Positions 1 to 64,000 of a stretch of DNA of 64,000 nt are shown one piece after another. The notes beneath the pieces were generated by a model that had not been told where the DNA came from, searched no databases, and worked only from the letters and a program-made list of their open reading frames with translations. The translations under genes and the position numbers were made by a program. Source of the stretch: Methanomassiliicoccaceae archaeon (GTDB taxonomy: Archaea > Thermoplasmatota > Thermoplasmata > Methanomassiliicoccales > Methanomassiliicoccaceae); NCBI GenBank assembly GCA_963728405.1, contig CAVSJV010000007.1:160001-224000 (forward strand). Reading direction: 5' to 3'. The first letter of the stretch is position 1, and each line of letters begins with the position of its first letter.

Positions 1-703
1 TGAGAAGGATGACCTTGTACATAGTGGTCAGCGGCACCACTCCTCCCTGCCCTATCGTCCAGCGGACGTTGACGATGGCACGACCCCTGTTATCCAAGTG
101 GGCTTTGTCCACCAGCCCCTGGTATTCGGGCCAGATGCTGGCGATGTCCCCTTCCACGTAGAAGTTCTTCTCTGAGCCGTAGGCCAGAGGCCGCTTGCTG
201 GACAAGCGGACGAAGTACCAGTCATCGGTGACCAGCCGAGCGTCCTGCATGCGCAGCAGGCCCCAGGAGTGGGTGGTCTTCCCGCTCTTGGAAGGGGCGA
301 TGAGCGAGATCCCCTTGCCGGCCACGTCCAACGCCGCGCCGTGCACCGAGTAGATGCGGTGCTGGTCTTCCAGGATATCGCTGGCCAGGGCGAGGGCGAT
401 GCTCTTGATCCAGCCGTAGTAGTCGATGTTGAACAGGAATGCCGTGCGAGTGAGGGGATCGTACTTGACCACCACCCGCTGCTCCGGATCGTTGAGCACT
501 ATCAGCCGGCCGTGGGACCGGACGCTCTCCGACATGCTGTAGAAGTTGTTCTCCCAGATCTGGTTCGTCCTCTCTTGGTCAGTGAGCAGGCGAATGCAGG
601 TTCCATGCAGCTCGCACTTGGCAGTGTAGAGATACCGACTCTCGTAGCGGGTGAACAGTTCGCTGCTCTCTTCAGGGCTGATGAGCTCGATCTCATAGGG
701 CAT
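1..703 (-). CDS. HPr kinase/PEP carboxykinase-like P-loop protein (3' end runs off the window)
   Basis: Manual translation from ATG at 703: MPYEIELISPEE...IYSVHGAALDVAGKGISLIAPSKSGKTTHSWGLL; HGAAL motif followed by a Walker A-like GKTT; TATA-like TTTATAGG about 30 nt upstream. Confidence 0.7.
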   Translation of the reverse strand, partial: MPYEIELISPEESSELFTRYESRYLYTAKCELHGTCIRLLTDQERTNQIWENNFYSMSESVRSHGRLIVLNDPEQRVVVKYDPLTRTAFLFNIDYYGWIKSIALALASDILEDQHRIYSVHGAALDVAGKGISLIAPSKSGKTTHSWGLLRMQDARLVTDDWYFVRLSSKRPLAYGSEKNFYVEGDIASIWPEYQGLVDKAHLDNRGRAIVNVRWTIGQGGVVPLTTMYKVILL

Positions 704-769
704 GGTCGGACCAGATTGGTAGATGGTATCGAGCCTATAAATCCGAGCGTCCTCCCATCTCTACCATTT

Positions 770-888
770 CATTAGGTCTCTCGGGGCCACGATCGCAGGT
801 GCGCTGATCGCCGCGCCACTGCCCCGATCATACGCAATGAGCGATCATCGTCACTACGCTCTTTGGGGTGCTGGTGATTAACCTAATG
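770..888 (-). ncRNA. Candidate structured non-coding RNA (~120 nt, three-way junction)
   Basis: 8-bp terminal inverted repeat CATTAGGT/ACCTAATG; internal stems TCGGGGC/GCCCCGA and GCGTAGTGA/TCATTGCGT (G-U pairs valid on the minus strand); AT-rich TATA-like tract at 905-923. Confidence 0.45.
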
Positions 889-939
889 CCTTCGGTGGTG
901 TTTCAAGATATATTAGATAAAAAGGATGCTGGCCGCCGT

Positions 940-2520
940 TCAACGGCCGTTGCCGTTAGCGGCCCTCATCAGCTTGTACTCCATGCTGTCCAGCAGCGCG
1001 ACGAGCGACGCCTCGATGACGTTGGTGGATACGCCCACGGTCGTCCAGGACTCCTCCCCGTCGGTCGATCGGATGAGCACCCGGACCTTCGCCCCGGTCG
1101 CATCCTTGCTGTCGATGACCCGGACCTTATAGTCCGCGAGCCGGACCTCGCGAAGTTCTGGGTAGAAGCGTTCCAGCGCCTTCCGGACCGCCCGGTCCAG
1201 CGCGTTGACCGGACCATTGCCGTTGGCCGCGGTGTGCTCCATCACTCCTTTGGAATCGACCACCTTGATGCTCGCCTCCGAGGAGACGTTGTTGCCGGTC
1301 ACATCGACGAAGATACGGAAGCCTTCCAGCCGGAAGGGTGGCTTGATGTCATCACGGAGGCGGCGGACCAACAGCTCGAACGAGGCGTCAGCGCCCTCGA
1401 ACTGGTACCCCTCCGATTCCATGTGCTTCAACTTGTCCAGGATCTTCTTTCCCGACTCCTTCTCGGTATCGATCCCGAACTCCTTCATCTTGGCCATGAT
1501 GGAGGCAGTGCCCGCCAGTTCCGAGGTCAGCACCCGGCGCTCATTGCCTACAAGGCTGGGGCTGATGTGCTCGTATGTCTTCTCGTCCTTCATCATGGCA
1601 TTGACGTGTATGCCGGCCTTGTGGGCGAACGCGCTCTTGCCGACGTACGGTAGCTTGGGATCAGCGATGATGTTGGCGGTCTCGCTGACGAACGTGGACA
1701 ACGCGGTGAGGTGGGTGAGGTCCGGTATGCTCAGTTTCCGCCCCATCTTGAACATTAAGGCTGGTGCTACGGAGCATAGGTTGGCGTTGCCACACCTCTC
1801 CCCCAGCCCGTTGATGGTTCCCTGGACCATGGTCGCCCCGCACTCCACGGCCATCAGGGAGTTGGCGACAGCCAGGTCCGAATCGTTGTGGGCGTGGACG
1901 CCTAGAGGCAGGTCGAAGCGTTCGACCACTGACTTGAACGCCGTTTCCACTTCCTTCGGCAACGAACCGCCATTGGTGTCGCACAGCACCAGCCAGTCCG
2001 CTCCCGCCTTACAGGCTGCTTCCAGCGTGCTCATGGCGTACTCGGGGGAGGCCTTGTAGCCATCGAAGAAATGCTCCGCATCGTACACCACCTCGAGGCC
2101 GTGGGTCTTGAGGAACGATACGCTGTCGGCTATGAGCTCCAGATTCTCCTCAAGCGGTATCTTCAAGGCGTTCTTGACATGGCGGTCCCAGCTCTTGCCG
2201 AAGATGGCCACGCAGGGCGCTTTTGAACCCACCAGCGACAGAAGGTTAGCATCCTCTGAAGCGTCCACCCCGGCCTTGCGGGTGCTGCCGAAGGCGACCA
2301 GTTGGGCGTGCTCGAACTGAACGCGGGACGCTGCTTCGAAGAAGGCCACATCCTTGGGGTTCGATCCGGGCCAGCCGCCCTCGATGAAGTCCATACCGAA
2401 CTGATCGAGCCTTTTGGCGATGTCCAGTTTATCCTCGGTGGAGAAAGATACACCCTCCGATTGGGTGCCATCTCTAAGCGTCGTGTCGTATAGCGCGACT
2501 TTACCCGCTAATAAATACAT
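940..2520 (-). CDS. cimA: Citramalate synthase (2-isopropylmalate synthase family, DRE-TIM fold with C-terminal regulatory domain)
   Basis: YDTTLRDGTQ, HAHND, GLGERCGNAN, FAHKAGIH, GNGPVNALD and ADYKVRV motifs. Confidence 0.85.
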   Translation of the reverse strand: MYLLAGKVALYDTTLRDGTQSEGVSFSTEDKLDIAKRLDQFGMDFIEGGWPGSNPKDVAFFEAASRVQFEHAQLVAFGSTRKAGVDASEDANLLSLVGSKAPCVAIFGKSWDRHVKNALKIPLEENLELIADSVSFLKTHGLEVVYDAEHFFDGYKASPEYAMSTLEAACKAGADWLVLCDTNGGSLPKEVETAFKSVVERFDLPLGVHAHNDSDLAVANSLMAVECGATMVQGTINGLGERCGNANLCSVAPALMFKMGRKLSIPDLTHLTALSTFVSETANIIADPKLPYVGKSAFAHKAGIHVNAMMKDEKTYEHISPSLVGNERRVLTSELAGTASIMAKMKEFGIDTEKESGKKILDKLKHMESEGYQFEGADASFELLVRRLRDDIKPPFRLEGFRIFVDVTGNNVSSEASIKVVDSKGVMEHTAANGNGPVNALDRAVRKALERFYPELREVRLADYKVRVIDSKDATGAKVRVLIRSTDGEESWTTVGVSTNVIEASLVALLDSMEYKLMRAANGNGR

Positions 2521-2600
2521 CCCTTTCTGCGTCCTTCATAGATAACTACTCCGAGACAGTCAAGGCATATTGCGGGAATGATATAAAAGAACGCTTTGTT

Positions 2601-3614
2601 TCATCGTTCTTTGGCCTGGTCCTCGTTCATGATCGCCAGCAGGTCGCTAAGCATGGCGCTTGCCGTCTCCTTGCGTCCCGCACCCCGCCCGACCACGGTG
2701 ATCTCTCCGGCCAGGTCCGTGATCAGCTGCACGATGTTCAGCGTGCCGCCGATCGACAGCGGGTGGCCGGCCGGCACCATTCTCGGCGATACCTCCAGTT
2801 TATTGTTGTTGATCTCGCCGATCAGCCGGATGACCTTCTTCTGCTCCGCCGCCATGGCGATGGCGTCCTCGGTTATGTTCCGGATGCCGGTCCTCAGGAC
2901 GTCGCTGTAGGTGACGTCCATGTTGAAGATGGCATTGGCCAGGATGGCGAGCTTGCACGCTGAATCGACCCCGTCGATGTCGTAGGACGGGTCCCTCTCA
3001 GCTATGCCCATCTCCTGCGCCTCCCGTAACGCCTGGTCGAACGGCAATCCCTCATCCTTCATGCGATTGAGGATGAAGTTGCAGGTGCCGTTCAGTATGC
3101 CCCGAAGCGAGTAGATCTGCTCGCCCCTGAGCAGCTCGCGGGAGAGGTTGATGACCGGCATTGCTCCGCCCACCGAAGCCTCGTACCTCAGTTGGACCTT
3201 GTTCCTCGCCGCCGCTTGGGAGAGCTCGCGGAACTTCAATGCGAGCGGCCCCTTGTTCGATGTGACCACGTTCTTGCCGGCGTTGAGCGCGGCCATTATG
3301 TACGAATAACCTGGTTCGGCGTCCACGATGTTGGTCGGCGTCGTCTCTATGAGCGTATCGAAGTCATAATTCTCGATGAACTCCTTGACGGTGCCCTCCA
3401 CCGCCTTCGTGCCCACGCTCCCGGTGGCGATCTTGCGGGAGACCAGTTCTACAGGGTCCAGGCCCTTGGCTTCCTTGATGAAGGTGCTCGAATCGAACGC
3501 TCCGACGATGGTGACCTTCTGCCCGAAGCTCCTGGCGAACAGCTCCTGTCGCTGCCCGATCACTTCGGCGATGCCCTGCCCCACCGTTCCGAAACCAGCG
3601 ATGACGACCTTCAC
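2601..3614 (-). CDS. hom: Homoserine dehydrogenase
   Basis: GFGTVG Rossmann motif, VVTSNKGPLA, YEASVGGAMP, GILNGTCNFIL, DIDGVDSACK. Confidence 0.93.
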   Translation of the reverse strand: MKVVIAGFGTVGQGIAEVIGQRQELFARSFGQKVTIVGAFDSSTFIKEAKGLDPVELVSRKIATGSVGTKAVEGTVKEFIENYDFDTLIETTPTNIVDAEPGYSYIMAALNAGKNVVTSNKGPLALKFRELSQAAARNKVQLRYEASVGGAMPVINLSRELLRGEQIYSLRGILNGTCNFILNRMKDEGLPFDQALREAQEMGIAERDPSYDIDGVDSACKLAILANAIFNMDVTYSDVLRTGIRNITEDAIAMAAEQKKVIRLIGEINNNKLEVSPRMVPAGHPLSIGGTLNIVQLITDLAGEITVVGRGAGRKETASAMLSDLLAIMNEDQAKER

Positions 3615-4109
3615 TTAATCAAGCCCCCTGATGAGGATGTAATCGTTCTTCTCCGCCCGCAGCTGGAAGAAGTTGTCGAGAGCGGCGATAGCTTCCTTCT
3701 TCGACGCCTTCCCGGTCACCAGGGCGGCGCGGGAGCTTGAATTGGCCGAGCCGGAGTACCGGATCTCGATGGACGCGATGTTCTCCATGGACTCGAGCCC
3801 TTTGGTGATGCTTTCCAGCTCCTTCGAGGTGATGTGGCCGACGATCAGGTACTGGATGGGATAGGTCTCGAAGAACGCGTCGATCTTGGCAACGTCCACC
3901 TCCCGCTGCTTCCAGGTGCTCAGGATCTTATCCAGCGCCTGCTCCGAACGGACCTCGAAAGTGACGTTGACCGCGATCCTCCCACCGACCTTCACATCGT
4001 GGTGGTGCACGACCCCCCTGATATTGCCGTCGTTCGCGGATATCGGCTCCAGGGCGCCCACTAGCTGTCCCGGAATGTCCTTTAGTCGCAGGTCCACGTT
4101 CACCTTCAT
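3615..4109 (-). CDS. ACT-domain allosteric regulator of homoserine dehydrogenase
   Basis: MKVNVDLRLKDIPGQLVGALEPISANDGNIRGVVH ACT-like start; abuts hom. The longer track ORF overlaps tRNA-Ser, so the start is placed at ATG 4109. Confidence 0.8.
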   Translation of the reverse strand: MKVNVDLRLKDIPGQLVGALEPISANDGNIRGVVHHHDVKVGGRIAVNVTFEVRSEQALDKILSTWKQREVDVAKIDAFFETYPIQYLIVGHITSKELESITKGLESMENIASIEIRYSGSANSSSRAALVTGKASKKEAIAALDNFFQLRAEKNDYILIRGLD

Positions 4110-4205
4110 GCTAAAACCTCGTCGTCCTTTCCGACCTGACGGTATTCGGCGTATATGATACTTGATAAAATCGCGGCACGGGCCGCTTAGAAAGATGGTG
4201 GTGAG

Positions 4206-4289
4206 CGCCGAGGGGGAGATTTGAACTCCCGAGTCCTTGCGGACACAAGCTTTCCAGGCTTGCGCCTTACCGGTCTGGGCCACCTCGGC
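4206..4289 (-). tRNA. tRNA-Ser(GGA)
   Basis: GCCGAGG...CCTCGGCG acceptor stem, CAAGC-CTGGAAA-GCTTG anticodon arm, long variable arm, GTTCAAATC T-loop. Confidence 0.95.
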
Positions 4290-4748
4290 CTAGTTTTGCT
4301 CCTAACCGCGATATGCAATTTAAAGATGTCGGGTTGGAACTGCTGTCTCCTTCTCCAGAATGGAACATGCGCCGACCTACTAATGTGTTCCACGGTCGAT
4401 ACACTTTCGCTCTCTGCGAAGGATGCCACACATGAACAGGAGGGTTTCACTTTCGCCCACCTCCGAGGCAAAGGGAGTTGAGGATGGGAACGAGTGAGCG
4501 AACGGAGGGAAACAATGGCCCGTTCCAGTGGTAGGGAGTGCGTGTTGGATGGAGCTAGGAAGGAGTATCCCCGCTCTGAGGGCGGGGAACAATGTTCTGG
4601 AACTGGAGAACGTAAAAAAATCATGGTGAACGATGGTGACAAGGTCGAAGATGGCGGGGGCGCGATGCTCCCGTGCGCTGACATGACCTGCCCCTGTAGG
4701 GTCCTCAAAAAGCGTTAGCTAAGGTACTGGCAGGATGGTCCTTAGGAC

Positions 4749-5525
4749 TCAGTACGGTAGCGAATCCCTCACCGTTGGTCTGGCCCGGCGCGCCGCTCTC
4801 ACTTCGTCAAGGGATAGCTCTATCACCGAGAGGTCCTCTTCGAAGTATTTGTTCTTGACCAGCTGGTTGCCCCTCGGACCGCAGGCCTCTCCGCCGCCGA
4901 AGAACACCTGGTTCAGCTGGGTGCCGACCTGGTTGACGTAGGCAACATAGGTGGTGTTCTCGATCGCTCTTGCCGGGATCAGGCGTTCAAAGAACTCCCG
5001 GGAGGTGGCCGGGGATGCCGATATGCATATCACGGCCTCCGCGCCGGCCAGGGCGTAGGACTTCGCGAGCTCGGGGAAGAACAGGTCATAGCAGATGACC
5101 GCTCCGATCTTGTGTCCTTCTACTTCCATAAGGGTGCCGACCGTCCCCGCACCGAAGTAGAAACCCTCCTCGAACGGGCCGAAGTTGGCCAGGTTCACCT
5201 TATCATAGCGCTGCAGGACCTCGTTCGGAGAGACCAGGACCGCACTGTTACGCACCACTCCCGGCACCCCATCGTCCCACGCGGGCATGCCGAAAAGGAC
5301 ATGCGCCCCCTGCTCGTCCGCCAGCTGCTGCACCGCCTTGACGCTCTTGCCGTCCAGGCCCTCAGCTAGGCGGAACACCTCGTCCCGGATCATGTATCCG
5401 GTCAGGAACAGCTCCGGGAAGACGTACAGGTCGGCCTTGCCGTTCTCCACGACCTTCCTCATCCGGGCGAGGTTCTCCTTCTTGTCTCCAAGGGCACAGG
5501 GTACCTGAGCTAGGGCGATGCGCAT
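4749..5525 (-). CDS. Carbon-nitrogen hydrolase (nitrilase family), possible glutaminase partner of NadE
   Basis: E-K-C triad motifs FPELF, YDKVNL and ICYDLFFPE; ARAIEN; divergent from nadE. Confidence 0.85.
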   Translation of the reverse strand: MRIALAQVPCALGDKKENLARMRKVVENGKADLYVFPELFLTGYMIRDEVFRLAEGLDGKSVKAVQQLADEQGAHVLFGMPAWDDGVPGVVRNSAVLVSPNEVLQRYDKVNLANFGPFEEGFYFGAGTVGTLMEVEGHKIGAVICYDLFFPELAKSYALAGAEAVICISASPATSREFFERLIPARAIENTTYVAYVNQVGTQLNQVFFGGGEACGPRGNQLVKNKYFEEDLSVIELSLDEVRAARRARPTVRDSLPY

Positions 5526-5591
5526 GATCCTACCTTCTCGCCCGACATCAGTAAGGTAACTGATAAAAGAGAGTACCCTTATTTCATCCGC

Positions 5592-6392
5592 ATGAGGCCG
5601 CAGCTCAAGGACTATGCCTACCCCGCGATCAAGAATTTCATACGGCAGAAGGTCAATGAATGCGGAGGAACGGGCGTGGTCATCGGCCTGAGCGGGGGCA
5701 TCGACTCGGCCACGGTGTCCAAACTGTGCGCCGACGCCATCGGGCCGGAGAAGGTGTTGAACATCTTCATGCCTGCCCAGACCTCATCAAAAAAGGACCG
5801 CCAGGATGCCGAGGACTTCTGCCGTCAGTTCGGAATGGGGCTCCTGGTCGTGGACATCGGGCCGGCAGTACAGGCCTACGCTTCAATGTTGCCGTCCATG
5901 GACAATAAGGAGTTTGCCGGCAACACCATGGCGCGTTCACGCATGATCGTCCTCTACCACCACGCCCGACTGCTTGGCCGCGCCGTCATGGGCACCAGCA
6001 ACAAGAGCGAGTTGCTGACTGGCTACTTCACCAAGTTCGGGGATGGTGGCGTGGACTTCTGCCCAATCGGCGATCTATACAAGACCGAGGTGCGTCAGCT
6101 CGCCGAGCAGATCGGCGTCACCAGGGCGATCATCGACAAGGTGCCCTCGGCGGGGCTGTGGGACGGTCAAACCGACGAGGGAGAGATGGGAATCACCTAC
6201 GAGAAACTGGACCAGGTTTTGCTCGGCCTTGAACGCTCCCTTAGCAATGAGGCGGTGGCCGCGGAGACAGGGGTCCCGCTCGATAAGGTGGACAGGGTCT
6301 GGAACATGTACAGATGCAGCGTCCACAAGCGTAAGACGCCCTTGATACCGAAGTTGGGCTTGAGAACCTTAGGGCTTGACTGGAGAGAGTGA
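5592..6392 (+). CDS. nadE: NAD+ synthetase (single-domain, NH3-dependent type)
   Basis: GLSGGIDS, GN..ARSRM, GTSNKSE, GYFTKFGDG, PSAGLW.GQTDE, HKR. Confidence 0.93.
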   Translation: MRPQLKDYAYPAIKNFIRQKVNECGGTGVVIGLSGGIDSATVSKLCADAIGPEKVLNIFMPAQTSSKKDRQDAEDFCRQFGMGLLVVDIGPAVQAYASMLPSMDNKEFAGNTMARSRMIVLYHHARLLGRAVMGTSNKSELLTGYFTKFGDGGVDFCPIGDLYKTEVRQLAEQIGVTRAIIDKVPSAGLWDGQTDEGEMGITYEKLDQVLLGLERSLSNEAVAAETGVPLDKVDRVWNMYRCSVHKRKTPLIPKLGLRTLGLDWRE

Positions 6393-6872
6393 GCCGCTAC
6401 CCTCCAGTACTTTGATGAGAGCGCCAGGCTCCTCGACATCGAACACGATTCGGTCGGCCCTCTTGCCGAGGGCCCATCCAAAGGTATGCTTCTTCAGCAG
6501 CTCGACCTCGATAAGGTCCGTGCGCCGGGTGGTGACGAACAGCGTGGAGGTCAGCAACCTGAAGAACACTCCGGTCCTTGCCGGCCCCTTGAGCAGGCGA
6601 TTGACCTTTCGTATCTCCCGGAGAGGGACCTGGGCCTTGAAGTACCAGCCCTGCCTGAGCACAAGTACACCGTCCTGGACCTCGTGCTCGGTGAACAGCG
6701 GTGACACCCCCAGCACCAGGAAGAGCGCCAGCTCCAGCAGGAGGATGACCGCAAGGTACACAAGGTCTATGTCGGTCATGAGCAGTATGAACGAGGTCAG
6801 CACGATCAGCGCCCCTAAGAATGCCAAGTTGACAAAGAACGATCTCTTGGAGTAGGCGAACGACCTCTGCAT
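6369..6872 (-). CDS. Membrane protein with two N-terminal TM helices and a soluble PH-like domain
   Basis: Two hydrophobic segments followed by a beta-rich domain; no firm family. Confidence 0.6.
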   Translation of the reverse strand: MQRSFAYSKRSFFVNLAFLGALIVLTSFILLMTDIDLVYLAVILLLELALFLVLGVSPLFTEHEVQDGVLVLRQGWYFKAQVPLREIRKVNRLLKGPARTGVFFRLLTSTLFVTTRRTDLIEVELLKKHTFGWALGKRADRIVFDVEEPGALIKVLEGSGSLSPVKP

Positions 6873-6985
6873 GACGGGGGTATTATCGTTAGGCCGATAT
6901 CCAATTTTCCAATGCTAGTGAACAACGGGCGGCTGGTGTGGAATGGAAAGATTTAATTAAGACTTCCTTATTTGGCAACCAGTAC

Positions 6986-7058
6986 GCTCCCGTAGTGTAG
7001 CGGCCAATCATGAAGCCCTCTCGAGGCTTCGACTCGGGTTCAAATCCCGACGGGAGCA
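6986..7058 (+). tRNA. tRNA-Glu(CTC)
   Basis: GCTCCCG...CGGGAGCA acceptor stem, AAGCC-CTCTCGA-GGCTT anticodon arm, GGTTCAAATCCC T arm. Confidence 0.95.
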
Positions 7059-7256
7059 CTTCACTTTTATCCAGATAAGCGGTTTCCAGACTCAATTCGG
7101 GCGTTTTTGGCGAAATTGACATCTGGTTGACCCCTTATTTGACCACAAGTGGTACAAAGCGCTTATTCGAGGAACGAAGAATTATCAAGCTTTTCCATCC
7201 TTTTTTATTCGCACACCACTCTTTATCTCACTAACACATGCGCTTTTAGGGAAATC

Positions 7257-7603
7257 TAATTGCATGTCCGAGGTGCCCACGAACAGGGGGACCATGTCGA
7301 CGCCGGCGTCCACTGCCGCGTCGATGTCGCCCTTCGTCACCCTGGACAGCGCCAGGATGTCGGCGTTGAGACCCGCTCGGAGATGTCCTTGATCGTCCTG
7401 ACCTCGTTCTCCGACACCGCTGGGAAGCCCGCCTCGATCCGGTGCACGCGAGCCTAGTCCAGTATCTGGGCGATGGAGATCTTCTGCTCCCTGGAGAACG
7501 CCACCCCGGGGGTCTGTTCGCCGTCGCGGAGGGTCGAGTCGTAAACCATGACCTCGGACGCCCTGATGGCAGGGTTGTAAGGGCTCAGCGCCACCTTGTC
7601 CAC
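7257..7603 (-). pseudogene. Homocitrate synthase/isopropylmalate synthase (AksA/LeuA-like) N-terminal fragment
   Basis: [20 protein letters not shown]...IEAGFPAVSE; in-frame TAG at 7454-7456, a frameshift near 7380 and truncation after FVGTSDMQL. Confidence 0.8.
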
Positions 7604-7671
7604 GGGCGGTCAAAAGAATGAGCTCGATTAAACTGTTTTCAATATCCTTCGTAACGAATAAAGAAGGGCAA

Positions 7672-9549
7672 TCACTCCATCTCCCGCTGCCCCTCCCCAT
7701 CCTTCGAACCCACGGCGGCGACGCTCGGCTGCGGCCTCACGCTTCTCAGGCCCAGCACGTACTTGAACGCGATCAGGCCCAGCATGTTGGTGATCGTCAT
7801 CGGCACCGCGGTGCTGGTCATGACCGTGACGACGTCGCTCCACGGGTAGTCCATAGACAGCAGGGGAAGGTACAGGAACAGGTGCATCACCTCCACTAGG
7901 ATGGCGACGAAGGAGACCTTAAGGTAGCTTATCCGTCCTTTCCAGTACCACGAGAGTAGGCCGGCCACGATGCCCCCAGAGACTGTGGCCACGAAGCATG
8001 GGACAGCCGACCAGCCACCCAGGCCATAACGGTAGCTGCCGCCCACCAGACCGACCAGCCCACCGATGACCGGTCCCCCCAGAAGCCCGGCCATCATCGG
8101 CCCGAGGTCCCGGTAGTTGATGATCACGCCGTCGTACTCGATGCCCCCGGTCGTCCCGAGTATCGATATCGCGGAGAACAGGAGGAGGCAGGCCGCCGCC
8201 CCCTTCCAACGGTGCACGTTCCGGACCATCCAGGGGAGCACGCCCAGCCTGAGCAGCAGGTAGAGAAGCAGGGACACTGCCCCGACCCTGATCAGTATCG
8301 GCACTCCGAAGGCGAGCATCGTCTCCTCTTTGAGCAACGCGATGATTAGGATCAATGAACTGCCGACAAGGGCGACCGCGCTCCACACCAGCCCCGCCCT
8401 GGCCTGGGCCGGCATCTTCCAATTGAGATATATGAGGGTGAACCCGGAGAGGGCGAACAAGGCCGATGACACCGCCGAGATGAACCCGAGCAGGTTGGAG
8501 GGGGTGCCCAGCCACAGCGACGCCGAGATTAGGATAACGTAGAAGAGGACCAGGGCACGGTACAGAATCTTTCTGTCCAGGCTGGTGGTCTTGGTCTGGT
8601 GGAGCATCCTGGTGATAGCCCTGGCCCTCCCGTCAATGCCCACGAGCATGACGCCGAAGAACAGCAGGAAGATCGAAAGGACGAAGGCCGGGGCGGCGTA
8701 GGGCAGTGACCCCAAGGCGGTCGCCTGAACTGACAAGTAGCCGTCCGAGCCGGAGTTCCAGGCCACAATAACGATGGCCAGGGCGATGAGCCCGGTGAGG
8801 GTGAAGGCGGTGGCTAGGCTGGCTCGTATGTTCCTCACCATCTTGTCCAACCCCTCGGTCTGGGGTGCCTTCTGAAGCTTGTCGCCGATCCAGACCGAGT
8901 ACAGGAGCAGGGACAGGCCCGATCCGCTGCCCATGACCAGCATGAGGTCCGGCTCCAGGTCGTACAGGGGGACGTTGCTGCTGATCGGACCGGTTGTTCC
9001 TCCCATTAGCGCCGACAAGGTGCAATATAAGAGGATGATCCCGACCGTGCTGATGAGCAAGTACACAAACTTTTCCAGCAGCTTGAATGACCGGACCTGC
9101 AGGAACACTAGGGCGACGAGGAGGAAGGCTACGGCCAGAAACCTTTCCGACTGGTCCCCCGGGGTCAGTGAGTCGAGCACGGCGGCTGCGGCTAAGGCGA
9201 TGAGGGAGTAGTTCACGACCTCGAGCACATAGACAGCGATGACCGTCCAGACCCCCCAATTCTTAGGCCCGGGCAGCCTGGGAAGGGCGGAGAAGACGCT
9301 TTCCCCCCGCGACACGGTGTATCGGGCCAGGCCGTCGACGATGGCGAACCTGAAGATCAAGGAAAGACCGATGAACAGGAAGATGAACAGCCCGAGGTCG
9401 TGCCCCACTGCGAAATAGTTGGAGAATCCCTTACCACTCATCTGAACGACTATGAACATGGCTGGGCCGAGGAAAAGAGCGGAATCGAGTAGAGCGACCT
9501 TAAGCCCCCACCTGAGGTCTCGACCAACCATCTCTGCATGAACGAGCAT
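7672..9549 (-). CDS. NRAMP/APC-like transporter fused to a C-terminal LytS/YhcK-type 5TM receptor (5TMR-LYT) domain
   Basis: N-terminal polytopic region with DGLARYTVSRGES (NRAMP-like); C-terminal NYRDLGPMMAGLLGGP..GGLVGLVGGSYRY..GG signature of 5TMR-LYT. Confidence 0.7.
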   Translation of the reverse strand: MLVHAEMVGRDLRWGLKVALLDSALFLGPAMFIVVQMSGKGFSNYFAVGHDLGLFIFLFIGLSLIFRFAIVDGLARYTVSRGESVFSALPRLPGPKNWGVWTVIAVYVLEVVNYSLIALAAAAVLDSLTPGDQSERFLAVAFLLVALVFLQVRSFKLLEKFVYLLISTVGIILLYCTLSALMGGTTGPISSNVPLYDLEPDLMLVMGSGSGLSLLLYSVWIGDKLQKAPQTEGLDKMVRNIRASLATAFTLTGLIALAIVIVAWNSGSDGYLSVQATALGSLPYAAPAFVLSIFLLFFGVMLVGIDGRARAITRMLHQTKTTSLDRKILYRALVLFYVILISASLWLGTPSNLLGFISAVSSALFALSGFTLIYLNWKMPAQARAGLVWSAVALVGSSLILIIALLKEETMLAFGVPILIRVGAVSLLLYLLLRLGVLPWMVRNVHRWKGAAACLLLFSAISILGTTGGIEYDGVIINYRDLGPMMAGLLGGPVIGGLVGLVGGSYRYGLGGWSAVPCFVATVSGGIVAGLLSWYWKGRISYLKVSFVAILVEVMHLFLYLPLLSMDYPWSDVVTVMTSTAVPMTITNMLGLIAFKYVLGLRSVRPQPSVAAVGSKDGEGQREME

Positions 9550-9663
9550 GCGGAGTAATAAAACATGTTTTAATTGCCTTAGTTAAAATATTCTTTCACT
9601 TTTCATTCTCCTGTTGAAAATATTCTTAAATGGATAAAAACAATACCGGCCAGGTAGGATGGG

Positions 9664-9884
9664 GTGAACTGCCCAAAGTGTGGCAACGATATGGAGGGCG
9701 GGTTCCCCGGGCCGAGAGCTTCATCGGAGGGGTCAAGTGGATGCAGGAGCCGGAGTCCGAGAACCCCGGGAAACGTGGCAAGCGCCCCAGGGACAAGGCC
9801 CTGGACCCCGACACCCAGGCCCGCTGCCTGGAGAAGCTCGAAGGCGTTCTGAAAATGAACGGCAACGACGTGACCAGCGGATGA
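9664..9884 (+). pseudogene. Frameshifted small zinc-ribbon protein
   Basis: MNCPKCGNDMEGGF continues in another frame as AESFIGGVKW...ARC. Confidence 0.5.
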
Positions 9885-9949
9885 GGGAGGAAAGGTATCT
9901 GTTCCCCAGAGGGTAGGGCGGAAGCCCATCTGGGCGCTGACCCTGCCTG

Positions 9950-10689
9950 GCCTGGAAGCCATCCAAGATGCGGCCAACAAGATCGGCAGCGCCAGGGGGA
10001 GCCTAAGGGGTGGAGAAGGGCAAAGGCCAAGCTGCTCACGTGTGCCTACATAACCCACCGGGGCGCGGCCGTCCGAGCCCCGCTTGGCCCACCTGGTGGA
10101 CCTGAACACCCGCACCTGGAAGCTTTACATCCGTGTGCCCAAAGGCGGGGCCAAGTGGGCCGAGAACCGCCGTGTCACCACTATCCCACCGTACCGCCAA
10201 GCCTTCCTTGACTTCCTCAAGGCGAGAGAGGAGCTTCTGCGACACTACGGGCGGGAGGAGTCAACGTACCTTATCCAAAAACTCCAGGAGGATAAGGACA
10301 CCTTTTACAGCTCCAACCACTTCCGGGAGCTCAAGAAGGAGTTGCGGGAGGTCCCGGGCATCGAGTTCAAGTTCAAGGACTTCCGGCCCACCTTCGCGTC
10401 CCTGACCGTGGAGATGGAACTCAACAGCCTCATAGACGTATTGACCACGCTAGGACACTCGAACGTTAAGACCACTCAGCGCTATTACGCCCAGATCCGC
10501 TCTGTCAGCGCAGGAGAGCGCATCAACAAGCTATGGGAGAGCGCGCTGAAGAAGGAGGCCCCCACCACGTCACCGCCCGGTGAGGTGGAGGAGCTGCTCA
10601 AGACCCTCGGAGTATCGTCGGTGGAGGAGCTAAGGGCCGCCCTGTCCCAAGACTCAATCCCCGCAAAAAGGGCCGAATTGATTCGTTAA
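9950..10689 (+). pseudogene. Tyrosine recombinase/integrase remnant (catalytic C-terminal part)
   Basis: TGARPSE immediately upstream of the ORF, FKDFRPTFA, LGHSNVKTTQRYYA; N-terminal part broken by stops and frameshifts. Confidence 0.8.
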
Positions 10690-10721
10690 AATGGCTTCCT
10701 GGCTACTATTGAGATGCTTCT

Positions 10722-10742
10722 CGACGGGATCACTTCTCTTTT
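10722..10742 (+). repeat. attR-like imperfect copy of the tRNA-Glu 3' end
   Basis: Matches 7048-7068 with 2 mismatches; 32 bp downstream of the integrase stop. Confidence 0.7.
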
Positions 10743-10934
10743 ATACAGAATAATATTATATATCAGAATTAAATCGTTTTAGGATTCTACTGCCCAGTTT
10801 GGGTCAACTTTCATTGCCACCTCTTCGTGCAGCGCTGTCGCGGCATGGCTCTCATCGCGGAGCCCTGCTTTTCGTCAGCCGTTTGGTCGATTTTTAATAG
10901 TGGCGGCTCCCCAGTGAATTAAACGGTGATTCCG

Positions 10935-11090
10935 TTGGCAGAGAAAGATATCACGAAGGAGATCGAGGAGATCAAGGTTCGATTGGAAAAGCTAGAGAAG
11001 CACGTTGGGTCGTGCAACGAGCACGAAGAGGCAGAGGGGCACGGTCAAGAGCATGGCGGGGCCCATCGCGAGCATGGAAAGAAGTCCTAA
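10935..11090 (+). CDS. 51-aa small protein with a coiled-coil N-terminus and His-rich C-terminus (not in the ORF track)
   Basis: GGTGAT RBS before TTG; MAEKDITKEIEEIKVRLEKLEKHVGSCNEHEEAEGHGQEHGGAHREHGKKS; TATA-like TTTTTAATA upstream. Confidence 0.6.
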   Translation: MAEKDITKEIEEIKVRLEKLEKHVGSCNEHEEAEGHGQEHGGAHREHGKKS

Positions 11091-11643
11091 GATTCGCCGC
11101 TTTGCTAAAAGATTCACATCCACCACGGCAGAACGCAGGACGACAGGCTACTCTCATTGATGTTGATTCGACCACCGCTTACAATGGTGGGGGAGGATTG
11201 CGTAGCGGATCAGCGCTCCGGACATAGGCCTGAGATGCACGACCTAGTCGAAATGTCACTGGTGCGCAGGAGCCATGTAAGATAGTCGGCCTGTAAGGCT
11301 CGACAGGCCAAACCTTTCTAATATGCTCTGGGAGAAGGTCTCTCACATCGCCTATGGTCGTGGCCCCTATGGTCCCCCACAGGATCATCATCTATGAATC
11401 TGGTCTCAAGGATGGGGACAACAAGGTCAACCAATGATACTATTGTCCGACAACTCTGCGTAGGGTAGAGAACAGGCTTGCTCGGGAGCATATCGGGCGA
11501 GCATAAGCGAACATGTTCGCCATAATGGTTTCAAGTCGTAAGTGGATTGTGGCCTCCACTTATGTTAAAGAATCACGGCCAGCTTCAGGAGGCACCCCGA
11601 ACAGCGCTTGCCCGGGCTGCGCCCACCGGTGAGGTGAAATGTA

Positions 11644-12342
11644 ATGGGTCGATGGCGATTATCCATAATATATGATTCACCAGCTCTTCCCGGGTTCGCT
11701 GAGGGGTGGGGATTTTCCGCCCTCATCTCATCCCAGGATGGCAACATCCTTTTCGATTGTGGATGGGACGGCCACTTGCTGAGGGATAACCTTTCCTGCC
11801 TGGGGTTCGCTCTCTCGGACATCCGAGCGGTGGTGCTTTCCCACTCCCACTGGGACCACCTGACTGGCCTGCCGGAGGTCCTTAGTGACCCTGCTGTCAA
11901 CAGATCTCTGGAGGTCATTGTGCCAGCCGGTTCCTCCAAGAACCTGATGAAGGAGATAGGGCGCAGGGCTACGGTCAGGGAGATCGAGGCGGCTCAGGAG
12001 ATATTCCCGGGCATGTGGGCCACTGGCCCACTCGGAGGGGAGGTCCTCGAGCAGGCGTTGGTCCTGCGCGGCGGGGGGGATGTGGCGATTTTGACCGGTT
12101 GCGGTCACCCAGGTCTAGCTGCGATCCTCGCTGCCGGTTCCTCGTGGGGGCTTCCCCGCTGGTTGATCGGTGGACTTCATGACTGCACCCTCTCTGAGCT
12201 GGAGCGCTCCCTAAGAGGGCAACCGGCGCTACAGGCAGTCCTTTGCCACTGCACACGGTGTAAAGTAGAGGCGTCGTCAGCTCTCCCCGATAGGGTTCGC
12301 GTCGGGGCGGCTGGCGAGACCTACGACCTATGGCTGCGATGA
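11644..12342 (+). CDS. MBL-fold metallo-hydrolase (COG1237-like)
   Basis: GWGFSALI, ILFDCG, SHSHWDHLTG, TGCGHPG, IGGLH, CHCT. Confidence 0.85.
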   Translation: MGRWRLSIIYDSPALPGFAEGWGFSALISSQDGNILFDCGWDGHLLRDNLSCLGFALSDIRAVVLSHSHWDHLTGLPEVLSDPAVNRSLEVIVPAGSSKNLMKEIGRRATVREIEAAQEIFPGMWATGPLGGEVLEQALVLRGGGDVAILTGCGHPGLAAILAAGSSWGLPRWLIGGLHDCTLSELERSLRGQPALQAVLCHCTRCKVEASSALPDRVRVGAAGETYDLWLR

Positions 12343-12764
12343 AAAAAGGGTGCCGATGACCAGCGGAGAGGGGGGGAACAGGAAAGACATCGTTGGATAG
12401 CTACCTGCACAATATGCTGACCAGTAAAAATGTCGCAGCCACGCCTGTTCCTCCCGCTCATTCAACATGGTTCTTGGTTTCCAAAATCAGTATTCTCTTT
12501 ACTTATACTTACAAAAAAATGATAAACTATTTAAGCAACCCTCTCACATGGGAGAGTTGCATTAGAAAGCATCGTGTCTCGGTTGCGAGGCTGCCTGAAC
12601 GGCCAACGACGCTTTCTTATGTTACACTTCTTGACCATTGCTAAATGGTCTTTGACACCAGGTTTGTCCTGGCTACCCTTTTTATCGATCTTGCCTAGGG
12701 CCCGGGCTTGTTGAGATGAAAAAGAGGATAGGCCTTTCTAGGCCCAATGTGACCATTGCCTTGC

Positions 12765-13097
12765 TCAGAGGGGTCCTGACAACGTCGGCAGGAAGATGCC
12801 CACAATGGCGGTGAGGATCCATATGATGACCGCGATGAGGAGGGCCTTCAGCCATCCTATCTTGTATAGTGCCTTCAGCGCCAGCAGCCAGACGATGCCC
12901 CCGATGATCGCCGCCAGCAGGCCATTCCCTAGGAGCCAGTATGCTGCAGTATAGATGACGGTACCGATGATAGCGGCCACTAAAGCCGTCCCGATCCCCT
13001 CCCTCTCCCCGGTCAGCTTGGTTACGACCCAAATCACTAGGGTGCTGACTATGAGCGCTACTATGAACCCGATGATTGCGCTGGACACCTCGACCAT
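12765..13097 (-). CDS. Small 4-TM membrane protein
   Basis: 110 aa, almost entirely hydrophobic helices. Confidence 0.7.
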   Translation of the reverse strand: MVEVSSAIIGFIVALIVSTLVIWVVTKLTGEREGIGTALVAAIIGTVIYTAAYWLLGNGLLAAIIGGIVWLLALKALYKIGWLKALLIAVIIWILTAIVGIFLPTLSGPL

Positions 13098-13238
13098 GCT
13101 GATTGTTTAAGATTCGAAGGTATATCAAGTGGCCGGGCACGTCAGTTATGCTCCACTTCTAGGTCGTGATCGCTCTTATGGACCTCCGTTGATATCGGGC
13201 CCCATAATAATTTAAACGGGCCATCGGATGATTGCCCA

Positions 13239-14423
13239 ATGCCTGTGGTCTCTCCTAGGAAGGGTTCGTTGATCGGTCTGGCGGTGATGGGGCAGCTATC
13301 CCTCTCCCTGCTGATGCCTCTCCCTCGGATCAATGTCTCCTTCCCGAAAAAGCATAAAAGAGACCAGGACTCCGAGCCCGTCGCCAATGATGAAAACACC
13401 AAACTGATCGACTGGAGCGGGCGCAAGATAACGCTGTTCCATGACCATCGTCTTCTCCCCCGGGTAAGTATAGTCTTCCCAAGCGTGGAGAAGGGGGCCG
13501 AGGAGGCCGAGGACATCAGCGTCCTGAGCGACGAAGCGCTCATCAAACAGATGATGCTGGATGAGCAAAGGGAAGGGGCGCCCGAAGGTGTCGAACCAAT
13601 GGTGGATCGTCCTTCCCAGCCGATATCGGGTGGTGATCTGTCCCTGGAGGAAGCGATCAAGAATGCCATGAAGGTGGAGCAGGATGCCGAGGCCCTTGAG
13701 GTGGCCAAGAGCATCGTGAATGCCGATGGCGCTCGAGATGTCGCGCTCCCTGGTGGGGTTGACATGCATGAGGACGAACCCTCATACAGGGGAGATGGGT
13801 CCGACACCATCTCCCAGGGCTCCATGGTCCTGGTGGAGGGAAAGAAAGGCGCGATCACCAGGGGGGTGGCAGAGAACCTATGCTATGGTCTGCTGGAGAA
13901 TGGTTACTCGGTCACCTATGTGACGACCTCGCTCGCGGTCCAGGACTTCATCGTGGAGATGCATGCCCACAATTACCGCATCGCCCAGCATCTCCCTGAC
14001 CGTAAGGTCTTGGTCATACCAGTCTACCCCATCATCGAAGGCAAAGGGAACACCGATGGCCTACTGGACAAGCTGATGTCATCGTCCCAGTTGCAGACCA
14101 CCGACACCATCATCGTGGATAGCCTTTCTGATTTCCTGGGCGGCCACTTCGACGAGGTCATCTGCATGCGATTGCTCGAGTATCTCCGGCACCTCATCAG
14201 TATGGGCAAGACCGTCTTCCTGGTCGTGGAGGACGGGCAGAAGGGCATTCTTTCCCTTCGCCTGGCCTCGGATCTGCATTTCGCCCTTCCGTCCCGGGAT
14301 AGCAAAGGGGTCCAGGTCAAGAGGTATCACCCGCCCAGGGAGGGCTCCCGGGACATTCTGCATTTCCGCATTGATCCGATCGCCGGACTCATTTCCCAGC
14401 CTCGCAGGACAGAGAAGAACTGA
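13239..14423 (+). CDS. FlaH/ArlH-like RecA/KaiC-fold protein with acidic N-terminal extension and degenerate Walker A
   Basis: GSMVLVEG..., LCYGLLENGYSVTYVTT, LVIPVYPII and IIVDSLS match the FlaH pattern; Walker A region reads GKKGAITR. Confidence 0.65.
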   Translation: MPVVSPRKGSLIGLAVMGQLSLSLLMPLPRINVSFPKKHKRDQDSEPVANDENTKLIDWSGRKITLFHDHRLLPRVSIVFPSVEKGAEEAEDISVLSDEALIKQMMLDEQREGAPEGVEPMVDRPSQPISGGDLSLEEAIKNAMKVEQDAEALEVAKSIVNADGARDVALPGGVDMHEDEPSYRGDGSDTISQGSMVLVEGKKGAITRGVAENLCYGLLENGYSVTYVTTSLAVQDFIVEMHAHNYRIAQHLPDRKVLVIPVYPIIEGKGNTDGLLDKLMSSSQLQTTDTIIVDSLSDFLGGHFDEVICMRLLEYLRHLISMGKTVFLVVEDGQKGILSLRLASDLHFALPSRDSKGVQVKRYHPPREGSRDILHFRIDPIAGLISQPRRTEKN

Positions 14424-14539
14424 CCATCTGGCAGTAAGCTGCTATTCTTTTATTAATATTAATATCACTAGTGATTATCAGTAGAATACCTACTAATATA
14501 CTCATTTTCGGTCCCAGAGGTATAACGGAGGGTCTGAAA

Positions 14540-17500
14540 ATGAGGTTCAGAGCAAGCACCGCCCAGGCCATGTTCCTCATGGCCATTCTGCTTCTCAGCT
14601 CGCTCTATTTTCCCATGGCCAGTGCTGATCCCAATCCTGATCCTCCCTTCATGAACGATCCGGTGGCGGGGAACGCCCAGGTGACCTTGTCGTGGACCGT
14701 ACCCTATGATTATTCCTACGCGATCGAAGGGTACAGCATCTACCGGGGAACGGTCCTGGGACAGGAAGCGGTGTACTGCACCGTTATCGGTTCATCCACT
14801 ACCGCCTATATTGACACCAACCTCACCAATGGCCAGCCCTATTATTACTACATCGTCGCCATCAACTATTATGGGCCCAGCGAGCCATCGAACACCGTCT
14901 CCTGCATCCCCTACGGGCCGCCCGGCATACCCACAGCCCTCAACGGCGTTCCAGGCACCGGGCTCATCGACCTGTCCTGGACCGCGCCCTACGACAATGG
15001 CGGAACGCCGATCATCCACTACCGTATCTATCGTGGCACGCTGCCAGGGGCGGAGATTTTCCTGGCCATCTCTGTGGACACCACCTTCGTCGATGACGGG
15101 CTCTCGGAGGGCCGGACCTTCTATTATCGGGTCTCGGCGATCACCGATTTCGCAGAAGGCAATCGCTCTGCAGAGATCAAGGTGGTCCTGGCCGACGTCC
15201 CAGGCCCAGTCACCACCCTGGTGGCGACGTCAGGGAACGGGTCGATCGCCCTCAATTGGACGGCCCCTGCCGATGTCGGAGGCTCGAACATCTCGGGATA
15301 CCAGATCTATCGGGGGATCACGACGGGCTCAGAGACCTTCCTGAGCAACTCCCCCACCACTGCCTTCAACGACACCGCCCTGGACAACGGGCAGACCTAC
15401 TTCTACCGGGTCTCGGCCTCCAATGATGCCGGTCCTGGACCACTCTCGAACGAGGTCTCCGCGACCCCTCTATCGGTGCCCACTGCACCGACCTCGCTGC
15501 AGGCCTATAAAGGGGACCAGCAAGCGGTCCTCTCCTGGTCCGCGCCGGTCATCGAGGGAGGAACTCCGATCATGGAGTACCGCATCTACCGCGGCACCAC
15601 CCTCGGCGCTGAGATCTTCCTGACCAGGGCCACTACACTCAACTACACCGATGCCAATCTCACTAACGGCTGCACCTATTACTACAAGGTCAGTGCGGTC
15701 AACGCCCTGGGTGAGGGTCCCAAGAGCATCACGGTGACCGTTGTCCCGCTTACAGTTCCAGGCGTGCCTGGAGGCGCGGCCGCCAGGGGGGACCTTTTCA
15801 AGGTCGTCTTGACCTGGACAACGCCGACGGTGACCGGCGGCTCTAACATAACTGGATACAATATCTATCGCAGTGAAGGCCCTGGGGCCGAGGCGTTCCT
15901 GATGGCCGTCGGTAAGGTGCTCACCTTCGTCGATGCCGGGCTCAACGCCAACACGACCTGTTACTATTACATCACCGCCCTCAACGGGGCTGGAGAGGGA
16001 GCGCCGTCCATCGAGGTCCACGCCACCACCTACGGGATGCCCAGCGAGCCTCGCGCCCTGGCCGCGGTCCCGGGCAATACTACCGTTCAGCTTAGCTGGA
16101 GCCAGCCGACCGATAACGGTCGTACGGCGATCGCTCAGTACAAGATCTACCGAGGTACGTCCTCGGGAAGCGAGGTCTTGCTGACCACGGCCGAGGGGCT
16201 CAATTATAACGATATAGAACTGACTAATGGGCAGACCTACTTCTACCGGGTCAGCGCCGTTAACGCCGTTGGAGAGGGGCCCCTGGGCCAGGAGATATCG
16301 TCCACTCCAGCACTGCCCCCGACGGAGCCACTATGGTTGCTCGCTTCGCCCTCTTCACAGCAGGTTACCCTTAACTGGGGCGCCCCCCTATCCGACGGTG
16401 GGTCGCCGGTCACCGGCTACAGGATCTACCGCTCCACTCCACCGGGCGATGTCAAGACCCTGTTGACCGCCGTCATCGGCACGAGCTACATCGACAGCGG
16501 CCTGCTCAACGGGGAGACCTATTACTATCAGATCTCGGCCTACAACGCAGCGGGCGAAGGTACGCTCTCGTCCGAGGTCTCGGTCACTCCCTCTCGCGCT
16601 CCCGGACAACCTACTGGCCTTCACGCGGTTGGAGGACTACGTCAGGCGACGCTGACCTGGACCGCTCCGACCGATACCGGCGGCTCGACCATCAGCGGGT
16701 ACAACGTTTACCGTGGATCTTTGCCCGACGGCGAGGGGGCCACTCTGGTCGCCGCGGGCGTACAGGCACCGTTCACCGATACTGGCCTCGATGACTCTAC
16801 GACCTATTACTATCAGGTGAGCGCCGTAAATTCGGTGGGAGCCGGGTTGAGGTCGGAGGCGGTGGCAGTGACCGCCCTTCATGTGCCCCCATCCCCCCAC
16901 AACCTGGTGGCGGTGGCCGGGGACCGGACCGTCGACCTCGCCTGGGAGGCCTCCGCATCGAACGACGGATCCCCCCTCACCTATCGCCTCTATCGGTCCA
17001 CCACCTCGGGAGCGGAGACCTACCTGGCCACGGTATCTTCGACCTCCTATCATGACGGCGGCGTCGTCAACGGCCTGACCTACCACTACCGTGTGTCGGC
17101 GGTCAACGCCACCGGCGAGGGCAGGGCGACCACGGAGGCCTCGGCCACGCCTTGTACCGTACCCGGCGCTCCCCTCAACCTCACCGCTGAGGCCGGGGAC
17201 AGCCTGGTCATCCTTCAGTGGAACCTCCCCTACGACAATGGCGGAAGTGCCATCACCGGTTACCGGCTGTACTGGAGGAACGCGCCCTCCGAGGAGCTCA
17301 GGGTGATCAATGTGAGCGGGACGGCGCAGTTCCACGAAGGGCTGACCAATGGCCTTCCCTATTACTACAAGGTCGCGGCGGTCAACGCGGCGGGCGAAGG
17401 GCCTGCTTCCGACACGGTCGTCGCTACCCCTCGGGCCAAGCCCGGTACGCCCTATGATCTGAAGGCCACGGGAGGGGATCAAAAGGTGACGCTCACCTGG

Positions 17501-17860
17501 TCCGCGCCCATGGAATCGAACAGCGCCAACATCCAGGGTTATCGCATCTACCGGGGCAACAGCTCCATGGACCTGCTGCTGTACGACATTTCTACCAACA
17601 CTACCTACATCGATACCCACGTCGTCAACGGCCTGACCTACCACTACCGCGTGTCGGCGGTCAACGCCACCGGCGAGGGCCGTACCTCCAACGAGGCCAG
17701 CGCCACGCCGGCCGGACAGTCGCAGGACATCATGAGCGTCCTGGGACGGTATTGGATGGAGATCCTCATCATCGTCATCGCCGTAATGGTCGTCGTAGGC
17801 ACGGTCTTCTTAATGGTCGGTAGCGGCATGCTCTCCCTAGGAAAAGAGGGCAAAGAATGA
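14540..17860 (+). CDS. Cell-surface protein with 11 fibronectin type III repeats, signal peptide and C-terminal TM anchor
   Basis: Repeated P..P..L.A..G...V.L.W..P...GG..I.GY.IYR...Y.Y.VSA.N..GEG units; GGAGGG RBS before ATG 14540. Confidence 0.9.
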   Translation: MRFRASTAQAMFLMAILLLSSLYFPMASADPNPDPPFMNDPVAGNAQVTLSWTVPYDYSYAIEGYSIYRGTVLGQEAVYCTVIGSSTTAYIDTNLTNGQPYYYYIVAINYYGPSEPSNTVSCIPYGPPGIPTALNGVPGTGLIDLSWTAPYDNGGTPIIHYRIYRGTLPGAEIFLAISVDTTFVDDGLSEGRTFYYRVSAITDFAEGNRSAEIKVVLADVPGPVTTLVATSGNGSIALNWTAPADVGGSNISGYQIYRGITTGSETFLSNSPTTAFNDTALDNGQTYFYRVSASNDAGPGPLSNEVSATPLSVPTAPTSLQAYKGDQQAVLSWSAPVIEGGTPIMEYRIYRGTTLGAEIFLTRATTLNYTDANLTNGCTYYYKVSAVNALGEGPKSITVTVVPLTVPGVPGGAAARGDLFKVVLTWTTPTVTGGSNITGYNIYRSEGPGAEAFLMAVGKVLTFVDAGLNANTTCYYYITALNGAGEGAPSIEVHATTYGMPSEPRALAAVPGNTTVQLSWSQPTDNGRTAIAQYKIYRGTSSGSEVLLTTAEGLNYNDIELTNGQTYFYRVSAVNAVGEGPLGQEISSTPALPPTEPLWLLASPSSQQVTLNWGAPLSDGGSPVTGYRIYRSTPPGDVKTLLTAVIGTSYIDSGLLNGETYYYQISAYNAAGEGTLSSEVSVTPSRAPGQPTGLHAVGGLRQATLTWTAPTDTGGSTISGYNVYRGSLPDGEGATLVAAGVQAPFTDTGLDDSTTYYYQVSAVNSVGAGLRSEAVAVTALHVPPSPHNLVAVAGDRTVDLAWEASASNDGSPLTYRLYRSTTSGAETYLATVSSTSYHDGGVVNGLTYHYRVSAVNATGEGRATTEASATPCTVPGAPLNLTAEAGDSLVILQWNLPYDNGGSAITGYRLYWRNAPSEELRVINVSGTAQFHEGLTNGLPYYYKVAAVNAAGEGPASDTVVATPRAKPGTPYDLKATGGDQKVTLTWSAPMESNSANIQGYRIYRGNSSMDLLLYDISTNTTYIDTHVVNGLTYHYRVSAVNATGEGRTSNEASATPAGQSQDIMSVLGRYWMEILIIVIAVMVVVGTVFLMVGSGMLSLGKEGKE
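17063..17680 (+). repeat. 60-bp near-identical direct repeat in FN3 repeats 9 and 11 (17063-17122; 17621-17680)
   Basis: GTCGTCAACGGCCTGACCTACCACTACCG(T/C)GTGTCGGCGGTCAACGCCACCGGCGAGGGC, 59/60 identical. Confidence 0.9.
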
Positions 17861-17916
17861 GCATTCAGTTCACCCGCGGAATCATTTAAACATGCTCATG
17901 GCGCGGCCGGTCAGGC

Positions 17917-18312
17917 ATGTCCGAGAAGGTCATCGAGGCCAATGAGCTGGTTCGAACATATCGTTCCTCGACCGGCCTGCTGCGCAAGAAGAAGGAAATG
18001 TTGGCAGTGGACCAGATCTCGTTCTCGGTGGCGAAGGGAGAGATCTTCGGCATGCTCGGGCCCAACGGGGGCGGAAAGGCGACCACCGTCAAGGTGCTCA
18101 CCACCCTCCTGACCCCGACGGGTGGCAATACATCGGTGTCGGGCTTCGATGTGCTCAAGGGATCGGTGGAGGTCCGCAAGTGCATCGGGCTCATACTCGG
18201 TGGCGAAAAATGCCTTTTCTACCGAGTCACCGGCCGTCAGAACCCCAATTGCTTCGCCGATCTGTACGGGGTCCCCATGCAGTACCGGGACCGGCGGCTC
18301 CAAAGGGCCTGA
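17917..18312 (+). pseudogene. Truncated ABC transporter ATP-binding protein (DrrA-like N-terminal half)
   Basis: AVDQISFSV.KGEIFGMLGPNGGGKATT; ends before the signature and Walker B motifs; no permease gene follows. Confidence 0.75.
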
Positions 18313-18514
18313 AGGTCGGGTCCCCTTCCGTTTCTCTCTTCTTTCAGTGAACATGAACAATATGATGGGCTCAGGAAAATGTAATTAACGGCGCATTCGT
18401 TTTACGTTCCAATATTTTTCTTTTCTTTGCTGGATAATATATTATCTCCTATGATAGCAGTAACTTGTTTATACGGTGGGTTCCGAATTGAACGTCGCGG
18501 AGCGTTGATGGTCC

Positions 18515-19531
18515 ATGGTCAGTAAGACTAAGGATCCTAAGATTGAATCTAAAAAGGAAAAAAGCGAAGTGAAGACCGAACGTCTAGCCGCTGACAAAAA
18601 GGAAGGGACGACCGACCTGAAGGAAGGCGTAGCGGACACGGGCGAGAAGCTCAAGAAGAAAAGGGGGAAAAGATCTATGATGGACGAGCAAAAGCGGAAG
18701 GATGTGAAGGGAAAGCTCACCGAGGAAGAGAGGGTCCGAAGCCTCAAGGAAGGCGGCGAGACCATGAGGGCCCAGCTGGCCATGGAAGAGGGCGAGCGAG
18801 CCGCTCGGGAGGGATCACCGGGTAGGGAGAGCTACCTGGTCTCGGAAGAAGAGCGAGAGCGGCGGAGGCTGGCCGGGACTGGCGACCCCTATAGGGGCTA
18901 CGGGGAGACCCAGAGAGGGGAGATGGCAATGTGGGACACAAAAGCGCCACCAGGAAAGTCTCTGACCGAGGAAGAGATGCGGAGGACCGGGTCGGCGAGG
19001 GTAGGCTATGAGTCCGGAACAGGCAGCTACTATTCCGAGATGCCCGACCGCCCCACGGGAACTGCCGGCCCCGAAAGCTCTTTCGGTAGGACCGAACGCA
19101 CGCCGAGCGGTCGGCAGTATGCGGAAGGGGGGAAGAGCGAGGGTGCGGGGACCCCGACGGCTCAAGAGATTGGCAGTGATGTCATGGCCAAGACCAAGGC
19201 TACCGGAAGTACTATGGTGGCCAAGACAAAAGAAATATCATCGGGCGTTACCGAAAAGGCCAAGGAGTACACAGAGGGCACCAAAGCGGAGGACTCAGCC
19301 CACCGGGCAGGGATCGCCGTCGGAATGGCCCTCAGGAAAGCAGCATCGGTGGTTGGAGAGATGGGGAGTGGGCTGAAGAAAGGGCTCCGGGGGCACGAAG
19401 AAGCCCAACCGCCGAAAGGGGGATCGGCCGAAATGCCGTCTCAGCGCAAGGAAGGGGAGATGGTGGAAAAAGAGACTCCCACCCGGGAGGAGAAGAGCTA
19501 CCAGGAAACCCGGCGGAAGGAGAACCCCTGA
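18515..19531 (+). CDS. Highly hydrophilic, probably disordered LEA-like protein
   Basis: Rich in K/E/G/T/S with no hydrophobic core; AKTKATG.../VTEKAKEYTE segments. Confidence 0.6.
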   Translation: MVSKTKDPKIESKKEKSEVKTERLAADKKEGTTDLKEGVADTGEKLKKKRGKRSMMDEQKRKDVKGKLTEEERVRSLKEGGETMRAQLAMEEGERAAREGSPGRESYLVSEEERERRRLAGTGDPYRGYGETQRGEMAMWDTKAPPGKSLTEEEMRRTGSARVGYESGTGSYYSEMPDRPTGTAGPESSFGRTERTPSGRQYAEGGKSEGAGTPTAQEIGSDVMAKTKATGSTMVAKTKEISSGVTEKAKEYTEGTKAEDSAHRAGIAVGMALRKAASVVGEMGSGLKKGLRGHEEAQPPKGGSAEMPSQRKEGEMVEKETPTREEKSYQETRRKENP

Positions 19532-19596
19532 ACTGTGAGGGCTCGCCCCTCCTTCTTATCTTTCTTTTATTAAAATTGATGTTAGAGGAAAAGGTT

Positions 19597-20133
19597 TCAA
19601 TAATCGGGAAAAGTGCGCTTGAACAGGTCCATGCCCGATAGGATACATTCCATCCCGGACTTCTTACCCTCCCATCCCAGGACCTCGGTGTTCTTGCCCT
19701 CTTCTAGATGCTTGTATGTCCGGAAGAATTCGGCGATCTCGTCGAGGTAGTGGGTCGGCAGGTCGGTCAGGTCGTGGTATTCTCGGTTGCGAGGGTCGCG
19801 GATCGCCGCGCACAGCACCTTGTCATCAGCTCCCTTCTCATCCCTCATGCGGAGAACGCCCAGTGGGCGGGCCTCTACGATGCAACCGGTGAACGTGGGC
19901 TCGGACATTACGACCATCGCATCGATGGCATCCCCATCCTCGTAGAAGGTACGGGGCACCATGCCATATTCTAACGGGAACACCACGCTCGAGTGCAGGA
20001 CCCGGTCCAGCACAATGGCATCATAATCCTTGGACACTTCGTACTTGTTCTTACTGCCCTTGGGGGTCTCCACGATCACATTGATAATGTTAGGAGGGTC
20101 CTTCCCTACCGGCAGATCTTTCCACATCGTCAT
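19597..20133 (-). CDS. ppa: Inorganic pyrophosphatase (family I)
   Basis: ETPKGSKNKYE, LDRVL, YGMVPRT..EDGDAIDA, DEKGADDK, FFRTYKHLE. Confidence 0.92.
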   Translation of the reverse strand: MTMWKDLPVGKDPPNIINVIVETPKGSKNKYEVSKDYDAIVLDRVLHSSVVFPLEYGMVPRTFYEDGDAIDAMVVMSEPTFTGCIVEARPLGVLRMRDEKGADDKVLCAAIRDPRNREYHDLTDLPTHYLDEIAEFFRTYKHLEEGKNTEVLGWEGKKSGMECILSGMDLFKRTFPDY

Positions 20134-20305
20134 ATTTCTCACTTTGTCCTTGGCAGAATACAAGTCCCATTTAACTTTTTCGAGCGGGAAGTGCTCCTGC
20201 GCAAGCCGATGACAAGTGAGGCAGGGGAGCATATCCCCAGTATCGACCGTCTGCAGAAAATAGACTACTTGGGCCTGGTGCCAATCCTCCTTCGAGATGG
20301 GAGGC

Positions 20306-20476
20306 TCAGACTGGCCAGATCACTTTGGCCAGCGAAATGATGATGACGATGGCCACGATGCCGCCGACCACGTACCAGGGCTTGAAGACCGGTCCCTTAT
20401 CTACCTCGTTGTCGAAATAGCGGATCAGACCGGCAGCGGACTGGAATCCCGTGTTCTTCTTGCTCTTAGCGGGCAT
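20306..20476 (-). CDS. secG: Preprotein translocase subunit Sec61beta (not in the ORF track)
   Basis: MPAKSKKNTGFQSAAGLIRYFDNE...PWYVVGGIVAIVIIISLA; the SAAGLIRYFD motif plus a C-terminal TM helix. Confidence 0.88.
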   Translation of the reverse strand: MPAKSKKNTGFQSAAGLIRYFDNEVDKGPVFKPWYVVGGIVAIVIIISLAKVIWPV

Positions 20477-20537
20477 GAGTATCGTTCCTTGAAAACCACA
20501 CTATCTTATATAATTTTGTTGAGTCGGCCGTCGGATA

Positions 20538-20892
20538 TCAGATCGCGCTGCCCCCGACAAAATCCTCATCATAGCCGAGGACGACGAAACGGTTAGGGCC
20601 CTTGACCCTCTTCATGTTGTTGATCTCCTCATCGACCTTCTTCTTGGGGACTATTATGCCTAGCTTGATGCCCCGGCCGAGAACTGTCATAATATTCGGT
20701 GGACCTTCGCGGCAATAGGATGGAGCGGCATGATTCTATGAAGTCTGTCTCCAAAATTCGGTTATTCATCGTTACCGAGACTATCGCCCGATCTTCCAAT
20801 AGCTCCTGGGTAACCTGGGCCTCCGGACTCTCGTTCTGGAGCTCCTTGGCCCTCTGGAAAGCTATGGACTTAATCATTGGTTGGGTCGTCAT
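20538..20892 (-). pseudogene. Hypothetical protein split by a single frameshift
   Basis: ...STEYYD continues in another frame as VLGRGIKLGIIVPKKK...FVVLGYDEDF. Confidence 0.5.
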
Positions 20893-21027
20893 AACTAATC
20901 GCTATAGGTGCAGGTTGGTAAAGCCACTTTGCATCATTCCAACGTAAGATAATGAGCAGGCCAGGTACGACCGCTCTGGCGGGATAGATTTATAAGAAAC
21001 CAGCCTATTGGCGTTTAGGCTGATAGT

Positions 21028-22572
21028 ATGCACTGGGCAGATGTAGAGGCCAGCACTCTTCTGACGAAGGGCAAGACCCACCTGATAAACACCGGCATCA
21101 CCCCTTCCGGCACGCTCCATGTAGGAACTCTACGAGAAGCTATAACTGCCGAGGCGGTCAGGAAATCCCTCTCTAAGCAGGGCGCCAATGTCCGGATGAT
21201 CTACCTCGTTGATTCCTGGGATCCCCTGCGCAAGCGCTATCCCTTTCTTCCCGAGAGCTATGAAGCGGAGGTCGGCAAGCCTCTGGCCTACATACCATGC
21301 CCCTGCGGGGAGCACAAGAGCTATGCACAGCATTACATCCAACCATTCCTAGACTCCATCAGGGAGTTGGGCATCCACTGTGATGTGCTGTGGACCCATG
21401 AGCAGTACGAGGAGGGTAAGTTCGCCGAGGTCATCGACATGGCCATCAGAAAGAAGGACCTGGTGGCCCAGATCCTGAAAGAGGTGAGCGGAAGGGATGT
21501 TCCCAAGGATTTCTATCCCTACTCGCCGCGGTGCGAGAAATGTGGCCGTCTGACCCATGCCAAGGTGACTGGTTATGAGAAGCCGTTCGTAAGCTATACA
21601 TGTGCCTGCGGCCACACCGGACAGGCCGACATCCGCAAGGCCGATGGTAAGATGCCCTGGCGCGTCGAGTGGGCCGCCAAGTGGAAGGTGTTCAGTGTCA
21701 CCTGCGAGCCGTTCGGCAAGGACCATGCCGCAGCGGGCGGTTCCTACGATACCGGTGTCCGTCTGGCCAAGGAGGTCTTCGAGGTGGATCCTCCCCATCC
21801 CGTTCCGTATGAGTTCGTTCAGCTGAAGGGCAAGGGGCAGATGCACAAGTCCACCGGTTCCTCGGTGACCGGGGTGGACGCGTTACACATCACCCCCGCT
21901 GCGGTCATGAACTACATCATCCTCAGGGTGAATCCTAACCGACATATTGACTACGATGCCGGACTGGGCATCCTGGACATGGTTGATGAGTATGATCGGG
22001 TGGAGAACATGCACTACTGTGGGGGATGCGAGGAACGGGACAGAGACCTGCTGCGCGCCTACGAGCTATCACAGCCCGAAGGCCCCCGCTCCAAGCTGCC
22101 TCTCCAGATACCATACCGCCATCTTGTCTACTTGGTCCAGATCACTGACGGCTTCGACGGCGTGCTCGCCGTGCTGCGCCGGATGGGGGTGATTGACGAT
22201 TCCGTCTCCCCCGAAGATGTGGCCATCCTTAAGCAGAGGATCGATTGCGTCATCTACTGGCTGGCCAATTTCGCTCCCGATGAGGTCAAGTTCGCGGTGT
22301 GCGAGAACATGCCGCCCTGCGAGCTCAACGACCAGGAAAAGGCGTTCCTTCGCGAGCTGTTCGTGGCGATGGAGGGCGTGGAGTGGAAGGGAGAGAGCAT
22401 CCACAATGCCATGTACGCTTGCGCCAAGAACGGATCGATCGGGGCCAAGGGCGGATTCCAGGCACTGTACAAGATCTTCTGCAACCAGACGCAGGGACCT
22501 CGCCTGGGCTTCTTCCTTTCCACTATGGACAAGGACTTCGTGCTTAACCGCATCCGCGAAGCCTCAGCCTAA
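21028..22572 (+). CDS. lysS: Lysyl-tRNA synthetase, class I
   Basis: MHWAD, TGITPSGTLHVG, KMPWRVEWAAKW, EPFGKDH, QMHKSTG, GPRLG. Confidence 0.95.
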   Translation: MHWADVEASTLLTKGKTHLINTGITPSGTLHVGTLREAITAEAVRKSLSKQGANVRMIYLVDSWDPLRKRYPFLPESYEAEVGKPLAYIPCPCGEHKSYAQHYIQPFLDSIRELGIHCDVLWTHEQYEEGKFAEVIDMAIRKKDLVAQILKEVSGRDVPKDFYPYSPRCEKCGRLTHAKVTGYEKPFVSYTCACGHTGQADIRKADGKMPWRVEWAAKWKVFSVTCEPFGKDHAAAGGSYDTGVRLAKEVFEVDPPHPVPYEFVQLKGKGQMHKSTGSSVTGVDALHITPAAVMNYIILRVNPNRHIDYDAGLGILDMVDEYDRVENMHYCGGCEERDRDLLRAYELSQPEGPRSKLPLQIPYRHLVYLVQITDGFDGVLAVLRRMGVIDDSVSPEDVAILKQRIDCVIYWLANFAPDEVKFAVCENMPPCELNDQEKAFLRELFVAMEGVEWKGESIHNAMYACAKNGSIGAKGGFQALYKIFCNQTQGPRLGFFLSTMDKDFVLNRIREASA

Positions 22573-22834
22573 GGACTCACTTTGTAACGGAACGCTATTT
22601 ACCGTCAAGGCAGGAATGAACGTCACGTCCTGAGACGGAATGTTCGCCCAAGGGACGACCGACCATATTCTGCCGCATTTTTCTCTCGTACCTGATCATC
22701 TAGCAGCCGCTCCATGGCGCAGCGGAGGAACTCTCCCCTAACTATGAGTTCACTCAGGTGCACGCCATGACCCGCGGCGATCCCAACTTCGCCGTGCTGC
22801 TGGACGGTCCACAAGAGGTGACCGAACCTTTTAC

Positions 22835-23938
22835 TCACTTTTTCAGTAGGCCCTGCTCGTTCAGCTTGTCTGGCAGGTACGTGTCGGTGACATAGTCCAA
22901 CCCATACTTCGCCAACGCCTGCTGTTCCGATTTGCGATTCAACTTAAGCATGAGGTCGATCTCCCCCTTCCAGAAATCGGTGTTGAACCGAGGATCCTTC
23001 AGTTCAGCGTTCAGCGCTCGGACGTCCATGTCGGTGAGCTTGTCGGTCGGCAGCTCGTAGTTCTCGATGTCCGAGGCGGTGATCCCGATATACTCAGCGG
23101 TCGGAGTGGCCAGATACTCAGAGAGGTGGGCGGTCTTGATCGCCCCGTAGGCGATGGACGCATAGATGCGGAAGGACCACGGATCGCCATCGGTGAACAC
23201 GATGACTGGGAGCTTGACCTCTTCGTTAAGTCGCTTGATGAACCGACGAGTGGACCGGGCCGGCTGTCCTTTCAGGTGCACCAGCACCGCGTTGTAATCC
23301 TCGTCGAAACCGTTCTCCACAAGCCTGTCGAACATACCACCGGTCTCGATGGCCACGACGAACTTGGCGGAGGAGTCCTTGATCTCGATCTTCTCCTTCT
23401 CCACATTGTATGGGATGCCGTAGCCGGAGTCGCCCACATCGTCGCGGCAGTTGAGCTTCTTCTTCTTACCCTTCCGGTCCGTCTCCACGATGTTGATGTC
23501 CCCGATGACCCTGGCGCCGTCCTCCTCGGGGCGAAGCTTAAAGTCCTCCCGGAGGCACTGGGTGACGATTTCCAGGTCCTCAGCCAGTAGATTGGACTCA
23601 TCCTGGGAGTGGAACTTGGCCTTGCCCCACCCCTCAGAGATGTAGTACGCCTCTCTCAGGGTCGAGGACTTGTTGGTCTCTATCATGCCCTGGATCAGCT
23701 CCAGCATGTAGGAGGTCCGGAGCAGCATCATGGCCCCCTTGACCTTCTTGGCCGTCCTCGCTCCCCGCAGGCTGCCGTACTTCCAGACGTTGCTCCGGGT
23801 GTCGAACTTGATGTTGGCCTTGGTCCTCAAGGGCAGCACCATCTTGGGGATGTTGCCCTTGTCCAGCTGCTCGTAGATGGACTCGGAGATGGAGTAGAGC
23901 CTTTTTATCGCTTCAGTGTTACGTTCATTGCTCATCAT
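22835..23938 (-). CDS. top6A: DNA topoisomerase VI subunit A
   Basis: [34 protein letters not shown]. Confidence 0.95.
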
Positions 23939-25922
23939 TTAGGTCCTCTCCTGCCTCGTCGTAGTCCGGCTCCTCATCCTCTTCGTCGGTCTTTTCCTGG
24001 ACCGACGCGTCCACCTCAGTGAAGTGGACACCCTGCAGGTCCCAGTCGCCGGGCAGGGGGTCGGCGCCCATGACATCTACCGGGTTGATGCCCGATACGT
24101 AAAGCTCTGTCTCGGAGTAAGCGTCCTGGTCCAGCCCTTTCAGGTCGAAGCAGACCTCGCAGACAGCGGTGGAAGCGATCTTGGGTAGCTCCCAGGTGAT
24201 CTTCTCCCCATCCTTGACCTCGGCCGGCTTGATATTGCATGACTCGATATCGAGGCAGCCCCGCGGGAGCACCGTGTGGAGTCTGAAGCGTTGCTGCTTC
24301 GGCGTGTAGTTGTAAACGAGCACCTTGATATTGTGGCGCCCTTTCGCGAAGGAAACGGCATCGTCGATCCACACCACATTCATGATCTTCGTTAGCGTTC
24401 CTCGCAGGTCGGGAATAGGTTTGCCGACGATCTTGGAGGTCTTCTCTGCCATCAGCGGAATGATGACCTGTACGATCTCGAACTTGGAACGGGTCTTGGT
24501 TTTCCGATCCTTCTTATTGAGATGGATCTTGAGGCTGCGACCGCAGGCCTTGAGCGCCAGGGCGATCTCTTCCTGGATGGCTGGCACCGAGGCGATGGCC
24601 TCCTTGGCCTCCGAGGTGAACGGTATCTTGGTGGAGGCCACATGCACCATGATGATGGCCGGTCCGAAGGGGATGCCCGAACCGCCGCGCTGCTCCAGGC
24701 CGTAGCGCCGCCAGTCGGTGTTCTCTATTGCTTTCGTTACCACGCATGCGCCCTGTTGATAGAGCAGCGGAACGCGGTTGGCAAACCGCAGGATCTGCAC
24801 TGGCTGGTCCGCTGGCATGTTCCCGCCATAGACGATTCCGACCTCCACCAGGAACGGGTTACCGGTATGGACCTTGGGCTCTCTGGTGACCGGCGGAGCA
24901 TAGAATTCCGGCTTGATCTCCATGAGCATGTGTTTGAGGCCCTTACGGATGAGGTTCTCGCCGATGGGAGAAAGACAATCGACCTGGGGAGCCATGATCT
25001 TGACCTTGCCAATGCCGTCCAGCAGCTGCTTAGAAGACTCTAAGCTCAGGTTCGCCGGCTTGGCCGTTTCCGGAAGCGCGGCGGAGGAGCAGATCTCCTT
25101 GGCCACTCGTTCGGAGATCCGGTTAAAATCGTTCTGTAGGAACTTGGCCAGGCTCCGTTCTTTGGTAGCCTTTATCATGTTCATGAGCGTCCCCAGCTCG
25201 ATGCCGTCGGGATGGGGTTTGATCTCCTTGGTGGGCGGGGGCATCAGGTCCGTGGCCCTATCGAAGTTGTACCTCTTACCATCCGGATCGATGAAGGAGA
25301 CCGTGGCATGAGGGTTGACGATAGCGGTCTGTCGGAGATATTCCAGCACTGACTGCTTGCCAGTCACATACCGTCCGTTCATATAGAACTCGACGCTGGT
25401 GCCATGGACCTTCTCGTTCCAGGGCACGAAGTCCTCGCGCAAGATTATGGGGGCGTTTTTCTTAGTATCGATGATGAGGTCGATCTCCTTGGCGGCCTCG
25501 GCCCCTTCGACCTTGGAGCGGGCGGTGGCCGCCTTGCCCGTGGTGATCTGACCATACATGATGGTGGCCGAGATCCCGATGCCCTGTTGTCCCCGGGACT
25601 GACGAACGGCGTGGAACCTAGAACCGTAGAGGAGACGTCCAAAGACGTTAGGCATGGATGTAGAAACAATGCCCGGACCATTGTCCTCGACCATGACCCG
25701 GTACTCCTTCTGATCGATGCGGTCGATCTTGACCAGTATCTCGGGAAGGATCTGCGCTTCCTCGCAGGCGTCCAAGGAGTTATCGACCGCTTCCTTTACG
25801 CCCATGATGAGCGATTTTACCGGTGAGTCGAAGCCGAGGATCTGACGGTTCTTCTCGAAGAACTCGGAGACTGATATCTCCTTCTGGCTCTTGGCCATTT
25901 TCGAAGCTGTGGTTGAGGGCAT
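23925..25922 (-). CDS. top6B: DNA topoisomerase VI subunit B
   Basis: KEAVDNSLDACEE, EDNGPGI, QSRGQQGIGIS, RFANRVPLLYQQG. Confidence 0.95.
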   Translation of the reverse strand: MPSTTASKMAKSQKEISVSEFFEKNRQILGFDSPVKSLIMGVKEAVDNSLDACEEAQILPEILVKIDRIDQKEYRVMVEDNGPGIVSTSMPNVFGRLLYGSRFHAVRQSRGQQGIGISATIMYGQITTGKAATARSKVEGAEAAKEIDLIIDTKKNAPIILREDFVPWNEKVHGTSVEFYMNGRYVTGKQSVLEYLRQTAIVNPHATVSFIDPDGKRYNFDRATDLMPPPTKEIKPHPDGIELGTLMNMIKATKERSLAKFLQNDFNRISERVAKEICSSAALPETAKPANLSLESSKQLLDGIGKVKIMAPQVDCLSPIGENLIRKGLKHMLMEIKPEFYAPPVTREPKVHTGNPFLVEVGIVYGGNMPADQPVQILRFANRVPLLYQQGACVVTKAIENTDWRRYGLEQRGGSGIPFGPAIIMVHVASTKIPFTSEAKEAIASVPAIQEEIALALKACGRSLKIHLNKKDRKTKTRSKFEIVQVIIPLMAEKTSKIVGKPIPDLRGTLTKIMNVVWIDDAVSFAKGRHNIKVLVYNYTPKQQRFRLHTVLPRGCLDIESCNIKPAEVKDGEKITWELPKIASTAVCEVCFDLKGLDQDAYSETELYVSGINPVDVMGADPLPGDWDLQGVHFTEVDASVQEKTDEEDEEPDYDEAGEDLNDEQ

Positions 25923-25981
25923 CCCGTTACCTCAATGAAGAGTTATATTAAAAGGTTTGACTGGGAGGTGGCCGAAAGTGC

Positions 25982-26992
25982 TCAGTTCTCGAACTCCTTC
26001 CCGCAGTTCCAGCACTTCTTGGCGTCCTCGTCGACCTTGGCTCCGCAATCAGTGCACACGAACTCGTCCTTGCCCTTTTCGGGGGCCTTGGGTGTCTCGT
26101 CCTTCCCGGCGTCGTCGAATTTCTCGCCGCACTGGGGACACTTGTCCGCGCTGGACGGGACTTCCCCGCCGCACTCTGAGCAAACGAACTTTTCGTCCTT
26201 GCCGTCTTTGGCCGGAGGCAGCTTGCCGCCCTTGGTGCCATACTGCTTCTCCATCTGGGCCACCTTGGCCTTGGATCGATCGCTCATGTAGCTGAGGGCT
26301 AGCAGCAGGAAGTACAGCACACCCACCTGGATGAACAGGGCGAGCATCAGGGTCGGAAGCCAGTGAGCGTACAGGTCGCCGTCGGACACTAGAATGGGGC
26401 CATAGTTGCCCGGAGTAACGACCCAATTCTGCCCGTTATTGGCGGTGAAGAAGTAAGCATATTCGGTCTTGTTCTGTAATGTGGTATCATAGGTGAATAG
26501 GCGACCCTCGGATACATTCGTGAAGGCCATGGTCTCATTGCGTTCGGTCGTACCGGTCCAGTAATCTGCGATAATGACGTTGACCTGAGTATAGTTGCTA
26601 TCCTTCACCAGTATGCTGAACTGATAGTCCGTGCTAGAGTCCCCATATATCGGGGTGAGCTTACCATCCACCATGGTCCCATCGGTGGTGCTCTGGGTTG
26701 TGTTTGCCAAGCTCTTTTGGCCCTCGATGTAGGAAATGCTAAAGGGGACCGCCAGCAGTACAATTAAAATAATGCCCCAGGCCGCTAGCTTCTTCTTGGA
26801 CTTCATGCCGAAGAAGTATGGAATGTAATATCCGGCCAGCGCGACTAGCAGGAGGCCGAAGCACAGCAGGTAGCCGGAATAGACTAGCAGTAGGGAACAA
26901 ATGACGAAGGTGAGGGCCAGTCCGATCAGAATGGCGTATTTGTGCCTCCGGAATTTGAAGAACCTGTCCTTGAGGTCATCCACCATTGACAT
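25982..26992 (-). CDS. Membrane protein with two C-terminal zinc-ribbon repeats
   Basis: N-terminal TM helices, an extracellular beta-rich loop, another TM, then CSEC..CPQC and CTDC..CWNC. Confidence 0.75.
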   Translation of the reverse strand: MSMVDDLKDRFFKFRRHKYAILIGLALTFVICSLLLVYSGYLLCFGLLLVALAGYYIPYFFGMKSKKKLAAWGIILIVLLAVPFSISYIEGQKSLANTTQSTTDGTMVDGKLTPIYGDSSTDYQFSILVKDSNYTQVNVIIADYWTGTTERNETMAFTNVSEGRLFTYDTTLQNKTEYAYFFTANNGQNWVVTPGNYGPILVSDGDLYAHWLPTLMLALFIQVGVLYFLLLALSYMSDRSKAKVAQMEKQYGTKGGKLPPAKDGKDEKFVCSECGGEVPSSADKCPQCGEKFDDAGKDETPKAPEKGKDEFVCTDCGAKVDEDAKKCWNCGKEFEN

Positions 26993-27091
26993 TGATGTTC
27001 GGCATTGGCATAGAGGGTTTAAACTTATTGTTTTCCAGGCAGAAAATCTTTATTTATTGCCCGTAGGTTGGTTTGACCTAGACGTGGGCAT

Positions 27092-28036
27092 ATGAGAACG
27101 GCAGTAGTGGCCATCGGCGGGAACGCCATACTGAGGAAAGGGCAGCGCTCTACCCTGGAGAATCAGCTCAGGAACCTTGAGGAGACCTCTCGCCACATCG
27201 CCATGATGGTAAGCTCTGGCTATGACATCACCCTCACCCACGGCAATGGCCCCCAGGTCGGGGACATCGTGCTGCAGAATGAGGCGGCCAAGGGGGAAGT
27301 GTCCCCGATGCCATTGGACGTTTGCGTGGCCGAGTCCCAAGGCCTCATCGGTTACATGTTCCAACAGACCTTGACCGAAGCGCTGCGGACGCTGTGCTGC
27401 GAGCGGATCGTCCCCTGCGTCCTGACCCGGGTGCTGGTCGACGAGAACGACGAGGCATTTAGGTCGCCGTCCAAACCGATAGGGCCGTTCTATTCGTTCG
27501 ACGAGGCGGCGGAGCTAAAGGCCGCCAAAGGCTGGACCATGTTGGAAGACAGTGCCCGCGGGGGATGGCGAAGGGTCGTGCCCTCTCCCCGCCCCAAGAG
27601 CATCGTGGAGGCCAGCTCCATCAAGCGGCTGGTCAAGGGCGGGAACGACCTGGTGATCTCCACCGGTGGAGGAGGCATCCCGGTCATCAAGCGCGACGGC
27701 CGTCTGCAGGGCGTCGAGGCCGTGGTCGACAAGGACCTCGCCGCCGCTTGCCTGGCCAAGTGTATGGGGGAATCCCTCCTGATCATGCTGACCGATGTCG
27801 ACCAGGTATTCCTCGATTACGGCCGGAAGGAGCAGCGCCCTCTCGGCACGGTCACCGCCGACGAGGCCGAATCCTATCTCCGGGCCGGACAGTTCCCCGC
27901 CGGGACGATGGGGCCGAAGGTCGAGGCGGGCATCGACTTCGTCCGTTCGGGGGGAGAGCGGGCGATCATCACAAGACCGGAACTTTTAGATACGGCCTTG
28001 GCGAGTAGGGCGGGAACTGAGATAGTACTTAGGTGA
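27092..28036 (+). CDS. arcC: Carbamate kinase
   Basis: AIGGNAI, THGNGPQVG, AESQGLIGY, RRVVPSP, GGGGIPV, VDKDLAA, GTMGPKVEA. Confidence 0.93.
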   Translation: MRTAVVAIGGNAILRKGQRSTLENQLRNLEETSRHIAMMVSSGYDITLTHGNGPQVGDIVLQNEAAKGEVSPMPLDVCVAESQGLIGYMFQQTLTEALRTLCCERIVPCVLTRVLVDENDEAFRSPSKPIGPFYSFDEAAELKAAKGWTMLEDSARGGWRRVVPSPRPKSIVEASSIKRLVKGGNDLVISTGGGGIPVIKRDGRLQGVEAVVDKDLAAACLAKCMGESLLIMLTDVDQVFLDYGRKEQRPLGTVTADEAESYLRAGQFPAGTMGPKVEAGIDFVRSGGERAIITRPELLDTALASRAGTEIVLR

Positions 28037-28042
28037 ACCAGA

Positions 28043-29158
28043 GTGGCCCTTACCATCGATGAGCAGATCAAGGCGATCGAGGACGAGATCCTCAAGACCC
28101 AGTACAACAAGAAGACCCAGAGCCACATAGGTCTCCTGAAGGCTAAGATCGCCCGTCTCAAGATGGAGCAAGAGAAGCGGCGGGCCGCTTCGGGCGGCGG
28201 TGGCCAAGGATACTCGGTCAAGAAGTCCGGAAACGCCACCGTCGCGCTGGTGGGGTTCCCCAGTGTCGGCAAGTCTACTCTATTGAACAGGCTGACCGGG
28301 GCTCAGAGCGAAGTGGCCGCGTACGCGTTCACCACGGTGGATGTCATCCCCGGGGTGATGTATCACGAGTTCGCCAAGATCCAGATCCTAGATATGCCCG
28401 GCTTGATACGGGACGCATCCAAGGGTAAGGGCCGCGGCCGAGAGGTGTTAGCGGTCGTTAGGACCTCTGATCTTATCCTGTTCGTTATCGACGTCTATGA
28501 CATGAACATCGACGTCCTGGTCAACGAGCTTTACAATACTGGCATCAGGCTGAACACTCGCCCGCCCAATGTGGTCATCACCAAGACCGATAAGGGCGGG
28601 ATAGAGGTCAAGCCGACCGTGCCGCTCACCAAGATCGACGTGGAGATGGCGGCCGACATGGTCGCCGCCTATGGTTACGTGAACGCCGAGGTCATCATTC
28701 GCGAGGACATGGACGAGGAGCGGCTCATCGACGCGCTGACCGGTAATCGCGTCTATCTTCGCTCGGTGACCGTGGTCAACAAGATCGATCTCATCGATCA
28801 GGCCCACATGGAGCAGGTTAAGGCCAAGCTCAAGGATTGGAACCCCATCTACGTCGCGGCCAGTAAGGGAGTCAATCTGGACGGGCTCAAGGAAGCTATC
28901 TACAAGAAGCTCGACTTCATACATGTGTTCTTAAAGCCCCAGGGCCAGGACGCCGATATGAAGGAACCGGTGGTCATCATGAACGGTTCGACCGTCGGCG
29001 ACCTGTGCGATCGCATCCACCGTTCCTTCCGCAAGAACTTCCGCTACGCTACCGTCTGGGGCAAGTCGGCCAAGTTCCCCGGGCAGACCGTGGGAGCGGA
29101 CCATGTCATGAGGGACGGGGACATCGTAACGGTAGTGGTCAAGCGGGGCGGGGACTGA
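28043..29158 (+). CDS. DRG-family OBG GTPase with TGS domain
   Basis: VGFPSVGKST, AAYAFTT, DMPGLI, NKID, WGKSAKFPGQ. Confidence 0.92.
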   Translation: MALTIDEQIKAIEDEILKTQYNKKTQSHIGLLKAKIARLKMEQEKRRAASGGGGQGYSVKKSGNATVALVGFPSVGKSTLLNRLTGAQSEVAAYAFTTVDVIPGVMYHEFAKIQILDMPGLIRDASKGKGRGREVLAVVRTSDLILFVIDVYDMNIDVLVNELYNTGIRLNTRPPNVVITKTDKGGIEVKPTVPLTKIDVEMAADMVAAYGYVNAEVIIREDMDEERLIDALTGNRVYLRSVTVVNKIDLIDQAHMEQVKAKLKDWNPIYVAASKGVNLDGLKEAIYKKLDFIHVFLKPQGQDADMKEPVVIMNGSTVGDLCDRIHRSFRKNFRYATVWGKSAKFPGQTVGADHVMRDGDIVTVVVKRGGD

Positions 29159-29182
29159 GCAAGGGATTTTTGACCGTAGCTC

Positions 29183-29305
29183 CATGTCCCGCCGGCGGAG
29201 CGGGCAAGGCTGGGCACAGTGGGCAATCTGGTCCGGTTATCGGTGGGCATCGAGGATGTGCAAGATATCACGGAAGGCCTGGACCAGCTCCTTCGCTTAG
29301 TGTGA
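29183..29305 (+). pseudogene. C-terminal remnant of a Cys/Met-metabolism PLP enzyme (MetB/MetC/MGL family)
   Basis: HVPPAERARLGTVGNLVRLSVGIEDVQDITEGLDQLL contains the family's C-terminal LVRLSVGIED motif; no start or N-terminus. Confidence 0.7.
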
Positions 29306-29310
29306 TGCGC

Positions 29311-29982
29311 TCACAGCTCGGTGCACAGCCGCACTAGTTTGTCGATCTGTACTGCCATGGAATCCCTAATGGCCAAGGCGTCGGTACCTCTCTCCCGGTA
29401 CGCCTTCTCCAGGAAGGACGGATACCAGCTGGATATGTGGTTGGAGGGGAGGGGGAGGAACACCAGCATGAGGCCTTCAGGCGGATAGTTGGTGCGAACC
29501 CAGTTCTTGGCCAGGTCGCCCAGCGTCACGATGGTCTGCACCCCCTCATCCAGCAGCGCGTCGACCTCTTTTCTGGAGAGGTCCATGCTGGTCCGGCCGA
29601 GCCCGGTGCTCTCCTCGGCGGGGGACCGATCGAGGTATATCAGATGGCCGTAATGGAAGAGCTTGTACAGCTGACGCATCTTCTCTTCCTCCTGTACGTC
29701 CCACATCTCCCGCAGGAAGTGCTGCACCCTGACCAGCATCCGACCGGGGTCCCCCGCCGCGAAGATCATGCGGCGGGCCGACTCATCGTCAAATGTCTTA
29801 CTGGCCCGGTAGATAGGCATGAGGGCCGGGGATGGGGATTCGGCCACTATGATCACCTTGACCTGTGGTGGACGGGGTACATTGATCTCCGCTCCACCGT
29901 AATCGATGCCCTTGGCGCCATCCCGTTCCATTCCGTCGACAGGCAAACTTATCCTCGGCCGGGACATGTGCAAGGGGCCCAT
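29311..29982 (-). CDS. Divergent uracil-DNA glycosylase-superfamily protein
   Basis: KVIIVAESP (motif A-like), TIVTLGDLA, FLPLPS (motif B-like, with His replaced by Leu). Confidence 0.5.
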   Translation of the reverse strand: MGPLHMSRPRISLPVDGMERDGAKGIDYGGAEINVPRPPQVKVIIVAESPSPALMPIYRASKTFDDESARRMIFAAGDPGRMLVRVQHFLREMWDVQEEEKMRQLYKLFHYGHLIYLDRSPAEESTGLGRTSMDLSRKEVDALLDEGVQTIVTLGDLAKNWVRTNYPPEGLMLVFLPLPSNHISSWYPSFLEKAYRERGTDALAIRDSMAVQIDKLVRLCTEL

Positions 29983-30130
29983 AATATGTTATCATTGGTG
30001 GTGAGTCCCCGACCTATCGATGTTCCACCGTATGCCTGGTCAACACACCAATGCCGCCGTTGTGTTCAACTCCTTTCATTTCATGACAGAATGACCAATC
30101 TATTCATGGGATAGAGGGGATGACCGGAGC

Positions 30131-30523
30131 ATGGGAATTGCGGAACTGGCCGGATCGAAAGCGAGCACATTGCCTTTGATACTGGATGGCGGCCCCACCT
30201 CTGACCTGGAAACAGTGATCGTGGTGCTGATCATCGCCGCGGTGGTGATATTCCGTATTTTAATGCTAGGGAGGGCGAACGCCATGCGGACCAGGTGCCC
30301 CAGGTGCGGGACGGTGTTCGATATGTTGTTCGTCCGAGGCCCTCATCTCGGGCCGTGGAGATATGGTCGGTGTCCGTCCTGCCATAAGGGAGGCCTAATG
30401 CGCACCGGGATAAACGCCACCTTGACCTGGCCCGAAGAGGAAGATGGGGGTGAAGAGCGTCCCAACGGGCTGGACGAGAAGGAAGAACTAGACCGTCGCA
30501 TCCACGATTCGAAGTATGATTAG
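30131..30523 (+). CDS. Membrane-anchored zinc-ribbon protein
   Basis: TM helix, then CPRC and CPSC. Confidence 0.65.
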   Translation: MGIAELAGSKASTLPLILDGGPTSDLETVIVVLIIAAVVIFRILMLGRANAMRTRCPRCGTVFDMLFVRGPHLGPWRYGRCPSCHKGGLMRTGINATLTWPEEEDGGEERPNGLDEKEELDRRIHDSKYD

Positions 30524-30630
30524 CGGTCCGCTCCAGCCTGATCAGGGGAGTCAGGGGTCCGACCGCCCTCGGTCAGGCTGAAACGCCGTGTCCACAAAAA
30601 AGTTAATAACGCCACCCCAATGTCGCAGCA

Positions 30631-31875
30631 ATGATTCAGAGGCCCCGGGGGACCCGCGACTTCGGTCCCGAGGAGATGGAAAGGAGGCGCTATCTTGAAA
30701 ACATCATGCGCAGGGAGGCCGCGCTGTTCGGCTTCCGTGAGGTATCCACGCCCATCTTCGAGCATACTGAGCTCTTCACGCTCAAGTCCGGTCCCAATGT
30801 GGTCGAGGAGATCTACGCCTTCCATGATAAGGGAGGCAGGGAGATATCCCTCCGTCCGGAACTCACCGCCCCGGTCATGCGTTTCTTCGTCAACGAGCTG
30901 ACCAACTACGCACGTCCGCTGAAGATGTTCTACTTCGGCCAGTGCTTCCGTTACGAGCGGCCGCAGTCCGGCCGGTATCGCGAGTTCTACCAGTTCGGCG
31001 CCGAGCTCATCGGCAACCCCGGGCCGGAATCGGACGCTGAGGTCATCGCCCTGGCCGCCTCCATCATGAATAGGGTCGGGCTGAAGGAACACAATATCCG
31101 CATCGGCCACATCGGGGTGCTGCGGGGTATGCTCTCTCAGGCGGGCATCGATGGCGTCAAAGCCCCTCTCATCCTGCAGAAACTGGACAAGAAAGAGTAT
31201 GATGAGGCTAGGACCAGGATGACCGAGGCCGGCATGTCTGCCGAGGACATCGAGAGGATCATCGAGATCACCAAGACCACTGGGTCGGTGGAGGTGCTGG
31301 AGAAGATCAGTGGGGAAGCTAAGGACCATCTCGGGGCGGTCTTCCGCATACTCGCTGACTATGGGTTCACCAATGTCCAGGTCGATCTGGGTGTGGTCCG
31401 CGGACTAGACTACTACACGGGCATGGTGTTCGAGATGGATGCTCCGGTTCTAGGTGCGGAGAAGCAGATCTGCGGCGGAGGCTCGTACTCCCTGACCGAG
31501 CTGTTCGGAGGAGAGAAGACCTTCTCCACGGGGTTCGGGATCGGGTTCGACCGGACGCTGCTGGCCCTGGAGCGGGAAGGTTATCGGACGCCGATCCAGG
31601 CGGTCGGCGCTTACGTAATCCCAGTCAGCGATGCGGTCAAGGACGAGGCGTTTAAGATCACTGCCCAGCTTCGCCAGGCCGGCATCGTGACCGAGGTCGA
31701 CCTCATGGGCCGCAATGTCTCCAAGAACTTCAAGTACGCCGCCTCCATCAATGCCCGAATGGCCGTGATAGTGGGAGAGAAGGAGCTAGCCCAGGGATCG
31801 GTAGCGCTACGAAACATGACCACCGGCGAGCAGAAGTTGGTGAAGAAGGACGACCTTCTTTCAGAGCTGAATTAG
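30631..31875 (+). CDS. hisS: Histidyl-tRNA synthetase
   Basis: RPRGTRDF, LRPELTAP, FRYERPQSGRYREFYQFGAE, RGLDYYTG, GFGIGFDR. Confidence 0.96.
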   Translation: MIQRPRGTRDFGPEEMERRRYLENIMRREAALFGFREVSTPIFEHTELFTLKSGPNVVEEIYAFHDKGGREISLRPELTAPVMRFFVNELTNYARPLKMFYFGQCFRYERPQSGRYREFYQFGAELIGNPGPESDAEVIALAASIMNRVGLKEHNIRIGHIGVLRGMLSQAGIDGVKAPLILQKLDKKEYDEARTRMTEAGMSAEDIERIIEITKTTGSVEVLEKISGEAKDHLGAVFRILADYGFTNVQVDLGVVRGLDYYTGMVFEMDAPVLGAEKQICGGGSYSLTELFGGEKTFSTGFGIGFDRTLLALEREGYRTPIQAVGAYVIPVSDAVKDEAFKITAQLRQAGIVTEVDLMGRNVSKNFKYAASINARMAVIVGEKELAQGSVALRNMTTGEQKLVKKDDLLSELN

Positions 31876-31876
31876 T

Positions 31877-31963
31877 AAAAAGTGCCCAAGGTCAGCGCTT
31901 GGTGGGGATTCGGAGGAAAAACTACTTCTTAGGAGGAGAGTTGAGCCACCGACCTCGGGCACC
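31877..31963 (-). ncRNA. Candidate stand-alone small RNA: 17-bp closing stem, 49-nt C/U-rich loop with anti-SD motifs, U-tract terminator
   Basis: GGUGCCCGAGGUCGGUG pairs fully with CGCUGACCUUGGGCACU (4 G-U pairs, valid only on the minus strand); followed by a U-run; TATA box TTATATAG 24-31 nt upstream. Confidence 0.6.
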
Positions 31964-31986
31964 ATATAAAACCTAATATTGGACTT

Positions 31987-31994
31987 CTATATAA
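31987..31994 (-). promoter_or_regulatory. Putative TATA box (TTATATAG) for the candidate sRNA
   Basis: Archaeal TATA consensus at the expected spacing from 31963. Confidence 0.5.
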
Positions 31995-32089
31995 CCATAT
32001 GCCCTTTTCTTTCAGGTCTTTTCAGCCTATTTCTACATGGAATTTTTCCAATCCAGTTAATTATCTGTCTCGAGAAGCCAAACTCTTTT

Positions 32090-32290
32090 TTACCGCTCTA
32101 CATCGAAGTAGATCCGTACCAGTGCGTGGTACTCGGTTATGTGTCCCTCCCCGACCATGCAGTCAAGCTCCCTTACCCTGACCCACCGGATGTTCCTGAC
32201 CGTCTTGGCGGTCTCGGTGACCGCATCATCGACCGCCTTGGCGAAGCTCTCCGGCGATATTCCAACGATCTCCAGTACTTTCTCAACCAT
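32090..32290 (-). CDS. Dodecin (flavin-binding) family protein
   Basis: MVEKVLEIVGISPESFAKAVDDAVTETAKTVRNIRWVRV...GHITEYH. Confidence 0.85.
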   Translation of the reverse strand: MVEKVLEIVGISPESFAKAVDDAVTETAKTVRNIRWVRVRELDCMVGEGHITEYHALVRIYFDVER

Positions 32291-32323
32291 GGTATCGTGG
32301 AAGAACGTGGGCAGGAAGAACAC

Positions 32324-32779
32324 TTATAAATTTGGTTTTCCCCGGGGGGTCAGCTGGGCAATGGTGTCCAGTTCGGTGTTCAATAATGCATCCGCCCGGG
32401 TGATCATGGGGTTTTCGCGGGGTACGTGGCGGAAGGAGGCTTTCGTGAACCCCTTCATCAGGGCCCTCACCTCGGCAAGCAGGGGTTGTAGATTGGGGGC
32501 CTTGCAAGAGTACTGGCCATTTACGTGTTTGACCACCAGTTCCGAGTCCATGACCATCTCGACCTCATCGGCTCCGAGGGCTTTCGCCTCCTTCAGGCCG
32601 GCGATGGCCCCTTGGTACTCGGCTACGTTATTGGTATCCTTCCCCGCATAGCGGGCGAACTCCTTGAGCACCTTATTGGTGCCGTCTGTCATTATGACCG
32701 CGTATGCCGAGGGCCCGGGATTACCGCGGGACCCACCGTCGGTGTAGACCGTGAGCTTAATGATGACCACCCTGCCCAA
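32324..32779 (-). CDS. rnhA: Ribonuclease HI
   Basis: VYTDGGSRGNPGP, TNNVAEY, DSELVV, HVPRE, ADAL; exact start uncertain. Confidence 0.9.
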   Translation of the reverse strand: MGRVVIIKLTVYTDGGSRGNPGPSAYAVIMTDGTNKVLKEFARYAGKDTNNVAEYQGAIAGLKEAKALGADEVEMVMDSELVVKHVNGQYSCKAPNLQPLLAEVRALMKGFTKASFRHVPRENPMITRADALLNTELDTIAQLTPRGKPNL

Positions 32780-32805
32780 GAATGAAGAAGAGGATAATAA
32801 GAGGT

Positions 32806-33177
32806 TCAGTCCGGATTGACGGACTCAAGGGTCTCGACATACTGGTTCTTTTCATTCACCAGGACGATCTTAGGAGTGATCGGCTTGTCCGTAAGCTCAA
32901 AGGCCATGATGATCAGACGGTCCCCCGGTTTCACCAGCCGGGCCGCCGCCCCGTTCACACAGATCGTGCCGGAACCGGGCTCTCCCTCTACAGTATAGGT
33001 CTCGAACCTGGAACCGTTGTTGATGTCGGAGACGAGGACCTTTTCGCCCACCCATATGTCGGCCCTTACTAAGAGATCACGGTCGATAGTGATGCTACCG
33101 ATGTATTCTGTGTTAGCGTCAGTGACCACCGCACGATGGATCTTCCCTCTCAAGAGGCAACGCATAATATCGAGCAT
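32806..33177 (-). CDS. panD: Aspartate 1-decarboxylase (pyruvoyl type)
   Basis: [16 protein letters not shown] self-cleavage site, [15 protein letters not shown]. Confidence 0.93.
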
Positions 33178-33357
33178 AGTGCCCTAGTTCAAGAACCTTT
33201 CCTAGATGCAAGAACAACGAGCGGAAGCTCCTGGGGGTCGCCCCCAGGGTCACCATCGTTAAATCTGGATTGACATAACATTTTTATTGGTAGCTGCCTT
33301 TCTAAGGTCTGCGGAGGTCGTGACAAATCTCTGCATAATGAGACAAGGGGATTCAAA

Positions 33358-34449
33358 ATGAACAATAAAAAGTTATTAGCTGTAGCTGTAGTGGCCATAT
33401 TGGTCGTCGCTAGCCTGGCTGCGACACTTCTCATCATAAATGGTGGTAAGAGCGCCTCCGGGGTGTCCGCAGTAAGGGACAATGCCATATACTGGATACC
33501 TTCCGGCACACTCACCATCTCTCCCAAGATGGTGGGTGCCTTGGAAAACTTGGCGTACTGGATTCATCCCGAGCTTTTCACGCAGGGTGCGAATACAACT
33601 TCCCTGAACGTCAGTGGTGACGCTTCAGATGCCTCCGGTTCGAGCCTATATATCGTTGATGATCGGGGCGTGAACATCACTTTCACTAGCTCTCCACAGA
33701 GAATCGTCTCTCTCGGTTCATCCTTCACTGACATCATCGTGTCCCTTGGCGGGGGTAGCAGGATTGTAGGTGTAGACCAGTCGAGCGCTTCGGTCTCCAA
33801 CGTCTCTGGGGCGACCAACCTTGGACAGACCAGTTCTGTAAGCATTGAGAGCCTCTTGGCATTGACGCCAGATGTTGTGTTCATTTGGAACTTTGGGATG
33901 TATGGGAATATCATCTCCAACATGGAGAGCAACGGCCTGAATGTCGTGAGCCTGTATCCGAAGACGGTTAGCGATGGGATGAACACCATGGACCGAATAG
34001 GCTCGTTGATTGGTGGCAATGCCACGCAGCTGGTGGACACGCTGCAGGATAGAATGAATACTGTGATCAACAAGACCCAGAACCTGACTGCGGATCAGAA
34101 GCCGAGGGTCTATCTGGAGCTGGCCACCTATGGTGGACAGACTGTGTCCAATGGCACACTCTCGAACGAGCTCATTAAGCTGGCCGGCGGTACCAACATC
34201 TTCGCCAACGGGACCGGCAATTGGAAGGCCAGTACTGAATGGATTATCCAAAAGGACCCACAGGTGATCGTCTTCGAGAACTCGTCTAGCATGCTCAGCC
34301 AGCAGAAGACCGAGCTCGAGAGCCTGGGGTACGTTTGGCCAGCACAAACCAATGTTGCCATCCAGACGTCCTCTGGAGTGATTCTCAAGTATCGCGAGAT
34401 AATTTATGGATTTGAGAACACTGAGGGCTGTGGTCACCTCGATCTTTAG
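33358..34449 (+). CDS. Cobalamin/Fe-siderophore ABC substrate-binding protein (BtuF-like), circularly permuted
   Basis: DDRG...PQRIVSL, RIVGVD, E.LLAL.PDVV, KPRVYLE, LIKLAGGTNIF; the usual C-terminal segment (AV.DN.IY...P.MV.ALE.LAYWIHPELF) is at the N-terminus. Confidence 0.85.
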   Translation: MNNKKLLAVAVVAILVVASLAATLLIINGGKSASGVSAVRDNAIYWIPSGTLTISPKMVGALENLAYWIHPELFTQGANTTSLNVSGDASDASGSSLYIVDDRGVNITFTSSPQRIVSLGSSFTDIIVSLGGGSRIVGVDQSSASVSNVSGATNLGQTSSVSIESLLALTPDVVFIWNFGMYGNIISNMESNGLNVVSLYPKTVSDGMNTMDRIGSLIGGNATQLVDTLQDRMNTVINKTQNLTADQKPRVYLELATYGGQTVSNGTLSNELIKLAGGTNIFANGTGNWKASTEWIIQKDPQVIVFENSSSMLSQQKTELESLGYVWPAQTNVAIQTSSGVILKYREIIYGFENTEGCGHLDL

Positions 34450-34536
34450 TGGTTCCGGCCAAACCTTTTCGTTTCTTCCCATTTTTGACCGAGAGGGCAT
34501 GCTCTAATATCTGAAAATCATCATGGGGTCTCGGAC

Positions 34537-35577
34537 ATGGCATCATCGGACATAGCAGAGATACAGAGGGTCAAGGTCTTCCACTGGACGATGATCTTGT
34601 CCGGTCTTGTTCTGGGCCTCTTTGCTACCATCGTCATATGCCTAAGCATAGGTTCGGTCAGCATCCCCTTTGGAGAGGTGATCGATGTCCTCTTAGGTGG
34701 AGGGACCAGCCTCGAGCGTCAGATCCTCCTCAATCTGCGCCTGCCCAGAATTCTCCTTGCGGGCCTGGTAGGGGCGGCACTCTCGGTCGCCGGGGCGACT
34801 ATGCAGGGTCTATTCCGCAACCCCATGGCCTCCCCATCCATCATAGGCATCTCTTATGGTGCCGCCTTCGGAGCGGCGATGACCATGGTCTTGGGCATTT
34901 CCTGGTTGACTGGGGACATGGCCGTGCCAGCGATGGCCTTCCTGTTCTCCTTCGTCACTCTGTTCCTGGTCTACATGATTTCGCGCAACCGGAACGGGTA
35001 TGTGCCCGTGGAGACCCTTCTGCTGGCCGGTATAGCGGTCGGCTCTTTATTCTCGGCTTTGGTCTCGGCCATGGAGTACTTCGCTGGGGAGAAGCTCTCC
35101 GGGGTCGTGTTCTGGCTCATGGGCGGGTTCTACCAAACCACTTGGGTTCAGGTCGGAATATCTTTCTTTCCCATTGTGGCGGGGTGCGTGGTCATTATGT
35201 TCCTCGCCCACGAGCTGAATGTTATGATGGTGGGCGAAGAGCAGGCCGGTAACCTTGGAATAAACGTCAACCGGGTACGGATTATGCTGCTTCTTGCTTC
35301 CTCCCTGCTGACTGCCATAGCGGTTTCCTTCTGTGGGATAATAGGTTTCGTTGGCCTGATAATCCCCCACGTCGTCCGCATCATAGTGGGCCCAGACCAT
35401 CGCATCCTGATCCCATGCTCGATAGTGGGTGGGGCGCTGTTCATGATATGGACAGACATGGTTGCCAGGACCATAATCGCCCCCGCAGAGCTGCCGGTGG
35501 GGATTATCACGTCCCTCGTGGGCGCGCCGTTCTTCATCTACCTGCTGATGTCCCGTAAGCGGTCCATGGGGTGGTAG
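34537..35577 (+). CDS. FecCD/BtuC-family ABC permease
   Basis: LRLPRILLA, MQGLFRNPMA, GIIGFVGLIIPH, LPVGIITSLVGAPFFIYLL. Confidence 0.92.
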   Translation: MASSDIAEIQRVKVFHWTMILSGLVLGLFATIVICLSIGSVSIPFGEVIDVLLGGGTSLERQILLNLRLPRILLAGLVGAALSVAGATMQGLFRNPMASPSIIGISYGAAFGAAMTMVLGISWLTGDMAVPAMAFLFSFVTLFLVYMISRNRNGYVPVETLLLAGIAVGSLFSALVSAMEYFAGEKLSGVVFWLMGGFYQTTWVQVGISFFPIVAGCVVIMFLAHELNVMMVGEEQAGNLGINVNRVRIMLLLASSLLTAIAVSFCGIIGFVGLIIPHVVRIIVGPDHRILIPCSIVGGALFMIWTDMVARTIIAPAELPVGIITSLVGAPFFIYLLMSRKRSMGW

Positions 35578-35578
35578 G

Positions 35579-36373
35579 ACGAAGCTCTCGGTGCGCGGCA
35601 TCTGTTTCCGGTACACTAGCTCGCCGGTGCTCTCCGATGTTAGTATGGAGGCGAAGGATGGAGAGATAATCGGCATCCTCGGCCCCAATGGCTCTGGGAA
35701 GACCACTCTGCTGAAGTGCCTCAATCGATCGCTTACGCCAAGGGAAGGGACCGTTCTCATCGACGACAAGGATTCCAAGGACCTGAGCCGGAGGGAGATC
35801 GCCACTCGCATCGGGGTCGTGCCCCAGGGGGCGAACATCAACTTCCCGTTCAAAGCGCTTGACATCGTCATGATGGGGCGGACCCCCGAGATCAAGAGGT
35901 TCGAGTCTGAGACCAAGAGGGACATCGAGATCGTCAAGGAGGCCATGGTGATGACCAACATCGAGCACCTTGCCAACCGATCGATGGACCAGATCAGTGG
36001 CGGAGAGAAGCAGCGGGTCATCATCGCTCGGGCGCTGGCTCAGAAACCTCGCATCCTCCTTCTGGACGAACCGACCCTCCACCTGGACGTCAACCACCAG
36101 CTGGACATCCTGGACCTCATCACCGGCCTGGCGCGAAAGGAAAAGCTGGTGGTGATAATCGTCACTCATGACCTGGCACTGGCGGCCCGCTACTGTGACA
36201 AGGTGATCCTCATGCAGAACGGTCGGATCCAGGCCGCTGGTGACATCACCGATGTGCTGACGACCGAGAACATGAGGAAGGTCTTTTCCATCGAGGCCAC
36301 CATCTACTTCGACGAACGGATCGGCGCCCATGGCGTATCGATCATCCGTTCGACCAAGGGAGACGATATCTGA
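35579..36373 (+). CDS. FepC/BtuD-family ABC ATP-binding protein
   Basis: GPNGSGKTT, ISGGEKQR, LLLDEPTLHLD, VTHDL; start is either ACG 35579 or GTG 35591. Confidence 0.9.
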   Translation, partial: TKLSVRGICFRYTSSPVLSDVSMEAKDGEIIGILGPNGSGKTTLLKCLNRSLTPREGTVLIDDKDSKDLSRREIATRIGVVPQGANINFPFKALDIVMMGRTPEIKRFESETKRDIEIVKEAMVMTNIEHLANRSMDQISGGEKQRVIIARALAQKPRILLLDEPTLHLDVNHQLDILDLITGLARKEKLVVIIVTHDLALAARYCDKVILMQNGRIQAAGDITDVLTTENMRKVFSIEATIYFDERIGAHGVSIIRSTKGDDI

Positions 36374-36448
36374 GGCGCGGGTACTTTTTTACAAGGGCCG
36401 GGACAGTTATATTACTTATGTCCTACACTTATAATGTGAGGAGGGGCC

Positions 36449-37546
36449 TTGAGCGGCACCACCGCGTTCCTGTATAGCGAGGATTTTCTGCTCTATCAGT
36501 TCGGTCCAGGTCATCCCTTTCAACCGATCAGGGAGAAGCTGACGTTGGACACCCTGGCCTCCCTCGGCGTCTTCGAGGACTGCTCCTCCCAGGTCGTGGT
36601 ACCGACCCCGGTGGATATGGAGCACTTGAACCGTGTGCATCCGTCGGAGTTCGTCTCCCTGGTCGAGAAGACCTGTATGGAAGAAGGGGAGCTAGATCAG
36701 GGCGATACGCCTGCCAACCCCGGCCTGTTCAAAGGAGCGCTCTCGGCGGTCGGGGCGACCTTGCGGGGGGTTAAAGGGATCATGGAGGGTGAGTTCGATC
36801 ATGCCTTCAATCCCGCGGGAGGACTGCATCACGCCCACCCCACTCGTTCCTCAGGCTTCTGCGTATTCAATGACATCGCAGTGGCGGTGCGAGCATTGCA
36901 GAAGGACCATGGTCTCCAGCGCATCGCTGTGGTGGACATCGACGGCCATCACGGTGACGGAACTCAGGACATCTTCTACGATGAGAGCGTGCTGACGATA
37001 TCCCTTCACCGTTATGGGCGGGGTTTCTTCCCTGGTTCAGGAGGGACGGAAGAGCGGGGAGCGGGTGAGGGCAAGGGTTACAATGTCAACATCCCGCTGC
37101 CGGCCGGCACGGACGATAATCTGTATCTGCGGGCCTTCCGGGCCATTGTGATCCCGGCATTGCGCTCCTACCAGCCGCAGCTCATCATCCACCAGTTCGG
37201 GGTCGACGGCCACCACCGTGATCCCCTGGTCGGCCTGGGGCTGACCACGCGGGGGTTCGAGGAGATGTCCAGGATGACCCATGATGCTGCGCACGAGCTC
37301 TGCGATGGCCGGTACATGGTCGTGGGCGGCGGAGGCTACGACATCGACGCGACCAGAAGGGCCTGGTCGATCATGTTCGCCTCCCTGTCGGGGGCCTATC
37401 CTCTGGGCAGTGGCAGGATCGCCGCTCTGCATGATCGGGAGGAGCTGTTCTCGGACGAGCGTAATGCAACCGAGGTCAACAAAGTCATCGATAAGCAGGA
37501 AGAGGCGTCCCTCCCGATGTTGGAGCGGGTGATACGGTACGCTTGA
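36449..37546 (+). CDS. AcuC/histone-deacetylase-family deacylase
   Basis: GHPF.P.R, GGLHHA, GFCVFND, DIDGHHGDG, FFPGSG, GGGGY. Confidence 0.9.
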   Translation: MSGTTAFLYSEDFLLYQFGPGHPFQPIREKLTLDTLASLGVFEDCSSQVVVPTPVDMEHLNRVHPSEFVSLVEKTCMEEGELDQGDTPANPGLFKGALSAVGATLRGVKGIMEGEFDHAFNPAGGLHHAHPTRSSGFCVFNDIAVAVRALQKDHGLQRIAVVDIDGHHGDGTQDIFYDESVLTISLHRYGRGFFPGSGGTEERGAGEGKGYNVNIPLPAGTDDNLYLRAFRAIVIPALRSYQPQLIIHQFGVDGHHRDPLVGLGLTTRGFEEMSRMTHDAAHELCDGRYMVVGGGGYDIDATRRAWSIMFASLSGAYPLGSGRIAALHDREELFSDERNATEVNKVIDKQEEASLPMLERVIRYA

Positions 37547-37564
37547 AGATAGAAGAAGAGCGAT

Positions 37565-37640
37565 TGGCGCCCTGGTCGGGATTTGAACCCGAGTCGAAGC
37601 CTCGACAGGGCTTCATGATAGGCCGCTACACTACCAGGGC
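37565..37640 (-). tRNA. tRNA-Asp(GTC), CCA encoded
   Basis: GCCCTGG...CCAGGGCGCCA, AAGCC-CTGTCGA-GGCTT anticodon arm. Confidence 0.95.
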
Positions 37641-37865
37641 GTGCTTTTGACCCAAATATGTAAGTCCTATATATGGGTTTTCTAACGCTCTGGTTGCTGG
37701 GGGGGTCTCAATAATAAGAAAACGAACGATTATGGTCATGTTAAGACATAGTATTTTGATGGGCCAGCTATGAATGGTGGTCTAAGGGGTCTGTTAATTA
37801 CCAATACTTGGTAGTTGCATCAGGTTTAAGTGGAGGGCCCATAATATTAGCCCTGGAAGGCCACC

Positions 37866-38684
37866 ATGGACGGCAAGCTGAGAGTAAGCGACTACATGGT
37901 CAAGGAAGTTGTTTCCATACCTCCAGACTTCACTGTAGAACAGGCCAGGCAGAAGCTCATCAACACCGAGTTCCACGGGCTTCCCGTGGCCGAAGATGGC
38001 CGGATCATCGGGTTCGTCACCTCCAAAGAGCTGCTGAGGGCCATCGACCGGCCGAACGTCAAGGTCCGGGACATCATCAAGGTCGGGACCATCACCGTCT
38101 CACCGGAAATGGACATCGATGACGCGTCGAGGATCTTGTTCCGGTACGGCCTGCGAAACGTGCCTGTGGTCGACGAGAACGGCCTAGCGGTGGGGATGCT
38201 GTCCAACATAGACATCATCCGCTCCCACATCGAGAAGGCCACTCCCAACAAGATCAACATGTTGAAGACCTTCCTGGAAAAGAAGCACGGGATCAGGATC
38301 ACGGTCAAGCGACGAATAATCCCCATCGAATCGATCAGACCGACCCAGCATGAGGTGTTCGCCGACGAGCTGCGTGGAAGGCAATATGAGATTAAGAGGG
38401 GACTGGTCGAACCGCTCATCGTCATCCAGAAAAATAGTCACTACGTACTGGTGGATGGGCACCACCGCGTTCTCGCGGCCAGGGACATGGGTGTGCGGCA
38501 GTTCCAGGCTTTCGTTCTGGAGCCGGACCGCGAGGTCGAGCTGGGCATGGAGCGGTCCGCCGATGAGATGGGCGTCCGCACCCTGGATGATGTCAAGATC
38601 CTCCAGGGGTCGCATCACCCGCTCGTCCAGGTCTATACGAGATTATTAAAAGACGAGATACCGGCGAGCACCACTAGGCAGTGA
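37866..38684 (+). CDS. CBS-pair plus ParB/Sulfiredoxin-like domain protein
   Basis: Two CBS motifs (GLPVAEDGRIIGFVT, NVPVVDENG) followed by IRPTQ...LVDGHHRVLAA. Confidence 0.85.
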   Translation: MDGKLRVSDYMVKEVVSIPPDFTVEQARQKLINTEFHGLPVAEDGRIIGFVTSKELLRAIDRPNVKVRDIIKVGTITVSPEMDIDDASRILFRYGLRNVPVVDENGLAVGMLSNIDIIRSHIEKATPNKINMLKTFLEKKHGIRITVKRRIIPIESIRPTQHEVFADELRGRQYEIKRGLVEPLIVIQKNSHYVLVDGHHRVLAARDMGVRQFQAFVLEPDREVELGMERSADEMGVRTLDDVKILQGSHHPLVQVYTRLLKDEIPASTTRQ

Positions 38685-38706
38685 CGCCCACCGGTCGTTT
38701 TTCTTT

Positions 38707-41013
38707 CTACTTCTTGCGTATGGCTTCGAGGATCATCCTCTGTTCCGCGGCGGCCACATGGTTCATGGTCTTCTGTACGGTGTCAGCGTTCAAGCTGATG
38801 GAATCTATCCCCGCCCGTACGAGGAACTCACAGAATTCGGGATAGACCGAAGGCGCTTGGCCGCAGATGCCCACCGGGACGCCCTTGTTGTGGGCGTGCT
38901 TGATGAGGTGGGCGATGGCCCGCTTGATCGCTAGGTTCCGCTCGTCGAAATAACCCATGCGGCCCAGGACGTCTGAGTCTCTGTCCGCGCCCATGGTGAG
39001 CTGTGTCAGGTCATTCGAGCCGATGGAGAAGCCATCGCAAACCTCGGCGAACTCTTCGGCCATGAATACGATGACCGGCACCTCGGCCATGAGATAAAGT
39101 TTGAAGTCGTCTCCGCGGTACAGACCGACGCCGTTCATCATCTGCTCGATCTTCTTGACCTCGTCCACCGTGCGGACGAAGGGCAGCATGACCCAGATGT
39201 TCTTCAGCCCCATCTCATCGCGAGCTTTCTTAACGGCCTTCAGCTCCGCCAGGAATGCATCGCGGTACGAGTCCGAGACGTACCTCGAGCAGCCACGCCA
39301 GCCGATCATGGGGTTCTGTTCCTTCGGCTCGTACTTGGAGCCGCCCTTCATGTCGTGATACTCGTTCGTCTTGAAGTCGGAGGTACGCAGGATGATCGGG
39401 CGGGGATAGAATGCCTTCGCGACCATCGAGATGCCCTGAGCGAGCTTGTCCACGAGCTCGCTCTCCCGTCCCTGCTCAATGAGGGAGCAGGGGTGCTCCT
39501 GGATGTAAGAGGTGAAGAGGAACTCGATGCGCATCAGGCCGACGCCCTGAACCGGCAATTGGGCGTACTCTTCAGCCTTCTGCGGCACGCCGACGTTCAC
39601 CATGATCTTGGTAGCGGTGATCGGCGCGGCAACGGAGGTGGCGATGGCTGCCACAACGGTCGGCTTGTCCCCCTTCTTCTCCATGCCCTCGTACACCACG
39701 CCCATCTGGCCATGGACGGTGACGCCCATGCCGTCCTTGAGCACCTTGGTTGCTTGCGTTGCACCGACAATGCACGGTATGCCCAGCTCGCGAGCGACGA
39801 TAGCTGCATGGCAGGTCATTCCGCCCTCGTCAGTGACAATGGCCACTGCCCTGCTCATGGCTGGGACCATGTCCGGGGAGGTCATCTGGGTTACCATTAT
39901 ATCGCCCTGCTTGACCACGTCCAGGCCCATGCATTCTTCGTAGATGCGCACCGGTCCGCAGGCGATCCCAGGGCTTGCTCCCAAGCCCTTCACCAGGATG
40001 CTCCTAGAGGCTTCCATCTTCTCTTCCTCCTTCTTGACTTCCTTCCCGCCGTTCTTGTCCTTGGAAAGGGTGGTGACCGGGCGGGCCTGCACGATGAACA
40101 TTTCGTCGCCCTCCTTGGCCCACTCGATGTCCATTGGGCGATCGTAATGCATCTCGATCTGGTTGCCGATCTCAGCTAAGTCCAGGATCTGTTCGTCGGT
40201 GAGCTTCTGCTTGTTGGCAAGGTTCGCGGGTACGTCCTTCTTCATGCACTCTCCGCTTTCACCCCGGACCAATTTCCAGGTCTGGTTGGAGATGCGCTTG
40301 TTGAGGATCTTGCGGTGGAATTTGTCCACGACGTAGGTGTCTGGAGTTACCTTTCCACCCACTAGCGCCTCTCCCAATCCGTACCCTGCCTCTATGATGA
40401 TGTGGGGAAGCTCGGAGTTGGGGTCGATGGTGAACATGATGCCAGAGTATTCGGAGTTGACCATGCGCTGGATGACCACCGCCAGCTTCACCTTGTCGTG
40501 TTCGAAGTTCTTCGATACGCGGTAGGCCAGGGCCCTGGGGGTGAAAAGGGAGGACCAACACTTCTTGACGCTCATTATTAGCGTCTTAGGCTCGGACACG
40601 TTCAGGTAGGTGTCCTGTTGTCCGGCGAACGACGCCGTCGGCAGGTCCTCGGCGGTTGCGGAGGACCGGACCGCCACTAGCGGGAAGGTGCCCTTGCCTA
40701 GCTTCCTATATTCCTCCACGATGGCGTCCTCGAGGTCCTTGGGCACTTCGCCCTGTTCGAACGCCTTCCGGATGCTGCTTGAGGCCTCCTGCAGCGCAAC
40801 ATCCGAGGACACATCGAGCGTGGCGAGAACGGTACTCAGGACCTCTTCTAGATTATTGTGCTTGAGAAAATAGTCATAAACTTCAGTGGTGAGCACGAAT
40901 CCCGGCGGTACTTCGAAACCCGCGGAGGTAAGCTCGCCAAGGTTCGCGGCCTTGCCGCCTGCGATCGGTATATCGTTCACTCCAAGGTTCTTGATGCTCA
41001 TTATCCGTTTCAT
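38707..41013 (-). CDS. ppsA: Phosphoenolpyruvate synthase
   Basis: GGKAANLGEL, AVRSSATAEDLP.ASFAGQQDT, GGMTCHAAIVARE, FSIGSNDLTQL. Confidence 0.95.
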   Translation of the reverse strand: MKRIMSIKNLGVNDIPIAGGKAANLGELTSAGFEVPPGFVLTTEVYDYFLKHNNLEEVLSTVLATLDVSSDVALQEASSSIRKAFEQGEVPKDLEDAIVEEYRKLGKGTFPLVAVRSSATAEDLPTASFAGQQDTYLNVSEPKTLIMSVKKCWSSLFTPRALAYRVSKNFEHDKVKLAVVIQRMVNSEYSGIMFTIDPNSELPHIIIEAGYGLGEALVGGKVTPDTYVVDKFHRKILNKRISNQTWKLVRGESGECMKKDVPANLANKQKLTDEQILDLAEIGNQIEMHYDRPMDIEWAKEGDEMFIVQARPVTTLSKDKNGGKEVKKEEEKMEASRSILVKGLGASPGIACGPVRIYEECMGLDVVKQGDIMVTQMTSPDMVPAMSRAVAIVTDEGGMTCHAAIVARELGIPCIVGATQATKVLKDGMGVTVHGQMGVVYEGMEKKGDKPTVVAAIATSVAAPITATKIMVNVGVPQKAEEYAQLPVQGVGLMRIEFLFTSYIQEHPCSLIEQGRESELVDKLAQGISMVAKAFYPRPIILRTSDFKTNEYHDMKGGSKYEPKEQNPMIGWRGCSRYVSDSYRDAFLAELKAVKKARDEMGLKNIWVMLPFVRTVDEVKKIEQMMNGVGLYRGDDFKLYLMAEVPVIVFMAEEFAEVCDGFSIGSNDLTQLTMGADRDSDVLGRMGYFDERNLAIKRAIAHLIKHAHNKGVPVGICGQAPSVYPEFCEFLVRAGIDSISLNADTVQKTMNHVAAAEQRMILEAIRKK

Positions 41014-41396
41014 GATTGATCCCCGGTCGGACTCCAGTCTTTACAAGGAGCGAGGGTCACATGATATGTTCCCACCTGATCGTGGGCTTCCCGCTCCTGC
41101 TACATGGCGCATCGTTCCTGCATCGTCCACCGCCGCCGCGAGGGTCTTACGCGATGTCCCGCCTCGTCCCTGAAAGGAGGTCATCGGATCAATGCAGGCG
41201 TGACTTCGGGCCGGTCCGGCCCTAGTGATTGTGGAGTAGGTCAGGGAACTATATCCCACTTTCGGGTTGGTCTTCGAAAAAATATATAATTTGCTTATTT
41301 TCCGACACATTTCTATTAGGGATATCGATATATGCAAAACCATCCCCTCTATACCAATGGCTTTGGCCAGAGTATGATATCTCGCACAAATGCCGA

Positions 41397-43097
41397 CTAG
41401 ATCACCAGGTTGGGGGCGAGTTCAAAGCCTTCGGTGATCCCGTTCTCTCTGAGGCAATTCGCGAGATCAGAGGTCAACTGCCCCATATCGGCGGCTGAGA
41501 ACGTGGTCCCGGGGCTCTTCTTCTCCATGATGATGAAGAAACGGCGAAGGGTTTCCGCGGTCACCAGCTCGGCTGAGAAATTCACGCAAATCACGATCTC
41601 CCGCGCTCCTGCGATCTGGCACGCTTCCACGGCCACTGTGATGCTGCCCGCATCGATGCGGTCGTCGGTCGCTTTTATTAGGAAAGCGAAATATGGTCCG
41701 ATCATCAGCCCCGCGTAGTTCGGCCCAGCCAGGTTCAGTCGCCTGAGGCCGCCCCGGCCCGCCAGCGCTTTCATCATGTTCCGATATTTGGGGGGCCAGG
41801 TGCTCCGGGAAGGGACGCTATTCTTTAGCGATTCCATCATTCGTATGATCGTCTCTGGCGATATCCCCTGCTCCTGAACATGGGACATGAACCTCAGGCT
41901 ACCAAGACCGCTGTCGTTGAGCGTGGGTAGGGGGCTTCCACCCTCCTGCGTGGGCGTAGCCCTGCGAGCCTGGCGGGAGAACCATTCCTTAGTGGAGGAG
42001 CTCAGGACCTTCCATTCCTCATCGCAGCAGATCAGGAGCTCCTCGGCCATCGGGACCTTCTTTTCCACCACTTCCTCCACCACCTTCCGTTTGACCGCAT
42101 CCATGGTGTTCCAGGATCCCAGGACATGGCGCTTGGCGTAAGTGGACTGGAAATGGGCGGCCAACAGGTTGACCAGCTCGGTCTGGGCCAACATGGAACG
42201 GTTGCCGCCACCGCCCACCATGGTGGCCCACCGCCTGGACTCGTTGCCGGATATGGCGGCATCATTGGCCAGCTTTCGCAGATGCGCTTCATGCATGTCC
42301 TGGGCCCGGCCGGGGGACGGCTCCAGTGTGGCCATGATACGCAACTGGGCCATCCTCAGGCGGCAGACCAAATAATGACAGATCATGTGGACCTCGGGGT
42401 CCGGCTGCCCGGTGTTCTCTTGCACCCTCCTCAGGCCTTCCACCTGGTCGGTGATGGCTTGGATGTGCTCGACCCGCAGCTCCATCAGGAAATGGCTCTG
42501 CACCATCCTAATATAATGACGTTGCAGCATGATGCGGACGAACTCGATCACCACCTTCCCGACCGCCTCCTGGGCCACGGGGTCGGGATGCTCCTTGAGC
42601 ATCAGGTTGAGGCGGGCCGAGAAGCTGAAGAACCCTACCGTGGCGCTGTTGATGTTGAATCCCATGGTCTGATGGAGCTGCCCTACGGTCCCCTCGTAGC
42701 GTTCCATCATCTGGCCGAACTCCTTCACCGCATAGGGCTGAACGCCCTGGCGTTCCATGAGCTTGCCTAGCGATTGCACTAGGACCATGAACGCCCCGTT
42801 AGGGTCATCGTCCGCCCTTTGGCGATATTTTAGCCAAAGATAATTGTGCTCCATGTGTAGGCTGGAACCTCGGTCCTTGTTGTCGGTGAAGAACGACAGC
42901 ATCCGGATGTACTGCTCATCGATCCTCTTCATGAGCGTAGCGGCCAGCGTTCCACGGGGGTCGTCGTTCAACGCCCTGTTAGCCTCTTCATACAAGGCTC
43001 CGAACTCACGCTCTTGTTGGGTGAGAGCGTTCTGACCTCCGCTGATGAAGTAGTTGCGGGTGAGGCGGGCCGAGCTGACGCGGTCCTTTTCATTCAT
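41397..43097 (-). CDS. Hypothetical 566-aa protein: helical N-terminus, possible degenerate restriction-endonuclease-like C-terminal domain
   Basis: Long intact ORF; C-terminal alpha/beta pattern FAFLIKA...IDAGSI...GAREIVIC. Confidence 0.6.
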   Translation of the reverse strand: MNEKDRVSSARLTRNYFISGGQNALTQQEREFGALYEEANRALNDDPRGTLAATLMKRIDEQYIRMLSFFTDNKDRGSSLHMEHNYLWLKYRQRADDDPNGAFMVLVQSLGKLMERQGVQPYAVKEFGQMMERYEGTVGQLHQTMGFNINSATVGFFSFSARLNLMLKEHPDPVAQEAVGKVVIEFVRIMLQRHYIRMVQSHFLMELRVEHIQAITDQVEGLRRVQENTGQPDPEVHMICHYLVCRLRMAQLRIMATLEPSPGRAQDMHEAHLRKLANDAAISGNESRRWATMVGGGGNRSMLAQTELVNLLAAHFQSTYAKRHVLGSWNTMDAVKRKVVEEVVEKKVPMAEELLICCDEEWKVLSSSTKEWFSRQARRATPTQEGGSPLPTLNDSGLGSLRFMSHVQEQGISPETIIRMMESLKNSVPSRSTWPPKYRNMMKALAGRGGLRRLNLAGPNYAGLMIGPYFAFLIKATDDRIDAGSITVAVEACQIAGAREIVICVNFSAELVTAETLRRFFIIMEKKSPGTTFSAADMGQLTSDLANCLRENGITEGFELAPNLVI

Positions 43098-43269
43098 CGT
43101 CTTTCCCGGGGCAGCCCTTCTTTTTCTTCTTCCTCTCCTCGGTCCTTCTGAATCTCATCCAGCTCCGGTTCTTCAATAATCGATCGACCAGGAGCACCAC
43201 GACTACCATCAGCAGGAGCAGAACGAGCAGATTAACTATGAAATCCTCAGGGCCTGAAAGCGAGGCCAT
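43090..43269 (-). CDS. 59-aa single-TM protein with a basic tail (not in the ORF track)
   Basis: MASLSGPEDFIVNLLVLLLLMVVVVLLVDRLLKNRSWMRFRRTEERKKKKKGCPGKDDE; overlaps the start of the 566-aa ORF by 8 bp. Confidence 0.6.
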   Translation of the reverse strand: MASLSGPEDFIVNLLVLLLLMVVVVLLVDRLLKNRSWMRFRRTEERKKKKKGCPGKDDE

Positions 43270-43499
43270 CAGCTAATGCATCTCGGGCGGCGATGCACTG
43301 CAGGCATAATAATGGTGGCGACACCGCTCGGTACGGTCAGGAGTATCGCTAAAAAGGAACTTGTTACGATATCCTTCAACCATTTCCGGATATCAAAGGA
43401 TATATTTTGATTATTCGCAGAAATGTGTGCCTAAAAAAGCTGTTTTTAAGATAGAGTTAAATATTTTCAAGAATACACGGAGCCCAGCGAGGGAATAAG

Positions 43500-44060
43500 T
43501 TGAGGACATTGGAGATCAGATGGCACGGCAGGGGTGGACAAGGCGTCGTCACCGCGAACGAGATCCTGGCCGGAGCCGCGCTCCAGGAAGGCAAGTATAT
43601 GAAGGCCTTTCCGGAGTTCGGCCCTGAGCGTATGGGAGCGCCCATCCGGGCCTTTGCCAGGGTATCGGACGAACCGATCCGGGTGCACAGCCAGGTGTAC
43701 TTCCCCGACTATGTGATCGTGTTGGACCCTACCCTCATTGGGAACGTGAACGTGCTCGAGGGGATGAAGAAGGAAGGCGCATTGGTGGCCAACTTCCCCG
43801 ATGGGAAGGAGAGTCTTCGGAGAGCCCTGGGCACTGACCTGGATGTCCATGCCGTGAACGCTACCAAGATCGCGTTGGAGACCATCGGCAAGCCGTTGGC
43901 CAACACGGCCATGTTGGGCGCCCTGGTGAAGGTATCGGGCGTCTTGGACCTTGATAGCGTCAAGGTCGAGCTACGGTCCAAGCTGGGAGGAAAACTTCCA
44001 GAGAAGGTCGTGGAGAAGAACATCCTGAGCGTTCAAAGAGCGTACGAGGAGGTGGACTGA
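43500..44060 (+). CDS. porC: Pyruvate:ferredoxin oxidoreductase gamma subunit
   Basis: EIRWHGRGGQGVVT, FPEFGPERMGAP, NTAMLGAL. Confidence 0.9.
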   Translation: MRTLEIRWHGRGGQGVVTANEILAGAALQEGKYMKAFPEFGPERMGAPIRAFARVSDEPIRVHSQVYFPDYVIVLDPTLIGNVNVLEGMKKEGALVANFPDGKESLRRALGTDLDVHAVNATKIALETIGKPLANTAMLGALVKVSGVLDLDSVKVELRSKLGGKLPEKVVEKNILSVQRAYEEVD

Positions 44061-44323
44061 TGTCGGCCAAGACCTCGGTCATTATGGACCCCGGCACCGC
44101 CAAGGCTTACCAGACCGGTTCCTGGAGATCCAAGCGCCCGGTGGTGGACAAGGAGAAGTGCATCAACTGCCTGGTCTGCTGGATGTATTGTCCGGATAAC
44201 TCGATCCTTGTGGAGAAGGGAGAGATGAAAGGTATAAAATTGTCACACTGCAAGGGCTGCGGCATATGCGCCCACCAATGTCCAAAGGACGCCATAACCA
44301 TGGTCGAGGAGGGAGAGAAGTGA
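44060..44323 (+). CDS. porD: Pyruvate:ferredoxin oxidoreductase delta subunit
   Basis: TGSWRSKRP, CINCLVCWMYCPD, CKGCGICAHQCP. Confidence 0.9.
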   Translation: MSAKTSVIMDPGTAKAYQTGSWRSKRPVVDKEKCINCLVCWMYCPDNSILVEKGEMKGIKLSHCKGCGICAHQCPKDAITMVEEGEK

Positions 44324-45481
44324 AGCGGATAGCCGTCAATGGTGACCAGGGGGTCGCCCTGTCCTGGAAGCAAGTGAACCCAGACGTCTGCGCATCATAC
44401 CCCATCACCCCGCAGACCATCATCGTGGAGGCGTTCTCGGACTATGTCGCCAATGGCGAGGTGGACACCGAGTACGTTTGCAGTGAATCAGAGCACAGCT
44501 CCATGAGCATCTGCATCGGCGCCACCGCGGCCGGGGCAAGGTCCGTCACCGCCACCGCATCAGCCGGGCTAGCTTACATGTGGGAGATGCTGTACATCGC
44601 CGCATCGATGCGCATGCCCATCGTCATGACCGTGGCCAACCGTGCGTTGTCCGGTCCGATCAACATCCACTGCGACCACTCCGATGCCATGGGCGCGAGG
44701 GACAGTGGGTGGATCCAGATATTCGGAGAGAATGTGCAGGAGGCCTACGACAACTCGCTTATGTCCTTCCGCATCGCCGAGCACATGGATGTCCGCCTGC
44801 CGATCATGAACTGTCTAGATGGCTTCATCGTTACCCATGCCATCGAGTCCCTGACCCCGCTGGACGACGATGTGGCCAGGAAGTTCGTGGGTGAGTTCAA
44901 GCCGATCCATCCTCTTCTGGACTACAAGAACCCGCACAGCTTCGGGCCGTTCGACATGCCTGAGTACTATTACGAGCACAAATACCAGCAGGCCATGGCT
45001 ATGAACAATGCCCTGCCAGTGATCAAGGAAGTGTTCGGGGAGTTCGAGAAGCTCACCGGGCGCAAGTACGATTTCATCGAGACCTACCGGACCGAGGATG
45101 CCGACTATGTCGCGATATCTATGGGTTCGACCGCTGGGACCATGAAACAGGTGGTCGACGACATGAGGAAGGAAGGGCACAAGGTCGGTTGTATCAAGGT
45201 GCGGGTGTTCCGTCCGTTCCCGTATGCGGAAGTGGCCAAGGCCCTAGGAGGGCAAGAAGGCCATTGCAGTCATGGACCGGGCTATCAGCTTCGGGGCCAT
45301 GGGGCCGCTGTTCGCAGACGTCCGCTCGGCGGAGTTCGATAACCGCAGCCACCCCCGTACCGTCAGCTACGTCTACGGTCTAGGGGGAAGGGATGTGGGC
45401 GTCGAGGACCTCAAGGTCGTGTTCAGGGAGCTTGAGTCTGGAAAGGCCAAGACCATCAACTATCTGGGGGTGAAGCAATGA
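44320..45481 (+). CDS. porA: Pyruvate:ferredoxin oxidoreductase alpha subunit (apparent one-base frameshift near 45247)
   Basis: YPITPQT, ESEHS, TATASAGL, NRALSGPINIHCDH; the C-terminus (AVMDRAISFG...YGLGGRD) continues in another frame. Confidence 0.88.
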
Positions 45482-46419
45482 TATCGATCAAGGAAATGGC
45501 CGAAAGGCCGGTCCGGCTCACCGAAGGGCACCGCCTATGCGCCGGTTGCTCCGAGCCGATCATCGCCAAGCAGGTGCTACTGGGGACCGATAAGCCAGTG
45601 ATCGTTTCCAACGCTACCGGTTGTTTCGAGGTCTCCACATCGGGGTTCCCATATTCGGCTTGGAACGTCCCATGGATCCACAGTGCTTTCGAGAACGCCG
45701 CGGCCACCATATCGGGGGTCGAGGCCGCCTACCAGGTCCTGAAGAGGAAGGGCAAGGTCCAGGACGATATGCGGTTCGTGGCCTTTGCCGGCGACGGGGG
45801 CACATACGATATCGGGTTCCAGGCACTGTCGGGAGCCATAGAGCGGGGCCATCAGTTCATGTTCGTCTGCATGAACAACGAGGCGTACATGAACACCGGC
45901 ATCCAGAGAAGCGGAGCCACCGGAAGGGGAGCGTCGACCACCACCTGCCCGTCGGGTTCATGCATTCCGGGAAAGAAAGAGTTCCCCAAGGACATCACCA
46001 AGATCATCGCCGCTCACGAGCTACCCTATGCGGCGCAGGCGTCCCCGCACAACTATAAGGACCTCATCGAGAAGGCCGGCAAGGGCTTCGAGGCCAACGG
46101 CCCCGCCTTCCTGAACGTGATAGCCCCCTGCCCCCGTGGCTGGAGGTACGATTCGCCCCAGACCATCGAGATCGCCCAGCTGGCGGTGGAGACCTGCCTA
46201 TGGCCCCTCTACGAGTACGACCGCGGAAAGTGGGTGCTCACGGCCGAGAGCAAGCGCATCGCCGAGGGTAAGAAGGAGAAGCGCCCAATCTTGGACTGGC
46301 TCAAATCCCAGGGACGTTTCAAGCACCTCCTCGATCCTAAGTGGAAGAGCGTGGCCGATGAGATCCAGGCCAACGTGGACCGCAAATGGGATGAGCTGCT
46401 CCGCCTGGCGAAGCAGTAA
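45478..46419 (+). CDS. porB: Pyruvate:ferredoxin oxidoreductase beta subunit
   Basis: GHRLCAGC, FENAAA, GDGGTYDIG, NNEAYMNTGIQRS, PCPRGW. Confidence 0.92.
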   Translation: MISIKEMAERPVRLTEGHRLCAGCSEPIIAKQVLLGTDKPVIVSNATGCFEVSTSGFPYSAWNVPWIHSAFENAAATISGVEAAYQVLKRKGKVQDDMRFVAFAGDGGTYDIGFQALSGAIERGHQFMFVCMNNEAYMNTGIQRSGATGRGASTTTCPSGSCIPGKKEFPKDITKIIAAHELPYAAQASPHNYKDLIEKAGKGFEANGPAFLNVIAPCPRGWRYDSPQTIEIAQLAVETCLWPLYEYDRGKWVLTAESKRIAEGKKEKRPILDWLKSQGRFKHLLDPKWKSVADEIQANVDRKWDELLRLAKQ

Positions 46420-46617
46420 GTCTAAACAACTTCCCTCGATTTTTCCTTTTTTCCTTGTCCATTGCGGACGGTACGCATCGACCTGTACCCGACCCCCTAC
46501 TTCAGACCGTCGATCAGGTGAGAACCGATATCTCTGAAGGACCGCTCATTCATCATTCCGTCTTTCAGAGCTTCGCTCGTGAGTGAGGGGAACATGACCC
46601 CCCGCCGCTAGAAGAAA

Positions 46618-47331
46618 TTAAGCGGCTGGTTTTTCTCGGCAGGACGGGATCGCCCTTTCTTTCAGCTTCTCCAGTATCTTAACGGTCCTTTCTAGCGTAT
46701 CGGCGCGGAACCCCAGCAACATCTCTTCAGGCGCAATGTCGGTGGCCTTCCTGCATCCGTAGCAGCCGAGGGAGAGATTGGGGACACCAGTGGTATAGGG
46801 TAGGATGGTGGAATCGGCGCAGCTCGCTTGGAACGATGCGGTCTCGATCGTCACCCTTCCGCCCTTCTCATAGGTTGCTACGGCTGGCATTAGCCAGTAC
46901 AGCTGTTCTGGGGTTCCCGTGACAACAATGACATCCGGGTCGATCTTCACTTTGCTCAAGGGGCACACCAGCGTCCCTTCCAAGCTCTCTGGTTCCAGGG
47001 CCGGTCGGACATCCATGGTATGCTTGGCCGCCTCCTCGCTCTCGTACATCCCCAATGTAAAATGGAACTTACCCGAAGCGACCTTTTCGGGGATGGGCAT
47101 AAGACCAAGGGCGGACGCCCCCACCGGACATGCATGTTTGCTGGCCGGAAGAAGCAAACATTCTCCCTTTCTCGCCCTCATAATAGATTGGCAATGTCTG
47201 ATGCTCTTAACTGGCTCTGGATAGCCGGTGGGGAGCGGCTCCCCCTTCTTGATCAGTTTGACCGCTACGGGCTCATATTTCAGTCCAAGTATCTCGACGA
47301 TCTTCCTTGAGCACTCAGCATAGTCTATCAC
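46618..47331 (-). CDS. DUF169-family protein
   Basis: PVAVKL, RHCQ, ACPVGASALG, PDVIVV.G.PEQ, SLGCYGCR. Confidence 0.8.
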   Translation of the reverse strand: MIDYAECSRKIVEILGLKYEPVAVKLIKKGEPLPTGYPEPVKSIRHCQSIMRARKGECLLLPASKHACPVGASALGLMPIPEKVASGKFHFTLGMYESEEAAKHTMDVRPALEPESLEGTLVCPLSKVKIDPDVIVVTGTPEQLYWLMPAVATYEKGGRVTIETASFQASCADSTILPYTTGVPNLSLGCYGCRKATDIAPEEMLLGFRADTLERTVKILEKLKERAIPSCREKPAA

Positions 47332-48182
47332 AGTAACGCCGTTAAATGGAGGTCAATTTCACGTATTAATACATCATTCACGAGCTATCGATGAGTTACG
47401 ATTCTGTCAGGTCCAATGAGCGTCGACCTCTGGTCAGGATAAAATCGCCCCCTTCCTGAGCATGATGCGGTAGGGGCCGCCAAGAACTGACCGCCGCGGA
47501 CAATGTCACCTCGCTGGGAAGGCGAACCCGGCACTACTGTTGAGGCCGATATCCCAAGGTTATGGTGCCGTTGGCGGGGCCGGGATGGACTGGTAGGAAC
47601 GGCCTCTCGGCACCCCATGGCATGGGCCTCGAGCAAGGATTGGGACCATGCTGACCGATACATCGAAAACTGCCTCATGCGGGCTCTAAAACGCTCACTA
47701 GCTTTCCAAGACCATCTAGGAGAACGAGAAGTGGGCATCGACAGGGCCAAGCATGGTAAGCGCTAGAATACATTGATCGGTGACGGTTCCCGCCTGAGGC
47801 GGCATGAGGTAGGTGCATAGCTACCTGCCCGGGGCCTTTTCCGGCCTCGGGTCAATGGCAATGGCCTTTGGAACAGAAGGGTCCAGGTATAAGGATACTA
47901 AATATGGAGCAAGGGCGCTTGGAAAATCTTTTCCAGTAACTGGCGAGGCGATGTCCCCGATCGTGGTAATGGCAAGACGGCCACCACTGTTATCGTTATC
48001 TTACGAGATCCGAGACGGAGAGCGATGGCGTCTTGCGATCGCGGTTCAACCTCTCCTATTCCATAGGTATCGAACACGAACAGGATTGTATGAGGGATTA
48101 CATTTATCCTGGATTAAGGACATGACCTCGGGCAAAGAACATACGAGGATCGATTTGAAAAAATCGAAACACGGGTGAACTA

Positions 48183-48830
48183 ATGAATTTTCCGAGATGT
48201 GATAGATGCGGCGATGCTGGCTGTAAGGTCGGCGAGCCAGGCAAGTTCAAGGACTGCCCCACCAATGTTTCTGACATAAAGCGTGAGGAGATCATCGAAC
48301 GCTATAATGACCCTGAGACCCAGAAGGTCATGCAGACCGCTGCCAAGGTGGAGAGGGGCACCATGCAGCCAGTTAACGGTGTGATGACGCCGATCCGGCC
48401 GCGCATCTCCGAGATCATGGTCTTCGCGGACCAGATGGGCTATAAGAAGATCGGAGTGGCCTTCTGTTTGGCCGCGAGGGATGAGGCCATCAAGCTGACC
48501 AAGGTCCTGGAGGCCCGCGGCTTCGAGGTATGCTCGGTCATCTGCCGCAACTTCTCAATGAAGAAGGGAGAGTTCGGTATTGCCAAGGAGGACTGCATCA
48601 AGAGCGAGAATGAAACTGTCTGCAATCCGGTCTATCAGGCTGAATTGCTGAACGAGGCAGGGACCCAGCTCAATATCGTCGTCGGGCTCTGCGTCGGGCA
48701 CGACATGCTGTTCTCCAAGAACTCCAAGGCCTACGTGACCACATTGTCAGTGAAGGACCGCATGACTGGGAACAACGCCATTGCGCCGCTGTACTCCGGG
48801 TTCTTCACCGAGATACTCAAGAAATACTAA
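48183..48830 (+). CDS. DUF1847-family Cys-rich metal-binding protein
   Basis: GYKKIGVAFC, SVIC, CNPVYQA, VGLCVGHD, KDR. Confidence 0.8.
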   Translation: MNFPRCDRCGDAGCKVGEPGKFKDCPTNVSDIKREEIIERYNDPETQKVMQTAAKVERGTMQPVNGVMTPIRPRISEIMVFADQMGYKKIGVAFCLAARDEAIKLTKVLEARGFEVCSVICRNFSMKKGEFGIAKEDCIKSENETVCNPVYQAELLNEAGTQLNIVVGLCVGHDMLFSKNSKAYVTTLSVKDRMTGNNAIAPLYSGFFTEILKKY

Positions 48831-48866
48831 AAAACAAGGGGGGGCGGACCCCTTTACTTTTCTTCT

Positions 48867-49094
48867 CTACTCGATGAGTTCTTCCTGATCGAGCATCTCT
48901 CCCCACAGCTTCAACGTCTCCCTGGCCTCCTCCTCGTCCATCTTCTCGATGGCGAAGCCGGCGTGGACGACTACCCACTCGCCGACCTTGGCGTCAACCA
49001 GCGAAACGTTCACCTTTCTGAGCACTCCGCCGAAATCGACATTGGCCTGGCTACCTTCGACGGATATAACTTGACCTGGTACAGCTAAGCACAT
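48867..49094 (-). CDS. hypC: Hydrogenase maturation chaperone HypC
   Basis: MCLAVPG, VGEWVVVHAGFAI. Confidence 0.93.
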   Translation of the reverse strand: MCLAVPGQVISVEGSQANVDFGGVLRKVNVSLVDAKVGEWVVVHAGFAIEKMDEEEARETLKLWGEMLDQEELIE

Positions 49095-49100
49095 GGTTCC

Positions 49101-49478
49101 TCACGATGACATCAGCTTGAGGATGGCTTCGGCCGGCTGGCCTCCGCACTCCTTGAGCGCCTTGACCGCCTGTTCCTTGGTGCATCCCGTCTGTCCCATG
49201 ACCAGTTCGATGTCCTCTTCGGGCATTTGGGGGGCTACCGCCGGCTTGTCCGTCTCTCCTTCCTTTCTCACCTGGACGGTGGCCTCTCCGATGACCTGAA
49301 AGGTCTTCTGGCCCTGCATGTCCATGACCGTGACCGCGGCATCCTTGATGACGTATTCCTTGTCCTTGGTCCGGATGATGACCTCTTCCACGCCGTTGAT
49401 ATCCTCGGTAGTGATACCCAGGCGCTTCATGGCCTGCTTCATCTGGCGAGGGTTGACCCCCCTCATACCTGGCATCAT
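49101..49478 (-). CDS. nac: Archaeal nascent polypeptide-associated complex protein
   Basis: NPRQMKQAMKRLGI, FQVIG, EEDIELVMGQTG..A..AL. Confidence 0.9.
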   Translation of the reverse strand: MMPGMRGVNPRQMKQAMKRLGITTEDINGVEEVIIRTKDKEYVIKDAAVTVMDMQGQKTFQVIGEATVQVRKEGETDKPAVAPQMPEEDIELVMGQTGCTKEQAVKALKECGGQPAEAILKLMSS

Positions 49479-49562
49479 GGTAACAGCTTTGTGATTGTCC
49501 CTAGGTAGTTAAATGTTTTTGATGCAGGGCCGGTGGGAGCGGAAGGGGTTGGGCCAGGCCGA

Positions 49563-50873
49563 TCATTTCCTCTTTCTCATGCCCACCACCACTATCGCGA
49601 CCACGGCTCCGATGATTAGGACCAGGGGCAGTGCGTAATCCGCCGCGTTGTTCGAGGAGGAGGTTCCTCCGGAAGGTGTACCAGTGGTGGGAACCGTAAT
49701 GGTCACCACGTCACTCGAGGGACCTTCTCCCGAAACAAAGAGCGCGCTGACCCGATACGTATAGCTCTCCCCGGCCGTCAGATTGCTATCGACGTACCCG
49801 CTGGACGTAGTCGTGAACACATCGTTCGATCCCCCCGGACCGGTGCGATATACATTGTAACCGATGATCGGAATGTCCGATGTGCTGTTGATCATCGCCC
49901 GTGAAGCGGCCAGGTCTGCGGGGGTCAATGGGAGGAAACCATTCTCCGAAGCGATCTTCTGCCCCCGCTCCGGGCTCAGGACGTAATCGACCCACATCCC
50001 CACTGCCCCATCGGGGGCGCCGTTGGTGTAAAGGTAGTAGTTCCTGGCCAGCCTATAGGTGGAGTTGTAAGCGGCCTCGCGGTCAAGAGGCGATATGGCT
50101 GGGGCGTCGGGAGTGGAACGTATGCTCACCACTTGTACTCCAGAGGTCTGTTCCAGGTACCCGGTACGGATTATCCCTACTCCGCCACTGCTGTTGGCCA
50201 CAGCATCGGCGCAGGCCAGACTGTCCGCCACGAACTGGACGTTCGGGGAGAAGGTGCTGCCTACCATCAGTGAGTTATTGAAGAATAGGTAGGGCGGTCC
50301 ACCCGGCCCGGGGACGTAGGGATTCACGGCCAGATCGGCCCCGCCCACGTCCTTCCAGTTCGTCGCGCTGCCATTGAACACTGCCTTCAGCTGATCGGCG
50401 GTGAGTTCGGTGATGCCAGTCCCCGGGTTGACGACCACGGCAATGCTCTCCACGGCCACCTTGGTCTCTGTCACATTGAGGCCAGCGGCCTGGGCCAGTT
50501 GGGCCTCGTTCGCAGTGATCTTCCGGGAAGCCATGGCCACATCAGAGCGCTTGGCGGCCCATTCTGAGAACGCGATGTTGTTTCCGCCGCCTTTCAGGAC
50601 CATCTTAACGCTTGGATACTCGGGAGCGAAGGAATCATTGATGGCCGACATAAGTACGAACGAGGAATCACAGCCGGTCTGGTTGATCGTACCGGCCGAG
50701 GTGGTGGGCGCCCTCCAGGTGAGGTTGACGCTGCCATCCGCCGCCGCAGCTGAAACACTAACGGGGGTAGGAAGGGCCGGACCGCTCACGCCAAGCGCGG
50801 GAGCCGCCGTCATCAGCATGAATAGCACAACGATCGCTGCCGCCAAAAACGTCCCCTTTCTCACGAGTCTCAC
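49563..50873 (-). CDS. Membrane-anchored PstS-like binding protein inserted within an FN3 domain
   Basis: Signal peptide; FN3 strands (PTPVSVSAAAADGSVNLTWRAP); PstS-like body (DVAMASR, IAVVVNP, ITELT..QLK.VF.G..TNWKDVGG, Y.LAR.YYLYT, GQKI); rest of FN3 (IIGYNVYR...YTYRVSA...GEG); C-terminal TM plus RKRK. Confidence 0.8.
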   Translation of the reverse strand: MRLVRKGTFLAAAIVVLFMLMTAAPALGVSGPALPTPVSVSAAAADGSVNLTWRAPTTSAGTINQTGCDSSFVLMSAINDSFAPEYPSVKMVLKGGGNNIAFSEWAAKRSDVAMASRKITANEAQLAQAAGLNVTETKVAVESIAVVVNPGTGITELTADQLKAVFNGSATNWKDVGGADLAVNPYVPGPGGPPYLFFNNSLMVGSTFSPNVQFVADSLACADAVANSSGGVGIIRTGYLEQTSGVQVVSIRSTPDAPAISPLDREAAYNSTYRLARNYYLYTNGAPDGAVGMWVDYVLSPERGQKIASENGFLPLTPADLAASRAMINSTSDIPIIGYNVYRTGPGGSNDVFTTTSSGYVDSNLTAGESYTYRVSALFVSGEGPSSDVVTITVPTTGTPSGGTSSSNNAADYALPLVLIIGAVVAIVVVGMRKRK

Positions 50874-50942
50874 CGCTCCGTAAGGAACTACGTGAGCCAT
50901 ATGTATAAAAAACAAGGGATGGGAAGGGGTTTGGAATGGAGT

Positions 50943-52289
50943 TCAGAGGAACTTCAGGTACCTCTGGACCTCCCAATCGGTGACGTAGGTCCGGTACTCG
51001 TCCCACTCTTTTCCCTTGATCTTCAGGTAGTGGCTGAAGATGTGGTCGCCCAGAGTCTGCTTGACCAGCTTGCTCTCGGACATGAGCGCGAGGGCTTCGC
51101 CGAGGTTCTCCGGTAGCGAGTCGATGTGGTTGCGGACCCTCTCCTCCTTGCTCATATGGTAGATGTCCTTCTCCACCGGCTCCGGCGGGGTCATTCCGTT
51201 CTCCATGCCCGCCATGCCCGAGGCGAGCATGACCGCGAACTGCAGGTAGGGGTTGCCAGCGGGGTCTGGGTTGCGCAGCTCGATGCGGGTGCGGCCGCCT
51301 CTTCCAGCGGGGACCCTAATAAGCGCGGAGCGGTTCATGTTGGCCCAGGAGATATAGCAGGGCGCCTCGTAACCGGGCACCAACCGCTTGTACGAGTTGA
51401 CGTGGGAAGCCAGAATGGCACAGTTCTCCTTGGAGTATGTTAGCAATCCGCCGAGATACTTGAACGCGTTATCGCTCAAGCCGAACTTTCCCGACGGATC
51501 GTCGAAGTTGTTCTTACCGTTGGTCAGGGCCAGGCTCTGATGGACGTGCATCCCGGAGCCGGACAGGCCATACATGGGCTTGGGCATGAAGCTCGCATAC
51601 AGCCCATGTTGGAGAGCGATCGTCTTCACCGCCAACTTGAAGGTCATGATGCGGTCGGCGACGGTCAAAGCGTCGTTATATCGCATATCCACTTCGTGCT
51701 GCCCAGGAGCAACCTCGTGGTGTGAGGCCTCGCAGTCGAACCCCATCTCATCCAGGTTGAGCATGATATCCTTTCTGACCTCCTCGCCCTTGTCTAGAGC
51801 CATGAGGTCGAAGTAGCCCGCCGAATCTGATGGCGCCGCCACCGGGTTTCCCTGGGCGTCGAGGTTGAAGAGGAAGAACTCGAACTCCGGACCCAGATTG
51901 CAGGTATAGCCCTTCTCCTTGGCCTTCTCCACGATCTTCTCCAATACCCACCGGGGGTCGCCTTTGAAGCGGTTCCCGGAGTGGTCGAAGATCTGGCAGA
52001 GCAGGCGGGCGGTCTTGATGCGTCCGGTGCAGGTCCACGGGTAGATCTGGAACGAGGATAGGATTGGCTCAGCCCGCATATCCGACTCCTCGATGGTTGC
52101 ATAACCGAGGATGGAGGAACCGTCGATATACACGCCCTCGTCCAAGGCCTTCTCGATATGCACCGCAGGAAGCGCTACGGTCTTCACTGCGCCAAGGATG
52201 TCGGAGAACTGCATCTCGATGAACTTGACGCCCTTCTCTCTGACCTCCTTGATGATCTCCTGTTTCCGATCTTCTACACTGACAGGCAT
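50943..52289 (-). CDS. glnA: Glutamine synthetase type I
   Basis: DGSSILG, HHEVAPGQHE, FMPKP, SGMHVHQS, NSYKRLVPGYEAP, NRSALIRVP, IELRNPD. Confidence 0.95.
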   Translation of the reverse strand: MPVSVEDRKQEIIKEVREKGVKFIEMQFSDILGAVKTVALPAVHIEKALDEGVYIDGSSILGYATIEESDMRAEPILSSFQIYPWTCTGRIKTARLLCQIFDHSGNRFKGDPRWVLEKIVEKAKEKGYTCNLGPEFEFFLFNLDAQGNPVAAPSDSAGYFDLMALDKGEEVRKDIMLNLDEMGFDCEASHHEVAPGQHEVDMRYNDALTVADRIMTFKLAVKTIALQHGLYASFMPKPMYGLSGSGMHVHQSLALTNGKNNFDDPSGKFGLSDNAFKYLGGLLTYSKENCAILASHVNSYKRLVPGYEAPCYISWANMNRSALIRVPAGRGGRTRIELRNPDPAGNPYLQFAVMLASGMAGMENGMTPPEPVEKDIYHMSKEERVRNHIDSLPENLGEALALMSESKLVKQTLGDHIFSHYLKIKGKEWDEYRTYVTDWEVQRYLKFL

Positions 52290-52359
52290 AGGTGATGATA
52301 TTGCTCGGACGATAATGAGGTTTTCGAATGATCCTATTGGGCTGCTCGATCGTAAGCGA

Positions 52360-53553
52360 TCAGGTTCCGGGGGATTCCAGTGCCTTTCTAAGGGCCACGA
52401 TGGCCGCCACCATCGCCTCTTCCGCCCGGTCGGCCTCCGGTGCGCCCCCGGCAGCGAAACCGGGCTTGCCGCCACCCCTTCCTCCGATCTTGCCAAGGGC
52501 CTCGTTCATCACGGCCACACAGTCAACCCTTATCGACGGAGCGCACGCCACAATGAGCATGAACCTCTCTCCTATCGAGCCCAGGACACAGGCCGCGCCC
52601 TCATTGACGAACTCGTTGGCCGCGTCGGTAAGGGTCTTCCTGTCCATGCTCTCGAAGATACCCGAGTACAATCGTATCCCTCCGATCTCCGACGGTACCA
52701 GGTCGGCTAGGGCCCTGGTCCCGTAGCGCTTCAGCGCAAGCTCCTGCCTTTCCCGTTCCCTGGAGATATTGTCCAGCGCGTTCAGCAGGTCCTGCGGCCG
52801 TGCTCCCAACGCTTCGGCGGCCCGGAGGGCGGACACCGAAAGCTCGACCGCCCTCTGTTTGGCCTTCGGCCCGACCTCGAACTCCACCTCGAAGTCACCG
52901 GCCGGCCGGGCCGAAGTGAACTTAGTGACCAGAACGAGCTCCAGCTCTTTGGTGCTCCGAACATGGATGCCAGCACAGGCCGCCTTGTCGATGGACCCTA
53001 CCTCCACTATGCGGACCTCGTCACCATGGATGCGGTCCAGCTTCACCCGGGCCTCTTGTAGGATGGGGTCATTCCGGCTCACCCACTTCTCGCAGATCGT
53101 CAGGTCGGAATCGATCGCTTCCCTGACCATGGTCTCCGCCTTGGCCACCAGCTCCCAGTCGAGCGCCCCCTTGACCATGACGCTCTTCTTCTCAGGGGTG
53201 ATGGCGATCTTGACCAGTTCTAGCTCAGGAAAGAGCTTGGAGAGGCAGGAAAAGAGCAGGTGCTCGCCGCTGTGCCCCCTCATGAGATCATATCTCCTCT
53301 CCCAATCCACCTCCCCTCGGACCCGGTCCCCGACGATCATTCGGTGGCCGGGGACCTTGTGGAGCACAGCCTGCCCTTCCTGCTTGACCTCGACCACCGG
53401 TGTTCTGGAAAGAACGCCCCTATCGGGCTCTTGCCCTCCCCCGCCAGGATAGAAGGCGGTCTGGTCAAGCGCGACCCAGTCTCCTCGGACCTCGGAAACG
53501 ACGGCATCGAACTCGCGGCAGTAGGGATCGGTCTGGAACAAGCGCCTGGTCAT
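52360..53553 (-). CDS. AlaX-type tRNA editing protein with C-terminal DHHA1 domain
   Basis: LDQTAFYPGGGGQ, HSGEHLL, ACAGIHV, GGRGGG..FA.GG. Confidence 0.85.
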   Translation of the reverse strand: MTRRLFQTDPYCREFDAVVSEVRGDWVALDQTAFYPGGGGQEPDRGVLSRTPVVEVKQEGQAVLHKVPGHRMIVGDRVRGEVDWERRYDLMRGHSGEHLLFSCLSKLFPELELVKIAITPEKKSVMVKGALDWELVAKAETMVREAIDSDLTICEKWVSRNDPILQEARVKLDRIHGDEVRIVEVGSIDKAACAGIHVRSTKELELVLVTKFTSARPAGDFEVEFEVGPKAKQRAVELSVSALRAAEALGARPQDLLNALDNISRERERQELALKRYGTRALADLVPSEIGGIRLYSGIFESMDRKTLTDAANEFVNEGAACVLGSIGERFMLIVACAPSIRVDCVAVMNEALGKIGGRGGGKPGFAAGGAPEADRAEEAMVAAIVALRKALESPGT

Positions 53554-53696
53554 GCTCGATGTACCGCTCGTGCAATTAAAAAGATTAGCGGTGTTCGATC
53601 AGGGCGGATCAGAAAAGCAATCATCGCTGATACCTACTCCTCATTCCTTAAATAATCACATGGTATAAAATCACTCAGATTTAAAGGGGGCTTCCT

Positions 53697-56600
53697 ACGG
53701 TAGTCGAGTTCAGCGATGGCCAGAGCTGGGATCTCTGGAAAGAGGTCATCGACCAGACCAAGGTCTCTATGGCCCTGGTCGATGATGACCATACCATCCT
53801 GGCCACCAGCAGTCGGTTGGGCAATATGGGGGATGTGGTAGGCAAGAAATGCTGCCAGGTCTTTCACTCGCAAGGTGCTGCATCGAAGGATTGCGCCCTG
53901 CGCCGCGCGGCGGGTGGCCAGACTGCAGAAGAGGAGATATTCGATTCGTCAACGGGGAAGTGGTGGAGCATCAAGGTCATCCCCCTGCACTCCAATGGTG
54001 CCAAGAGATATCTGTATCTGATAGAGGATATCACTGCGACCCGCGGCCTGGAACATGGTCTGATGCAGAGCCAGGCAAATTTTCGAACGATATTCGACGG
54101 CGCCGCCGATGCCATGTTCATACTGGACGTCGACGGTACGGCTCTGGTGGTCAACGACGCCGCCTGCGCCATTTTGGGACAGGAACGAGGCGCGTTGATC
54201 GGTCAGACACTGGAGATGTTCGCGCCAAATGGCTCCTGCCCCCTGGTCGAGCAGCATGCCGATATCCTCACCAAGGGATCCGCCCGCATCGAGATGGCCT
54301 ATACCAACTTTGCCGGACGAACTCTCCAGCTGGAGGTCGACCTTCGAATGATGCCCATGGGTGGCCGGATGGTCCTGGTGACCTCGGCCCGCGACATCAG
54401 CGTCCGGAAGGAGACGGAAAAGCGGATGAAACTGAACGAGGAACGGCTCCAGGCACTCTTCGAACAAGCTGGCATGGCCATTGCTCAGATCGATCTGGAT
54501 GGCCGGTTCATGGAAGTTAACGAACAATTTCTGCGGCTGACCGGCTTCCGTCGTCAGGACCTGATCGGAGAGAAAGTTTTCCGTTTCCTCGTTCAGACCT
54601 CTGAGGAGGGGATCGATCGAAGCATCGAACGGTTGCAACGGTCCGAGATAGGGACCCTGGTAACGGAGCGTCAGCTACGAAGAAGTGATAGCAGTCACAG
54701 CTGGGTGAGGATAAACACCTCGGCGGTACGGGAATCGACAGATCGGATCAATTATATCGTATCGATCATCGAGGACATCGATCAAGGCAAGAGGGCGGAA
54801 GAGTCGCTGCGTCGAAGCGAGGCCCGATTCCGGTCCCTGGTGCATAACTCTATGGATATCACCGCGGTGCTCAGCTTGGACGGCGTCATCAGCTACATCA
54901 GTCCCTCATCCCTCCGGTTGCTGGGCTACTCTCCTGAGGAGGAACTGGTAGGTAATAGCCTGTTCTCGCTCCTCCACCCGGAGGACATCGCCAGGGTACG
55001 GTCGACCTTTGATCGCCTGATCAAAGACCCCCTGATCACCGCCGCCCCGGAGTTCCGCTTAAGGTGTGCGGATGGCAGGTACGCGTACTACGAGGGGGTC
55101 GGCACGAACCTATTGGCCGAGCCATCGGTGGCCGGACTGGTCATCAATGCCCGGGACATATCCGAGCGCAAGCGATCTGAAGAGGTGCTCAAGCGCAGGG
55201 ACGAGATCCTGGAAGCGGTCAGCCTGGTCTCCGAGCGATTGATTCGGGGGGCCTCCTGGGAGGACAACATCCAGGACGTCATCGAGACCCTCGGCGAGGC
55301 CACCCAGGTCCACCGGGCCCGCATCTATGAGATGCTGGAAGGTGACCATGGCTCCAAAAACGTATATCTAAGATATGAATGGACCATGCCCAGCTTCAGC
55401 GGAGGTAAGGGGCCGCGCGGGCCAGATGGGTTCGACCTCCGGAAGATGGGGCTCTCCAAGTGGGAGGACACCTTGCTCATCGGCGGCATAGTGCAGGCGA
55501 ACCTGATGGACTTGCACTATCCGGGCCGCGGCCTACTGGAATCACAAGGGGTCCAGTCCATGGTGGTCGTCCCCATCCTGGCCGGTTATGAGCTGTGGGG
55601 CTACATTGACCTGGAGGACATGCTCAGAGAGAGGAACTGGACATCCATCGAGATCGATGCGCTCCGGGCGGCCACCAGCACCCTGGGGTCGGCCATCCTG
55701 AGGGAACGGGCCTCCCGGGACCTGGAGACGGAGAAGGAACGGCTGGCCGTTACCCTCCGTTCGATCGCAGACGGAGTCATCACCACCGACATCCACGGAG
55801 ACATCGTTCTGATGAACAATGCCGCCGAGGAGATGCTGGGCTACACTCAGGCGGAGGTGGAGGGCCAGCCGGTGCGAAGGGTCTTCCGCCTGGTCAAGGA
55901 CGCCCGGACCGGCGAAGCAAACCCCGTCTATCGCGTTCTGAAGAGCGGGGAACGGGTGGAAATGGAATCTCATATAATACTGGGACGGGAACAGTCGAGA
56001 ACCACCATAGAGGATTCCGCCGCCCCCATCAGGGACCGTTCTAGTAGAGTGATCGGGGCGGTGCTGGTGTTCAGGGACGTAACCGCGCGTAAGGCCATGG
56101 AAGAGGAACTGGTCAAATCCCAACGCCTGGAATCGGTGGGGGTGCTGGCTGGAGGGATCGCCCACGATTTCAACAACATCATGACCGCGATCCTTGGCAA
56201 TATCGCTCTTGCCAAGTCCTGGTGCCGACCGGGGGACCGGGTCATGGATAAGCTGATGGAGACCGAGAAAGCGACTCTGCGGGCCAGAGATCTGACCCAG
56301 CAACTGCTGACCTTCTCCAAGGGCGGGGCGCCCATCCGCCAGGCCGCCTCCGTTTCCGAGATACTGCACGACACCATCGATTTCTCCCTAAGCGGTTCCA
56401 ATATACTGCCTCACTATGCTCTGCCGGTCGACCTTTGGGCGGTCAACATAGATCCTGGTCAGATCAGCCAAGTGCTCGACAACCTGATCGCCAACTCCAA
56501 GGACGCCATGCCCGATGGCGGCACCCTGGAGATAGTCGCCCAGAATGTGAAACTGGCCGAGGGAGAGAATCCCGCGGTCGGTTCCGGCAAATATGTAAAG

Positions 56601-57230
56601 CTAAGCCTGCGGGACCAGGGGGTGGGCATTCCGCACGAGAATCTCAACAAGATCTTTGAACCGTATTTCACCACCAAGTCCAAGGGGACCGGACTGGGTC
56701 TTGCAGTTGTATATTCGGTGATCGCCAAACATGAAGGCCACATCGATGTGGAGAGCGAAGTGGGCAAGGGAACGACCTTTCATATACTACTTCCAGCGAC
56801 CCCCGAGAGCGGAGCAGGGCGAAAGGATGGCAAGGAATCGATCATCAGGGGTCAGGGCCGGGTCCTGCTCATGGACGATGAGGAGTTCATCCTTGAGGTC
56901 ACCGGAGAGGTCCTTCGGACCCTGGGTTATCAGGTGGAGCTGGCCAGGGACGGGGAGGAGGCGGTCAGGATGTATCAGACCTCCCTGTCGGAAGGCCGAC
57001 GCTACGACGCGGTGATCATGGACCTCACAATCCCCGGAGGTATGGGTGGTAAGGAGGCGATCAAGGAGCTGTTGAAGATAGATCCCCTGGTTAAGGCCAT
57101 CGTTTCTTCAGGGTACTCCAGCGATGCCACCATGGCCGACCACTGTCGGTTCGGTTTCTCGGGAGTCATACCAAAACCATACAAGATCGAGGATCTGAGC
57201 AGGATAATGAGCGAGACCATCCGGGGCTAA
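53697..57230 (+). CDS. Hybrid histidine kinase (multiple PAS, GAF, HisKA/HATPase, REC)
   Basis: PAS repeats, GAF, LAGGIAHDFNN, N/G boxes (DQGVGI, FTTK.KGTGLGL), MDDE..MDLTIPGG REC; first ATG at 53769, but coding signal extends to ACG 53697. Confidence 0.9.
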   Translation, partial: TVVEFSDGQSWDLWKEVIDQTKVSMALVDDDHTILATSSRLGNMGDVVGKKCCQVFHSQGAASKDCALRRAAGGQTAEEEIFDSSTGKWWSIKVIPLHSNGAKRYLYLIEDITATRGLEHGLMQSQANFRTIFDGAADAMFILDVDGTALVVNDAACAILGQERGALIGQTLEMFAPNGSCPLVEQHADILTKGSARIEMAYTNFAGRTLQLEVDLRMMPMGGRMVLVTSARDISVRKETEKRMKLNEERLQALFEQAGMAIAQIDLDGRFMEVNEQFLRLTGFRRQDLIGEKVFRFLVQTSEEGIDRSIERLQRSEIGTLVTERQLRRSDSSHSWVRINTSAVRESTDRINYIVSIIEDIDQGKRAEESLRRSEARFRSLVHNSMDITAVLSLDGVISYISPSSLRLLGYSPEEELVGNSLFSLLHPEDIARVRSTFDRLIKDPLITAAPEFRLRCADGRYAYYEGVGTNLLAEPSVAGLVINARDISERKRSEEVLKRRDEILEAVSLVSERLIRGASWEDNIQDVIETLGEATQVHRARIYEMLEGDHGSKNVYLRYEWTMPSFSGGKGPRGPDGFDLRKMGLSKWEDTLLIGGIVQANLMDLHYPGRGLLESQGVQSMVVVPILAGYELWGYIDLEDMLRERNWTSIEIDALRAATSTLGSAILRERASRDLETEKERLAVTLRSIADGVITTDIHGDIVLMNNAAEEMLGYTQAEVEGQPVRRVFRLVKDARTGEANPVYRVLKSGERVEMESHIILGREQSRTTIEDSAAPIRDRSSRVIGAVLVFRDVTARKAMEEELVKSQRLESVGVLAGGIAHDFNNIMTAILGNIALAKSWCRPGDRVMDKLMETEKATLRARDLTQQLLTFSKGGAPIRQAASVSEILHDTIDFSLSGSNILPHYALPVDLWAVNIDPGQISQVLDNLIANSKDAMPDGGTLEIVAQNVKLAEGENPAVGSGKYVKLSLRDQGVGIPHENLNKIFEPYFTTKSKGTGLGLAVVYSVIAKHEGHIDVESEVGKGTTFHILLPATPESGAGRKDGKESIIRGQGRVLLMDDEEFILEVTGEVLRTLGYQVELARDGEEAVRMYQTSLSEGRRYDAVIMDLTIPGGMGGKEAIKELLKIDPLVKAIVSSGYSSDATMADHCRFGFSGVIPKPYKIEDLSRIMSETIRG

Positions 57231-57317
57231 TGAGCAATTCTCCGGTCTTCCCTGGTTTCTCGTTCCGTAGGCGCCGGAAGGCCAATCGCTATGTACTATC
57301 TCTACCAACGTACTAGC

Positions 57318-57560
57318 ATGCCCTGTTGGAAATGGTTCAACGTGATGCTTGAGGAGGCCGGAGTGGAGGTCACGGAAGAGAACCGGGCGAGGATCGACGC
57401 GGCCATCCAGGAGTATATCAAGGATCGTTCCTCGGTGGGAGCGTGCTCGGTGGTGATGAGGGAGGCGAGCGGTCAGATCGCCAGTGACAAAGCCATGCGC
57501 CGAGAGCTCGTGGAGAAGCTTCAGGAAGCGGCCCGTCCCGTCCATACCATCATAGAATAA
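57318..57560 (+). CDS. Small hypothetical protein
   Basis: MPCWKW...LEEAGVEVTEENRARID; coding-like composition. Confidence 0.6.
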   Translation: MPCWKWFNVMLEEAGVEVTEENRARIDAAIQEYIKDRSSVGACSVVMREASGQIASDKAMRRELVEKLQEAARPVHTIIE

Positions 57561-57673
57561 ATACAGGCTCGCCCATATCAGGATGCTCCAACTGATAGTG
57601 AGGCACTGTTCTCTAGATAAAATTACTTATAGTTAGCTGGTTATTAGACATTTGTCCAGTTTAGGTCGATATT

Positions 57674-58147
57674 ATGCTTGATGAGCTTGACAAACGTATC
57701 ATCGAGGAGCTCTGCATCTCCAGTCAGGGCTCTTACCGCCAGATAGCAAAGAGGTTGGGAGTGCACCCGACCACTCTGATCCAACGGGTGAAGAACCTGG
57801 AGGAACAGGGCATTATCAGGGGTTATCGGGCCAACGTAGACTATCTAAAGCTGGGCTATGAGTTCATGGCTTTGGTACACATCTATACCGAGGGGGATGT
57901 GCTGGACGTCCAAAGCAAGATCAGGGCCATGGATAATGTTCTGGCTATCTTCGATGTCACTGGGGAGTGCGACTCCATCGCTTGGGTGGCATGCAAGAAC
58001 CGGGACCAGTTCTCGGAACTGATCAAGAGGATGCTCACCATCCATGGTATCAAGAAGACCAACACCTATGTCGTCCTCAATATGATCAAGGACCCTTACC
58101 AGTTCATACCGGAACTTAACATAGCCGGCGAGCCCAGGGTGGAGTGA
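57674..58147 (+). CDS. Lrp/AsnC-family transcriptional regulator
   Basis: LDELDKRIIEEL, HTH, RVKNLEEQGIIRGY, DVTGECD. Confidence 0.92.
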   Translation: MLDELDKRIIEELCISSQGSYRQIAKRLGVHPTTLIQRVKNLEEQGIIRGYRANVDYLKLGYEFMALVHIYTEGDVLDVQSKIRAMDNVLAIFDVTGECDSIAWVACKNRDQFSELIKRMLTIHGIKKTNTYVVLNMIKDPYQFIPELNIAGEPRVE

Positions 58148-58284
58148 GATGGCGGCCGGTCGATCGCCTTTGAATTCCACTGTTTCTTCAACGAGCTATC
58201 AAAATAATTGATGGCCCCACACCGAATGATTTATGATGGGGCCACATATTTGGACGATACCGCGACTTTTAGAGAGGTCTGTAA

Positions 58285-60113
58285 ATGATGAGGACACACA
58301 CCTGCGGAGAACTGCGAACCGATCAGCTGGGCAAGCATGTACAGCTGGCAGGCTGGATACGTTTCTCCCGAGACCATGGCGGAGTTCTCTTCTTTGACCT
58401 GGCCGACGCGTACGGCACCACTCAGGTGGTGTACGACCCTGAGGCCATGTCTAGGAAGGGCGACCGCGAGCGCTTGGAAAGGATGCTCAAGTCCTTCGGC
58501 CGAGAGTCTGTAATCTCGGTCGACGGGGTGGTCAGGAATCGTGTCCCTGGGACTGAGGACCCCCGCAACCCTACTGGGCACCTGGAGGTGCTCATCGAGG
58601 ACGCCAAGCTCCTCAACTCTTCCCGACCTCTGCCGTTCGAAGTGGCCGATCAGAAGGGCTCCCAATTGCCGTCCGAGGACCTCCGGCTCAGGTATCGGTT
58701 CCTGGACCTCCGGAGGACCCAAATGGCCAACAACCTGCGCTTCCGCCACCGAGTCATCGCCGCGGCCAGGAACGCGCTGGATTCCGAGGGCTTCGTGGAG
58801 ATCGAGACCCCGGTCCTATGCCGGCAGACCCCGGAAGGGGCGAGGGACTTCATCGTCCCGTCGAGGATCTCCCCGGAACGTTCTACGCCCTTCCGCAGTC
58901 TCCGCAGCTATACAAGCAGATGCTGATGGTCGGTGGAATGGACAAATACTACCAGGTGGCGCGGTGCTTCCGGGACGAGGACTCTCGGGCTGACCGCCAG
59001 CCGGAGTTCACTCAGTTGGATGTGGAAATGTCCTTCGTGGAGGACAAGGACATCCAGCTCTTGATCGAGAAGATAATGTCCAGTGTCTGGAAGTCAGTAT
59101 ATGGCAAGGAACTGATCACGCCGTTCCCACACATTACTTTCTACGACGCCATGCATAGCTACGGCACCGACGCGCCGGACATCCGTTACGATCTCAAGCT
59201 GAACGAGGTGACCGAGATCGTTAAGGTCGCTAACTATGAGATCTTCCAGAGGATCATCGGCAAAGGTGGAAAGGTCGTCTGTATGAAGGTCAAGGCGGAC
59301 CTCATGCGCCCCACCACCAACGATGACAGCGCGGTTGGACGCAACGAGGTTGACCGGCTCATCGACTGGGCCAAATCCCAAGGCATGGGTGGGCTGACCT
59401 GGATGCGCATGACCAAGGAGGGACTGCAGAGCAATATCGTCAAATACTTCCCTCCGAACGTGACCAAGGAGCTGGAGGTCAAGATGGCGGCAGAGGAGGG
59501 AGACCTGCTGCTCTTCCTGGCCGGTTCGGAGACCGCCGCGCTGAAGGCCGGCGGAGAGCTCCGCCGGAAGCTGGCCAAGGATCTGCGCCTCACCGAGGGA
59601 AAGGACCATCAGTTCGTCTGGCTGGTAGGATGCCCGCTCTTCCAGAAGGACAGCGTCACCGGCCAGCTGGAAGCATTCCACCACGCCTTCGTGAAGCCCG
59701 TGAAGGGCGACGTGGTGGAGGGCGAGGACCTCATGTGCATCGACGGCATGAGCTATGACCTGGTCATGGACGGTTCAGAGATCGGCTCCGGCTCGGTCCG
59801 ATGCCACGACCCCGAGGTCCAGCGCAAGGTGTTCAAGCTGATGGGCTTGTCCGATCAGAAGATCGACACCGACTTTGGGTTCTTCCTGGAGGCCCTTGGA
59901 TATGGCGCCCCGCCCCATGGTGGTATCGCCTTAGGCATCGATCGCTTGGTAGCTTTGATGCTGGGATGCGAGACCATCCGCGAGGTGATCGCCTTCCCCA
60001 AGAACAAGAAGTTCCAGTCCCCTATGGATGGGGCGCCTGCCAAGGTAGAGGAGGCCAAGCTCTCCGAGCTTCAGCTTCTATGCCTGGCCGAAGAGGAAGA
60101 GAAAAAAGACTGA
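58285..60113 (+). CDS. aspS: Aspartyl-tRNA synthetase, bacterial type with GAD insertion (apparent one-base frameshift near 58870)
   Basis: RTHTCGEL, RDHGG, RLRYRFLDLR, TPEGARDF / FYALPQSPQ, CFRDED.RADRQPEFTQLD, GAPPHGGIALGIDR. Confidence 0.9.
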
Positions 60114-60114
60114 A

Positions 60115-61458
60115 CTAAACCCTTTTCTCCAATTCTTTCCTCATTCTTTCTGCCACCAGCTTCGACGGATATTGTCCCCTGGTCTCCTTCATGACCTGGC
60201 CGATCAGGAAGTTGGCCGCCTTCTCGTTGCTCTTGAAGTCCTTGACCACTTCAGGATGTTGGTCCACCAGGCGGCCGATCAGTGCGTCCAGGTTCGGGTC
60301 CTGCACCGAGGGAGCGGACATCTCCTTCCCTCCTGACAGAGCACCGATGCGCATACGGGCCTCGCTGTCGGTCATCTCCCCTTTGCTCACCGATACTACT
60401 ATGTCCTGCAGCTGGACCATCAGTTCGGGGCTTCTTCGGGCCTGCAGCTCTTTCCAGTTCGAGCTCAGCGCCCCCAATGTCCAGCTGAGGGCCGCCTCGC
60501 TGCCTGCCTTCTTGGCCAGGGCCTCGAACATGTCCGCCAGCTCCCAGTCGGTAAGCACGATCTGTCGGGCGGCCTGGGCGGGGATGCCGTGTTCCCGAGC
60601 TAACCTTTCAGCCCTCACCAGGGGCGTCTCCGGCACGATGGTCCCCAGGGTCATCGGACCGATGCGATAGGTCCCAAGATCCGGTTCCCCTATGTAGCCG
60701 TAATCCTCTTCGAACTCCTTTTCCCGGCCGGGCATGGTGACGCCCCTCTCCTCATCGTAGTGGCGGGTCTCTCGGACAATCCTCTTTCCGGCGGCCAGCA
60801 TCTTGGTCTGCCGGGTCACTTCCGATTTAAGCCCCTTTTCGACATTGCGCAGTCCAGTGATGTTCTTGATCTCCACCCGTTCCTCGCCCACCGAGATGTT
60901 GGCATCGATGCGCATGGTCTGCTCTTCCCCGGTTACGCCGATCAGGTGGCGAAGCTCGATGATCAGGTCGGTGAGGAAGTCCCTGGCCTCGGCCGGAGAG
61001 GTAAGGTCGGGAGCGGTGACGATCTCGATCAATGGTATGCCCGACCGGTCATAATCCACCAGTGCTAGCTCCTCGCCGGCCCGGCCGACCCGCTTGATCC
61101 TGCCAGGATCCTCTTCGATATGCACCCGCCAGATGCCGATGCGTCTGCCGCCCACCTCGAAGTGGCCGTCAATCCCTAGGGGGGAATCGTATTGTGTGAT
61201 CTGGAAGTTCTTGGGCAGGTCGGGGTAGAAGTAGGTCTTGCGGGCGAACCACACCCGGTCGGCCATCTTGCAGTTCAGGAACTTGGCGATAAGCACCCCC
61301 ATCTCCAACGCCCTACGGTTGAGGAATGGGCGCGACCCCGGGAACCCCAAGCATACCGGGCACACCGAACTGTTGGGCGCCTCCCCTGAGGTCGAGCAGC
61401 CGCAGAACAGTTTCGAACGGGTGGGAAGCTGGACATGGATCTCAAGTCCGATCTTCAC
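60115..61458 (-). CDS. gatB: Asp/Glu-tRNA amidotransferase subunit B
   Basis: KIGLEIHVQL, RKTYFYPDLPK.FQITQ, HIEEDPG, EIVTAPD, RVEIKN; GTG start overlaps the gatA stop. Confidence 0.92.
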   Translation of the reverse strand: MKIGLEIHVQLPTRSKLFCGCSTSGEAPNSSVCPVCLGFPGSRPFLNRRALEMGVLIAKFLNCKMADRVWFARKTYFYPDLPKNFQITQYDSPLGIDGHFEVGGRRIGIWRVHIEEDPGRIKRVGRAGEELALVDYDRSGIPLIEIVTAPDLTSPAEARDFLTDLIIELRHLIGVTGEEQTMRIDANISVGEERVEIKNITGLRNVEKGLKSEVTRQTKMLAAGKRIVRETRHYDEERGVTMPGREKEFEEDYGYIGEPDLGTYRIGPMTLGTIVPETPLVRAERLAREHGIPAQAARQIVLTDWELADMFEALAKKAGSEAALSWTLGALSSNWKELQARRSPELMVQLQDIVVSVSKGEMTDSEARMRIGALSGGKEMSAPSVQDPNLDALIGRLVDQHPEVVKDFKSNEKAANFLIGQVMKETRGQYPSKLVAERMRKELEKRV

Positions 61459-62780
61459 AACGGCACCTCCGGGAAACGGTAATGGAACGACTCTTCCCAG
61501 GAACGAGCTAAGGAGATCAGTTTGCCCTCCTTCCAATGGGGCGCCACGGCCTGCATGCCGATGGGCATGCCCCCGGCATAACTGCAGGGTAGGGAAACAT
61601 GAGGGAGTCCGGCCAGGTTGGGTGGCACCGTCAGAAAGTCGGCCTGGTACATCTCCAGTGGTTTCATCCTGGCGATCTCGTCGAACCGGGGGGCCACGAA
61701 CGGCATGGTGGGTGTAAGGACCACATCATGCTCACTGAACACCTTGCGGTACTCTTGGATGATGAGCTGGCGGACCTGCAGGGCCTTGACGTAATAGCGG
61801 TTACGGAAACCTACCATGCGCGAGAACGTTCCCAGCAGGATCCTTCGCTTGGCCTCGGCCCCGAAATCCTCCGACCGGGTCTCCGAGAAGAAATCATTGA
61901 ACCCCTGATCGAACTCCTCATTCATCGCCCCGAAGCGCATGCCGCAGTAACGGGCCAGATTGGTCGACGCCTCCGAGGTCGCCAGGATATAGTATGAGGA
62001 TATGGCGAAGCGCAACGACGGCATGGTCACTGCTCTAATCACTATGCCGTTCCTGCGCAACTCCTTTACCGCCTCATCGAAGGCGGCCGCCACCTCGGAG
62101 GAGAGGCCGATCAGGGCCTCCTTGGGCACTGCTGCGCTCTTCACATCGCCTCCCATATCCAGGACCGGCTGTACCTGCGATGTGGGATCCTTTGGATCGG
62201 GGCCGGAAATGATCGGCAGGTATCTCTCCAGGTCCCGGACGGTCCTTGAAAGGATACCCACCTTATCGAGCGAATTGCCGTAATCGATCAGCCCCCAGCG
62301 CGAGACCCGCCCATAAGTGGGGGTCAGGCCTACCACGCCGCAGAACGAGGCGGGGCAGGAGATCGAACCACCGGTGCTGACGCCGAGGGCGATGTGCCCG
62401 GGAAGGAGGCAAGCGGTCGCAGCCGCTCCGCCCGATGAACCACCGCAGCTCCGCTCCAGGTCGAAAGGGTTCTTGGGAACGCCATAACCGGAGTTGGTGC
62501 TGAATGTGCCGAACCCAAACTCGTCCATGTTGGTCTTGCCCAGCAGCAGGCCCCCCCTCTCCCGCAACCTCCCGATAGGGGTGGCGTCGAAAGGGGGTCG
62601 ATATCCTTGGAGAATTCGGCTTCCTGCCCGGGCCTGGAAGTCTCGCGCGCATAAATTATCCTTGGCCGAGAAATGGAAATCTCCTTGGTCGAAGGCCAAG
62701 GGGTCCTCGAGGCGGTCGGCGAACAGGCAGTGCCGCTCGTCCAACGCTCGCAGGCGGTCCGCGGTGGGGAACGGGCTCAT
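61455..62780 (-). CDS. gatA: Asp/Glu-tRNA amidotransferase subunit A
   Basis: GKTNMDEF, GGSSGG, STGGSI, PTYGRVSRWGL, SEASTNLARY, KRRILLG. Confidence 0.92.
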   Translation of the reverse strand: MSPFPTADRLRALDERHCLFADRLEDPLAFDQGDFHFSAKDNLCARDFQARAGSRILQGYRPPFDATPIGRLRERGGLLLGKTNMDEFGFGTFSTNSGYGVPKNPFDLERSCGGSSGGAAATACLLPGHIALGVSTGGSISCPASFCGVVGLTPTYGRVSRWGLIDYGNSLDKVGILSRTVRDLERYLPIISGPDPKDPTSQVQPVLDMGGDVKSAAVPKEALIGLSSEVAAAFDEAVKELRRNGIVIRAVTMPSLRFAISSYYILATSEASTNLARYCGMRFGAMNEEFDQGFNDFFSETRSEDFGAEAKRRILLGTFSRMVGFRNRYYVKALQVRQLIIQEYRKVFSEHDVVLTPTMPFVAPRFDEIARMKPLEMYQADFLTVPPNLAGLPHVSLPCSYAGGMPIGMQAVAPHWKEGKLISLARSWEESFHYRFPEVPL

Positions 62781-63049
62781 GAAAGCCTAGGCCCCCTTAC
62801 CCAATCGTCCTTGGCCCTCATAACGTCCCGAAGTTCGGCCGAATCGCTGTCCCTGCACACCACGTCATCCCTCAGGATGTCCTCGACCTTGACTGGGCCG
62901 AGGTCGAAATCATCTATCGATGGCGCCTCGTCCAACACCGCGAAGGCTGTGAGGATGTCCTCTAGATCGGCAGCATATTGTTCTAGTTCGGCTTCAGTGA
63001 GCTTCAACCTGGCCACCTTGGCCACCTTGCGAACGGTCTCCTGGTCCAT
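62777..63049 (-). CDS. gatC: Asp/Glu-tRNA amidotransferase subunit C
   Basis: MDQETVRKVAKVARLKL, LRDD; directly upstream of gatA. Confidence 0.88.
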   Translation of the reverse strand: MDQETVRKVAKVARLKLTEAELEQYAADLEDILTAFAVLDEAPSIDDFDLGPVKVEDILRDDVVCRDSDSAELRDVMRAKDDWVRGPRLS

Positions 63050-63210
63050 AAAGACAACTTTCCCTGAGCTTAGAACGCCTTTGAGCATAAAACGCTGGAT
63101 ATATAATCCTTTGTCATTTTGTGGCAGGGTGCTTTCCGAGGGTGACGCGTGGTAGCACAGGTGCAATAAGATTTATCTGATACCCGGGCTTACATCACCA
63201 CGGTGCTTCG

Positions 63211-63714
63211 ATGGCAGAAGAGACAACTGACAAACTCATGAAACAGGCTTACCAATTGCTCAGCGAGGGCGAGTACCAGAAGGCCCTATCCAAGTTCGAC
63301 AAAGTTACCAAGACCGATGCGAACAATGCCGAGGCCTGGTTTGGAAAGGCCGAAGCGTCCGTGCTGGTCCCCAAGGTGAAGATCGAGGACATACTGGCCG
63401 CCTACAAGAAGGCTGCCGAGCTGGACCCCAAGAACCCCCTGGTCCATAGCTCCATGGGCTCGTTCTGTGTGGAGGCCGGACTGTTCAACGACGCCGAGGG
63501 TGCCTACAAGAAGGCCGCCGAAGAGGACCCGGAGAACGCTCCATACTACTATTCCGAGTTCGGAGTGGAATACTTCCGCCGGGCCCCGGTAGTGATGGAA
63601 GCGTACATGGACGACAAGACCGAGGAGATGGTCATGAAGAAGTCCCTGAAGTACCTGCTCCTTTCCATCGGCCTGGACGAGGCCGGAGCTCTGGAATTGC
63701 TCCAGAGAAAATAA
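63211..63714 (+). CDS. TPR-repeat protein
   Basis: GEYQKAL, NAEAWFGKA, AYKKAAELDP repeats. Confidence 0.8.
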   Translation: MAEETTDKLMKQAYQLLSEGEYQKALSKFDKVTKTDANNAEAWFGKAEASVLVPKVKIEDILAAYKKAAELDPKNPLVHSSMGSFCVEAGLFNDAEGAYKKAAEEDPENAPYYYSEFGVEYFRRAPVVMEAYMDDKTEEMVMKKSLKYLLLSIGLDEAGALELLQRK

Positions 63715-63726
63715 TCCTTTTTTATT

Positions 63727-64000
63727 TTATAGCAGTCCAAGCCGCCGCAGGCCATCGATGACCCCGTCGGCATGAGGATAGGGGCTCACGTACTTGGCTG
63801 CGTTCTTGGCCACTCCCGAGGCGTTCCCAACCGCTACGCTGAAACCACATTCTTTGAGCATACCTACGTCGTTGTCCGAATCGCCGAACGCGGCCACCTC
63901 GTCGAGACCGATGCCCATGATCTCGGCCATCTTCCGGACACCGACCACCTTGCCATGTCCATGGTCCATGATGTGGATCGCGAACCCGGTCGCCTCGATG
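63727..64000 (-). CDS. HAD-superfamily phosphatase (phosphoglycolate phosphatase/SPP-like), 5' end outside the window
   Basis: GFAIHI..., K..G, AAFGDSDND, AVGNA. Confidence 0.85.
   Translation of the reverse strand, partial: IEATGFAIHIMDHGHGKVVGVRKMAEIMGIGLDEVAAFGDSDNDVGMLKECGFSVAVGNASGVAKNAAKYVSPYPHADGVIDGLRRLGLL

Follow-up and report, generated by a model that had tools for sequence, protein, structure and literature searches.

In the Firmicutes, RsaE/RoxS, RNAIII and other small RNAs (sRNAs) with UCCC motifs carry several unpaired C-rich motifs in their most conserved parts and are themselves conserved well beyond one genus, and the motifs have been proposed or shown to target G-rich Shine-Dalgarno (SD) regions (excerpts of PMC2790875). 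In RsaE, according to the same excerpts, the unpaired UCCC motifs bind SD regions and stop initiation (PMC2790875). Within the Archaea, sRNA154 and sRNA41 of Methanosarcina mazei mask ribosome-binding sites (RBSs) by means of anti-RBS loops, in the case of sRNA41 inside polycistronic mRNAs (excerpts of PMC5867862).

The RNA described here is encoded on the minus strand of the window, i.e., the whole stretch of 64,000 nucleotides of a Methanomassiliicoccaceae archaeon that was analysed. It resembles the RNAs of Firmicutes in holding several unpaired C-rich motifs in its most conserved parts and in being conserved well beyond one genus. It differs from them in being archaeal, in having no sequence or Rfam relation to them, and in that its pairing with SD regions is putative. 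The layout is also different: in RsaE, loops and linkers carry the motifs and there are two hairpins, one at the 5' end and one of the terminator, whereas here one long closing stem surrounds a single loop of 42-49 nt. With sRNA41 and sRNA154 it shares an archaeal, intergenic origin, conservation within a lineage, and loops with anti-RBS sequences, as these RNAs are characterised in the excerpts (PMC5867862). However, those RNAs belong to Methanosarcina and form two stem-loops, whereas this one belongs to the Thermoplasmata and forms one, a comparison that is made by description and not by sequence (PMC5867862). Their conservation is reported, in those excerpts, within one genus, whereas the new RNA is shared by several families, which belong to at least two orders.

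Two other types of RNA are comparable in layout or in position. Y RNAs have their ends paired in a long stem, a large pyrimidine-rich loop, a U-rich 3' end and a length of about 85-110 nt, and the terminal stem, the pyrimidine-rich loop, the U-rich 3' end and the size all recur here. An earlier note on this DNA, made from the sequence alone, had remarked on this likeness and set it aside for want of the bulged-C Ro60 site. The rejection holds: there is no Rfam match to Y RNA, no conserved bulged-C helix, and no match to TROVE/Ro60 (PF05731) in the genome of the window (93.75% complete), in a search whose controls were positive in Deinococcus and Bacteroides. T-box leaders and the thrS operator are similar in being conserved structured RNAs beside genes of tRNA enzymes, here cca (CCA-adding enzyme) and hisS (histidine-tRNA ligase). 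In contrast to these leaders, the RNA is apparently a separate transcription unit, and its hisS-linked copy is convergent with the gene rather than a leader of it; Rfam and ARAGORN detected no specifier, T-box bulge or tRNA-like fold at the hairpin.

Structure and promoter of the hairpin RNA

The minus strand at 31877-31994 begins with TTATATAG, which a spacer of 23 nt separates from a stem of 17 bp; the stem closes a C/U-rich loop of 49 nt, and the region ends in a T5 tract. The hairpin is surrounded by hisS and a dodecin gene in convergent orientation (both assigned with NCBIfam profiles). The elements are the following.

31987-31994, minus strand: TATA box of the sRNA promoter, TTATATAG (from the sequence; the box is also conserved in the upstream alignment of homologues)
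31964-31986, minus strand: spacer of 23 nt (from the sequence)
31963, minus strand: putative transcription start, the first G of GGUG after a conserved UU (placed by its distance from the TATA box)
31947-31963, minus strand: 5' strand of the closing stem, GGUGCCCGAGGUCGGUG (sequence and minimum free energy (MFE) fold)
31898-31946, minus strand: loop of 49 nt (sequence and MFE fold)
31928-31946, minus strand: loop motif L1, GCUCAACUCUCCUCCUAAG, anti-SD-like, with the family core CUCAACUYUCCUCCU ((nearly) invariant alignment columns)
31912-31927, minus strand: variable U-rich linker with a second CCUCC (UUCCUCC) at its end (alignments)
31900-31911, minus strand: loop motif L2, GAAUCCCCACCA, with the family core UCCCC, mostly AUCCCCACC (AUCCCCA columns invariant in the 42-sequence alignment)
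31881-31897, minus strand: 3' strand of the closing stem, CGCUGACCUUGGGCACU (sequence, fold and covariation)
31877-31881, minus strand: T5 tract, likely an archaeal terminator (from the sequence; one base from the hisS stop codon TAG at 31873-31875)
30631-31875, plus strand: hisS, histidine-tRNA ligase, convergent neighbour (TIGR00442, 411 bits for a cut-off of 287)
32090-32323, minus strand: dodecin gene (NCBIfam profile, 55.7 bits, below the cut-off of 75)

The TATA box, stem, loop, U-tract and convergent neighbours had been listed in the earlier note and proved correct in every checked detail; the spacer is also present, but measures 23 nt (31986-31964) instead of the "about 24 nt" given there. 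When the minus strand is read by hand, all 17 stem positions pair as had been claimed, four of them as G-U or U-G, and the MFE fold returns the same stem (-32.6 kcal/mol, z = -3.56, none of 200 shuffles equally stable). The fold of the plus strand is weaker (-31.6 kcal/mol, z = -2.18, 7 of 200 shuffles equally stable). The loop is nearly free of G and holds the three anti-SD-like motifs already noted: CUCCUCCU, UUCCUCC and CCCCACC. We infer the transcript ends of the window copy, for a predicted length of about 85-90 nt.

The comparison of homologues supports this structure. Our main alignment comprises 42 homologous copies with a consensus stem of 16 pairs, of which 13 have compensatory changes on both sides. 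Altogether 95.1% of the stem cells are paired. Sliding the partner strand by 1-3 columns lowers this figure to 31-51%, and in 500 column shuffles none of the pairing measures of the data was reached. Summed over the same alignment, G-U wobbles make up 110 of the 668 stem cells. Because these would be mismatches on the opposite strand, they fix the minus strand as the RNA strand. The selection on RNA structure and strand that had been proposed from the four wobbles of one copy is thus seen, with its compensatory stem changes, across homologues, and the covariation analysis suggested at that time also found the CCUCC- and UCCCC-type motifs to be kept in relatives.

Conservation is concentrated in the loop: across the 42 copies, the columns GCUCAACUYUCCUCCU and AUCCCCA(CC) are (nearly) invariant while the sequence of the stem drifts. 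The same motifs are retained in 72 further loci, and even the most diverged copies keep UCCUCC and UCCCC. The linker between L1 and L2 varies in length and sequence and is consistently U-rich, with UUUUCCUCCGAAU in the hisS-linked rows versus UUUUCUGAAU in the cca-linked ones; the second CCUCC (UUCCUCC) is specific to the hisS-linked paralogues of the window genome's family. Loop length ranges from 42 to 49 nt and the closing stem from 16 to 17 bp, with little pairing inside the loop. The stem is continuous within the order and acquires a variable internal loop in sister lineages (UA/GAA, CA/UCUC and others), which shows by eye no tandem G-A pairs and is thus not a K-turn. An alternative helix between the top of the stem and L2 (GGUGG/CCACC) was also rejected, since its variants GGCUG/CCCCACA and GAGUAG/CCCCAUCA are, by eye, not compensatory.

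Anchoring 111 unique homologous loci at the first base of the stem revealed an A/T-rich octamer upstream, whose last base precedes the stem by 22-24 nt in 76 of them (by 21-25 nt in 87). The octamer is preceded by an A-rich stretch, and a conserved UU lies directly before the stem. In archaea, transcription begins about 23-27 nt past the TATA box, and the upstream geometry is that of the archaeal BRE/TATA promoter rule with a start at the first G. An archaeal-type promoter of its own, at a fixed distance, is thus supported for the RNA. With its covariation and its homologues of the same architecture in many genomes, the hairpin is, on comparative grounds, far beyond what chance would produce. 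The gene is thereby shown to be a genuine small RNA gene, read from the minus strand, as regards its strand, structure, promoter geometry, conservation and distribution.

Distribution of the family

At the gathering thresholds of Rfam 15, the whole window contains only three tRNAs, all of them elsewhere. At E <= 10, the region 31600-32300 has four weak matches, none of which covers the hairpin on its own (minus) strand; the nearest one, to sR10, is a plus-strand match with 11.3 bits for a gathering score of 45 (E = 3.9). The Rfam search that the earlier note had proposed thus bears out its description of the RNA as unannotated. The family has no entry in Rfam 15, and the window copy is one of two paralogues in its genome, the second one (G000:C5:194911-194993, minus strand) having been identified by BLASTN. 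BLASTN also found homologues in relatives, and carrier genomes have one or two copies.

A covariance model of the RNA had matches in 84 of the 151 genomes in a sample of the same order. The matches per family were 23/23 (f1), 1/1 (f2), 45/47 (f3), 4/4 (f4), 10/10 (f6), 0/1 (f5) and 0/64 (f7). The lone f5 genome has a diverged copy upstream of cca that was missed by the filtered search. The family f7 is gut-associated and has small genomes, and the RNA was found in none of its 64 genomes, 17 of which are listed as 98-99% complete. In a sample of the class, 29 of 151 genomes matched, those outside the order coming from f10 (15/15), f13 (10/10) and f30 (2/2), with no match in the remaining sampled families of the class. 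In a sample of the phylum, the two matching genomes (2/151) were both from the same order, and no other sampled class had a match. We also searched 22 cca loci without filters (19 from other Thermoplasmata families, two from f7 and one from f5), and the only match was the f5 locus, L136 (E = 0.015). As sampled matches are confined to the order and to f10, f13 and f30, the family is one of the Methanomassiliicoccales together with a small number of sister lineages. When one genome per species (185,579 species) was scanned for exact occurrences of both loop motifs, 72 stretches were returned. All 72 also score with the covariance model, and all are entitled Methanomassiliicoccales, Sysuiplasma, or unclassified Thermoplasmata or Euryarchaeota MAGs.

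Full-text searches of the literature on the ncRNAs of Methanomassiliicoccales and M. luminyensis, on archaeal anti-SD sRNAs and on the archaeal CCA-adding enzyme returned no account of the RNA. Borrel et al. 2014 give a supplementary table of ncRNAs that was built from Rfam (PMC4153887), where this family is missing. Judging by the alignments and the model matches, this is a new, well-defined archaeal sRNA family, delimited sharply enough for curation. It is present in most members of the Methanomassiliicoccales, an order of methanogens from sediments, digesters and guts, as well as in sister Thermoplasmata. To our knowledge, few archaeal small RNAs are conserved beyond the genus, and very few have a known mechanism. 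Whichever of the readings below holds, the family provides a concrete, short and testable RNA for studies with cultured representatives of the order. Finally, one of seven assembled contig pieces from a sequencing run spans 31831-31994 with ~93% identity and probably comes from a relative.

Loop motifs and their possible partners

The reading that we place first, tentatively, is that of a stand-alone, trans-acting sRNA with anti-SD-like seeds. The RNA would be transcribed from its own TATA promoter, beginning at or beside the first G of the stem, and its 5' and 3' ends would pair into the stem of 16-17 bp that holds out the loop of 42-49 nt. The loop would expose two pyrimidine motifs, CUCAACUYUCCUCCU and UCCCC(ACC), to which the window copy would add UUCCUCC. 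The exposed CCUCC and UCCCC, which have the same sense as the anti-SD end of the 16S rRNA, could then act in trans on SD-led mRNAs, in these archaea probably mostly those of operon-internal genes, by pairing with their G-rich ribosome-binding regions, and this pairing would block the initiation of translation.

Several observations are consistent with this reading. The 16S rRNA of the window genome ends in ...GGAUCACCUCCUAAC, with the tail CACCUCCU, and L1 shares CCUCCUAA with this 3' end plus its trailer. The motif GGAGG is most frequent some 12 nt ahead of crude start codons, and an SD core is present at 285 of 1648 starts. CCUCC and UCCCC, which are complementary to the SD core, are both unpaired in the loop and invariant. 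We give the anti-SD reading precedence because the conserved parts are single-stranded, pyrimidine-rich and in the anti-SD sense, because the genome makes use of GGAGG, and because there are precedents. The assignment to the class of C-rich anti-SD sRNAs, made from sequence only, is plausible. If it is true, the RNA would exert a lineage-wide post-transcriptional control of SD-led genes in organisms where many genes appear to be leaderless.

We found no conserved specific or extended target in scans of complementarity, duplex energy and start regions. Genome-wide, full complementarity is found only opposite the two sRNA genes themselves, on their antisense strands, and the next-best sites reach 15-15.5 of 19. 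The energies computed with duplexfold for 14,238 purine-rich sites single out generic G-rich stretches only. In the start-region scan, 213 candidate starts passed and none was compelling; for asd, the best such candidate for the cca-linked copy, the GGAGG core is all that is kept in five relatives. The two genes next to the RNA are poor candidates as well. An A/T box precedes the start codon of cca by 23-30 nt in 30 of the 50 loci evaluated, and in the window AAGTTAATAA lies about 24 nt before the ATG of hisS. Both genes thus look leaderless, which means that they would not be SD targets, and the RNA looks, from these upstream sequences, like a transcription unit separate from cca, although some read-through into cca may occur. 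The strict positions of the RNA beside two tRNA enzymes are unaccounted for by the anti-SD model. In addition, some 20 invariant nucleotides across a class-level clade exceed the 6-8 nt of an SD seed, and a fixed partner, either a protein or a conserved RNA, fits such a pattern at least as well.

This last argument leads to a second explanation, which we regard as unlikely but still the first of the alternatives: that the RNA binds a protein, as a scaffold, decoy or sponge, and that the stem serves to present single-stranded C/U-rich motifs to a pyrimidine-recognising partner. Candidates are KH-domain factors (Dim2/Pno1 with Nob1) or, for the U-rich linker, an Sm-like protein; the architecture would resemble those of Y RNAs or of CsrB-type sponges. 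During maturation of the small subunit, such KH-domain factors bind the CCUCC end of the 16S rRNA, and the stretch CCUCCUAA that L1 has in common with the 16S 3' end plus trailer would fit such a partner. The near-invariance, over class-level divergence, of motifs of about 20 nt and about 10 nt argues in the same direction, as do the lack of a conserved RNA target in our scans, the U-richness of the linker throughout, and the arrangement of one long terminal stem around a pyrimidine-rich loop, which is the general layout of Y RNAs. However, the sequence after CCUCCU differs between paralogues of a single genome, which counts against an exact mimicry of the 16S trailer. The genome also lacks a TROVE/Ro60 protein in the search described above, and the neighbouring genes have no RNA-binding annotation (the upstream ORF of 118-122 aa belongs to no family, and the one of 270 aa is an MBL-fold hydrolase).

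Genomic positions and the remaining readings

The RNA occupies two fixed positions in genomes. In 68 of the 111 unique loci, it lies upstream of cca and on the same strand. The gene was identified with TIGR03671 at 433-451 bits, and its start codon is 47-141 nt away (median 78 in the 50 loci evaluated). The cca-linked loci represent several families, from at least two orders. In 36 other loci, among which that of the window, the RNA is convergent with hisS. Here, the end of the RNA falls within -9 to +5 nt of the end of hisS in 25 cases, overlaps the gene in 9, and is farther away in 2. The hisS-linked copy was found in families f1, f3 and f6. The remaining seven loci are in neither group, and in several of them the RNA is at the edge of the fetched stretch. 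As the copies found beyond the order are cca-linked, the cca-linked copy is probably the ancestral one. Judged by these gene neighbourhoods, the conserved association of the RNA with cca and hisS is strict.

These positions suggest a third explanation, an unlikely one too and placed just after the protein partner: that the RNA is tied to the enzymes of the tRNA 3' end, the ancestral copy acting on cca and the second copy on hisS. It could act in cis, by read-through or promoter occlusion at cca and by antisense pairing with the 3' UTR of hisS, or it could be a decoy or a substrate of the CCA-adding enzyme. The strand-specific placement upstream of cca in several families favours such a link, and so does the fact that 34 of the 36 hisS-linked copies abut or overlap the 3' end of the gene. 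In the window, the plus strand has no T4 run between 31876 and 32004, the first one being at 32005-32008, and we infer that a 3' UTR of hisS extending that far would cover the entire sRNA in antisense. CCA-adding enzymes tag unstable RNAs that start with GG by adding CCACCA. This RNA does begin with GG, and most cca-linked copies read CCCCACCA, with CCACCA in the loop.

The counter-evidence is of several kinds. The pair formed by the MBL-fold hydrolase gene and cca is itself a conserved unit restricted to this clade: with flanks of 1.5 kb, 12 of the 32 cca loci had it, every one of them in f5, f7 or f10, and it is present in f7 without the RNA. The position may thus be inherited rather than functional, and inheritance alone could account for part of the synteny between the RNA and cca. 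(The upstream MBL-fold gene is not RNase Z: it scores 57.6 bits for a cut-off of 293, and the true RNase Z, at 353 bits, is elsewhere in the genome.) Furthermore, cca seems to have its own promoter, CCACCA is internal rather than 3'-terminal, and many hisS-linked copies lack it, reading CCCCACAUG, CCCCAUCA or UCCCCC. The end of the stem is unlike that of the genome's tRNA-His, and neither ARAGORN nor the Rfam tRNA model identified anything tRNA-like here. In a more specific proposal, the RNA, which starts with GG and encodes a CCACCA-like stretch next to the 3' strand of its stem, would not be a general translational repressor. It would instead sense the CCA-adding enzyme or tRNA 3' ends, or serve them as a decoy or substrate, and in this way tune cca and, via antisense pairing with the hisS 3' UTR, histidyl-tRNA synthetase. 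This proposal appears to us improbable. If true, it would be an archaeal counterpart of the control of tRNA enzymes by tRNA mimics or T-boxes, of which we know no archaeal example. More broadly, a tie to cca and hisS would add a new type of control to archaeal tRNA maturation.

A far weaker reading takes the hairpin for a mere terminator or 3' UTR of the dodecin gene, or for one that serves the dodecin gene and hisS in both directions. The arrangement, with a GC-rich hairpin and then T5 between convergent genes, would suit this role, as would the folding of the plus strand (-31.6 kcal/mol). Archaeal termination, however, requires oligo-T and not a hairpin. The genes upstream of the RNA also vary, from RNase HI, panD, dodecin or an MBL-fold hydrolase to a small ORF of no family. 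As the upstream neighbour changes while the RNA and its TATA box stay, the RNA is not the 3' UTR of dodecin, which the earlier note had named as the result that would overturn its proposal. Likewise, the RNA is found upstream of cca with no dodecin gene nearby, its TATA box is at a fixed distance, its strand is fixed by G-U pairs, and its loop motifs are invariant while the stem sequence is variable. This reading is thus contradicted by the comparative data and seems very improbable to us.

The 3' end of the RNA is less well defined across the family. Oligo-T serves in archaeal termination, and a run of at least four T occurs no farther than 15 nt from the stem in just 10 of the 36 hisS-linked and 14 of the 68 cca-linked unique loci. 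In cca-linked copies, the stem is followed by 27 nt that are rich in pyrimidines (0.64 versus 0.50) and that contain a further C-rich pentamer in 35 of 68 loci, which are related sequences and not independent, against 6 of 68 for a control stretch 35-62 nt downstream.

Other identities were tried and rejected. A tRNA or tRNA-like RNA is contradicted by ARAGORN, which places its three tRNAs of the window elsewhere, by the lack of an Rfam tRNA match, and by the stem end already mentioned. An archaeal C/D-box sRNA would not fit either: the 42-sequence alignment shows, by eye, no RUGAUGA, and CUGA in the 3' strand of the window copy only, and the Rfam C/D-box matches near the hairpin are weak and on the opposite strand. 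As for an rRNA guide, the duplexes of L1 and L2 with the 16S and 23S rRNA of the genome are no better than those of shuffled queries.

The least probable reading, to which we give almost no credence, is that of a small protein: a frame of 34 codons with an AUG at 31965 can be read by hand through the hairpin, but the AUG is found in only three of 42 homologues (L001, L002 and L025), the others having UUG, UUA, UCG and similar triplets, the changes in the stem compensate pairing instead of being synonymous, and the indels of the linker are not multiples of three, so that, from the comparison of homologues, the small ORF and the terminator both appear effectively excluded.

Copies of the sRNA and the 3' tail of the cca-linked loci

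The genome of the window carries a second paralogue of the hairpin sRNA, outside the window, and another sampled genome, G116 (family f3, same order), gave three matches in the covariance model search:

G000:C5:194911-194993 (minus; L002:1496-1578, minus), sRNA paralogue no. 2 of the window's genome
G116 C22:1793-1875 (minus), model match
G116 C22:6200-6282 (plus), model match
G116 C80:79358-79446, model match

The second paralogue is located 62 nt upstream of cca, which encodes the CCA-adding enzyme, and in this genus it is directly preceded by corrinoid-protein and methyltransferase-like genes. Two of the G116 matches are separated by 4.3 kb on a single contig, and an additional duplication of the sRNA may have occurred in this genome.

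Many of the cca-linked copies have a 3' tail with an extra C-rich motif: within the 27 nt that follow the closing stem, a further motif of the CCUCC or CCCCC type is present in 35 of the 68 loci, against 6/68 in a control stretch (e.g., L024, L038, L039, L128). The tail of L024, CACCUCCUA, resembles the 3' end of the 16S rRNA. The rRNA genes themselves are found on separate contigs in the window's genome:

G000:C7:320642-322101, 16S rRNA gene
G000:C4:250951-253875, 23S rRNA gene

Such a separation is in line with a published description of rRNA genes in this order as unlinked (PMC4153887).

Genes upstream of cca and of the sRNA

When the upstream neighbours were compared among the cca loci of the class (L136-L168), a gene encoding an MBL-fold hydrolase was found immediately upstream of cca in 12 of the 32; these 12 belong to families f5 and f7 (same order) and f10 (sister lineage). 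The adjacency is confined to the sRNA-bearing clade and to f7, where the sRNA was lost. A protein family profile search ruled out that this hydrolase is RNase Z. In the sister lineages f10 and f13 (e.g., L044, L051, L052), an ORF of 118-122 aa, for which no Pfam or NCBIfam family was matched, is encoded on the sRNA strand at an almost constant distance upstream of the sRNA (~85-91 nt).

Starts of hisS and cca, and the surroundings of hisS

Both hisS (start region, window 30598-30633) and cca have an A/T-rich box ~23-30 nt ahead of the start codon and lack a Shine-Dalgarno motif; for cca, the box pattern was found in 30 of the 50 loci evaluated (e.g., L044, L051, L088). Judged from these sequence features, the two genes therefore look leaderless.

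Other features were observed in and near hisS:

29311-29982 (minus), ORF of 223 aa
31842-31875 (plus), small hairpin with an ACGA loop within the end of hisS
31873-31875, TAG, terminal codon of hisS (predicted stop)

The 223-aa ORF matched no NCBIfam family and has relatives at the equivalent position in other genomes (cluster c8). The small hairpin gave a weak Guanidine-II match in the Rfam search (E = 0.45; 17.7 bits, gathering score 32), which is probably due to chance. As for the terminal TAG, reports on this order include the encoding of pyrrolysine.
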